Source: a virus
Lineage: Duplodnaviria > Heunggongvirae > Uroviricota > Caudoviricetes
Direction: 5' to 3' (one strand)
DNA: 8,717 bases
Virus record (IMG/VR): IMGVR_UViG_2724679073_000005
This document shows, one piece after another, positions 1 to 8,717 of this stretch. The position numbers and the translations under genes were made by a program. The notes under the pieces are model-generated. The model saw nothing but the letters and a program-made list of their open reading frames with translations. It searched no databases and had not been told where the DNA came from. Positions within the stretch are counted from its first letter, which is position 1. Each line of letters starts with the position of its first letter.

Positions 1-332
1 CTAACTTTGCAACAGTGCCACCGGATTTACGCGGTGAGTTTATCCGTGGTTGGGATGATGGGCGAGGTGTGGATGCGGGAAGGGTCATCTTAAGCATACA
101 GGGGTGGTTAACAGGAAGTCATTATCATAATATTCGGTCATGGGACGCGTGGGATAACACGGTATTGGTGCCAAATGACAGAGGGGGGGATAGTCTGTTG
201 TCGACAGATAACGCCGTCCGGCAAGGAGCGATTAATGGTAAATTTACCAGTCAATACAGAACGGAGTTATCTGGGGGGAATGAAACCCGCCCACGTAACA
301 TTGCCTTCAATTATATTGTGAGAGCAGCATAA
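1..332 (+). CDS. Tail fibre protein, C-terminal variable (receptor-binding) cassette in expressed orientation; 5' end truncated by window edge
   Basis: Frame open from position 3 to TAA at 330-332 (NFATVPPDLRGEFIRGWDDGRG...ETRPRNIAFNYIVRAA). No credible start or RBS inside the window; the GTG at 15 is an ORF-caller artefact. Stop overlaps the ATG of the downstream chaperone gene (TAATG). Shares the GEFIRGWDDGRG block and the C-terminal 16-aa motif with the three minus-strand cassettes. Confidence 0.8.
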   Translation, partial: NFATVPPDLRGEFIRGWDDGRGVDAGRVILSIQGWLTGSHYHNIRSWDAWDNTVLVPNDRGGDSLLSTDNAVRQGAINGKFTSQYRTELSGGNETRPRNIAFNYIVRAA

Positions 333-943
333 TGGATAATGCGATATTAAATAGCGAACTTATAGCCATACAGGCAGGAAACATTATCGTTTATAACTAT
401 GATGGTGGTAATCGGGAATATATTTCTGCATCAACTGAATATCTTGCTGTTGGCGTTGGTATTCCGGCAAATTCTTGTTTGGATGCTCCAGGCTCACATA
501 AAGCAGGTTATGCGATTCTCCGTTCAGAGGATTTAAGTTCATGGGAGTATGTGCCAGATCATCGTGGCGAAACTGTCTATAGCATTGACACTGGGAATCC
601 CGAAGAAATCACGGTGTTGGGTGACTATCCGGAAAATACAACCACTATCGCCCCGCTAACACCATACGACAAATGGGATGGAGAGAAATGGGTGGTTGAT
701 ACTGAGGCTCAACATAGTGCAGCTGTAGAGGCAGCAGAAACAAAACGTCAGTCATTGATTGATACTGCGATGGATTCCATTAGTCTGATTCAGTTGAAAT
801 TACGGGCTGGACGGAAGTTGACGCAGGCAGAAACCACGCAGCTTAACTCCGTGCTAGATTATATAGACGAGCTGAACGCGATGGATTTAACCACGGCACC
901 AGATCTCAACTGGCCTGAAAAACAACTTTCTACAGCCAGTTGA
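332..943 (+). CDS. tfa: Tail fibre assembly protein (Tfa; Mu U / P2 G / lambda Tfa-type chaperone)
   Basis: 203-aa ORF translationally coupled to the tail-fibre stop. Size and position are typical of Tfa. C-terminal region (...LTQAETTQLNSVLDYIDELNAMDLTTAPDLNWPEKQ) resembles the conserved Tfa C-terminal domain ending in a (N/E)WPE motif, as recalled from P2 G. Confidence 0.8.
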   Translation: MDNAILNSELIAIQAGNIIVYNYDGGNREYISASTEYLAVGVGIPANSCLDAPGSHKAGYAILRSEDLSSWEYVPDHRGETVYSIDTGNPEEITVLGDYPENTTTIAPLTPYDKWDGEKWVVDTEAQHSAAVEAAETKRQSLIDTAMDSISLIQLKLRAGRKLTQAETTQLNSVLDYIDELNAMDLTTAPDLNWPEKQLSTAS

Positions 944-948
944 TATAA

Positions 949-1467
949 TTAATCCGCCCTCACAATATAATTAAATGCAATATTACGAGGGCGGGTTTCT
1001 AAGCCAGCAGTACCTAAATTAGCTACGGACTGTTTATATGTTTTAAAAGTTCCATAATTAGGGGCTGGCAATCCTGCATCGCTTGTGTTCCCCCATCTGA
1101 TAACTCCCGTATTACCACTAGTAGCCCATGCCTCGTCAAAGTAGAAATTAATTGAGCGGTCAGTTGCTACGGTTGATTTTGACGGTAATCCGTGAGCATG
1201 ATCCTCCGTTGCATATCCTTGCTCGCTTAAAATAGAGCGACCAGAGTCAATCCCTCGCCCATCATCCCAGCCACGGATAAACTCACCGCGTAAATCAGGT
1301 AATTTTAACGTTGGGTAAACCTTTGCCAGATTTGGGTACTTTTCAGAAGAAAATGCTGCTCCGTTACATTTCAGCCACCCCGTTGGCGGAGTGGCTGAGG
1401 GCCACGGAACAGGTACGCCAACAGGCAATGCTGAGCCTTCCCCCAAACCAACGTTTTTATGCCGCCC
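949..1467 (-). CDS. Silent alternative tail-fibre C-terminal cassette A (promoterless 3' gene segment)
   Basis: Minus-strand frame open from 1467 down to stop at 949-951: GRHKNVGLGEGSALPVGVPVPWPSATPPTGWLKCNGAAFSSEKYPNLAKVYPTLKLPDLRGEFIRGWDDGRG...ETRPRNIAFNYIVRAD. No ATG or RBS; the TTG 'start' at 1444-1446 lies inside the crossover-site candidate. Convergent with tfa, 5 bp apart. Confidence 0.7.
   Translation of the reverse strand, partial: GRHKNVGLGEGSALPVGVPVPWPSATPPTGWLKCNGAAFSSEKYPNLAKVYPTLKLPDLRGEFIRGWDDGRGIDSGRSILSEQGYATEDHAHGLPSKSTVATDRSINFYFDEAWATSGNTGVIRWGNTSDAGLPAPNYGTFKTYKQSVANLGTAGLETRPRNIAFNYIVRAD
1256..1467 (-). repeat. ~210-bp repeat unit (copy 1 of 3) covering the site-proximal conserved part of cassette A
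   Basis: Near-identical to 1769-1981 and 2228-2441 by direct comparison. Encodes GEGSALPVGVPVPWPSATPPTGWLKCNGAAFSSEKYPNLAK(V/A)YPT(L/N)KLPDLRGEFIRGWDDGRG. Boundaries approximate. Confidence 0.8.
1438..1463. other. Candidate 26-bp serine-invertase crossover site (site A), hix/gix/cix-like
   Basis: TTCCCCCAAACC-AA-CGTTTTTATGCC. Left 12-bp half matches the invertase half-site pattern TTnTCnnAAACC in 8 of 12 positions; central AA dinucleotide; right half degenerate. Sits at the 5' edge of cassette A and overlaps the stop codon of cassette B. Confidence 0.55.
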
Positions 1468-1981
1468 TTACGATGTAATTAAATGCAACGTTGCGAGGGC
1501 GAGTTTCTGTACCTACATTTCCACTAATTTCACCATAACGTTTAACACTACGAGAGCTAATAGCTCGTAGTGAGGAAGGCACCTTATGACCGGGTTCGTC
1601 CGTTTTAACTATTCCCCCGTCACCGTATGTAGCTAGTATTCCTGGATTTACGCCTTCCCGTGCACTTCCTGCGGCGAGTCCGCCCCCTGTCCATAATTCC
1701 ATATAGTGTGCATGGTCCAAAATTGTGTGTGGCTGCCAATTAAGCAAAGCGCGGCCAGCATCCACCCCGCGCCCATCATCCCAGCCACGGATAAATTCAC
1801 CGCGTAAATCAGGTAATTTTAACGTTGGGTAAACCTTTGCCAGATTTGGGTACTTTTCAGAAGAAAATGCTGCACCATTGCATTTCAGCCACCCCGTTGG
1901 CGGTGTGGCTGAGGGCCATGGAATAGGTACACCAACGGGCAGCGCCGAGCCTTCCCCTAAACCAACGTTTTTATGCCGCCC
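1457..1981 (-). CDS. Silent alternative tail-fibre C-terminal cassette B (promoterless 3' gene segment)
   Basis: Manual translation shows the minus-strand frame open from 1981 to stop at 1457-1459 (~174 codons); the ORF track only reports 1457-1765 from an internal GTG. Begins GRHKNVGLGEGSALPVGVPIPWPSATPPTGW...PDLRGEFIRGWDDGRGVDAG and ends ETRPRNVAFNYIVRAA. Its stop codon lies inside the crossover-site candidate of cassette A. Confidence 0.7.
   Translation of the reverse strand, partial: GRHKNVGLGEGSALPVGVPIPWPSATPPTGWLKCNGAAFSSEKYPNLAKVYPTLKLPDLRGEFIRGWDDGRGVDAGRALLNWQPHTILDHAHYMELWTGGGLAAGSAREGVNPGILATYGDGGIVKTDEPGHKVPSSLRAISSRSVKRYGEISGNVGTETRPRNVAFNYIVRAA
1769..1981 (-). repeat. ~210-bp repeat unit (copy 2 of 3), cassette B
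   Basis: The cassette C-terminal-proximal ~65 bp is identical to copy 1; the site-proximal ~135 bp is about 90% identical. Boundaries approximate. Confidence 0.8.
1952..1977. other. Candidate 26-bp serine-invertase crossover site (site B)
   Basis: TTCCCCTAAACC-AA-CGTTTTTATGCC, one mismatch to site A, same orientation. At the 5' edge of cassette B, overlapping the stop codon of cassette C. Confidence 0.55.
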
Positions 1982-2441
1982 TTACGATATAATTAAAGGC
2001 AATATTACGAGGACGGTTTTCATTAGCTGTTGGCACGACACGAGAGGCGTCGAATCCAAGGTCATCGGTTTTGCCTATATCAGTTGTGTTATTCGGCATT
2101 CTCGCAGATCGTGTTCCTGCATCATAAAAAGCCCCTCTGATTGCATCAAAAGACATGCCAATCCCGCCATCTGCGAACCCCTCAATATTTCTTATTGCAT
2201 CCCCCTGTGAAGATAATAATTGTCGCCCGGCATCCACACCACGTCCGTCATCCCAGCCACGAATAAATTCACCGCGTAAATCCGGCAATTTATTAGTAGG
2301 GTAAGCCTTTGCCAGATTTGGGTACTTTTCAGAAGAAAATGCTGCTCCGTTACATTTCAGCCACCCCGTTGGCGGAGTGGCTGAGGGCCACGGAACAGGT
2401 ACGCCAACAGGCAATGCTGAGCCTTCCCCCAAACCAACGTT
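1971..2441 (-). CDS. Silent alternative tail-fibre C-terminal cassette C (promoterless 3' gene segment)
   Basis: Minus-strand frame open from 2441 to stop at 1971-1973. N-terminal 42 residues are identical to cassette A (identical DNA over ~135 bp), followed by a distinct middle and ENRPRNIAFNYIVRAA at the C-terminus. No start codon or RBS of its own. Confidence 0.7.
   Translation of the reverse strand, partial: NVGLGEGSALPVGVPVPWPSATPPTGWLKCNGAAFSSEKYPNLAKAYPTNKLPDLRGEFIRGWDDGRGVDAGRQLLSSQGDAIRNIEGFADGGIGMSFDAIRGAFYDAGTRSARMPNNTTDIGKTDDLGFDASRVVPTANENRPRNIAFNYIVRAA
2228..2441 (-). repeat. ~210-bp repeat unit (copy 3 of 3), cassette C
   Basis: The site-proximal ~135 bp (2305-2440) is identical to copy 1 (1321-1446); the distal part has diverged (KAYPTNK versus KVYPTLK). 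Boundaries approximate. Confidence 0.8.
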
Positions 2442-2449
2442 TTAGTCTT
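2424..2449. other. Candidate 26-bp serine-invertase crossover site (site C), adjacent to invertase gene
   Basis: TTCCCCCAAACC-AA-CGTTTTAGTCTT. Left half and core identical to site A, right half diverges. Lies 55 bp upstream of the invertase ATG, the usual position of the gene-proximal site in Gin/Cin/Hin systems. Confidence 0.55.
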
Positions 2450-2503
2450 AATCCCTACCTATACCAACGATGTATTTTTAACTAAACAAAGAGGTTGTTT
2501 TTC

Positions 2504-3076
2504 ATGCAAATTGGCTACATTCGTGTGTCAACAAATGACCAAAACACAGATTTACAAAGAAATGCACTGAACTGCGCAGGATGTGAACTGATTTTTGAAG
2601 ATAAAATAAGCGGAACAAAGTCAGCCAGACCAGGCTTGAAAAAGCTGCTCAGAACGTTATCAGAAGGAGATACGCTGGTTGTCTGGAAGCTGGATAGGCT
2701 TGGCAGAAGTATGAAACACCTTATCACGCTTATAGAGGAGTTGCGGGAAAAAGGTGTTAATTTCCGTAGTCTGACAGACAGTATTGACACATCAACACCC
2801 ATGGGGCGTTTCTTTTTTCATGTCATGGGTGCTTTAGCAGAAATGGAACGTGAATTAATTGTTGAGAGAACACTGGCCGGACTGGCAGCTGCACGCGAAC
2901 AGGGACGCATTGGCGGACGTCGCCCGAAGTTGACAAAAGAACAACATGAGCAAATAGCGAGGTTGATCGAAAATGGCTACAGCAGGAAACAGTTGGCAAT
3001 TATTTACGATATCGGTGTATCGACGATTTATCGTTATCATCCTGTAGAGAAGCGCCAAACTCAATCTGAGCTGTAA
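2504..3076 (+). CDS. Serine site-specific DNA invertase, Gin/Cin/Pin/Hin/Min family (resolvase-type catalytic domain plus C-terminal HTH)
   Basis: MQIGYIRVSTNDQNTDLQRNAL... carries the catalytic-serine motif (RVST), the conserved VVWKLDRLGRS and FRSLTDSIDTSTPMGRFFFHVMGALAEMERELI blocks, and the GRIGGRRPKLT hinge, followed by an HTH tail. ATG at 2504 has an AAGAGG RBS 10 nt upstream. Exact ortholog (cin, min, pin) cannot be decided by eye. Confidence 0.95.
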   Translation: MQIGYIRVSTNDQNTDLQRNALNCAGCELIFEDKISGTKSARPGLKKLLRTLSEGDTLVVWKLDRLGRSMKHLITLIEELREKGVNFRSLTDSIDTSTPMGRFFFHVMGALAEMERELIVERTLAGLAAAREQGRIGGRRPKLTKEQHEQIARLIENGYSRKQLAIIYDIGVSTIYRYHPVEKRQTQSEL

Positions 3077-3196
3077 TTCTAATGCCGCGTCGGTGTAATT
3101 TATCTTGATAGAATAGGTACATTTATCGCGCGGCACATCAATTCGATGTATCTAGCGCCTGCTGACCGCTAATGAAAACTGTTCTCGAAATGTTGT

Positions 3197-3215
3197 CCCT
3201 AGTCCGAGACTAGGG
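3197..3215. promoter_or_regulatory. Perfect 8-3-8 inverted repeat (CCCTAGTC-cga-GACTAGGG); candidate operator or late-promoter element
   Basis: 19-bp dyad in the non-coding leader between the invertase and the downstream operon. No U-run follows, so it is not an intrinsic terminator. A TANNNT hexamer (TAGGGT, 3211-3216) overlaps its right arm, positioned 3' of the dyad centre. Function unverified. Confidence 0.35.
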
Positions 3216-3511
3216 TATCACCTCTGGAAAGCATACGCAGAACCTTTTTTAACCCAGGGTGCCCAGCTTTTTTGCTGCTCGCCTTATTCGCAAAAATTAG
3301 CTCACATCCTGCGCTTTCAAGTGCTTTTCACTGCATAGCTGTGTTTTGTTCATTTGTCTATATGCGTACATAGCCTATTAGCATATTTTCTGCCCACTAT
3401 CGTTATTTATTGCAAGCTACAGGTTTTAATTAACAAAACCAGTGTGTGTGGAAATCACAAAGTGCATACCGTTCTCAAATGTTGTTCAACTTACTGTTGT
3501 ATAGGTAAAAA

Positions 3512-3775
3512 ATGACATTTTATGTACATATCGTGATGTTATCCCTTCTTGGTGGGGTGTATTCGTATTTGAGTGGGCTATGTGAAAACCGTTACGAGTC
3601 TTCATGCAAGAAATTGCTGGCCGAATGTATTTCCGCCGTACTTGCTGGCTTTATTGGCATGTATCTCGCGGAATATAAGGACATGAATGAAAGCCTTCAG
3701 AGCTGCATGGTTCTTATTTTCAGCGCCAATAGCAGGCTTATTATTGAAGGTTCCAAAAGTCGGTTGAATAGGTAA
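3512..3775 (+). CDS. Hypothetical small membrane protein (two predicted TM helices; possibly holin-like)
   Basis: 87-aa ORF with two hydrophobic stretches (VHIVMLSLLGGVYSYLSGL and LAECISAVLAGFIGMYLAEY) and a weak AGGT RBS. Co-oriented with and just upstream of the lysis/dar operon. Confidence 0.35.
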   Translation: MTFYVHIVMLSLLGGVYSYLSGLCENRYESSCKKLLAECISAVLAGFIGMYLAEYKDMNESLQSCMVLIFSANSRLIIEGSKSRLNR

Positions 3776-3820
3776 GTCTCTTATGCAACATAACCGGTTG
3801 AGAAGTTACTTTGCATACCA

Positions 3821-3846
3821 TTACCTCCTGACAACGTAGGAGGGAA
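3821..3846 (+). promoter_or_regulatory. Hairpin that sequesters the Shine-Dalgarno of the 3850 ORF
   Basis: CCTCCT (3824-3829) pairs with AGGAGG (3838-3843) across an 8-nt loop; the stem extends by two more pairs beyond one mismatch. The GGAGG RBS for the GTG start at 3850 sits inside the 3' arm. Confidence 0.35.
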
Positions 3847-3849
3847 CTT

Positions 3850-4179
3850 GTGCTTGACACACAGGAATTAGCTCCAGTTGCTATTGCGCTCCTGCTTTCA
3901 GTAATTGGTGGGATAGGCACGTTCCTGATGGATGTCCGAGACGGTCGCCAGTCTGGCAATTTGTTGGGATTGGTTACGGAGATCTTTGTTGCAGTGACAG
4001 CTGGCGCGGTGGCGTACCTATTGGGGCAACACGAGGGCTGGGAGTTATCAATTACGTACTTAATGGTAACGATAGCCAGCAATAACGGTCATGAGGTGAT
4101 TTCAGGGATGAAACGAGTGAATATCGATAGCATTCTGAATGTTCTTACAAGTTTGGTGAAAAAGGGAGGCGGGAAATGA
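3850..4179 (+). CDS. lydA: Holin-like small membrane protein (2-3 TM helices, basic C-terminus); candidate P1 LydA homolog
   Basis: 109-aa ORF with GTG start and a strong GGAGG RBS. Hydrophobic helices (LAPVAIALLLSVIGGIGTFL and LLGLVTEIFVAVTAGAVAYLLG) and a KKGGGK tail. First gene of a coupled operon leading into dar-like genes, as in the P1 lydA-lydB-dar operon. Symbol assigned by architecture, not by sequence search. Confidence 0.5.
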   Translation: MLDTQELAPVAIALLLSVIGGIGTFLMDVRDGRQSGNLLGLVTEIFVAVTAGAVAYLLGQHEGWELSITYLMVTIASNNGHEVISGMKRVNIDSILNVLTSLVKKGGGK

Positions 4180-4619
4180 TTGGCTGGGGTGTATGCGTTC
4201 TTGCGTTAGCCTTAGCCGATCGCTATTTGCTAAAACGCAAGGACATCACGCATTTAGAACTTGGTGATGTGGAAATTAAACCGGGTTTCATCCGGGTGCC
4301 GTTCAAATACCGGTCTAAATTCCCGTTTTTGCGCGGCGCAACGGTCAGATATTGGATCCGCGATGTTCAGAAGCCGACGACAGTGATTGAAGGCGAACAA
4401 CGTTGTTTGACGTCGGCTGAACAGGGCGAAAACAGTGAATGGTTGTACATACCCACTGAATATATGGGTAAAGGAGAGCGACTGTGGCATTTCAACGTCA
4501 TGGTTACGCATGGCGACTCGTTCATTAACCCGTTGTATCGGATTTTCCCTGTTACTCAGCAAATCCGCAGAAGTTACGTAATAAATCTCGCACAGGATGT
4601 GTCAGATGACGAAAAATAA
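4176..4619 (+). CDS. lydB: Membrane-anchored protein; candidate antiholin (P1 LydB-like)
   Basis: 147-aa ORF whose ATG overlaps the upstream stop (ATGA). N-terminal hydrophobic anchor (MIGWGVCVLALALA) followed by a soluble domain. Position between the holin-like gene and the hdf-like gene. Symbol assigned by synteny only. Confidence 0.45.
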   Translation: MIGWGVCVLALALADRYLLKRKDITHLELGDVEIKPGFIRVPFKYRSKFPFLRGATVRYWIRDVQKPTTVIEGEQRCLTSAEQGENSEWLYIPTEYMGKGERLWHFNVMVTHGDSFINPLYRIFPVTQQIRRSYVINLAQDVSDDEK

Positions 4620-5208
4620 GTATGCAACGGTCGATTTTGACCAGGTTAATGAAAAGGGGCTGAAATCCCTTATCGCGGCGATCAATAAAACCGGTGTTAC
4701 GGTAATTGAGGTTGACTCCAGCAACCGCGCAACAACGAAAGATGGCGTTAAAGTTAAAACCGCAAAGCTGGTTCTTAACGACGGACAAATTCTTGCCATA
4801 CAGGTAAACGATACTGGCGATATATCGTCTGTGAGGCTGAATGGAAAAGCTATTCCTAACGCTCAGTCGCCGGATATCAAGACGCTTGGTACCGTCATGG
4901 GGCAAGCGGCCCGCAAAAACTCCGCAAAATTCCAGAAATCACTGATCGCCAAAGCGAAACGTGTTGCCAATCCGGTAGACAAGAAACCGGCAGTAAAATC
5001 CAACTTTCAGCGCCTGCAAGAGGCAAAACAGCGGAATGCTCAGGTGGTTGCCGCTTATAAATCAGCGCAGAACTCGGTGTCTTTCAATCAACAGCAGATC
5101 ACTGATTTGCGGGCGAAGCTGGATAAGGAGACAGGCCGACTCAATAACGAAAAGGCCCGAAATGGCGAACTCAAACGCCGTCTTAAGCAACTGAAAGCAG
5201 GAAATTAA
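4606..5208 (+). CDS. hdf: Hdf-like protein (paralog of a DarA internal domain); putative capsid-associated antirestriction accessory protein
   Basis: ORF track start is 4597, but the ATG at 4606 has an AGGA RBS 8 nt upstream and is the likelier start. Shares a ~70-aa domain with the next protein (LNDGQILAIQV...TLGTVMGQAARKNSAKFQ versus LSDGQTISILF...TLAQVTMKLANLAEKNSAKFQ), then a basic coiled-coil tail. Size (~22 kDa) and position match P1 hdf. Confidence 0.55.
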   Translation: MTKNKYATVDFDQVNEKGLKSLIAAINKTGVTVIEVDSSNRATTKDGVKVKTAKLVLNDGQILAIQVNDTGDISSVRLNGKAIPNAQSPDIKTLGTVMGQAARKNSAKFQKSLIAKAKRVANPVDKKPAVKSNFQRLQEAKQRNAQVVAAYKSAQNSVSFNQQQITDLRAKLDKETGRLNNEKARNGELKRRLKQLKAGN

Positions 5209-5209
5209 C

Positions 5210-7129
5210 ATGGAACAGTTCAATATCAATAAAGGGGTGACGATCAAGCCTGGGCTTGACGTGCTTCCCCCGCCAGTGACTGATGATGAATATCGCGCAT
5301 TAATGGCCGGTGAGGACCGCTATCTGATGACGGAATCCAACACCCTGGAGGAAATCGAGGCTACGTTCTTCTATGACACGCCGATCCACTGGTGTGCTAC
5401 GGATTTACTGGAGGCGATTAGTTCTACTCGTTTGCAGTTACACCGGACCATGCAGGCATTTGTCCGGGCATTGAACCAGAAGCTGAATGGTACCGGAATC
5501 TCTGCGGGGAGTGATAAAACGGGGGATGTGGCCCAGAGCGGCGCGCGCGCGATCGGCGGTGCTGAAATTGGCCGGGCACGTAACGTTAACGGGCTGCCGG
5601 TCCTGCCAGCCATTATTCCGCTCAGTGATGGTCAGACTATCAGCATTCTGTTTCATAGCCCGACAGCGGAAAACCGGATCACCAATAGCGATACGCTGGT
5701 TGCTTTCCAGTTCTTACTGAATAAAAAAGACGTTACTCACACCGTTGCTCCGATGAGTGGACGTGATATGACGCTGGCGCAGGTCACCATGAAACTTGCC
5801 AACCTTGCAGAGAAAAACTCGGCAAAATTTCAGCGTGCGCAGAAGAAGAAAAAAGCCCTTGTTGATGAAATAACCCAACTACAGGCTGACAGTGACCAGA
5901 AAGAGGATGCCATGAGCGACCTCGTGGATCAGGTGGCAGCGGTAGAAGGGCAGAAGGTAGATCTGGAGCAGAAAATTAACGCTGTTGCATCGGAAGCGGA
6001 TTCTCTTTATGAAGAGAATGAGCGTTTGCAGACGGAGATTGATCAGCTCAATCGCACTGGTGGGCGCGATACCATTGCTCCTGCGGGGATGACTGGTGGA
6101 CACTCTCGCGCGATGACGGATCGCCTTGCCAGTATCAAAAATCGTATGCATATGAACGGGGAAGTGACGCTCAGTAATGGTGCATCAATGAAGCAATTCA
6201 TTGAGGACGGCGAAGGGTATATCCAGTTAACCGATTCGGATGGCAGCGTGTACATGATCAAGGCTAAATCCATACAGGGTGTGGACATGGCAGATGCGAT
6301 CGGCAAGCTGTTTAAAGCCTATAAAGCGGGTAATGTATCGGAATACCTGGTCCAACCAGAAGAACATAAACCGGAAAACGTCGAACCTGAACCAGCGGAG
6401 GATACCGGTAGCTCTTCGCCTGAACCAGAAGTCTCTGTAGGTGCATATCGATATGCCCTGCAAATGCGTCCGGCGGCCCCTGGCGCAATACCTGAAGGTA
6501 ACAAAGCAATTCTGCCGCGCCCTGATGAAGGTGACCCGTATTATGAATATGCACGCTACGGCATTGCTACTTACGATACCCCGCTTTCTGATCAGCAAAT
6601 GAGTGAGTACGACCTGAAGTTATTGCCTCGCGAGGATTCTTTCGACTTCCTGGCGAAGACACTTACTAATGGTCCGTTTGGCAAATATGCACAAAAAGCT
6701 CTGGAGCTGGCCACCAGCTCACCAGACGAGTTCCGCGTAATGCTGAAAACTCAGTTTCAAAAAACTTTCCCCAATATTGCGTTTCCGGGGGGCGCTGGCA
6801 CCGAGAAAATGGTGCAGAGCATGATCAATGCATTGCAGGCCGAAGTCGGTGAGATTACTCAGCCAGAACCTGCCCCGGCACAGCCTGATGAAACGGTTAG
6901 CGAAGCAGATGCAGAGGCTAATAAAGCCATTGAATATCTCAATAACGTGATGGATATGCAAAGCACTGACATGGCGGAGATCCGTAACGCCCGGGGCAAT
7001 GTCCGGGAAGCGATTGCAGCCCTTCAGGCTGCCGGACGTTTTGAGGAAAACGAAGAGCTGGTTAATGGCGCTGCTCGCCACCTGGCTGATCTGCTGGTAG
7101 CAATCCAGAAAGCGGGGGTAGCGGCATGA
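5210..7129 (+). CDS. darA: DarA-like protein (phage internal head / defence-against-restriction protein)
   Basis: 639-aa ORF (~70 kDa) with an AGGA RBS. Contains the hdf-like domain, a long heptad-rich coiled-coil (about residues 190-285) and Pro/Glu-rich linkers. Size, flanking hdf-like and 121-aa genes, and position downstream of the tail-fibre invertase match the P1 darA operon as recalled from the literature. Not verified by search. Confidence 0.6.
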   Translation: MEQFNINKGVTIKPGLDVLPPPVTDDEYRALMAGEDRYLMTESNTLEEIEATFFYDTPIHWCATDLLEAISSTRLQLHRTMQAFVRALNQKLNGTGISAGSDKTGDVAQSGARAIGGAEIGRARNVNGLPVLPAIIPLSDGQTISILFHSPTAENRITNSDTLVAFQFLLNKKDVTHTVAPMSGRDMTLAQVTMKLANLAEKNSAKFQRAQKKKKALVDEITQLQADSDQKEDAMSDLVDQVAAVEGQKVDLEQKINAVASEADSLYEENERLQTEIDQLNRTGGRDTIAPAGMTGGHSRAMTDRLASIKNRMHMNGEVTLSNGASMKQFIEDGEGYIQLTDSDGSVYMIKAKSIQGVDMADAIGKLFKAYKAGNVSEYLVQPEEHKPENVEPEPAEDTGSSSPEPEVSVGAYRYALQMRPAAPGAIPEGNKAILPRPDEGDPYYEYARYGIATYDTPLSDQQMSEYDLKLLPREDSFDFLAKTLTNGPFGKYAQKALELATSSPDEFRVMLKTQFQKTFPNIAFPGGAGTEKMVQSMINALQAEVGEITQPEPAPAQPDETVSEADAEANKAIEYLNNVMDMQSTDMAEIRNARGNVREAIAALQAAGRFEENEELVNGAARHLADLLVAIQKAGVAA

Positions 7130-7491
7130 CACTATCAGCTATTGAGTTAATGGATCTCAGCGATAAGTTGGATGCTCTGATGTCCAAAGCGGCTACCGCG
7201 AGTGGCATGGAGTTGCTGGATATCAGCGATGAAATTGACCAGATCATGCAACAGATGGGGTACGGCGCGTCCGGCGGCAGTAGTGGCGAGGAAAAACAAC
7301 CTTCGGTACATGATGGTGTGCCAAAACTGGTTGCTGATTTCCTGGCTGATAAATTCGTCGATCAGAGCACAGATGCATTTATCGGTACCTTGCAGGACTT
7401 GAGTCAATATGTTGGCACATACATCGACCTGGACCAGGTTAAACAGCACACGGCGGCATGGATAGCCGCCAACATTGAAGAGGCAGCATAA
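7126..7491 (+). CDS. ddrA: DdrA-like small acidic protein
   Basis: 121-aa ORF (~13 kDa) with ATGA overlap to the upstream stop. Acidic, with a Gly/Ser linker (GYGASGGSSGEE). Position immediately after the darA-like gene. Confidence 0.5.
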   Translation: MTLSAIELMDLSDKLDALMSKAATASGMELLDISDEIDQIMQQMGYGASGGSSGEEKQPSVHDGVPKLVADFLADKFVDQSTDAFIGTLQDLSQYVGTYIDLDQVKQHTAAWIAANIEEAA

Positions 7492-7503
7492 GGCGTAACA
7501 GGG

Positions 7504-8717
7504 ATGAGCTTAAGCGATCAGGTGGTAATGGCCACCAGCATAGAAACGCTGATCGAGCTGCTTAAGAACCTGCCCGATTATGGGCGGGTTTCGTATGTGG
7601 TGACAGCGAAGGGAGACGAGGTAAAAACAGCGTTTGATATCGTCGATGCCTCAGCTCTTTTGGTATCCAATACTCTGGATGGGAAAATTAATCCTGACTA
7701 TCCCCAGGAACTTCAGCCGCGCGACCGGACCCGCGCATCCAGCCTTCTTCAGGTTAACCAGATATCCAAAGATTTGCGGCCTGCTCAGCTTACTGATTCC
7801 GGTTTATCCAGCCATGGTGCGCCGATAATTGGTGAGGACAATGCCGTTGAGTCAGGTAATGGACGGACCATGGGGATCATCAAAGCCTATCAGGACGGCA
7901 ATGCGGATCGGTATCGTGAGTACCTGATTGATCATGCGACCGAATTCGGCATACGACCTGAAAAGGTTGAATCAATGACGGCTCCGGTACTGGTGCGCCG
8001 CCGGTTAACTAAGGTTGACCGCGTTCAGTTTGCCAAGGACTCAAATATTTCTGATCTTCAGGAAATGGCAGCCAGTGAAAAGGCTTTTGTTGATGCCGAC
8101 AGCATAACACCGGCGATGATGGCGCTTTTTAACCCGTCAGAAAGCGGAGATCTGCTTAGCCGCAGTAATGACGCGTTTATTCGCGGATTTATGACGCAAG
8201 TTGGTGCCACACAGGCGGCTGGCCTTGTAACTGAAGATGGGCGACCAACACGGCAACTTGTAGACCGTATACAAAACGCGATCTTTGCCAAGGCATATAA
8301 GGATGCGCGCCTGGTAAGGATGGTTGCAGAAGAACCTGATCCGGATATGCGTAATGTTCTGACGGCGCTTAATGCGGCAGCCAATGATTTTGTCCAGATG
8401 CAGGCTTTATCAGGAGAAGCGCACAAGCAGGCTGTGACAACTATTGTTGATGGCATTGAGACAGCGGATAGCCTCGATAAAAAGGCGCTGGCGGCATTGA
8501 AAGATGCGGTAGACCTGGTAAGGCAATCGAAGGAGTCAGGCCAGCATATTACCGATGTTATTGCTCAGGGGGATATGTTCAGCGAAACGGCCCCGGAAGT
8601 GAAAGCACTCGCGTTGTTCATCGTCGCGAATAACCGTAGCGCGAAGCGTATGGCCACCGCCTTTAAGTTGATGGCTCAACGTATCAATGATGAGTTACAG
8701 GGCACTGTTGCAAAGTT
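7504..8717 (+). CDS. ddrB: DdrB-like large protein, N-terminal ~404 codons (3' end beyond window)
   Basis: Checked codon by codon: frame open from ATG at 7504 to the window end with no stop. The ORF track misses it because no stop is reached. Follows the ddrA-like gene as in the P1 darA operon. Confidence 0.5.
   Translation, partial: MSLSDQVVMATSIETLIELLKNLPDYGRVSYVVTAKGDEVKTAFDIVDASALLVSNTLDGKINPDYPQELQPRDRTRASSLLQVNQISKDLRPAQLTDSGLSSHGAPIIGEDNAVESGNGRTMGIIKAYQDGNADRYREYLIDHATEFGIRPEKVESMTAPVLVRRRLTKVDRVQFAKDSNISDLQEMAASEKAFVDADSITPAMMALFNPSESGDLLSRSNDAFIRGFMTQVGATQAAGLVTEDGRPTRQLVDRIQNAIFAKAYKDARLVRMVAEEPDPDMRNVLTALNAAANDFVQMQALSGEAHKQAVTTIVDGIETADSLDKKALAALKDAVDLVRQSKESGQHITDVIAQGDMFSETAPEVKALALFIVANNRSAKRMATAFKLMAQRINDELQGTVAK

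Follow-up and report, generated by a model that had tools for sequence, protein, structure and literature searches.

The multiple DNA-inversion system Min of p15B, from E. coli 15T-, was reportedly described by Sandmeier, Iida and Arber in 1990-1992 (GenBank X62121), and has six sites, for which 240 isomers were reported. The Cin system of phage P1 and the Gin system of phage Mu likewise combine a serine invertase, 26-bp sites with a 2-bp core and an enhancer within the 5′-terminal part of the invertase gene, and fuse a constant fibre part (Sc) to alternative 3′-ends, but they have two sites, one invertible segment and two tips that belong to another fold family than those of the window, each with its cognate U or U′ chaperone. 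The Pin/P-segment of e14 and the Phi2 prophage of E. coli EC958 are also two-site, two-tip switches, with collar-domain tips and a separate downstream tfa-like gene for each tip. The Phi2 sites, TCCTCAATTACC-TT-GGTTTAGGAGAA and GAGAGATAAACG-TT-GGTTTGGGGGAA, are nearly identical to those of the locus presented here and have been observed inverted in PacBio reads (PMC4134206). Min is classed among serine-recombinase shufflons and varies tail fibres; the R64 shufflon (Rci) and bifidophage Rin also choose the C-terminus of one adhesin gene through overlapping invertible segments, as here, but rely on a tyrosine recombinase acting at other sites; in R64 the target is the PilV pilus adhesin (PMC6109161).

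The stretch of DNA analysed here (the window; 8,717 nucleotides) very probably carries the right-hand portion of a multiple DNA-inversion system of Min type in a p15B/P1-like phage-plasmid of E. coli (probability about 0.9). It shares with p15B Min a P1-like backbone, the type of site and of cassette, a single tfa gene and n! × 2 combinatorics; three silent cassettes and a fourth, D, are visible, so that at least four sites are expected here against the six of p15B. The locus occupies the same genome position as in P1, between S and lydC/lydA. Having four or more sites, four tips and a single tfa gene, it is not a two-state switch of the P1/Mu kind, and it also differs from the e14 and EC958 switches, in which each tip has its own tfa-like gene. 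In P1 the cin gene points toward the invertible segment, whereas in the window the invertase gene is oriented away from the segment and a dead remnant of cin has been kept.

The window is collinear with the min region of p15B. Four segments of the window lie at a constant offset of 3935 from X62121, the p15B coordinates being taken from the P1 record, and their identities to P1 match the values recorded for p15B. This mapping runs from the invertase gene to lydA and includes the truncated cin scar. The invertase and Tfa are each 100% identical to a UniRef entry (Q05517_ECOLX and TFAB_ECOLX, respectively), both of which we take, from the entry names and the coordinate mapping, to be p15B proteins. 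Plasmid pMCR_SCKP-LL83 (L009), which has been reported to be 99% identical to p15B min (PMC5786510), is 98.4% identical to the window. The preliminary description of the window had likened the locus to Min of p15B, and the sites, junctions, orientation rule and p15B coordinate mapping all agree with that comparison.

Cassettes and crossover sites

The features that had been described for the window are present (Table 1), and the repetition of the crossover site is far beyond chance: TTCCCCYAAACCAACGTTTT occurs three times on one strand, at 1438, 1952 and 2424, where 0.00 copies are expected.

Table 1. Features of the tail fibre cassette array and the adjoining invertase region (window coordinates).
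Feature	Position	Strand	Remarks
Cassette D, 3′ part	1..332	+	109 codons and stop; collar-type tail-fibre tip; frame open to TAA at 330-332
tfa, tail-fibre assembly protein	332..943	+	203 aa; Pfam Caudo_TAP, E 3e-30
Cassette A, silent alternative fibre tip	949..1449	-	166 codons; lacks a start codon
Site sA	1438..1463	-	A head half 1438-1449; core AA/TT 1450-1451; outer half 1452-1463 (GGCATAAAAACG) holds stop codon of B
Cassette B, silent alternative fibre tip	1457..1963	-	168 codons
Site sB	1952..1977	-	B head half; core 1964-1965; outer half (GGCATAAAAACG) holds stop codon of C
Cassette C, silent alternative fibre tip	1971..2435	-	154 codons
Site sC	2424..2449	-	Right-hand limit of the invertible region; fixed
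Serine DNA invertase, Hin/Gin/Cin/Pin/Min (Din) group	2504..3076	+	190 aa
Presumed recombinational (Fis-dependent) enhancer	2522..2593	+	5′-end of invertase gene; homology only
Truncated cin pseudogene	3208..3384	-	First 177 nt; stop at codon 9; from alignment to P1

Position 1 of the window lies 44 codons inside cassette D, so the upstream junction of D is not visible, its crossover site being located further upstream, outside the window. The D fragment is identical to the C-terminus of a 703-aa tail fibre protein with Phage_fiber_2 repeats and a Collar domain in the related plasmid L001, and the D tip is homologous to tips of the T4 gp12/gp37 type. The repeat search of the window paired positions 20-95 of D, as an inverted repeat, with the three cassette heads, and the D tail (282-333) with the tail of A. 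Of the relatives in which D is intact and forward, three have it joined to the constant part, and in five it is a silent cassette in the interior of the array; the most collinear relative (L026) has a frameshifted D copy with three forward cassettes ahead of it. Because the position of D varies in this way, four cassettes are a minimum for the locus. The preliminary description had D expressed and A to C silent; three intact minus-strand tips are indeed present, while the expression of D is an assumption that the window alone cannot settle.

Cassettes A, B and C are all open from site to stop codon, and in each the encoded Phage Tail Collar domain is complete (E about 1e-15); they had been called intact rather than degraded, and these frames and domains bear this out. 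Their alignment also confirms the proposed modular build of site, conserved part, variable part and conserved tail, with ~70 conserved residues followed by ~65-90 variable ones and the tail ETRPRN(I/V)AFNYIVRA(A/D). At the nucleotide level, a 281-nt unit is found at 1234, 1748 and 2220, the later copies being 89% and 75% identical to the first, and a 51-nt "tail" unit at 949, 1457 and 1971. The tail of A is turned toward the end of tfa, and no site separates the two. Repeats D3 and I5-I13 (with the exception of I5) were set aside as short chance matches. A scan of positions 1-3900 for sigma-70 promoters and terminators gave matches that did not exceed those in shuffled sequence, and is uninformative on separate promoters for tfa or the cassettes; Rfam gave no match at gathering thresholds.

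No inverted copy of the site was found in the window with up to three mismatches allowed. In near-identical plasmids, the partner is located about 130-156 bp upstream of the position equivalent to window position 1; in L001 it reads TTCTTGATTACC-TT-GGTTTGGGAGAA and lies inside the S fibre gene. It is present in 17 of 17 relatives whose contig spans its position, the contig of L025 beginning downstream of it. The inverted site predicted in the upstream part of the tail fibre gene thus exists in the S gene of these plasmids, outside the stretch presented here. The array is bounded by fixed outer half-sites, TTCTTGATTACC next to Sc and AAGACTAAAACG toward the invertase gene, the latter (the outer half of sC) being invariant in the 17 relatives that keep the invertase-proximal boundary, which is cut by IS26 in L003.

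Invertase region and tfa

The invertase contains the Resolvase (E 2e-51) and HTH_7 (E 3e-15) domains and the catalytic-serine motif YIRVSTNDQ, is 74% identical to P1 Cin, and is called Pin-like by several sources. The presumed enhancer shares about 83-85% identity with the annotated P1 enhancer (31678-31749 of the P1 record), and corresponds to p15B nt 6463-6533 according to a note in that record; Fis dependence is suggested by this homology. The cin pseudogene is followed by a P1-type cin promoter region, and window positions 3208-5533 are 94% identical to P1. The pseudogene region corresponds to p15B 7147-7408 and, judging from the alignment, is the scar of a Cin system that was replaced by the Min system.

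The start codon (ATG) of tfa overlaps the stop codon of D. That the window has only one tfa gene had been regarded as distinctive; the single gene is there, yet exactly one is found in all 18 relatives, always within the D-tfa-A segment. This segment is forward in 11 relatives and the window and reversed in seven, so both orientations occur in natural plasmids. In the seven, tfa lies in antisense orientation relative to the fibre operon, and the tip fused to Sc is a different one: A or a B/A chimera, or, where A is preceded by forward cassettes, H and F. Tip choice and chaperone supply may conceivably be independent of each other in this shufflon, an idea we put forward tentatively and consider rather doubtful. 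Collar-type tips other than D might fold without any Tfa, or the single tfa could be transcribed in either orientation, for example from the leftward P1-type cin promoters beside the dead cin gene.

Isomers among related plasmids and the proposed mechanism

Fusions of Sc to A, B and C were predicted to be in frame, and each exists in public plasmids as one contiguous alignment (Sc-A, 100% coverage and 98.4% identity; Sc-B, 98.3%; Sc-C, 97.6%). NZ_LR890200 and two further plasmids carry A joined in frame to the constant part; B is joined to it in NZ_CP123256 and NZ_CP126930, and C in NZ_CP135714. All three junctions anticipated in the preliminary description therefore occur elsewhere, annotated as full-length tail fibre proteins. 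The orientation rule of the p15B-Min shufflon is obeyed by 112 of 112 sites in 18 related loci, and nine shared cassettes are found in three different orders in L009, L015 and L025, a comparison between different isolates and not between cells of one clone. A BLAST search of window positions 300-2520 against E. coli genomes returned no identical arrangement (the most collinear record was NZ_CP091679), and a gapped-pattern search of genome and viral contigs for A and B adjacent to each other, both reversed, gave no match. An exact DarA match was found in thousands of contigs, most of which have a different, simpler tail-fibre module.

The long tail-fibre gene S has a constant 5′ part (Sc) ending at a 26-bp crossover site, with several promoterless 3′ cassettes downstream, each starting with the "head" half of a site and encoding a collar domain similar to that of gp12/gp37, a variable insert for receptor binding and a C-terminal strand that is conserved. 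In the proposed mechanism, the invertase would act on any two oppositely oriented sites and exchange strands at their central TT/AA dinucleotide, probably assisted by Fis bound to the enhancer in its own 5′ coding region. Since the D-tfa-A segment has a head at both ends and the other segments a head and a tail, cassettes to its left always lie forward and those to its right backward. A locus of n segments could adopt n! × 2 arrangements; the four inferred sites, a minimum, would give three segments, 12 arrangements and four alternative tips. The cassette abutting Sc would be translated as the fibre tip, and because its stop codon lies in the next site, the downstream cassettes would stay silent. 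The expected outcome is a phage population of mixed receptor specificity, the tips presumably differing in host range.

The differences in cassette order could alternatively be explained by RecA-dependent recombination between the ~200-bp heads and 50-bp tails, with little or no role for the invertase; recombination between inverted heads would yield an identical orientation rule. The heads are mosaic between plasmids and not strictly tied to the variable part of the cassette (D of L001 is unlike that of L004, L007 and L008), and L014 carries a chimeric B/A cassette, from which it follows that homologous recombination also acts here; the number of cassettes, which ranges from 3 to 9 across relatives, fits this as well. 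However, the homology ends precisely where a canonical 26-bp site of the Din type has its core dinucleotide, and an intact invertase gene with its enhancer homologue is conserved beside the array in 17 non-truncated relatives (L003, interrupted by IS26, is without it). Among closely related plasmids, moreover, the entire head moves with its cassette (B of the window versus L004; J in L007), and Min and related sites are invertible by experiment (PMC6109161, PMC4134206). Single-nucleotide differences in the head region, considered as a means of separating exchanges made by the invertase from those made by RecA, were not decisive because the heads are mosaic. RecA as the main source of the rearrangements is improbable; we infer that the invertase would make the inversions in this element, and probably both processes operate, on different time scales.

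Even less credible is a frozen array, in which the minus-strand cassettes would be remnants, or small "phage tail proteins" expressed on their own, and no switching would take place. PGAP does annotate the cassettes as separate CDSs, and the inverted site falls outside the window; yet A to C are without an ATG or a ribosome-binding site, and the TTG and GTG starts called for them sit inside the crossover site. Their reading frames are unbroken and continue that of Sc, and each cassette type is fused to Sc in some plasmid.

Implications for P1-like plasmids

The Min-type reading makes this locus an already known multiple-inversion system; the preliminary description was right, and the system is ordinary. 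The same locus is present in hundreds of sequenced E. coli phage-plasmids and carries little weight as a discovery. It is nevertheless of practical relevance to sequence records, as automatic annotation splits the cassettes into free-standing "phage tail proteins", and plasmid assemblies of such loci can mix isomers. Relatives of the window have up to nine tips (in theory 8! × 2 arrangements) and are larger than the classic six-site example. Such larger shufflons bear on the host range of resistance-carrying P1-like plasmids.

Tip cassettes, crossover sites and predicted junctions

Re-examination of repeats, sites, reading frames and domains confirmed every feature listed in the preliminary description. 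Repeat analysis of the window recovered three copies each of a 281-nt unit (at 1234, 1748 and 2220) and a 51-nt tail unit (at 949, 1457 and 1971), and plus-strand fragments 20–95 and 282–333 are inverted repeats of the heads and tail of these minus-strand units. The silent tail-fibre tip cassettes A, B and C, described as intact, are indeed open from their crossover sites, and each encodes a complete Phage Tail Collar domain. Aligned with cassette D, they comprise a conserved head of ~70 residues, a variable middle and the conserved tail ETRPRN(I/V)AFNYIVRA(A/D). Compared with T4 gp12/gp37-type tips, the head matches the collar and the tail the C-terminal strand, and the variable part corresponds to the receptor-binding insert. 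One feature absent from the preliminary description is the placement of the B and C stop codons, each of which falls in the outer half of the crossover site that follows (GGCATAAAAACG), so that consecutive cassettes are linked through the sites.

Features of the window
Feature	Position	Strand	Remarks
tfa	332–943		Caudo_TAP protein; ATG overlaps D stop
Cassette A	1449–949	minus	open frame from site, 166 codons
Cassette B	1963–1457	minus	open frame from site, 168 codons
Cassette C	2435–1971	minus	open frame from site, 154 codons
Serine recombinase gene	2504–3076		Resolvase+HTH_7 product
Truncated cin pseudogene	3208–3384	minus	first 177 nt, 94% identical to P1, stop at codon 9
LydA-family holin genes	3512–3775 and 3850–4179		homologues of P1 lydC, lydA

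The sequence TTCCCCYAAACCAACGTTTT occurs three times in a single orientation (chance expectation, none), and no inverted copy was found in the window with up to three mismatches allowed. Window positions 1–332 correspond in NZ_CP098199 (L001; 98.7% identical) to the end of a tail-fibre gene whose 703-aa product shows a Collar domain and seven matches to the Phage_fiber_2 repeat. The inverted partner site expected upstream is present in this gene as TTCTTGATTACC-TT-GGTTTGGGAGAA, and would map 130–156 bp before the window begins. It shares the head half of the window's three sites and differs from them in the outer half, as in the cixL and cixR sites of P1.

Recombinant junctions between Sc, the constant 5′ part of the tail-fibre gene, and each silent cassette were built in silico by strand exchange at the core dinucleotide, and all three were in frame. 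Each predicted fusion was found in public plasmids, where it is annotated as a full-length tail fibre protein: Sc-A as one contiguous alignment, 98.4% identical at 100% coverage (L003, NZ_LR890200, and two more records), Sc-B at 98.3% identity (NZ_CP123256, NZ_CP126930) and Sc-C at 97.6% (NZ_CP135714). In NZ_LR890200, inverted tfa and D lie directly 3′ of the Sc-A fusion, which is precisely the layout that an inversion using the Sc site and site A produces. An IS26 copy (6817–7521) in the same plasmid truncates the inverted D cassette and has removed the remaining shufflon and the invertase; the locus is locked as Sc-A, and tfa is antisense.

Identity with Min of p15B and the P1 backbone

The window is part of a P1-like phage-plasmid of E. 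coli. It is matched in 629 plasmid records and in 1987 of 5426 complete E. coli genomes, with ~40 plasmid records reaching at least 80% window coverage at 97–99% identity. From 3208 onward it shares 94% identity with phage P1 across the cin promoter region, lydC, lydA, lydB, hdf and the start of darA; the remainder of darA, ddrA and ddrB lie past the end of the P1 stretch used for comparison. After the holin pair come lydB, hdf (DarA_N domain), darA, ddrA and the beginning of ddrB; together with the holin genes they make up the usual P1 block for lysis and anti-restriction. P1-like contigs L016–L022 and L024 encode an identical DarA and carry another fibre module (949-aa S, 192-aa Tfa, opposite-strand invertase and a Tfa fragment). 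In L024, P2-type baseplate/fibre genes (V, W, J, I, H) are joined directly to the P1-type lydA–darA block, reflecting either a misassembly or a genuine hybrid.

The preliminary likening of the locus to Min, the multiple-inversion system of plasmid p15B (GenBank X62121), was correct, and the switching locus is an already known system. The invertase and Tfa are 100% identical to UniRef Q05517_ECOLX and TFAB_ECOLX, respectively, and the invertase shares 74% identity with Cin. The P1 GenBank record gives coordinates in p15B record ECP15BG for four stretches, all matched by the window at a constant offset (p15B minus 3935).

Stretches shared by the window, p15B and P1
Window	p15B	Window-to-P1 identity	p15B-to-P1 identity (P1 record)
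2528–2598	6463–6533	85%	83%
3212–3473	7147–7408	90%	89%
3548–3701	7483–7638	84%	84%
3793–4359	7728–8294	99.8%	99%

Plasmid pMCR_SCKP-LL83 (L009) is 98.4% identical to the window, and its authors report that it shares 99% identity with the min region of p15B (PMC5786510). In a further P1-like plasmid, the invertase reaches 98.5% identity with Min of X62121 (PMC6906374). A description of the Min shufflon has been published (PMC6109161), and inversion at near-identical sites in EC958 prophage Phi2 was seen in PacBio reads (PMC4134206).

The cin fragment adjoins a P1-type cin promoter region extending to ~3480, and the live invertase gene runs outward from the invertible region, whereas cin of P1 has the opposite orientation. 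A Pin/Min-type module reportedly replaced a Cin module in a P1-like ancestor (Sandmeier et al. 1992), and both the fragment and the invertase orientation fit such a replacement. The fragment region also keeps a second enhancer-like copy, and its P1-type cin promoters point leftward, into the invertase gene and silent cassettes. Just 3′ of the invertase gene, 36 nt of the plus strand (3160–3195), 81% complementary to the cassette C tail (2000–2035), represent the fossil tail of a cassette (…ANEN.SRN…), oriented forward and probably debris of module replacement.

Arrangement and recombination of the cassette array

Sites, cassettes, tfa and invertase were mapped in 18 related loci, a comparison of different isolates. 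The Sc-side outer half-site TTCTTGATTACC is fixed in every locus retaining it (single-base variants in three), the invertase-side one, AAGACTAAAACG, is fixed and invariant wherever retained, and interior outer halves are the neighbouring cassette's tail. Cassette heads lie at both ends of the D-tfa-A segment, and every other segment pairs a head end with a tail end. A site can form only from one head and one tail-type half, so cassettes must face forward on the left of D-tfa-A and backward on its right, giving n! x 2 arrangements for n segments. This orientation rule is kept by 112/112 sites. D-tfa-A is forward in the window and 11 relatives and reversed in seven; L009, L015 and L025 hold one cassette set in three different orders, and all four cassette types of the window occur as Sc fusions in one locus or another. 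Loci carry 3 to 9 cassettes, with at least 12 intact types overall. Cassette J occurs twice in L007 (NZ_LR882054; 2824–2849 and 5433–5458) with an identical head haplotype, one copy fused to Sc and the other adjoining the invertase, either a real duplication or an assembly from mixed isomers; cassette K is likewise doubled in L014.

Most likely, the invertase, with Fis on an enhancer homologue (2522–2593), would exchange strands at the TT/AA core of inverted sites; the cassette adjoining Sc would then be translated as the fibre tip, and its stop, in the next site, would silence the remaining cassettes. The 215-nt conserved heads (window, L001, L003–L005, L007 and L008) contain 71 variable positions in mosaic patterns not strictly tied to cassette type, which suggests frequent gene conversion among heads. 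In L014 (NZ_CP026725), an Sc-fused cassette (5205–5725) with the variable region of B and the …RAD tail of A occupies the place of A in D-tfa-A, and is a chimera from homologous recombination between cassettes. The array is thus remodelled by homologous recombination as well, and comparison alone cannot tell its effects from those of the invertase.

The single tfa gene stands, as a family trait and not a peculiarity of the window. The expression of D was an assumption only, because the window starts inside D and its 5′ part lies outside. An Sc fusion of D is present in L001, L008 and L027, and in L004, L005, L007, L010 and L012 D lies in the interior of the array as a forward cassette. Applied to the six sites that p15B is reported to have (Sandmeier et al. 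1990–91), n! x 2 gives the published 240 isomers; the four sites inferred for the window give 12 isomers and four tips. The most collinear relative, L026, shares the layout tfa> A< B< C< invertase and has three forward cassettes upstream of D, so the window's locus may hold more than four tips.

Follow-up and report, generated by a model that had tools for sequence, protein, structure and literature searches.

A shared C-terminal peptide in a multi-inversion tail-fibre region very probably closes a T4 gp37-type collar domain

Introduction

The receptor-binding tip of T4 gp37 (PDB 2XGF) runs from a collar segment through a variable, HxH-bearing insert and back to the collar, ending in NIAFNYIVR.A; in the crystal structure, its trimeric collar domain consists of residues 811-860 and 1016-1026 (PMC12724248). 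Tips of the gp37/lambda-Stf family have a gp38/Tfa-type gene directly downstream (Magaziner & Salmond 2022, PMC9659904). The T4 short tail fibre gp12 (PDB 1OCY, 5IV5) also has a PF07484 collar and, near its C-terminus, a closing strand, ETRPWNISLNYIIKV. It differs in its receptor-binding insert and in its assembly, which needs gp57A and no gp38/Tfa: gp12 was folded with gp57A only (PMC3004832), and the gene downstream of it encodes fibritin, with no tfa.

Invertible fibre 3' ends occur in the C segment of P1 and the G segment of Mu. These have an invertase homologous to the one described here and an equal site layout, but the number of orientations is limited to two, and a separate Tfa (U or U') belongs to each. 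Neither the collar nor the tag discussed below is present in their S and S' tips, which share another end motif, RP[IV]Q..ING[TI]WYN. The Min system of p15B and the Pin system of e14, studied by Sandmeier, Iida and Arber in 1990-1992, reportedly combine a Din-family invertase with several 26-bp sites and many 3' fibre cassettes.

Here we analyze an 8,717-nt stretch of viral DNA (IMG/VR record IMGVR_UViG_2724679073_000005), hereafter the window. An initial annotation had proposed that four fibre cassettes share an invariant C-terminal tag, kept by selection on the protein, through which a single Tfa chaperone could serve four different tips. As a whole, this interpretation is partly supported.

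Results and discussion

Layout of the locus

The window is a multi-inversion tail-fibre region of the p15B-Min/e14-Pin type, and its carrier is a P1-like E. coli phage-plasmid; what it has in common with Min and Pin is, we presume, the P1-like backbone, the invertase, the sites and the alternative 3' cassettes. It holds the right part of the inversion region, with four cassettes and three crossover sites (Table 1), a layout repeated in related P1-like plasmids with up to eight cassettes. The inserts are 76-91 residues long and carry one HxH motif each in A, B and C and none in D, whereas gp37 has seven HxH motifs and a much longer insert. Another difference from gp37 is that an invertase joins the tips here, which are exchangeable 3' cassettes.

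The stop codon of cassette A overlaps the start of tfa (TAATG), placing tfa directly downstream of a fibre tip, as in the gp37/lambda-Stf family. Its product matches Pfam Caudo_TAP (PF02413, E = 3e-30, residues 78-197), alone among the six ORFs scanned in the fibre region (3-3073), in agreement with the earlier count of one tfa. P1 gpR was considered as a second, constant Tfa and rejected, having no Caudo_TAP match.

Table 1. Coordinates of features in the tail-fibre region of the window.
Feature	Position	Strand	Sequence	Remarks
Cassette A	3-332	+		Tail-fibre variable cassette, 3' part; 5' end cut by window start; insert of variable-region cluster V3 with one HxH motif (HYH)
Tag of cassette A	282-329	+	ETRPRNIAFNYIVRAA	Probable closing strand of collar domain
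tfa	332-943	+		Tail fibre assembly protein, 203 aa
Cassette B	949-1450	-		Tail-to-tail with tfa; HAH motif
Collar N-terminal segment of cassette B	1276-1419			Pfam Collar PF07484, E = 8e-15; T4 gp37 and gp12 matches
Tag of cassette B	952-999	-	ETRPRNIAFNYIVRAD	
Crossover site	1438-1463		TTCCCCCAAACC-AA-CGTTTTTATGCC	Overlaps cassette C stop and last Ala codon
Cassette C	1457-1964	-		HAH motif
Collar N-terminal segment of cassette C	1790-1933			Pfam Collar, E = 6e-15
Tag of cassette C	1460-1507	-	ETRPRNVAFNYIVRAA	
Crossover site	1952-1977		TTCCCCTAAACC-AA-CGTTTTTATGCC	Overlaps cassette D stop and last Ala codon
Cassette D	1971-2436	-		No HxH motif; QGDAIRNI-type insert
Collar N-terminal segment of cassette D	2262-2405			Pfam Collar, E = 3e-15
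Tag of cassette D	1974-2021	-	ENRPRNIAFNYIVRAA	
Rightmost crossover site	2424-2449		TTCCCCCAAACC-AA-CGTTTTAGTCTT	
Serine invertase, Din family (Min/Pin-like)	2495-3076	+		Likely start ATG at 2504; Pfam Resolvase, E = 2e-51, plus HTH_7

The shared ending is maintained at the protein level

All four cassettes end in E[T/N]RPRN[I/V]AFNYIVRA[A/D], as their last 16 codons confirm. Calling this tag invariant slightly overstates the case: 13 of the 16 positions are invariant, while positions 2, 7 and 16 vary. The span first given for it, 283-2018, was 1-3 nt off at either end. The earlier count of six synonymous and one non-synonymous difference is correct for the pair A versus B in the present labels (the D of the initial annotation is cassette B here, and its C, with ENRPRN, is cassette D).

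Over all six cassette pairs, the tags differ at 7-11 of 48 nucleotides, with 4-10 synonymous and 1-2 non-synonymous codon differences (Nei-Gojobori dN 0.03-0.07, dS 0.6 to saturated). Counted at the minimum, 12 codon changes are synonymous and 3 are not (binomial P = 1.2e-5 under a null of 25% synonymous changes). The same pattern extends across 83 related loci, in which 73 DNA versions of the tag encode 31 peptides: first and second codon positions of tag residues 3-14 are almost fixed, and third positions are near random, with all four Pro and all four Ala codons in use. The tag is real and is kept by selection on the protein, as the initial annotation had argued from the codon differences; dN/dS and the variety at third positions bear this out.

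That annotation had also held that no DNA site is involved, the one small exception being that cassettes C and D have their stop and final Ala codon within 26-bp crossover sites. The case for conservation through a DNA function, whether the ending belonged to the invertase crossover site or served cassette swapping as a homology arm, would rest on these two sites (1438-1463 and 1952-1977), which take in the stop, the final Ala codon and one base more, on the last codon being GCA in 52 of the 73 DNA versions, and on the 53 of 155 cassette ends that abut a crossover site. The overlap amounts to only 4 coding bases, however; the remaining 44 differ at 7-11 positions between cassettes, third positions are saturated family-wide, and cassettes A and B keep the peptide with no site after the tag. 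We consider a DNA-level function very improbable. Even less credible is that the identity of the tags is left over from recent duplication or gene conversion among the cassettes. The 5' part of the collar does have a dS of 0.23-0.55, below that of the tag, which fits some homogenization near the crossover sites, but the tag combines a dS of 0.6 to saturated with a dN of 0.03-0.07, and its peptide persists across 27 insert clusters and 73 DNA versions. Synonymous divergence of this size contradicts gene conversion as the source of the tag identity.

The ending matches the closing strand of a collar domain

Selection on the protein is readily understood if these 16 residues form the C-terminal strand that closes a phage tail collar domain in a T4-gp37-type receptor-binding tip, which we regard as very probable. 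The N-terminal parts of cassettes B, C and D score 55-56 bits with Pfam Collar (PF07484), whose cut-off is 24. Cassette A is truncated here by the window start, with PDLRGEFIRGWDDGRG the visible remainder, and over its tag there is a weak match to PF14928 (E = 8e-4, under the curated cut-off). With a profile built from 37 cassettes, the T4 gp37 tip (2xgf) is hit at E = 9e-25; the alignment covers everything from the collar to the exact C-terminus, NIAFNYIVRLA, where the tag core aligns to residues 1016-1026. Against T4 gp12, this profile aligns twice in collinear order, to the collar and to ETRPWNISLNYIIKV. The second collar segment of the cassettes, about 100 residues downstream of the first, is the part that aligns with gp37 1016-1026 and with the gp12 C-terminus.

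Structure prediction is consistent with this assignment. In an AlphaFold2 monomer model of cassette B, the collar has pLDDT values of 77-91 and the terminal strand (residues 166-170) about 81, with the insert below 50. A Foldseek search with the model ranked 2xgf first and aligned 1ocy, the gp12 collar superposing at 1.7 A rmsd over 57 columns. Profile comparison also places the strand in the short tail fibre of phiTE, internally rather than at the terminus. We rejected 9CUY as a structural template: it models the phiTE short fibre for residues 3-92 alone, and it backs the sequence comparison, not the fold.

One cassette is very probably one complete tip, made of a collar segment, a variable receptor-binding insert and a return to the collar. 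About 50 collar residues come first; by analogy with gp37, the chain would then leave through the insert and double back, and the last ~11 residues (NIAFNYIVRAA) would re-enter the trimeric collar next to its N-terminal segment, packing as in gp37. The invertase could attach any of the cassettes to the constant shaft immediately ahead of the collar; because such a module begins and ends in one small domain, its junction with the shaft would always have the same fold. Purifying selection on both collar halves could then be structural (packing, trimer interface, fit to the shaft), with the insert free to vary, and the collar may act as the register for trimer formation.

A closing strand of this kind is already known, also in T4 gp37 and gp12, so the finding is largely ordinary: it is a known kind of feature and reveals no new mechanism. 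It does explain how cassettes can be exchanged freely, each being an insert within one small domain with both ends at the shaft junction, and it gives a design rule for host-range engineering, namely to exchange the whole stretch that begins with the collar N-terminal segment and ends with the closing strand.

The wider family shows the same coupling. Across the 83 loci, the tag lies exactly 3 residues before the stop in all 155 occurrences, and in 150 of them the ORF also contains the collar motif further upstream. It also ends 118 of the 148 best representatives of 50%-identity clusters (18,306 matches in all), and RPRNIAFNYIVRAA recurs near letter-for-letter in more than 100 clusters with different inserts. 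Two observations tell against the structural account. Conservation is much stricter within the cassette family than among gp12, phiTE and gp37, and an extra constraint (chaperone, shaft junction or folding kinetics) may act on top of plain packing. The gp38/Tfa-dependent gp37, moreover, has the closer version of the strand (NIAFNYIVR.A), the Tfa-independent gp12 the looser one.

Relation to Tfa

The idea of a separate docking tag for Tfa did not hold up, the peptide being the second half of the collar, where gp37 1016-1026 packs with 811-860. The strand, moreover, is present in a fibre that has no Tfa partner, T4 gp12, the kind of observation that the initial annotation had said would count against its reading. 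To call the strand a trimerization element is fair only insofar as the collar domain is itself trimeric. That one Tfa could serve several tips is plausible and has indirect support from near-identical Tfas after unrelated inserts and from a single tfa in most loci with three or more cassettes.

A reading compatible with the structural explanation is that the tag, or the collar holding it, is a handle by which a single Tfa registers the three C-terminal ends, one chaperone serving all cassettes. Of 20 loci with at least three cassettes, 18 have exactly one tfa; 72 pairs of Tfas are at least 90% identical in their N-terminal part while following inserts less than 40% identical, and the Spearman correlation between insert identity and identity of the Tfa N-terminal part is only 0.12. 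The gene order of the gp37/lambda-Stf tip family (PMC9659904) is as this reading would have it.

We nevertheless think a Tfa handle unlikely. Besides the strand of gp12, which does without Tfa, and that of phiTE, which is internal, a tagged single cassette with its own tfa is found at 58 loci, so the tag is no adaptation to sharing. The fibre tip of phage SKA5 is 95% identical to cassette D and has its own tfa. Cassette D, whose tag is identical in kind to the others, is elsewhere paired with a Tfa that shares, over the N-terminal part, only 28-29% identity with the Tfa in the window; two Tfa N-terminal types accompany one tag, tag and chaperone type are not matched, and the tag is therefore not a Tfa-specific docking tag. 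The geometry is unfavourable as well: it is the variable N-terminal domain of the Mu and Pam3 Tfas that binds, and it binds the distal part of the fibre (PMC9608196), whereas the C-terminus of gp37-type tips lies at the proximal collar. Finally, the tag makes up only 16 of the ~100 residues common to the cassettes. A sequence search of the PDB with the Tfa of the window returned no match, giving no sequence link to the Mu Tfa structure.

Somewhat more doubtful still is a broader version, with the conserved collar and closing strand as a common handle by which one generalist Tfa would bring the three chains into register in as many as eight unrelated tips. Such a Tfa might work through its conserved C-terminal half, and this would also cover tips like cassette D whose native Tfa differs in its N-terminal part. 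The expression of tfa is left unexplained here, because tfa flips at every inversion.

The inversion system and the orientation of tfa

The three crossover sites in the window lie at cassette 5' ends, share one orientation and have the 12-2-12 layout of P1 cixR and Mu gixR. Oppositely oriented partner sites lie upstream of the window, being present in the 95%-identical plasmid L001 and at other loci. The invertase is 73% identical to Cin and 70% to Gin, and positions 2522-2593 align at ~80% identity with what is annotated in P1 cin as the inversion enhancer. Among related plasmids that have these cassettes, order and orientation vary, which fits shuffling and is not proof of it for this element.

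Since tfa lies in the central segment, every inversion flips it, and the earlier point that inversion would turn it against the expressed fibre gene is correct. Having to act in trans, the difficulty then raised, is not the real problem; the problem is the transcription of an inverted tfa. A sigma-70 scan of 1-3200 for a promoter of the inverted gene gave 5 sites against 5.8 expected from shuffled sequence. The P1 late promoters LPs and LPdar had no match with up to 4 mismatches in 19 within 1-3100; LPdar itself lies at 3803.

Locus type and gene content

The first 3.1 kb of the window are 91–99% identical to E. coli plasmids of ~95 kb, genes of the P1 lydA/lydB-dar operon lie downstream of the fibre region, and an identical copy of the P1 late promoter LPdar is found at 3803, which together identify the window as part of a P1-like phage-plasmid. 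We take its fibre region to be a multiple-inversion system of the p15B-Min/e14-Pin type. A two-state P1 C segment was rejected as the locus type. The full region in L001, a 95%-identical plasmid, holds the constant part of S followed by four cassettes on the plus strand, a single tfa (tail fibre assembly) gene, three cassettes on the minus strand and the invertase.

Features of the fibre region in the window
Feature	Position	Strand	Remarks
Cassette A	3–332	+	5' end missing; window start falls inside it
tfa	332–943	+	Caudo_TAP, E = 3e-30
Cassette B	949–1450	−	
Cassette C	1457–1964	−	
Cassette D	1971–2436	−	
Din-family serine invertase	2495–3076		73% identical to Cin, 70% to Gin
26-bp crossover sites (n = 3)	1438–1463, 1952–1977, 2424–2449		12-2-12 layout as in P1 cix and Mu gix

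Because tfa sits between the innermost crossover sites, it is flipped by every inversion. Inside the invertible region, a sigma-70 scan (of 1–3200) gave no signal above chance, and no P1 late promoter was found (in 1–3100).

The listed invertase ORF opens with a TTG at 2495, but translation more likely starts at the ATG at 2504 (MQIGYIRVS). Positions 2522–2593 align at ~80% identity with the P1 cin stretch annotated as the enhancer for Cin-mediated inversion. Directly after ddrA, an ORF that extends past the window end (~7500–8717, at least 408 aa) is, by gene order, probably the P1 ddrB homologue; at the matching position L001 carries an inserted IS200/IS605-type TnpB gene (16527–17735). RefSeq treats the promoterless 3' cassettes at 7908–11428 of L001 as individual genes ('phage tail protein') that start at internal TTG or GTG codons, and several L001 cassettes are marked as frameshifted pseudogenes.

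The tag is conserved as protein

As the initial annotation had noticed, the four cassettes end in the same 16-residue peptide, the tag (ETRPRNIAFNYIVRAA in A, ...RAD in B, ETRPRNVAF... in C and ENRPRN... in D), with 13 of its 16 positions invariant. The tag DNA differs pairwise at 7–11 of 48 nucleotides, with 4–10 synonymous and 1–2 non-synonymous codons; the pair for which six and one had been counted is A and B. With dN at 0.03–0.07, dS ranging from 0.6 to saturated, and a minimal count of 12 synonymous against 3 non-synonymous codon changes (P = 1.2e-5), the earlier proposal of selection on the protein rather than on a DNA site holds. In 83 related loci, 31 tag peptides are encoded by 73 DNA versions, whose third codon positions are near-random and whose first and second positions are nearly fixed.

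Overlap between tag and crossover-site DNA is limited to the stop codon, the last Ala codon and one base of cassettes C and D. It may account for the preference for GCA as the last tag codon (52 of the 73 DNA versions). The outer half of each crossover site consists of the previous cassette's last Ala codon and stop codon (GGCA-TAA-AAACG), and across related loci the site is kept while the stop codon changes (TAA, TGA or TAG). In the 5' collar part (1276–1419, 1790–1933, 2262–2405), dS is 0.23–0.55, much below that of the 3' tag; this could reflect either homogenisation of the cassettes close to the crossover sites or mosaic cassettes whose parts differ in age.

The tag corresponds to the closing strand of the collar domain

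A profile built from 37 cassettes aligns with the crystallised tip of the T4 long tail fibre protein gp37 (2xgf) over the whole module (E = 9e-25), and the match ends at the gp37 C-terminus, NIAFNYIVRLA. The T4 short tail fibre protein gp12 is matched by the same profile in two collinear segments: the collar and ETRPWNISLNYIIKV. The trimeric collar domain of gp37 comprises residues 811–860 and 1016–1026 (PMC12724248), the latter being exactly NIAFNYIVRLA, and in gp37-type tips the chain turns back at the head and re-enters the collar (PMC12609058). In an AlphaFold2 monomer model of cassette B, the collar has pLDDT values of 77–91 and the terminal strand (166–170) ~81, while the insert, the variable part between collar segment and tag, is not confident; Foldseek ranks 2xgf first for this model and superposes the gp12 collar at 1.7 Å rmsd. 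The tag is thus identified as the strand that closes the collar; both the domain element and the kind of locus are already known.

Each cassette is a complete collar-insert-collar module, and the invertase would attach it to the shaft immediately ahead of the collar, within ...N-V-G-L-G-E-G. It is very probable that the two halves of the trimeric collar domain are both under structural purifying selection, and that this turns the cassettes into plug-in units sharing one and the same junction.

All 155 tag-type endings in the 83 loci lie exactly three residues before the stop, and for 150 of them the same ORF also contains the collar motif further upstream. When the 18,306 hits are clustered at 50% identity, 118 of the 148 best representatives carry the tag at their end; the remainder are mostly truncated or frameshifted. 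Matches to a 31-residue C-terminal peptide of gp12 that includes the gp12 form of the strand are found in 792 phage records. The proteins P0122, P0157, P0162 and P0232 (570–1271 aa) each have more than one collar motif or profile-matching stretch in a single chain. In all except P0122, strands resembling the tag also occur at places other than the C-terminus; in P0157, for example, PRNIAVMWCI appears three times. Such proteins could be genuine tandem tips or the product of gene calls that merged cassettes.

A possible shared Tfa for many tips

The initial annotation had read the tag as a plausible docking or trimerisation element through which one Tfa serves all four tips. A shared Tfa is reasonable and has already been proposed: in the literature, gp38 is held to bring together the gp37 C-terminal ends, and the modularity of the gp37-type tip family has been attributed to a conserved downstream chaperone (PMC9659904). 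Exactly one tfa is present in 18 of 20 loci with at least three cassettes, always in a central unit of cassette, tfa and convergent cassette. Elsewhere, Tfas following A-, B- and C-type inserts are of the window's type, with N-terminal parts 82–100%, 51–74% and 59–79% identical, respectively; among those after A-type inserts, one truncated 143-aa ORF is at 33%. The correlation between insert and Tfa identity is very weak (Spearman 0.12), and in 72 Tfa pairs with N-terminal identity of at least 90% the preceding inserts are less than 40% identical. Among the IMG/VR loci L003–L082, Tfas with 97–98% identical N-terminal parts lie directly 3' of cassettes whose inserts are only 26–33% identical, implying frequent recombination at or near the tag-tfa junction. 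The tag is 16 of ~100 residues common to the cassettes, and nothing singles it out from the rest. That the collar also provides the register on which a Tfa acts, an idea compatible with the structural explanation, we regard as rather unlikely.

Several observations argue against the tag being a Tfa-specific handle. T4 gp12 carries the strand, yet its next gene is fibritin, not tfa, and it folds with gp57A, not gp38 (PMC3004832). In the short fibre of phiTE the strand is internal, at about residues 288–305 of 554. A single tagged cassette with its own tfa occurs in 58 loci, so the tag is not an adaptation to Tfa sharing. Cassette D, the only one of the four without an HxH motif, has the same tag; phage SKA5 carries a 95%-identical copy with its own Tfa, and in global alignment this Tfa type is 28–29% identical to the window's in the N-terminal part and 71–72% in the last 100 residues. 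All three loci in which cassette D has its own tfa (including L002, 2408–3462) show this 28–29% identity, and in the window, L001 and L004 cassette D is present with only the other Tfa type in the locus.

Unlike the window, with collar, tag and one tfa in the fibre region, the classical two-tfa loci of P1 and Mu have a Tfa for each of their S and S' tips and lack both collar and tag. Yet these tips have a conserved ending of their own in common, RP[IV]Q..ING[TI]WYN; shared endings thus occur without shared chaperones.

Follow-up and report, generated by a model that had tools for sequence, protein, structure and literature searches.

The locus raises two questions: whether three directly repeated 26-bp sequences adjacent to a serine invertase gene are crossover sites of a DNA inversion system, and, as serine invertases need inverted sites, where the partners of these sequences could lie. 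The window, i.e. the whole stretch of 8,717 nt that was analysed (viral record IMGVR_UViG_2724679073_000005), is the complete contig LOJL01000032.1 of the draft assembly GCA_001601655.1. The original prediction, made from the sequence alone, held that the three sites share a left half and an AA core in a single orientation, and that two of them embed the stop codon of the neighbouring cassette. All three were confirmed in the sequence at the predicted positions, on one strand and around a common AA core, as follows.

1438-1463, minus strand: site A, TTCCCCCAAACC AA CGTTTTTATGCC; core AA at 1450-1451; junction of cassettes c05 (stop) and c11 (start)
1952-1977, minus strand: site B, TTCCCCTAAACC AA CGTTTTTATGCC; core AA at 1964-1965; junction of cassettes c06 (stop) and c05 (start)
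2424-2449, minus strand: site C, TTCCCCCAAACC AA CGTTTTAGTCTT; core AA at 2436-2437; junction of the invertase flank and cassette c06

Read on the coding (minus) strand, site A is GGCATAAAAACG TT GGTTTGGGGGAA, and site C forms the invertase-proximal border of the invertible region. The 20-mer shared by the sites, searched for on both strands with up to three mismatches, gives three matches against 0.00 expected from 200 shuffles. A looser search for site centres on both strands of the window returned neither a fourth site nor an inverted one. [quoted passage not shown]

The sites separate open coding cassettes, and the following genes and gene parts make up this portion of the window.

20-332, plus strand: cassette c10, 3' part only, cut at nt 20 by IS26; its own mix site and N-terminal block are missing
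332-943, plus strand: tail-fibre assembly (chaperone) gene tfa; Caudo_TAP domain PF02413, E 3e-30
949-1449, minus strand: cassette c11, 166 codons plus stop; Collar domain PF07484, E 7e-15
1457-1963, minus strand: cassette c05, 168 codons plus stop; Collar domain, E 6e-15
1971-2435, minus strand: cassette c06, 154 codons plus stop; Collar domain, E 3e-15

Cassettes c06, c05, and c11, in that order, make up the invertase-side arm in the window. Each is open from one site to the TAA in the next and has no start codon of its own, and c11 is expressed only when fused to the constant part of the tail-fibre gene. Such a fusion is seen for c06 in a related plasmid (locus L002), where it is joined in frame to the constant part and annotated as a 504-aa phage tail protein. 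The only tip with a cognate chaperone gene is c10. The TAA stops fall within the right half-sites of A and B, at 1457-1459 for the cassette at 1457-1963 and at 1971-1973 for that at 1971-2435. The predicted fusion of stop codon and crossover site is true here and also in the published mix right half-sites.

A 281-nt direct repeat, comprised of the conserved N-terminal block of the cassettes and their conserved C-terminal end, encloses the sites (1234-1514, 1748-2028, and 2220-2500). Because the sites are embedded in this longer repeat, their repetition alone is no proof that they are recombination sites. That status is drawn instead from their identity to published sites and from natural inversion isomers.

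The prediction proposed alignment of the 26-mers to the sites of known invertases, and the match is to the Min system of plasmid p15B, whose six crossover sites are listed in PMC3241671 (Table 3). Site C is identical to mixMl''L' at 26 of 26 positions, and site B is likewise identical (26/26) to mixMr''N', mixO''P', and mixP''Q'. In site A a left half as in mixN''O' is followed by a right half as in mixMr''N', a hybrid that is to be expected, as half-sites reassort at every inversion. In relatives of the window the constant gene part (Sc) has at its end the site TTCCCCCAAACC AA GGTAATCAAGAA, also written TTCCCCCAAACCAAGGTAATCAAGAA, which equals mixQ''R'. Taken together, the three sites are, with high confidence, mix sites of a Min-type multiple DNA inversion system carried by a P1/P7-like phage-plasmid. 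The crossover-site reading is right. The Min system, first described on p15B, is already known, and there is nothing new in the sites or in the mechanism. Among related plasmids, pMCR_SCKP-LL83 has a 5-kb segment that is reported to match the p15B min region at 99% identity across 92% of the segment (PMC5786510); this plasmid is locus L011 of the present comparison set.

Natural isomers provide the second line of evidence. Plasmids p160070-MCR (L002) and pMCR_SCKP-LL83 (L011) are both 97,393 bp long, and when cut at the site cores they give one and the same set of eight modules (0 mismatches over 4,924 nt), arranged in a different order and orientation. For each junction a breakpoint interval was defined as the span that leaves room for the change from one parental sequence to the other. 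Seven junctions are changed between L002 and L011 and every allowed interval contains the core, as predicted for exchange at the sites, with a resolution of 7 nt and not of the 2-nt core. The two tightest intervals are of 7 nt (TTGGTTT, -1 to +6) and the others of 30, 30, 54, 54, and 165 nt; on the window, the 7-nt intervals correspond to 1445-1451, 1959-1965, and 2431-2437. The prediction had set the core against the GEFIRGWDDGRG-coding block as the place of exchange. The widest interval ends at +129 and the block lies at +163 to +198, so that none of the seven junctions reaches it.

With regard to the junctions of the window itself, L002 has c05|c11 and c06|c05, both of which are broken in L011, and L011 has the junction of the invertase flank with c06, which is broken in L002. 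In L002 cassette c06 is joined to the constant part, and the exchange at site C is bracketed to AAACCAA, 2431-2437. A comparison of L002 with L009 as a second pair was set aside, as it gave negative intervals at several junctions; these two loci differ by point substitutions and are not isogenic. Inversion with exchange at the sites thus occurs in the close relatives L002 and L011. PacBio reads from a prophage of E. coli EC958 have shown inversion at an almost identical site, GAGAGATAAACG TT GGTTTGGGGGAA (PMC4134206).

The same data bear on another source of the isomers, namely RecA-dependent homologous recombination within the approximately 200-bp N-terminal blocks, the 26-mers then being no more than conserved coding sequence. 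The 281-nt repeat that encloses the sites would offer room for such exchange, and exchange within a conserved block has indeed happened here: for 130 nt the N-terminal block of the window's c11 matches that of c06 exactly, and is in this unlike c11 elsewhere. Against this, all seven junctions of the isogenic pair bracket the core, two of them being confined to 7 nt, and polymorphisms 6 nt downstream and directly upstream of the core stay linked to their own module. The sites, moreover, equal experimentally defined mix sites and lie next to a dedicated invertase gene and a homologue of a known enhancer. As a source of the isomers homologous recombination is rejected on account of exchange intervals as narrow as 7 nt, and is considered highly improbable. 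The mosaic of c11 and c06 does imply that the region also evolves in part by homologous exchange within the conserved blocks. The isomers themselves are best read as products of site-specific inversion at mix sites.

The invertase gene and the element presumed to stimulate it lie immediately beyond site C.

2504-3076, plus strand: Min-type serine DNA invertase gene, 190 aa; Resolvase domain PF00239, E 2e-51, and HTH_7 domain PF02796, E 3e-15
2522-2593, strand not applicable: presumed recombinational (Fis) enhancer, by homology to the P1 cin enhancer

The protein carries the motif YIRVS(9)T, with the catalytic serine at position 9, is 74% identical to Cin of phage P1, and is an exact member of the UniRef cluster Q05517_ECOLX, 'DNA-invertase'. 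Hin residues K47, K/R48, K/R51, Q151, R154, and L155 are conserved only among Fis-dependent invertases, in which they contact Fis and the enhancer (PMC3798978). With an offset of one residue, K46, K47, R50, Q150, R153, and L154 of the window invertase match them, so that the basic helix-B residues and the Q, R, and L residues typical of the Fis-dependent group are all present. The original prediction expected an enhancer within the 5' part of the invertase gene without locating it. Positions 2522-2593 align ungapped with the 72-bp enhancer annotated in the P1 record (cin nt 19-90), with 58 of 72 positions identical and the same codons covered, in support of that expectation. By this homology the segment is the putative Fis enhancer. 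[quoted passage not shown] Individual Fis sites, sought as 15-mers of the form G-N13-C, were dropped, as the first candidate is not conserved in P1. Beyond the 3' end of the invertase gene follow holin genes, lydB, DarA-family genes, and ddrA, the gene order after the invertase being that of P1/P7-like phage-plasmids.

The type of recombinase also bears on a mechanism like that of the R64 shufflon, in which a tyrosine recombinase would act on asymmetric sfx-like sites. Both the shufflon and the present region undergo multiple inversions that swap C-terminal cassettes. The adjacent recombinase, however, is of the small serine type (PF00239 with HTH_7), the sites are 26-bp imperfect palindromes of Din type, and no tyrosine recombinase gene was found in the window. 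A shufflon-type mechanism is therefore given practically no credence, and the invertase of the Min type remains the recombinase to which the sites are assigned.

The question of the partners can be addressed from the relatives of the window. Of the 5,426 complete genomes of E. coli, 1,699 gave megablast matches to the region, as did 238 plasmids in PLSDB, and maps of sites and cassettes were drawn for 12 plasmid loci. These 12 relatives carry from 3 to 9 mix sites per locus, in each case with exactly one Sc-type site and exactly one invertase-proximal site. Without exception the plus-strand sites lie to the left of tfa and the minus-strand sites to its right. The order c10-tfa-c11 is invariant and never split in the window and in the eight plasmids with both cassettes intact; in the other four, frameshifted or truncated copies resembling c10 and c11 occupy their position. 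The remaining cassettes occur in many orders and in either arm. It had been predicted that each site can recombine only with a partner outside the window, and this agrees with the maps: the window holds direct repeats only, and inverted sites are found to the left of tfa in the 12 relatives. Those left-hand sites include the site at the end of the constant gene, in a region that would lie beyond the left end of the window.

A model of the switch can be proposed from this architecture. The tail-fibre gene consists of a constant 5' part (Sc), located outside the contig and ending in a half-site, and the invertible region is a string of promoterless C-terminal cassettes, each supplying a Collar domain and a variable tip. 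On the coding strand each cassette opens with the half-site GGTTT(G/A)GGGGAA and closes with the TAA in the left half of the next site. Every cassette faces the central c10-tfa-c11 module, from which it follows that sites are inverted between the arms and direct within one arm. The invertase, together with Fis bound to the enhancer in the invertase's own 5' coding region, would cut at the central AA/TT of one site in each arm, and rotation of the cut ends would swap the tails of the two arms. Only the cassette adjoining Sc would be translated, in frame through ...VLDY-L-GLGEG... (VLDYLGLGEGSALPV), and a population of phage genomes would in this manner display alternative receptor-binding tips. 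By analogy with the family, the reaction is expected to depend on Fis and to cleave exactly at the AA, deletion between direct repeats is not expected, and this particular copy is probably active.

The tail-swap model was explored by breadth-first search under a single rule, inversion between one site in each arm. It converts L002 into L011 in 4 inversions. For six sites it allows 240 configurations, the same as the number of isomers published for p15B with six sites (PMC2481393), and for nine sites 80,640.

IS26 marks both ends of the present copy. The first 19 nt and the last 17 nt of the contig are the GGCACTGTTGCAAAGTTAG end of IS26 in inverted orientation, an identity that agrees with the annotated IS26 in locus L005, and the relatives match positions 20-8700 only. 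IS26 truncates cassette c10, the site of which is gone, and ddrB; the contig contains neither Sc nor the opposite arm. Neither of the two IS26 junctions of the window was found in any PLSDB record. The three sites could be orphaned or re-oriented relative to their partners. At the extreme the copy would be a relic, its mix sites genuine and its switch frozen, the opposite arm and Sc having been deleted or re-oriented by IS26. The same inverted IS26 end at both ends of the contig, the restriction of matches to positions 20-8700, and the loss of the site and N-terminal block of c10 are all consistent with such an event, and loss of the invertible region mediated by IS26 is documented in other P1-like plasmids (PMC6906374). 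Conversely, the invertase ORF is intact and identical to a widespread protein, and all three cassettes are open. If IS26 had simply inserted, the opposite arm would be merely 820 bp further off and still inverted. A frozen relic is accordingly regarded as possible yet rather unlikely, and its sites would in either event be mix sites of the Min type.

The IS26-bounded 8.7-kb piece carries one arm, the invertase gene, and the putative enhancer. It is suggested, tentatively and with less than even confidence, that what goes beyond the known system is the expansion of Min regions (to nine sites and tips) together with this piece, perhaps separated or moved from Sc. If undescribed, the two would be a modest addition to a known system.

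The wider interest of the region is that of a textbook programmed DNA inversion, by which alternative tail-fibre tips widen the host range of a phage. Once the system is correctly identified, its promoterless cassettes will not be mistaken in annotation for independent "phage tail protein" genes, and the differences between assemblies of P1-like plasmids in this region are explained. In typing, Min isomerisation is all that sets many clinical P1/P7-like plasmids apart, mcr-1 carriers among them, and such plasmids are not to be scored as separate structures.

Among known systems the closest is the Min system of p15B, a plasmid of E. coli 15T-, reportedly described by Sandmeier, Iida, Arber, and co-workers in 1990-1992 (GenBank X62121). 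The likeness extends to sites that are identical or built from the same half-sites, to Collar-domain tips as cassettes, and to the gene order, in which the invertible region is followed by the invertase gene, whose 5' end faces it, and then by the lyd genes. A pseudo-cin remnant lies 3' of the invertase gene, and the P1 record notes homology to p15B nt 7147-7408. The difference is one of number and completeness: p15B has six mix sites and 240 isomers, whereas relatives of the window have 3-9 sites and the contig itself three, in one arm cut by IS26.

Phage P1, with Cin and the C segment, belongs to the same phage family and shares the flanking genes lydA, lydB, darA, R, and S, 26-bp sites with an AA core, a 74% identical invertase, and an enhancer with a homologous segment at the same codons here. 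Unlike the present region it relies on no more than two cix sites, and its two alternative S/U gene sets each come with a chaperone of their own. It is the 3' end of cin, overlapping cixL, that faces the segment in P1, whereas here the 5' end of the invertase gene does so. The Pin system of the P segment in the e14 element has site halves much like those here (pixR is TTCTCCCAAACC AA CGTTTATGAAAA), and the switch of the EC958 Phi2 prophage has a 3' site ending in ...AAACG TT GGTTTGGGGGAA (PMC4134206). Both Pin and EC958 Phi2 have C-terminal cassettes with a Collar domain and a conserved block of about 200 bp after the site, but each has two sites and a single invertible segment.

Like the present system, with its putative enhancer, Hin and Gin have a serine invertase, conserved residues in contact with Fis and the enhancer, and a Fis-dependent enhancer that sits within the 5' portion of the recombinase gene, some 100 bp away from the closest site. 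They have two sites each, and Hin flips a promoter rather than coding cassettes. The R64 shufflon (Rci) is alike in that multiple inversions pick one C-terminal end for a constant gene (PMC2481393); it differs in its tyrosine recombinase, in the type of site, and in its target, a pilus adhesin instead of a phage fibre. The system of the window is Min as known from p15B, or a very near relative of Min, and belongs to the Din family alongside Cin, Pin, Gin, and Hin. All that distinguishes it from the p15B region as published is the number of cassettes among the relatives and the IS26 truncation of the present copy.

Among plasmids that are otherwise alike, the number of alternative tail-fibre cassettes ranges from 3 to 9, with three crossover sites in L003 and L005 versus nine in L002, L004, L008 and L011. 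Deletion is disfavoured by invertases. Since the cassette count varies to this extent, cassettes must nevertheless be lost or duplicated over evolutionary time through events between sites or blocks in direct repeat. Several relatives have cassettes with a frameshift or a premature stop, at 7963 in L007, at 5331 and 5844 in L010, at 7945 in L012 and at 8149-8442 in L001; these could be true pseudogenes or assembly errors in the repeat region.

Within the window, cassettes c11 and c06 have conserved N-terminal blocks (1320-1449 and 2306-2435) that are identical at 130 of 130 positions, and in 9 other plasmids the c11 block is of a variant different from the window's. Taken together, these sequence comparisons indicate that cassettes have exchanged sequence inside the conserved block, by gene conversion or by homologous recombination.

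Only a single tail-fibre assembly gene (332-943 in the window) is present for up to nine alternative tips across the window and loci L001-L012. This gene lies directly 3' of cassette c10, and is antisense to the constant part of the tail-fibre gene whenever c11 ends the arm next to that part, e.g. in L002 (p160070-MCR) and L011 (pMCR_SCKP-LL83). Tips other than c10 may do without a chaperone, or its gene may lie elsewhere.

Both contig termini carry the same IS26 end:

1-19 and 8701-8717, inward-facing and inverted relative to each other: IS26 terminal inverted repeat GGCACTGTTGCAAAGTTAG

From these inward-facing ends it follows that two oppositely oriented IS26 copies flank an 8,681-bp P1-like piece. 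They cut short two genes, c10 from nt 20 and ddrB after nt 8700. A different insertion lies among the ddr genes of one relative, and is absent from the window:

L001 (pKFu022_2) 14527-15735: gene for a TnpB-family RNA-guided endonuclease, separating ddrA from ddrB

Downstream of the Min-type invertase gene lie traces of a second, cin-like invertase gene:

3208-3384, minus strand: pseudo-cin, a degraded remnant that keeps about 176 nt from the start of the gene
~3295-3366: second enhancer-like stretch, inside the pseudo-cin remnant

Between the invertase stop and pseudo-cin, a 36-nt segment (3160-3195) is 81% complementary to 2000-2035, and its plus strand resembles the C-terminal end of a cassette (TANEN...). 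This segment may be a fossil cassette at the substitution boundary.

The 1,342-nt stretch around pseudo-cin is collinear with lydB-lydA-lydC-cin of P1 at 90.6% identity, and a stop stands in place of the catalytic Ser codon (MLIGYVRI*TNEQ...). The remnant also agrees with the homology to p15B nt 7147-7408 noted in the P1 record. Judging from this remnant, the sequence suggests that a Cin-type switch was replaced by min together with the M region.

Follow-up and report, generated by a model that had tools for sequence, protein, structure and literature searches.

The Min multiple DNA-inversion system of plasmid p15B from Escherichia coli 15T- was reportedly characterised by Sandmeier, Iida, Arber and colleagues between 1990 and 1992. 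This system contains six crossover sites. The locus studied here lies in a stretch of 8,717 nucleotides, all of which is referred to as the window, and has several features in common with p15B Min. Both have a P1-like backbone (the R/S tail-fibre operon in the relatives of the window, and lydA/lydB with the darA operon in the window itself). In both, a Din-family serine invertase is placed beside 3' tail-fibre segments that each start with a crossover site, and inversion fuses the constant 5' part of the gene to alternative 3' ends. The p15B Min system is also treated in PMC5786510 and PMC6906374. The present locus differs from it in that up to nine cassettes were detected in the relatives. 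In the window it was amputated by IS26 and retains three direct sites without the constant part.

The Cin/C-segment system of phage P1 and the Gin/G-segment system of phage Mu belong to the same recombinase family and also switch tail-fibre 3' ends by inversion within the gene. They have two sites and two ends, each end with its own assembly gene, whereas the family of loci described here combines numerous cassettes with one tfa, which is invariably part of the fixed unit E-tfa-A. Ectopic conversion among silent cassettes or paralogous repeats is known from Neisseria (pilS to pilE), from Borrelia vls and from the concerted evolution of rRNA or tuf genes. Those systems share with this locus short non-reciprocal tracts between diverged repeats, in which clustered substitutions match a paralogous donor and the donor is unchanged. 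In contrast to them, the repeats were not homogenised here. Moreover, conversion is not the switching mechanism of this locus because the invertase does the switching. It acts on a conserved and mostly synonymous part of the cassette and hence would have little or no phenotypic effect.

The mosaic evolution of phage tail-fibre genes was reportedly treated by Haggard-Ljungquist in 1992 and by Sandmeier in 1994 (Mol Microbiol 12:343, as cited in PMC8986868). Common to those studies and the present one are patchwork genes with breakpoints in conserved segments near invertase sites, but the earlier work concerned unrelated phages and long time scales, and an invertase-mediated exchange was proposed. 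The tracts described below arose recently inside the conserved head, and homologous recombination within a single element appears to be their best explanation. To our knowledge, conversion between cassette heads was not described in the p15B papers, and a full-text literature search among papers other than the original p15B Min reports yielded none on conversion between Min cassettes. The process is an ordinary one in a switching system known since 1990, and the present results are a modest addition.

Organisation and boundaries of the locus

The locus is probably a p15B Min-type multiple-inversion region of a P1/P7-like phage-plasmid, of which the window covers the part next to the invertase, a judgement made jointly with that on the conversion from C to A discussed below. 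Its connection with the p15B min sequence is an indirect one: window positions 1-3100 matched plasmid pMCR_SCKP-LL83 (MF510496.1) with 97.5% identity over 63%, and a segment of this plasmid was reported to have 99% identity to p15B min at 92% coverage (PMC5786510). The silent cassettes are 3' tail-fibre endings in which a crossover site is followed by a conserved collar-domain head of about 200 bp and then by a type-specific receptor-binding tip. As repeats, the heads are about 85-95% identical, and ten tip types are common among the relatives.

The 3' part of cassette E (tip type T1) occupies positions 20-332 on the plus strand, and its head and crossover site were removed by IS26. In the relatives, tfa always comes after it. 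The window tfa gene (332-943, plus strand) encodes a tail fibre assembly protein (Pfam Caudo_TAP PF02413, E = 3e-30), which has the same annotation in L001 and L002. Silent cassette A (949-1452, minus strand, tip type T3) is an open reading frame for a collar-domain head (PF07484 Collar, E = 8e-15) and a receptor-binding tip, and structural matches were found to the tip structures of T4 gp37 and gp12. Silent cassettes B (1457-1966, tip type T2) and C (1971-2438, tip type T4, the putative donor) are also on the minus strand. An intact gene for a Min/Cin-like serine DNA invertase of the Din family (190 aa) is located at 2504-3076 on the plus strand. The encoded protein combines the catalytic Resolvase domain (PF00239, E = 2e-51) with a C-terminal HTH_7 domain (PF02796, E = 3e-15; both matched with window 2504-3073) and is 100% identical to the invertase of seven IMG/VR loci (L003-L009). 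A 573-bp recombinase gene annotated as WP_001165547.1 was present at the same position in related plasmids.

The AAACCAACGTTT core occurred in three copies, one at the 5' end of each of cassettes A, B and C. These mix-type cores (AAACC-AA-CGTTT) are positioned on the minus strand at 1445-1456 for site A (full 26-bp site at about 1437-1462), 1959-1970 for site B and 2431-2442 for site C, the last of which is separated from the invertase gene by 62 bp. All three are direct repeats, and a search of the window for an inverted core copy found none. Inversion requires sites in both orientations; the window has sites in a single orientation, and the constant 5' gene part and the cassette E site were lost to IS26. 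What the window contains is therefore the truncated remainder of a multiple-inversion system. In intact relatives, cassettes were found on both strands, and the long gene was fused to different cassettes in different records. The inversion isomers thus differ among closed relatives, which would imply activity of the system in the family.

Both ends of the P1-like segment are bounded by IS26 truncation. Positions 1-19 (minus strand) are the terminal 19 nt of IS26 with its 14-bp inverted repeat GGCACTGTTGCAAA inside; they truncate cassette E and are identical to the end of an annotated 820-bp IS26 in record L086. They are the reverse complement of positions 8701-8717 (plus strand), the 17 nt with which a second IS26 copy, in inverted orientation, begins. 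This copy truncates ddrB. All database matches began at window position 20, and the sequence upstream was different in the relatives. The assignment of positions 1-19 to cassette E was rejected, as they are the IS26 end.

Identity tracts and comparison with closed relatives

The patchwork identity among cassettes A, B and C was confirmed and was far above chance. Cassette A was identical to cassette C over 138 bp at an offset of 986 (1320-1457 = 2306-2443, both on the minus strand). The preliminary description had recognised this tract, but its coordinates (1321-1446 equals 2305-2440) paired 126 nt with 136 nt. Likewise, the tract that it had reported between A and B (1256-1320 versus 1776-1840) was present but out of register, because the offset is 514 and not 520, and the tract reaches position 1359 with one mismatch. 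A 1256-1359 matched B 1770-1873 on the minus strand at 103 of 104 positions, with exact runs of 77 bp (1283-1359 = 1797-1873) and 26 bp (1256-1281 = 1770-1795) on the two sides of the lone mismatch at 1282. The two tracts overlap at 1320-1359, where all three cassettes are identical. Near the site, A and B were unlike, as had been stated, with 12 differences in 1360-1444.

The 28 variable sites of the 200-bp head were coded as c (A=C≠B), b (A=B≠C), a (B=C≠A) or x (all three different) and read ccccccccccccbbbbbbbbabbbxbaa. Hence, 12 successive A=C≠B sites were followed by 8 successive A=B≠C sites, and seven runs covered all 28 sites. Permutation tests gave P = 1e-5 for the number of runs and P = 5e-6 for the run of 12 sites. 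For the 129 bp over which A and C are identical, with 16 differences in 200 bp, P was 1e-5, and the 77-bp identical run of A and B had P = 0.005. The tracts were accordingly longer than expected by chance, the comparison on which the preliminary description had staked its claim. Within the A=C tract, the 12 positions at which B differs fell into 11 synonymous codons and one non-synonymous codon.

The closest closed relative was p160070-MCR (L083), which was compared with the window over positions 20-2440 (2,421 bp). There were 18 differences, and 12 of them were concentrated within the 85 bp of 1360-1444 (scan P = 5e-6); the window was free of differences from this plasmid over 20-1359. At each of the 12 clustered sites (12/12), the allele in the A head of the window was that of the co-resident C head. 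The C head was the same in the window, L083, L088, L089, L090 and L091, indicating that the donor was unchanged, and no cassette of the window carried the reciprocal product. The same cluster of 11-12 sites set the window apart from L086, L088, L089, L090 and L091. Ten more records encoding an identical A protein had 8-12 clustered head differences from the window, together with a difference at position 1270 and, in some of them, differences in the site flank. The converted segment would thus comprise at least 1360-1444, which holds the 12 marker sites, and at most 1320-1457.

The haplotype of the donor tract is native to T4-type cassettes in the relatives. The C-like head accompanied the T4 (C-type) tip in 6 of 17 records, and the T3 (A-type) tip had it in the window only (1 of 20, or 1 of 24 when the IMG/VR loci were counted). 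The identity of the A and B heads is older; in L089-L091 it spans from the site to about column 169, and window positions 1256-1359 are its remnant. The chimeric A head was absent from the 142 PLSDB and 619 E. coli genome records that matched the stretch (best match 97.1%), and a search of the IMG/VR loci and an exact-protein look-up gave no second occurrence. It is a singleton, and the C-to-A event is represented by this single sequence.

A further patch was found in the B head of p160070-MCR and L088. It corresponds to window positions 1901-1924 (minus strand), where the window retains the unconverted state. The patch is internal, carries four markers in head columns 42-65, leaves both flanks as they were and is identical only to the plasmids' own T5-type cassette. 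The two clusters are most readily read, from the pattern of alleles, as two independent non-reciprocal conversions, one from C to A in the window lineage and one from the T5-type cassette to B in the sister lineage. Together, these two conversions would make up 16 of the 18 differences between the window and p160070-MCR over 2.4 kb. The preliminary description had proposed segmental gene conversion between cassettes and had suggested checking whether the tracts move among related phage-plasmids. They do move, as the cluster in the A head and the T5-type patch in the B head illustrate, and the proposal gained support from the 12 substitutions in 85 bp, all of which equal the resident C while C itself is unaltered.

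Head recombination across plasmids

The heads of 22 records were compared. The minimum number of recombination events (Rmin) was 20 in 200 bp, the four-gamete test was failed by 715 of 1,081 pairs of head sites, and a PHI-type test gave P = 0.0002. The linkage of the head to the tip type weakened with distance from the tip, and unlinking was greatest toward the site. Cassettes of the same tip type in different plasmids differed by 0.8% in their tips and by 7.8% in their proximal heads, and 8 of 36 proximal-head haplotypes were shared by two or more tip types. Every plasmid carried several head haplotypes that had diverged deeply from each other.

Head divergence within and between plasmids was 11.2% and 11.1%, respectively, for 22 records and 11.4% and 11.3% for 13 records. 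Concerted evolution, under which heads would be more alike within a plasmid, was dropped because the within value was no lower than the between value in both tests. The preliminary description had held that conversion keeps the crossover sites and the shaft-joining residues homogeneous while the tips diverge. This part of its account was not supported, in view of the divergence values above, according to which same-type tips are conserved between plasmids and the heads are not kept alike, and of the crossover half-site itself, which varies (G/A at 1444 versus 1958). The head protein sequence was nearly invariant among cassettes, and nearly all head differences were synonymous. Since the heads were no more alike within than between plasmids, the uniformity of the head protein is attributed to purifying selection on the collar domain (PF07484). 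Conversion would shuffle head haplotypes among tips without homogenising them.

An exact cis donor for clustered head differences was found in 19 of 90 tracts among the less closely related plasmids, a count that does not separate cis from trans because older composite differences dominate, so that near-clonal comparisons alone are informative. Most of the older head differences are composite and beyond assignment to intramolecular events. Exchange between plasmids may contribute to the population pattern.

Origin of the chimeric A head

The mosaic is probably accounted for by gene conversion from C to A within a Min-type locus, and the patchwork of identity would then exist because one cassette ending recently copied about 100 bases from another. 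Ectopic (paralogous) homologous recombination would act on the cassette heads. In the window lineage, a non-reciprocal transfer would have placed 85-138 bp of the site-proximal head of C onto A, which is 986 bp away in direct orientation. The site-proximal part of the A head, formerly identical to that of B, would have been overwritten by the C copy, leaving in A the succession C-like, identical in all three, B-like and own tip. In the sister lineage, an internal patch of 24-47 bp would have been transferred from the T5-type cassette into B, and short conversions of this kind are probably frequent in the family. The candidate activities are homologous recombination, of the host RecA type or encoded by the phage, and template switching during replication; the exchange may have taken place inside a single molecule or have involved sister copies. 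Homology continues past the last converted marker for only 13 bp on the site side (1445-1457), which is short for classical RecA-dependent resolution. No Chi sites that could act as hotspots were found in window 1-3100.

The uniqueness of the chimeric head among the 142 PLSDB and 619 E. coli genome records and the ends of the window exactly at IS26 termini, which are typical of short-read contigs broken at repeats, would be compatible with an assembly or polishing artefact, in which the A head was filled or "corrected" with C-head reads and the mosaic is not biological. However, such a mis-join needs two switches, and the second is confined to the 13 shared bases 1445-1457 because A runs into the 3' end of B and not into the C flank. 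Furthermore, a like tract replacement was observed between independently sequenced closed plasmids, and outside the tract the region otherwise has the sequence of a closed relative; an artefact was thus considered quite unlikely. It was judged unlikely, too, that an A cassette with a C-like head was acquired from an unsampled P1-like plasmid by ordinary homologous recombination. P1-like plasmids exchange DNA and draw on a common pool of head haplotypes, and such an import would suit both the equal divergence of heads within and between plasmids and the low share of older tracts with an exact cis donor. Nevertheless, the head was absent from the other 23 A-type cassettes, no database match exceeded 97.1%, the tract agrees with the resident C at 138 of 138 positions, and both flanks equal the closest relative. 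Import would still require a paralogous C-to-A transfer somewhere.

The tract lies directly against the crossover site and ends, on that side, within 1445-1457 around the crossover centre at 1450-1451, and the unlinking of heads and tips peaks toward the site. The A and B heads also contain an inverted quasi-core, AACGTTGG (1307-1314), opposite to the real sites. These features would agree with an exchange driven by the invertase, either as a Min swap at a crossover site or quasi-site or as Min cleavage that started a repair copying the neighbouring head. The product, however, is non-reciprocal, unlike invertase products. An exchange at the crossover site moves head and tip as a unit and therefore produces no breakpoint inside the head, and the T5-to-B patch, which lies inside the head between unaltered flanks, is therefore not anchored at a site. 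Homology runs no further than 1457, so the tract had to end there whatever the mechanism. The quasi-site was rejected as a breakpoint, as A retains its own bases at 1306-1319. An invertase-driven origin was accordingly regarded as very improbable. That no recombination took place, and that the identical stretches exist because selection strongly constrains the collar domain and the crossover site, has the least probability, close to nil. The head does encode a conserved Pfam collar domain with nearly invariant amino acids among cassettes, but constraint does not yield the ordered pattern of AC|B followed by AB|C (P about 1e-5) or orthologous heads that diverge far more than their tips. It cannot explain the A=C identity because B differs there at 12 mostly synonymous positions, and this synonymous-site pattern already refutes it.

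Gene conversion between cassettes as the preferred reading has several practical consequences. The collar-domain heads of Min-type cassettes are a freely recombining pool, seen here with unusually clean markers. Most of the differences that separate near-identical P1-like plasmids over this region (16 of the 18 seen here) would stem from short conversions and not from point mutation. Cassette heads are hence unreliable for the typing or phylogeny of P1-like phage-plasmids, and an annotation that pairs heads with tips carries no meaning except for about the last 20 bp of the head. Moreover, the assembly and polishing of Min-type loci need care. The view of the host-range switching mechanism is unchanged by the conversion finding.

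There is a slight chance that double-strand cleavage by Min at the crossover site, in an abortive synapse repaired from a neighbouring head, may start conversion tracts. If so, the site-specific switch would also drive the homologous shuffling of the DNA beside its sites. The end of the A tract was within 7 bp of the crossover centre, with 13 bp of homology past the last marker, an arrangement that sits poorly with ordinary RecA exchange and would fit a break at the site.

Gene content and truncation of the inversion switch

The window was part of a P1/P7-like phage-plasmid of Enterobacteriaceae, and 238 plasmids in PLSDB matched positions 20–3100, most of them E. coli replicons of 90–100 kb classed as non-mobilizable. 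The gene order in two annotated relatives (L001 and L002) was tail fibre protein, tail fibre assembly protein, several short "phage tail protein" ORFs, recombinase, two holins and the darA operon. In the window, the 3′ part of a tail-fibre cassette, E (20–332, + strand, tip type T1), and the assembly gene tfa (332–943, +, PF02413) were followed by three silent cassettes on the − strand, namely A (949–1452, tip type T3), B (1457–1966, T2) and C (1971–2438, T4). The Phage Tail Collar domain (PF07484) occupied residues 12–59 in each of A, B and C. Din-type crossover-site cores AAACC-AA-CGTTT were located at the start of each silent cassette (1445–1456 for A, 1959–1970 for B and 2431–2442 for C), and a serine invertase (2504–3076, +, PF00239 and PF02796) and a ddrB-type ParB domain protein (7504 onward) were encoded further along. 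A related mcr-1 plasmid is reported to contain a 5-kb segment with 99% identity to the p15B multiple inversion region min (PMC5786510). The match between the window and that plasmid (pMCR_SCKP-LL83, MF510496.1) was 97.5% over 63% of positions 1–3100, and on this indirect likeness the system is taken to be the p15B Min-type multiple-inversion tail-fibre switch, which has long been known.

Positions 1–19 and 8701–8717 were inverted copies of the IS26 terminus (GGCACTGTTGCAAAGTT...), both identical to the end of an annotated 820-bp IS26 in the related locus L086, and the sequence of the relatives differed from the window at both junctions. Hence, an 8.68-kb P1-like segment (20–8700) was bracketed by two inverted IS26 copies, which suggests either that IS26 mediated an inversion or that the segment is a fragment captured in a resistance plasmid. 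Cassette E was cut by IS26, with loss of its head and crossover site, and ddrB was also truncated. The constant part of the tail-fibre gene was not adjacent to the cassettes. The three remaining crossover cores were all direct repeats, and no inverted partner was found within the window. This copy of the Min switch is a remnant, in which A, B and C cannot be expressed from within the window or by inversion, even though the invertase gene was intact. Downstream of the invertase, 3160–3200 (+) resembled 2000–2035 as a decayed inverted cassette 3′ end (36 nt with 81% complementarity to the cassette C end), with the translation ..TANENCSRNVV.. versus ..TANENRPRNIA.. in C. It looks like what remains of an earlier cassette or rearrangement.

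Identity tracts and probable directional transfer between cassettes

The identity tracts reported among A, B and C in the preliminary description were present, and their coordinates, wrong by a few bases, were corrected by exact matching. A 1320–1457 was identical to C 2306–2443 (138 bp, offset 986), and A was identical to B, at an offset of 514, over 1283–1359 (B 1797–1873, 77 bp) and 1256–1281 (B 1770–1795, 26 bp), with 1282 as the sole mismatch between these two tracts. All three cassettes were identical over 1320–1359. In the coding orientation of the 200-bp head, A equalled C and differed from B at the first 12 variable sites (1444 down to 1360), A then equalled B and differed from C at eight sites (1319 down to 1297), and the pattern beyond was mixed. 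When site order was permuted, the run count had P = 1e-5 and the 12-site run P = 5e-6, and an identical A/C stretch of 129 bp, given 16 differences in 200 bp, had P = 1e-5. Constraint was ruled out as the cause of the tracts, because B differed from A/C there in 11 synonymous codons and one non-synonymous codon.

Over the cassette region, the closest relative was p160070-MCR. The window (20–2440) differed from it at 18 of 2,421 positions and was identical to it over 20–1359; 12 of the differences fell within the A head (1360–1444; scan-statistic P = 5e-6), four within the B head (1901–1924) and just two elsewhere. Throughout the A tract the window carried the C-head alleles, and the C head itself did not differ between the two plasmids. 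The same cluster of 11–12 sites set five further loci (L086 and L088–L091) apart from the window, and ten additional records differed from it by clusters of 8–12 head differences, together with position 1270 and, in some, site-flank differences. Six of 17 records had the C-like proximal-head haplotype on a T4 tip, and the window alone had it on a T3 tip. The clustered C alleles in A, the unchanged C and this T4 distribution point to a non-reciprocal C-to-A transfer in the lineage of the window, with a tract of at least 85 bp (1360–1444) and at most 138 bp (1320–1457). A reciprocal swap was excluded, since the C head was retained and the haplotype was present only on C in the ancestor resembling p160070-MCR. 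Segmental conversion between repeats, as first proposed, is thereby backed by direct comparison with relatives.

In L089–L091, no difference separated the A and B heads between the site and about head column 169. The A/B identity is accordingly older than the C-to-A transfer, and the mosaic arose when recent conversion replaced part of an old A/B homogenisation. An internal patch in the B cassettes of p160070-MCR and L088 (head columns 42–65, at most 39–85) was identical only to their own T5-type cassette, with ancestral sequence on both sides. The four B-head differences are thus a second, independent event in that other lineage, not in that of the window.

Mechanism and alternative explanations

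Ectopic homologous recombination between the ~200-bp heads is the likeliest mechanism; it would resolve as a short conversion tract, within one plasmid or between sister copies, and its enzymology is inferred. Invertase exchange at the crossover sites is unable to make a breakpoint inside the head, and the internal T5-to-B patch indicated that tracts need no anchoring at the site. An inverted AACGTTGG quasi-core at 1307–1314 was rejected as the breakpoint, as A retained its own bases at 1306–1319. The chimeric A head was a singleton, which leaves a small chance of an assembly or polishing artefact; however, this would take two switches, one of them inside 13 shared bases, and the same phenomenon was present between independently closed plasmids. 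A ready-made chimeric A cassette may also have been imported from an unsampled plasmid, but this is less parsimonious than the copying of an identical tract 986 bp away. For conversion between heads, the site-side homology past the last converted marker was only 13 bp and included the crossover centre (1450–1451), which would be compatible with repair initiated by invertase cleavage, an idea still unproven. Both the Min system and ectopic gene conversion among repeats are known, and the window is a well-documented further instance; a literature search, with the primary p15B papers outside its reach, yielded no description of conversion among Min cassettes.

Heads and tips among related plasmids

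Cassettes (head plus tip to the stop codon) were extracted from the window and from PLSDB records, 13 records in total; ten NCBI records encoding the same A protein were added later. The final statistics covered cassettes from 22 records, and 80 IMG/VR loci were also used. Clustering of tips at ≥85% identity gave 10 common tip types. For the 45 distinct heads in the closed records, the four-gamete test failed at 715 of 1,081 informative site pairs, the Hudson–Kaplan Rmin was 20 in 200 bp, and a PHI-type statistic was significant (P = 0.0002). When cassettes sharing a tip type were compared between records, divergence was lowest in the tip itself (0.8%), intermediate in the distal (4.4%) and middle (3.7%) head and highest in the proximal head (7.8%), and the ratio of within-type to between-type diversity increased from 0.05 beside the tip to 0.6–0.8 near the site. 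Moreover, 8 of 36 proximal-head haplotypes were found on more than one tip type. The heads form a common recombining pool that is loosely tied to the tips.

Within one record, the heads of its different cassettes were 11.2% divergent, versus 11.1% for heads from different records, and several deeply diverged haplotypes were kept in each plasmid. Therefore, conversion shuffles the heads and does not homogenise them, contrary to the role originally assigned to it; the accompanying view that the tips diverge was not supported either, as a given tip type hardly differed between plasmids. The amino acid sequence of the head was near-invariant and synonymous differences were abundant, which suggests that its uniformity stems from purifying selection on the collar domain.

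Up to nine cassettes per record were detected in L001–L002 and L083–L092, with a single assembly gene that was always within the fixed unit E(T1)–tfa–A(T3); the remaining cassettes had no chaperone gene of their own. In P1 and Mu, by contrast, each alternative tail-fibre end has its own chaperone gene. In L091 (NZ_CP063505.1), the T2 cassette (WP_176477383.1) occurred twice in opposite orientations, at 1836 (+) and 4448 (−), with one head difference, so that a cassette has been duplicated within the invertible cluster. In L001 (NZ_CP091679.1), otherwise the closest full-length relative, the A-type cassette at ~8448 (−) was cut short by a stop codon after about 99 codons and is probably a silent cassette in decay. 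In L002 and L085–L092, the expressed tail-fibre gene was annotated with lengths of 1,515 to 2,850 nt, a range exceeding the differences in cassette length, so the "constant" part varies in length too.

Follow-up and report, generated by a model that had tools for sequence, protein, structure and literature searches.

The window analysed here is a stretch of 8,717 nucleotides that makes up one complete contig, LOJL01000032.1, of assembly GCA_001601655.1, a 16x short-read draft in 101 contigs of the clinical ESBL E. coli strain 105454. Its right-hand part holds six genes on the + strand with overlapping or closely coupled junctions, in the layout of the annotated P1 record NC_005856. Tail-fibre cassettes, a tail-fibre assembly gene, a Cin-family invertase and lydC, all of P1 type, are found on the same contig. 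An element without other P1-like genes would have spoken against the initial annotation, and these genes answer this for the span of the single 8.7-kb contig. The features are as follows, with the genes, their order, their translational coupling and the promoter as read from the sequence.

1-19, - strand: terminal 19 bases of IS26, tnp-3' (IRR) side, of a copy extending leftward; 14-bp terminal inverted repeat (TIR) at 6-19
3208-3384, - strand: P1-type cin pseudogene remnant, between the invertase and lydA
3512-3775, + strand: lydC variant, 87 aa, 9.7 kDa, holin paralogue of the LydA family, ahead of the late promoter
3803-3821, + strand: candidate late promoter LPdar; -22 box AAGTTACTT at 3803-3811, N4, -10 box TACCAT at 3816-3821
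3838-3843, + strand: Shine-Dalgarno sequence AGGAGG, 6 nt ahead of the lydA GTG, same in P1
3850-4179, + strand: lydA, holin by P1 annotation, 109 aa, 11.5 kDa, GTG start, 100% identity to P1 LydA
4176-4619, + strand: lydB, LydA antagonist by P1 annotation, 147 aa, 17.2 kDa, 98.6% identity to P1 LydB
4597-5208, + strand: hdf, capsid-internal DarA partner, 203 aa, 22.2 kDa, 98.5% identity to P1 Hdf
5210-7129, + strand: darA, defence against restriction protein A, 639 aa, 69.6 kDa, 98.0% identity to P1 DarA without gaps
7126-7491, + strand: ddrA, Dar-system virion protein, 121 aa, 12.9 kDa, 95.9% identity to P1 DdrA
7504-8700, + strand: 5' part of ddrB, codons 1-399 of 995, followed by IS26
8058-8456, - strand: iddB-type ORF, 132 aa, antisense within ddrB; P1 has a 399-nt iddB at the corresponding position
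8701-8717, + strand: 17 end bases of another IS26 copy, which extends rightward, same IRR end; TIR at 8701-8714

The six genes, including an open last frame, lie where the initial annotation had placed them, and the junctions it described can be read directly. Stop and start codons overlap as ATGA at 4176-4179 (lydA/lydB) and 7126-7129 (darA/ddrA), and hdf is joined to darA by TAA-C-ATG at 5206-5212; the overlap of lydB with hdf is 23 nt long, and there are 12 nt between ddrA and ddrB. The proposed masses of 22, 70 and 13 kDa for the middle three products agree with the computed values for Hdf, DarA and DdrA. LydA, LydB, Hdf, DarA and DdrA are each equal in length to their P1 counterparts, at 95.9-100% identity. 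On the DNA level, over 5.4 kb, P1 is 96.6% identical and 18 other P1-type phages are 97-99.7% identical, and a six-gene array of this kind is therefore far beyond chance. The gene order lydA-lydB-hdf-darA-ddrA-ddrB, which had been proposed by comparison with P1, is likewise borne out, with the same overlaps and late promoter in the annotated P1 record. "Dar-like", as the operon had been called, is right as to the genes but too weak as wording, since this is the P1 dar operon itself. That 3850-8700 is the LPdar late operon of P1, with lydC ahead of it, in a P1-type (Punavirus) phage-plasmid whose ddrB has been cut by IS26, is the main reading, and it can be given a probability of roughly 93%.

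The Pfam assignments run along the operon in the order holin, LydB, DarA_N, DarA_N with DarA_C, and ddrB-ParB. LydA matches PF16083 with 30.1 bits against a cutoff of 28.4, and LydB matches PF16084 (LydB) along its full length with 344 bits; in the P1 holin-antiholin pair, too, a holin of the LydA family precedes LydB and the two overlap at a stop and start. The role of LydB has been entered as "prevents premature lysis" (PMC10695390). Hdf contains DarA_N alone (PF18788, E=1.5e-21), whereas DarA contains both DarA_N (PF18788, E=4e-42) and DarA_C (PF18789, E=6e-17). A comparison of the 639-aa and 203-aa proteins with P1 DarA and Hdf had been suggested as a check, and besides the high identity at equal length and the Pfam matches, both proteins match P1 structures along their full length, Hdf as PDB 9ukm chain H ("Hdf") and DarA as 9ukm chain I (1377 bits), in each case also with 9vz0. 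The exact DarA protein sequence is found in 3651 blocks of a public assembly collection. DdrA matched no Pfam family and is assigned by its identity to P1 alone; it has been described as a head protein and "antagonist of EcoA endonuclease" (PMC9024508).

The operon had been placed immediately downstream of the invertase, which does not hold. The invertase stop is at 3076, and a 773-bp interval with the cin remnant, lydC and LPdar follows before lydA. The lydC gene, which was missing from the earlier gene list, lies at the place of the annotated lydC in P1, and its product matches PF16083 (Phage_holin_3_3, E=1.2e-9). It is 57% identical to P1 LydC (87 versus 93 aa) and belongs to the same 87-aa type as that of phage vB_EcoM-673R5, with nearly identical DNA. 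The candidate copy of LPdar has the same sequence and spacing as the annotated LPdar of P1 NC_005856, and the block 3790-3860 is invariant across this contig, P1 and 673R5. When the operon was scanned for consensus promoters and terminators, sigma-70-like sites were fewer than in shuffles and terminator-like matches were at chance level. Such a result would fit a single late transcription unit but does not count as evidence for one.

The last gene had been described as longer than 404 aa. The frame from the ATG at 7504 is indeed open for 404 codons to the contig end, without a stop, but only 399 of these codons are DdrB, because the last 17 bases of the contig (8701-8717) are the end of an IS26. 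In agreement with this, 397 of the 404 aligned positions are identical to the N-terminus of P1 DdrB, and five of the seven differences are the last five, IS26-derived codons; residues 1-399 show about 98% identity to P1. The truncated DdrB keeps the ParB-like domain (aa 36-167; PF18763 ddrB-ParB, E=5e-40). The full-length protein, which has 995 aa in P1, is not encoded on this contig, and the region with the predicted C-terminal metallopeptidase, described as the C-terminal MPTase domain of DdrB in PMC5512222, is absent from it. If the IS26 is complete, translation of the cut gene is predicted to give a 452-aa fusion. The iddB-type ORF within ddrB has no Pfam match and is possibly no real gene; iddB is non-essential in P1 (PMC10695390).

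The 14-bp TIR GGCACTGTTGCAAA is present exactly at 6-19 (- strand) and 8701-8714 (+ strand), where 0.01 occurrences would be expected by chance, and the IS26 TIR sequence has been published (PMC8477213). Bases 1-19, as reverse complement, are identical to the first 19 of the IS26 annotated in phage RCS47, and bases 8701-8717 are the first 17 bases of the same element, adjoining the 3' end of tnp26. Both contig ends are thus the same IS26 terminus, and the two copies are therefore inverted relative to each other; that each is a complete IS26 in this orientation is what the 17-19 visible terminal bases suggest. On the left, IS26 breaks a tail-fibre C-terminal cassette at base 20, and on the right it interrupts ddrB after codon 399, so that an 8.68-kb P1 block is bracketed by IS26. 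IS26 makes target-site duplications of 8 bp; the 8-bp sequences adjoining the IS26 ends on the inner side are ACCGGATT and AGTTACAG, and by themselves these inner flanks fit an inversion as well as two independent insertions. Database alignments to phage, plasmid and E. coli genomes start exactly at base 20 and all stop exactly at 8700. An exact-pattern scan of viral contigs and genome contigs for the 33-mer across the ddrB::IS26 junction gave no match, and short queries from the contig end matched plasmids and complete E. coli genomes hundreds of times at 100%, in every case no further than 8700, so that among the collections searched the junction is private to this assembly. A 16x short-read draft would be expected to break at a repeated insertion sequence, as the contig does at both ends. 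That the block is a translocatable unit or a pseudo-compound transposon of IS26 is unlikely, since translocatable units form from IS26 copies in direct repeat and the two copies here are inverted, with the same end facing inwards.

The dar operon is among the best-characterised counter-defence operons of phages, with genetics since 1987, a virion proteome and cryo-EM structures from 2026. Expression, packaging and protection from restriction by the present copy would follow from its near-identity to P1. In P1, it is established that the Lpa-dependent promoter LPdar transcribes the block late in the lytic cycle, and the same would be expected here. LydA would then open a membrane hole through which the endolysin, encoded elsewhere, can exit, and LydB would delay LydA. 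Pairs of Hdf and DarA would bind the inner capsid surface at the penton-hexon junctions, set head size and recruit DdrA, DdrB, DarB and Ulx; the Dar proteins would leave the head together with the DNA and shield it in cis from type I restriction. The capsid-packaged, anti-restriction role that the initial annotation had given for the DarA family fits the published roles in P1, whose Dar proteins lie inside the capsid and guard the entering DNA against type I restriction (PMC12810830; PMC12707154), with head packaging and protection in cis also described in PMC9024508. According to these sources, DarA and DdrA would counter enzymes of the EcoA/StySA type, and DarB, Ulx and DdrB those of the EcoB/EcoK type. 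The restriction phenotypes of single genes are taken second-hand from PMC12810830, PMC9024508 and PMC12707154, in which the EcoB/EcoK part consists of one-line summaries of Piya et al. 2017. By analogy with P1, the functions of holin and antiholin, Hdf, DarA and DdrA should be intact in this copy, while DdrB appears to be reduced to its ParB-like N-terminal part. Since DdrB is cut and, as far as these summaries go, assists the DarB-dependent arm, that arm of protection is probably weakened. The prophage as a whole would then be rearranged and possibly defective.

How much of the phage is left around the block is a separate matter, and several explanations can be compared. Somewhat better than even is the case for a complete, inducible P1-type phage-plasmid, in which the IS26 pair comes from an IS26-mediated inversion or from two simple insertions, and the dar system, with darB and ulx on other contigs, is largely functional since ddrB is dispensable. 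In complete E. coli genomes, P1-type ddrB is present in 459 of 5426, almost always on plasmids of roughly 90-100 kb, and in the closest complete relatives a whole phage surrounds the block. P1-type phages bearing IS26 are known, RCS47 being one, and ddrB, darA, hdf and ddrA are all non-essential for plaque formation (PMC10695390). Intramolecular replicative transposition would leave two IS26 copies in inverse orientation with their like ends inward, as seen here. Against a fully functional phage, a tail-fibre C-terminal cassette is broken by IS26 on the left, and on the right 60% of DdrB is lost to it. This explanation overlaps the main reading of a P1-type phage-plasmid with an interrupted ddrB, and the two differ only in the amount of function kept. 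A dead remnant of 8.68 kb that has ceased to belong to any phage, captured or stranded between copies of IS26 either in a resistance plasmid or in the chromosome, and with dar and lysis genes that no longer have a role, is a good deal more doubtful. Both contig ends are IS26, the host is a clinical ESBL strain in which IS26-rich resistance regions are usual, and of the 461 ddrB matches in complete E. coli genomes 11 lie in the chromosome, all of which would suit a remnant. However, seven genes are complete without a frameshift or stop, at 96-100% identity to P1 apart from the LydC variant at 57%, which speaks for a recent event or for selection that is still acting, and most P1-type sequence in E. 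coli sits in whole phage-plasmids.

Low coverage also raises the question of whether the IS26 ends are assembly artefacts, that is, repeat-induced mis-joins in a 16x short-read draft, with ddrB and the tail-fibre cassette intact in reality; that the junction is seen in no other public record among the collections searched would fit this as well. It is nevertheless very improbable. The P1-type homology stops exactly at the outermost TIR base at both ends, which is the signature of true insertion junctions and not of random chimeras, and an intact ddrB would have allowed the assembler to read through. If the junctions are taken as real, one can speculate further, although this is an unlikely reading: in a multidrug-resistant clinical E. 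coli, IS26 would have come to flank 8.7 kb of a P1-type phage-plasmid with its host-range, lysis and anti-restriction genes, may have inverted or excised this block, and would have cut DdrB to its ParB-like domain, either as part of a phage-plasmid becoming a non-phage resistance plasmid or as a natural ddrB allele that shifts which type I systems are evaded.

The preferred reading, the P1 dar operon in a P1-type phage-plasmid with an IS26-cut ddrB, carries little discovery value. The operon is well studied and ordinary except for the interrupted ddrB at the contig end, and the case is useful mainly as a positive control, in which the letters alone were enough for the P1 operon to be recognised. 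Only the cutting of ddrB together with the bracketing of the block goes beyond routine, and here IS26 gives a modest illustration of the way in which phage-plasmids of resistant clinical strains are eroded or rearranged by insertion sequences.

Compared with P1 NC_005856.1 (24542-31230, lydA to ddrB), the present copy has the same order, lengths, overlaps, start codons, late promoter and Shine-Dalgarno sequence, but in P1 the 995-aa DdrB is intact, whereas here it is cut after codon 399 by IS26. The invertase also differs, as it lies on the operon's strand, is 74% identical to Cin, and is separated from the operon by a P1-type cin remnant. Several phages are closer than P1 over lydA-ddrB, with identities of 99.7% for vB_EcoM-Ro157c2YLVW, 99.2% for RCS47, 99.1% for vB_EcoM-673R5, 98.5% for P7 and 97.0% for SJ46, and the E. 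coli plasmid pZ0117EC0062-2 is 98.7% identical over 20-8700. Both 673R5 and this plasmid share the lydC variant, the co-directional invertase and the multi-cassette tail-fibre region with this contig. In close relatives, a 2255-aa DarB-type gene lies about 9.5 kb downstream. In the listed punaviruses and phage-plasmids, DdrB has its full 995 aa, or else IS200/IS605 insertions of their own lie at other places in the operon region, and none of them has an IS26 junction at the site of ddrB codon 399. Finally, RCS47, a carrier of blaSHV-2, combines a P1-type backbone with an IS26 that is identical over the visible IS26 bases; the copy examined there (15947-16766) adjoins non-phage ygbL and a ygbM fragment and not the dar operon, whereas in strain 105454 it is ddrB and a tail-fibre cassette that are cut.

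The six plus-strand genes from position 3850 onwards had been described as a dar-like module in the order lydA-lydB-hdf-darA-ddrA-ddrB, and the ORFs, sizes and junctions given for them are all correct by the ORF list. Stop and start codons overlap as ATGA at 4176-4179 and 7126-7129, the hdf/darA junction is TAA-C-ATG (5206-5212), lydB and hdf overlap by 23 nt, and ddrA is separated from ddrB by 12 nt. The last gene, put at more than 404 aa, is indeed an open frame of 404 codons, but its DdrB part ends after codon 399. The operon does not lie immediately downstream of the invertase as claimed; the invertase stop is at 3076, with a cin remnant and lydC in between.

Features of the window (protein identities of the operon come from aligning each protein globally with the one from P1)
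20-332, plus: tail-fibre C-terminal cassette, cut by IS26
332-943: tail-fibre assembly gene
949-1446, 1457-1765/1942 and 1971-2432, minus: three tail-fibre cassettes
2504-3076, plus: intact invertase, 190 aa, only 74% identical to Cin
3208-3384, minus: cin remnant (P1-type pseudogene), 83% identical to Cin residues 1-59, two in-frame stops
3512-3775, plus: divergent lydC, 87 aa, 57% identical to P1 LydC (93 aa)
3803-3811, plus: -22 box AAGTTACTT of the late promoter LPdar, identical to P1
3816-3821, plus: LPdar -10 TACCAT, identical to P1
3838-3843, plus: Shine-Dalgarno AGGAGG, identical to P1, as is the lydA GTG start
3850-4179, plus: lydA, 109 aa, GTG start, 100%
4176-4619, plus: lydB, 147 aa, 98.6%
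4597-5208, plus: hdf, 203 aa, 98.5%
5210-7129, plus: darA, 639 aa, 98.0%
7126-7491, plus: ddrA, 121 aa, 95.9%
7504 (ATG) to window end, plus: ddrB open frame, 404 codons without stop, N-terminal part about 98%
8058-8456, minus: 132-aa ORF antisense within ddrB, where P1 annotates iddB

Because of these identities to P1 and its abundance in E. coli, the module is the P1 dar operon proper, from a common E. coli phage-plasmid lineage, and not merely dar-like. In the annotated P1 record the arrangement (lydC, LPdar, lydA, lydB, hdf, darA, ddrA, ddrB) is exactly that of the window, which bears out the proposed gene order, and the operon proteins have the same lengths and start codons with 0 gaps. 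With 3300-8717 as the megablast query, phage records yielded 19 P1-type phages with at least 91% query coverage and 96.6-99.7% identity, including P1 (NC_005856, 96.6%), P7 (98.5%), RCS47 (99.2%), vB_EcoM-673R5 (99.1%) and vB_EcoM-Ro157c2YLVW (99.7%). The 639-aa and 203-aa proteins, earlier likened to DarA and Hdf, also match at full length the "Defense against restriction protein A" and "Hdf" chains of PDB 9ukm/9vz0. Computed masses of Hdf, DarA and DdrA (22.2, 69.6 and 12.9 kDa) agree with those published for P1 (22.1, 69.4 and 13 kDa; PMC9024508). Pfam assigns Phage_holin_3_3 to LydC and LydA, the LydB family to LydB (full length, 344 bits), DarA_N to Hdf, DarA_N and DarA_C to DarA, and ddrB-ParB to DdrB residues 36-167; DdrA had no family match in this search. 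An identical DarA sequence is recorded in 3651 blocks of a public assembly collection. Of 5426 complete E. coli genomes, 459 contain P1-type ddrB DNA, almost without exception on a plasmid. Complete relatives such as plasmid pZ0117EC0062-2 (98.7% over 20-8700) have the whole phage around the block and a full 995-aa DdrB, and in a relative (locus L013) a 2255-aa DarB-type gene lies about 9.5 kb downstream.

Two starts are candidates for hdf: ATG 4597 (203 aa), found in the P1 annotation as well as in the PDB chain, versus ATG 4606 (200 aa), chosen by the gene caller behind the public assembly collection. The P1 record places iddB within ddrB on the opposite strand; the matching ORF here has no Pfam family and shows no sign of being a real gene, and iddB is non-essential in P1 (PMC10695390).

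The mechanism has been established for P1 and is transferred to the window by near-identity. The LPdar/Shine-Dalgarno block is invariant among three phages, and lydA-ddrB would form a late transcription unit from LPdar, as annotated in P1. LydA would be a holin and LydB its antagonist, preventing premature lysis (P1 annotation, Pfam, PMC10695390); the endolysin gene of relatives lies about 3.4 kb past the ddrB end. Cryo-EM of P1 found 55 pairs of DarA and Hdf on the inside of the capsid, where pentons and hexons meet; these pairs touch DNA and are missing from emptied heads (PMC12810830). Hdf and DarA enter the capsid first and are required for packaging DdrA, DdrB and DarB as well as Ulx, and their loss also upsets head-size determination (PMC12810830). 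The same paper has DarA needed against the type I systems EcoA and StySA, and links DarB, Ulx and DdrB to EcoB and EcoK. The P1 virion proteome has DdrB listed as helping to add DarB to the capsid, and DdrA as an EcoA antagonist (PMC9024508). A CRISPRi screen found hdf, darA, ddrA and ddrB dispensable for plaques on a host not restricting P1 (PMC10695390).

Every alignment in three collections ends at base 8700, and whole-window alignments begin at base 20. Beyond 8700 the right end reads GGCACTGTTGCAAAGTT, and the left end has the reverse complement of this sequence with two further bases. IS26 has a published 14-bp terminal inverted repeat, GGCACTGTTGCAAA (PMC8477213), which occurs exactly twice in the window, at 6-19 (minus) and 8701-8714 (plus), with 0.01 expected; an ORF at 15-332 begins inside the left repeat. 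What is visible of IS26, 17 bases on the right and 19 on the left, is identical to the end adjoining the tnp26 3' end in the annotated RCS47 IS26 (820 bp, locus L016, 901-1720), and differs from its other end, GGCACTGTTGCAAATAG. Since both copies face the P1 block with the same end, they are predicted to be mutually inverted. The pair may have arisen by two insertions or by an inversion that IS26 mediated, or may mark a remnant that sits in a resistance plasmid. By exact protein match of the 15-332 ORF, the window is the entire contig LOJL01000032.1 of GCA_001601655.1, a draft assembly (MiSeq, 16x, 101 contigs) of E. coli strain 105454, an ESBL producer from Walter Reed (PMC4982294), and the contig break is at a repeated IS, as is usual in short-read assemblies. 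Searches of phage, plasmid and complete E. coli records, of viral contigs and of species-representative genomes did not find the ddrB::IS26 junction.

With IS26 beginning at 8701 and the contig ending at the IS, the last ORF is a DdrB that stops short after 399 of its 995 codons. If IS26 is complete, the frame would continue for 53 IS-derived codons, giving a computed 452-aa product predicted to retain the ParB-like domain and lose everything past residue 399. It is in this lost part that Iyer et al. located a C-terminal metallopeptidase, thought to process DdrB to a roughly 76-kDa packaged form (PMC5512222). We infer that DarA, Hdf and DdrA would function normally, while DdrB function, and hence efficient DarB incorporation, is probably impaired.

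The cin remnant sits just downstream of the intact invertase in opposite orientation. With that invertase matching Cin at no more than 74%, the arrangement suggests that another member of the Cin/Min/Pin family, lying in the other orientation, took the place of the ancestral cin. The lydC region (3480-3790) is a divergence hotspot with DNA more than 95% identical on either side; phage 673R5 has the same lydC type. Since P7, RCS47 and Ro157c2YLVW lack near-identical DNA upstream of about base 3781-3789, a recombination boundary is placed, from these alignments, just upstream of LPdar.

Downstream of ddrB and hxr, relatives carry alternative cargo at the position of P1's IS1, either a Tad2-like (PF11195) gene with a 260-aa ORF or an HD-domain dGTPase-like gene (L004-L010 and L013, about 17100-17800, L013 13661-14311; L008/L012, 16362-17717; L002, 12268-13257). 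It looks like a variable counter-defence/defence slot beside the dar operon. In L012 (GCA_052151935.1, contig ACAIFN010000034.1, 1-7271), genes of P2 type for lysis, baseplate and tail fibre (GpR, tail S, V, W, J, I), not P1 tail genes, precede the invertase and lydA-ddrB; the contig is either a P2/P1 recombinant, joined via the tail-fibre/invertase region that the two share, or misassembled.

The P1 C segment has two cassettes, whereas region 20-2500 of the window is a richer, multi-cassette one. Its three minus-strand cassettes have 281-nt and 51-nt repeat families in common, and inverted repeats of 59-76 nt connect them with the plus-strand cassette. Presumably this region resembles the p15B Min system. 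The initial annotation is confirmed in its observation and supported in its interpretation. All details of the dar operon itself were known before; what is added to the known picture is only the previously missed lydC, the cin remnant, the IS26 cut of ddrB and the IS26 bracketing of an 8.68-kb P1 block.

Follow-up and report, generated by a model that had tools for sequence, protein, structure and literature searches.

In the head of phage P1, the proteins Hdf and DarA form pairs on the inner capsid surface; a cryo-EM structure (PDB 9UKM, 2026) revealed 55 such pairs per head, located at the penton-hexon junctions (PMC12810830). Hdf and DarA assemble into one complex with their N domains and helices: the helix of Hdf, which is basic, and that of DarA, which is acidic, are arranged as a parallel, charge-complementary bundle bound to the inner capsid wall, the packaged DNA is in contact with positively charged faces of the N domains, and the hexon is contacted via DarA loop 102-116 (PMC12810830). 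An independent preprint points to the same mechanism. The Hdf N domain was fitted into low-resolution density only, without experimental resolution, and residues 1-69 of DarA, for which cleavage by the prohead protease has been proposed, are absent from the map (PMC12810830). The virion stoichiometry is ~400 Hdf to ~100 DarA, not 1:1 (PMC12810830), so that most Hdf resides outside the 55 ordered pairs. [quoted passage not shown]

The window analysed here, a stretch of 8,717 nucleotides from a virus of the Caudoviricetes, carries the operon in the order lydA-lydB-hdf-darA-ddrA, in agreement with the P1 annotation (Table 1); in P1, ddrB follows ddrA. The DNA of these genes is 98-99.7% identical to P1 and P7, with the same gene order (over 3.4 kb, 98.3% for P1 and a maximum of 99.7% among other P1-like phages), and the two genes of interest are annotated as hdf and darA in P1, P7 and these 98-99.7% identical relatives. 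Searches with phmmer against the PDB assigned Hdf to 9ukm_H (E 9.5e-122) and DarA to 9ukm_I (E 0, full length). Both proteins are essentially the same as in P1, with few point substitutions in the region; Hdf differs from chain H of 9UKM/9VZ0 at 3 of 203 residues (A27T, N61S, R80K). In contrast, window positions 1-3200, the adjacent tail-fibre inversion region, are not P1-like. The partial gene duplication proposed in the sequence-only reading is supported by the annotation of hdf and darA in the relatives and by Iyer et al. 2017.

Table 1. Features of the hdf-darA region (positions refer to the 8,717-nt window)
Feature	Position	Strand	Description
lydA	3850-4179		
lydB	4176-4619	+	upstream gene of the darA operon; Pfam LydB, E 8e-104
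hdf	4597-5208	+	203 aa from ATG 4597
DarA_N domain of Hdf	4633-4923	+	aa 13-109: helix, five-strand region, start of second helix
Hdf core noticed in the sequence-only reading	4726-4941	+	aa 44-115: LNDGQ (D62, Q64), LNGK (N82, K84), KNSAKFQK (F112)
Sole DNA-level similarity of hdf to darA	4915-4935	+	21 nt coding KNSAKFQ; 19/21 identical to 5813-5833
Long C-terminal helix of Hdf	4999-5205	+	aa 135-203; net charge +9
darA	5210-7129	+	639 aa
N-terminal segment of DarA	5210-5416	+	aa 1-69; acidic, net charge -10; without Hdf counterpart
DarA_N domain of DarA	5405-5821	+	aa 66-204; 'hexon binding domain' in the cryo-EM paper (PMC12810830)
DarA counterpart of the core	5573-5839	+	aa 122-210: LSDGQ (D140, Q142), LNKK (N171, K173), KNSAKFQR (F207)
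Alpha-helix domain of DarA	5822-6058	+	~aa 205-283; aligns collinearly with the Hdf helix by profile and by structure
DarA_C domain	6440-6625	+	aa 411-472; PF18789, E 5.7e-17; absent from Hdf
ddrA	7126-7491	+	downstream gene of the operon; PHROG 1855, E 1.5e-57

The start of hdf overlaps the end of lydB and offers two ATG codons. The second one, at position 4606, is preceded by AGGA 8 nt upstream, gives a protein of 200 aa and corresponds to the start used by most database copies of hdf. The region of interest had initially been delimited as 4606-5900 with a 203-aa first protein; the left boundary thus coincides with the second ATG, while the 203-aa reading begins at 4597, and the right boundary is too short, as it truncates the homologous helix of DarA, which extends to ~nt 6058. 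The ATG of darA lies 1 nt past the hdf stop codon and likewise has AGGA 8 nt upstream.

All three sequence motifs described in the sequence-only reading are present in both proteins, exactly as stated: L[NS]DGQxxxI (LNDGQILAI, Hdf 60-68; LSDGQTISI, DarA 138-146), TLxxV (Hdf 96-100; DarA 188-192) and KNSAKFQ[KR] (Hdf 107-114; DarA 202-209). The basic coiled coil said to follow them, however, is found in Hdf only, the corresponding helix of DarA being acidic. As both proteins are rich in lysine and glutamine, have long helical regions and attract many weak coiled-coil Pfam matches there, one may ask if they resemble each other merely by composition, without common ancestry. A modest BLASTP result would fit this idea (Hdf 44-115 vs DarA 122-210: 26.2 bits, E 8e-4, 31% identity, 21% gaps). 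Yet in the pairwise alignment that had been suggested as a check, the similarity was above chance, with a Smith-Waterman score of 81 against 42.9 +/- 6.8 (0 of 2000 as high) and 39.5 +/- 6.1 (1 of 2000) in two series of shuffles. The signal also persisted outside the coiled coils: after their removal, Hdf 1-125 and DarA 1-215 scored 65, compared to 30.9 +/- 5.2 for shuffled sequences (0 of 2000 as high), and coiled-coil composition therefore fails as an explanation. Profile-profile comparison with hhalign aligned Hdf 43-201 to DarA 121-282 (97.5% probability, E 7e-12), and with ~65-72 sequences per family Hdf 19-197 to DarA 78-278 (E 5.8e-11); one sequence, P0045, which according to the alignment may be a frameshifted copy, was left out of the profiles. 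The sequence similarity between Hdf and DarA is thus real.

Both proteins match the curated Pfam model DarA_N (PF18788) over positions 2-122 of 122, Hdf with 76.9 bits (E 1.5e-21) and DarA with 143.4 bits (E 3.8e-42), and hence above the gathering cut-off of 27 bits that applies to the whole-protein score. [quoted passage not shown] When this model was compared to the PDB with Foldseek (E <= 1e-3), the experimental DarA chains 9vz0_I and 9ukm_I were the sole matches (200-209 aligned columns, TM 0.50-0.55 normalised by query); the RMSD of 6.5 A results mostly from helix orientation. Taken together, Pfam, hhalign and Foldseek delineate a shared region of approximately Hdf 13-201 and DarA 66-282; from the DarA_N, profile-profile and fold matches it follows that Hdf is equivalent to residues ~70-283 of mature DarA. 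A common domain had been correctly recognized from the sequence, but its size had been underestimated at ~70 residues, since it comprises DarA_N plus the following long helix. A chance or low-complexity origin was ruled out by shuffles with and without coiled coils, Pfam, hhalign and Foldseek; together with the invariant D-x-Q, LN-x-K and F common to both families, we consider its probability negligible.

These invariant residues (D-x-Q, L-N-x-K/R and F) match the conserved Asp and the 'NX+' motif of DarA_N described in the accessible text of Iyer et al. 2017. D62/D140 is present in 64/65 small (Hdf-type) and 71/72 large (DarA-type) sequences, N82/N171 is invariant in all 65 and 72, and the position of K84/K173 is K or R in 60/65 and 69/72, respectively. 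With D, Q, N, K/R and F so nearly invariant in the two paralog groups, also among distant phages, the question arises if DarA_N primarily acts as an enzyme or inhibits restriction enzymes directly, with Asp and Asn as catalytic or ligand-binding residues and binding of capsid or partner being secondary. Fusion of DarA_N to enzymatic domains such as InPase in distant phages is in line with this possibility, as is an early counter-restriction activity of unknown nature that was raised in the accessible part of Iyer et al. 2017. On the other hand, no catalytic fold was detected (PDB matches of the Hdf model in Foldseek besides DarA were insignificant), cryo-EM shows the domains as structural, DNA-facing elements (PMC12810830), and the conserved residues may equally be structural. 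We therefore regard an enzymatic or inhibitory main role as unlikely.

Relative to Hdf, the DarA_N domain of DarA has insertions at ~aa 97-117 and ~aa 152-164, and the hexon-contact loop 102-116 falls within the first of these, i.e. in a segment that is absent from Hdf according to hhalign. Downstream of the domain, DarA aa 210-285 begin with a KKKK patch and then turn acidic (net charge -9). The helix charges in the window (+9 in Hdf, -9 in DarA) are as expected for the pairing observed in P1, the sequences being nearly identical to those in 9UKM. An initial guess that the shared domain serves capsid targeting or mutual interaction fits the P1 cryo-EM structure, in which the helices downstream of the shared motifs associate with each other and with the capsid wall; pairing and capsid anchoring rest chiefly on these helices rather than on the ~70-residue motif core. 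For these helical parts, homology is suggested by their collinearity and is not rigorously separable from coiled-coil composition.

hdf and darA are direct neighbours on one strand, separated by 1 nt only, which could indicate that Hdf arose recently as a partial tandem copy of darA, i.e. as a young fragment that is maybe decaying or marginally functional. The name hdf, which we take to stand for 'homolog of darA fragment', would suggest the same. At the DNA level, however, a repeat search between hdf and darA found no similarity beyond the single 21-nt stretch listed in Table 1, in which both differences are synonymous third positions, and protein identity is only ~25-31%. The pair is kept in a P1-like element of E. 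kobei, where Hdf is 41% identical. A scan of viral contigs with the Hdf alignment returned only near-identical P1-like loci and no distant relatives. With distant DarA-type proteins as queries, the viral-contig scan yielded 80 distant loci, which are not phylogenetically independent; in 62 of these 80, a small Hdf-type gene is located upstream of a large DarA-type gene on the same strand. In the remaining 18, no Hdf-type gene was detected within ~4 kb by a six-frame search with all filters off, and the Hdf-DarA partnership is therefore not universal.

In these distant loci, all 62 small ORFs scored better with a profile built from P1-like Hdf only (median 46.5 vs 3.2 bits), and 63 of 64 large ORFs scored better with the DarA profile. 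Also, in 41 of 45 pairs the small protein has the more positively charged helix. Hdf-type and DarA-type proteins are thus separately conserved groups in distant phages, and the Hdf family comprises 314 clusters at 50% identity, most of them with full-length proteins of ~200 aa. Together with the requirement for Hdf, a virion protein, in head size control and Dar protein loading, this speaks against a young or decaying fragment, which we consider very improbable; the 21-nt match and the split of the two types by reciprocal profile scores ruled out a recent tandem duplication. Judged from the sequences, the duplication is ancient and not a recent event in this operon, because no more than 21 nt of DNA similarity remain and because each of the two types, small and large, is conserved on its own in distant phages.

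Accordingly, hdf and darA, located in the late darA operon of this P1-like phage, are very probably paralogs of ancient origin. Hdf consists of the alpha+beta domain DarA_N and one long helix, to which DarA adds the acidic, putatively cleavable N-terminal segment, the insertions in the N domain, and a C-terminal half with a penton-binding domain and DarA_C. We infer that the heterodimer may have arisen from a homodimeric ancestor with a self-pairing helix, that the Hdf and DarA helices would have diverged to opposite charge after the duplication, and that the N domain of the small partner may have lost, or never gained, direct capsid contacts. Viewing DarA-Hdf as a pseudo-symmetric paralog pair suggests why deletion of either gene gives the same phenotype, and why only DarA has its N domain anchored to the hexon, the contact loop being part of an insertion.

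Whether this reading extends far beyond P1-like phages is, in our estimate, about evenly balanced. Hdf-type and DarA-type proteins would then represent an ancient two-gene, paralogous-heterodimer module derived from a self-pairing ancestor, whose basic and acidic helices would attach large 'polyvalent' cargo proteins (e.g. InPase-DarA_N fusions of 600-1700 aa) to the inner capsid wall for co-ejection with the DNA. In many unrelated phages, large effector proteins may enter the head by means of the same docking module; if so, it would be useful to annotate virion-delivered anti-defence cargo and to engineer protein delivery by phage particles. The structural papers limit the conserved mechanism to 'among P1-like phages' and do not discuss paralogy, and the accessible text of Iyer et al. 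2017 defines the domain without describing a conserved pairing of a small and a large gene.

For the window itself, these results are of little consequence, as paralogy and pairing are already documented: the former is known from the gene name, Pfam and the 2017 paper, and the physical pairing has been visualised. Compared to Pfam DarA_N and the 'polyvalent proteins' of Iyer, Burroughs, Anand, de Souza and Aravind (2017), Hdf and DarA match the full model and share the motifs given in the accessible text. According to that text and Pfam, DarA_N is an alpha+beta domain of ~100-140 residues, whereas here the collinear similarity extends through the long helix, and our analysis divides the family into two separate subfamilies, Hdf-type and DarA-type, that usually occur as a gene pair. 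A further analogy, drawn by Zheng et al. 2026, is to CpmA/CpmB of SaPI1 (80alpha), which like DarA-Hdf are internal capsid-bound helical proteins affecting triangulation number and head size, a likeness for which no sequence relationship is claimed. CpmA/B are removed at maturation, whereas DarA-Hdf is retained in the virion and ejected with the DNA.

The 3.4 kb surrounding hdf and darA are 98.3% identical at the DNA level to phage P1, 98.8% to P7 and at most 99.7% to other P1-like phages, in which lydA, lydB, hdf, darA and ddrA are annotated beneath the match. In the P1 record these genes have the same order as here, behind the late promoter LPdar (see table). Hdf differs at three residues from the Hdf chain of the P1 cryo-EM entry PDB 9UKM, and DarA matches the DarA chain 9ukm_I over its full length. 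A single nucleotide separates the hdf stop codon from the darA ATG, which has an AGGA 8 nt upstream, and hdf overlaps the 3' end of lydB, an arrangement that would fit coupled expression. The hdf start is ambiguous, with two candidates within 4594-4608: ATG 4597, immediately abutted by AGG, gives the 203-aa Hdf and is the start in P1 and in 9UKM, and ATG 4606, with AGGA 8 nt upstream, gives a 200-aa Hdf and is the one used by most database copies, such as a cluster with 924 members. Further downstream, ddrB starts near 7504 and continues past the window end; antisense within it lies a 132-aa ORF (8058-8456, minus strand) equal in size and position to P1 iddB ("unknown protein function").

Genes of the dar region (window positions) and motifs common to both proteins (residue positions)
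Feature	Window (nt)	Strand	Product	Hdf (aa)	DarA (aa)
lydA	3850-4179	+
lydB	4176-4619	+
hdf	4597-5208	+	203 aa
darA	5210-7129	+	639 aa
ddrA	7126-7491	+
L[NS]DGQxxxI				60-68	138-146
TLxxV				96-100	188-192
KNSAKFQ[KR]				107-114	202-209

At the other end, the tail-fibre inversion region (1-3200) has an arrangement unlike that of P1, the P1 match beginning only at 3208 (~87%). Phages vB_EcoM-673R5 and 813R1 (annotated Hin1/Hin2) cover merely 51-56% of it. A serine invertase lies at 2495-3076 on the plus strand, while in P1 cin and the darA operon are on opposite strands, and four tail-fibre C-terminal cassettes (15-332, plus; 949-1446, 1457-1765 and 1971-2432, minus) all end in ...ETRPRNIAFNYIVRA(A/D). 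Judged by this layout, the region resembles multi-cassette inversion systems such as p15B Min.

All motifs that the sequence-only reading had claimed for Hdf and DarA were found in both proteins where it had placed them. Residues conserved across both paralog groups are D-x-Q (D62/Q64 in Hdf, D140/Q142 in DarA), L-N-x-K/R (N82/K84 and N171/K173) and F112/F207. LN-x-K, missing from that reading, is the 'NX+' motif of Iyer et al. 2017. BLASTP aligned Hdf 44-115 with DarA 122-210 at 31% identity and 21% gaps (26.2 bits, E 8e-4). The Smith-Waterman score of 81 was reached by none of 2000 shuffles of Hdf (42.9 +/- 6.8) and by one of 2000 when both proteins were shuffled (39.5 +/- 6.1). This similarity does not stem from the coiled coils, since the N-terminal parts without the coiled coils (Hdf 1-125, DarA 1-215) still score 65, above all 2000 shuffles (30.9 +/- 5.2, maximum 59).

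The shared region, put at ~70 residues from the sequence, had been underestimated. Pfam DarA_N (PF18788, cut-off 27 bits) matches Hdf 13-109 (E 1.5e-21) and DarA 66-204 (E 3.8e-42), in both cases above the cut-off and from end to end of the model; DarA_C follows at DarA 411-472. By hhalign, the P1-like Hdf alignment pairs with the DarA N-terminal alignment over Hdf 43-201 and DarA 121-282 (97.5% probability, E 7e-12), and when the two families are represented by 65 and 72 sequences, respectively, the match extends over Hdf 19-197 and DarA 78-278 (E 5.8e-11). This latter alignment places DarA insertions at ~97-117 and 152-164, and in Hdf a short linker (125-134) that interrupts a helix continuous in DarA. 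A template-free AlphaFold2 model of Hdf (mean pLDDT 83.5) predicts helix 23-30, five strands within 36-81, and helices 94-124 and 136-200. Its best PDB match is experimental DarA, 9vz0_I (E 2.3e-6, 200 columns), along with 9ukm_I (E 1.1e-5, 209 columns, TM 0.55 by query length); nothing except these DarA chains matched at E <= 1e-3. The whole of Hdf is therefore the counterpart of mature DarA ~70-283.

Partial gene duplication had also been proposed, in keeping with the gene name hdf, which we take to mean 'homolog of darA fragment'. The paralogy is correct, with the caveat that the event is ancient: the sole DNA-level similarity is 21 nt of KNSAKFQ codons (4915-4935 and 5813-5833), 19 of them identical and both differences synonymous. 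An Enterobacter kobei P1-like element, its Hdf 41% identical, retains lydA-lydB-hdf (207 aa)-darA (543 aa). In a distant uncultivated phage (loci L006/L007), a 176-aa DarA_N protein precedes a 402-aa DarA_N protein (4461-4988 and 5001-6209 in L007) and a giant helicase-like protein (>2000 aa). In pairwise BLAST, P1-like Hdf matches the small L007 protein over its full length (E 7e-12) and large proteins match large ones (E 4e-23), whereas small-versus-large comparisons are far weaker.

Scanning IMG/VR with distant DarA-type proteins gave 80 loci, 62 of which carry an Hdf-type ORF (~155-345 aa) upstream of the large gene on the same strand (in L093, for example, they lie at 2496-3215 and 3449-8266). 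Among the 47 loci with two complete ORFs, 26 have a gap of 10-110 nt between the small and the large gene. With a profile restricted to P1-like Hdf, every one of the 62 small ORFs is detected, at a median of 46.5 bits versus 3.2 for the DarA profile; of 64 large ORFs, 63 show the opposite preference. The other 18 loci yielded no small gene even by six-frame search without filters; in two of these there is almost no upstream sequence. The large partners include many polyvalent proteins (600-1700 aa), e.g. with an InPase domain N-terminal to DarA_N; such domain types were listed earlier by Iyer 2017. An exhaustive profile search yielded 314 Hdf-type clusters (50% identity, E <= 1e-3), most of them ~200 aa and matched along their whole length.

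Some database copies deviate. A Xenorhabdus szentirmaii P1-like plasmid (L004, 5001-5858) encodes a DarA of just 285 aa with no hdf upstream, adjoining a transposase-like gene (DUF772), with RepL and a Rep3 gene nearby; by its gene content it looks like a decayed Dar locus. The E. coli plasmid protein P0045 (196 aa) is Hdf-like over its first ~50 residues, its last dozen and an internal LNGKAIPNAQSPDI block, and divergent elsewhere, which suggests a frameshifted Hdf copy. For P0052, a fragment of DarA that shares 70% identity with the query, we suspect that the Bacillus altitudinis label reflects contamination or mislabelling.

The stretch following the motifs had been described as basic in both proteins, which holds for Hdf (net +9 for 135-203, +15 for 114-203) and fails for DarA, where the AQKKKK patch is followed by an acidic segment (210-285, net -9). 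Among the distant loci, which are non-independent samples, the small-protein helix is positive in 57 of 62 and the large-protein helix negative in 45 of 60; of 45 pairs, 41 have the more positive helix in the small protein.

In the P1 head, 55 DarA-Hdf pairs sit at penton/E-hexon junctions, the DarA-Hdf bundle binding the capsid inner wall (Zheng et al. 2026, PMC12810830). DarA 1-69 is missing there and presumed cleaved. Hdf is modelled for 135-203; its flexible N domain was fitted to low-resolution density beside DNA, positive face towards the DNA (PMC12810830). According to an independent preprint, T=13 heads carry the same appendages and T=7 heads lack them. Deletion of hdf or of darA is reported to give mostly small heads, and particles devoid of all other Dar proteins (via PMC12810830 and PMC9024508). 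The suggested role in capsid targeting or mutual interaction was thus right, although pairing and anchoring come mainly from the helix after the motifs, not from the motifs. In P1, a 'DarA_N domain plus long helix' module is thus present as two diverged copies, whose basic and acidic helices run parallel and zip together along the inside of the capsid, N domains towards the DNA; given the near-identity of the sequences, this mechanism should be transferable to the phage studied here. According to the cryo-EM description and hhalign, the DarA hexon-contact loop (102-116) falls within an insertion that has no Hdf equivalent, which would fit a mobile Hdf N domain and a fixed DarA N domain. Possibly, duplication of a self-pairing ancestor gave a parallel bundle of homologous helices, which would later have diverged to opposite charge.

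The relation between Hdf and DarA is not new; it had emerged from the gene name and the Pfam family as well as from the 2017 domain paper and the 2026 structure. The words 'paralog' and 'duplication' are not found in PMC12810830, which does not treat the two as paralogs. Our additions are modest: the similarity, judged from profiles and the predicted fold, continues through the helix; the hexon-contact loop sits in a DarA-specific insertion; and the small-plus-large paralogs are widespread as neighbouring genes well outside P1-like phages.
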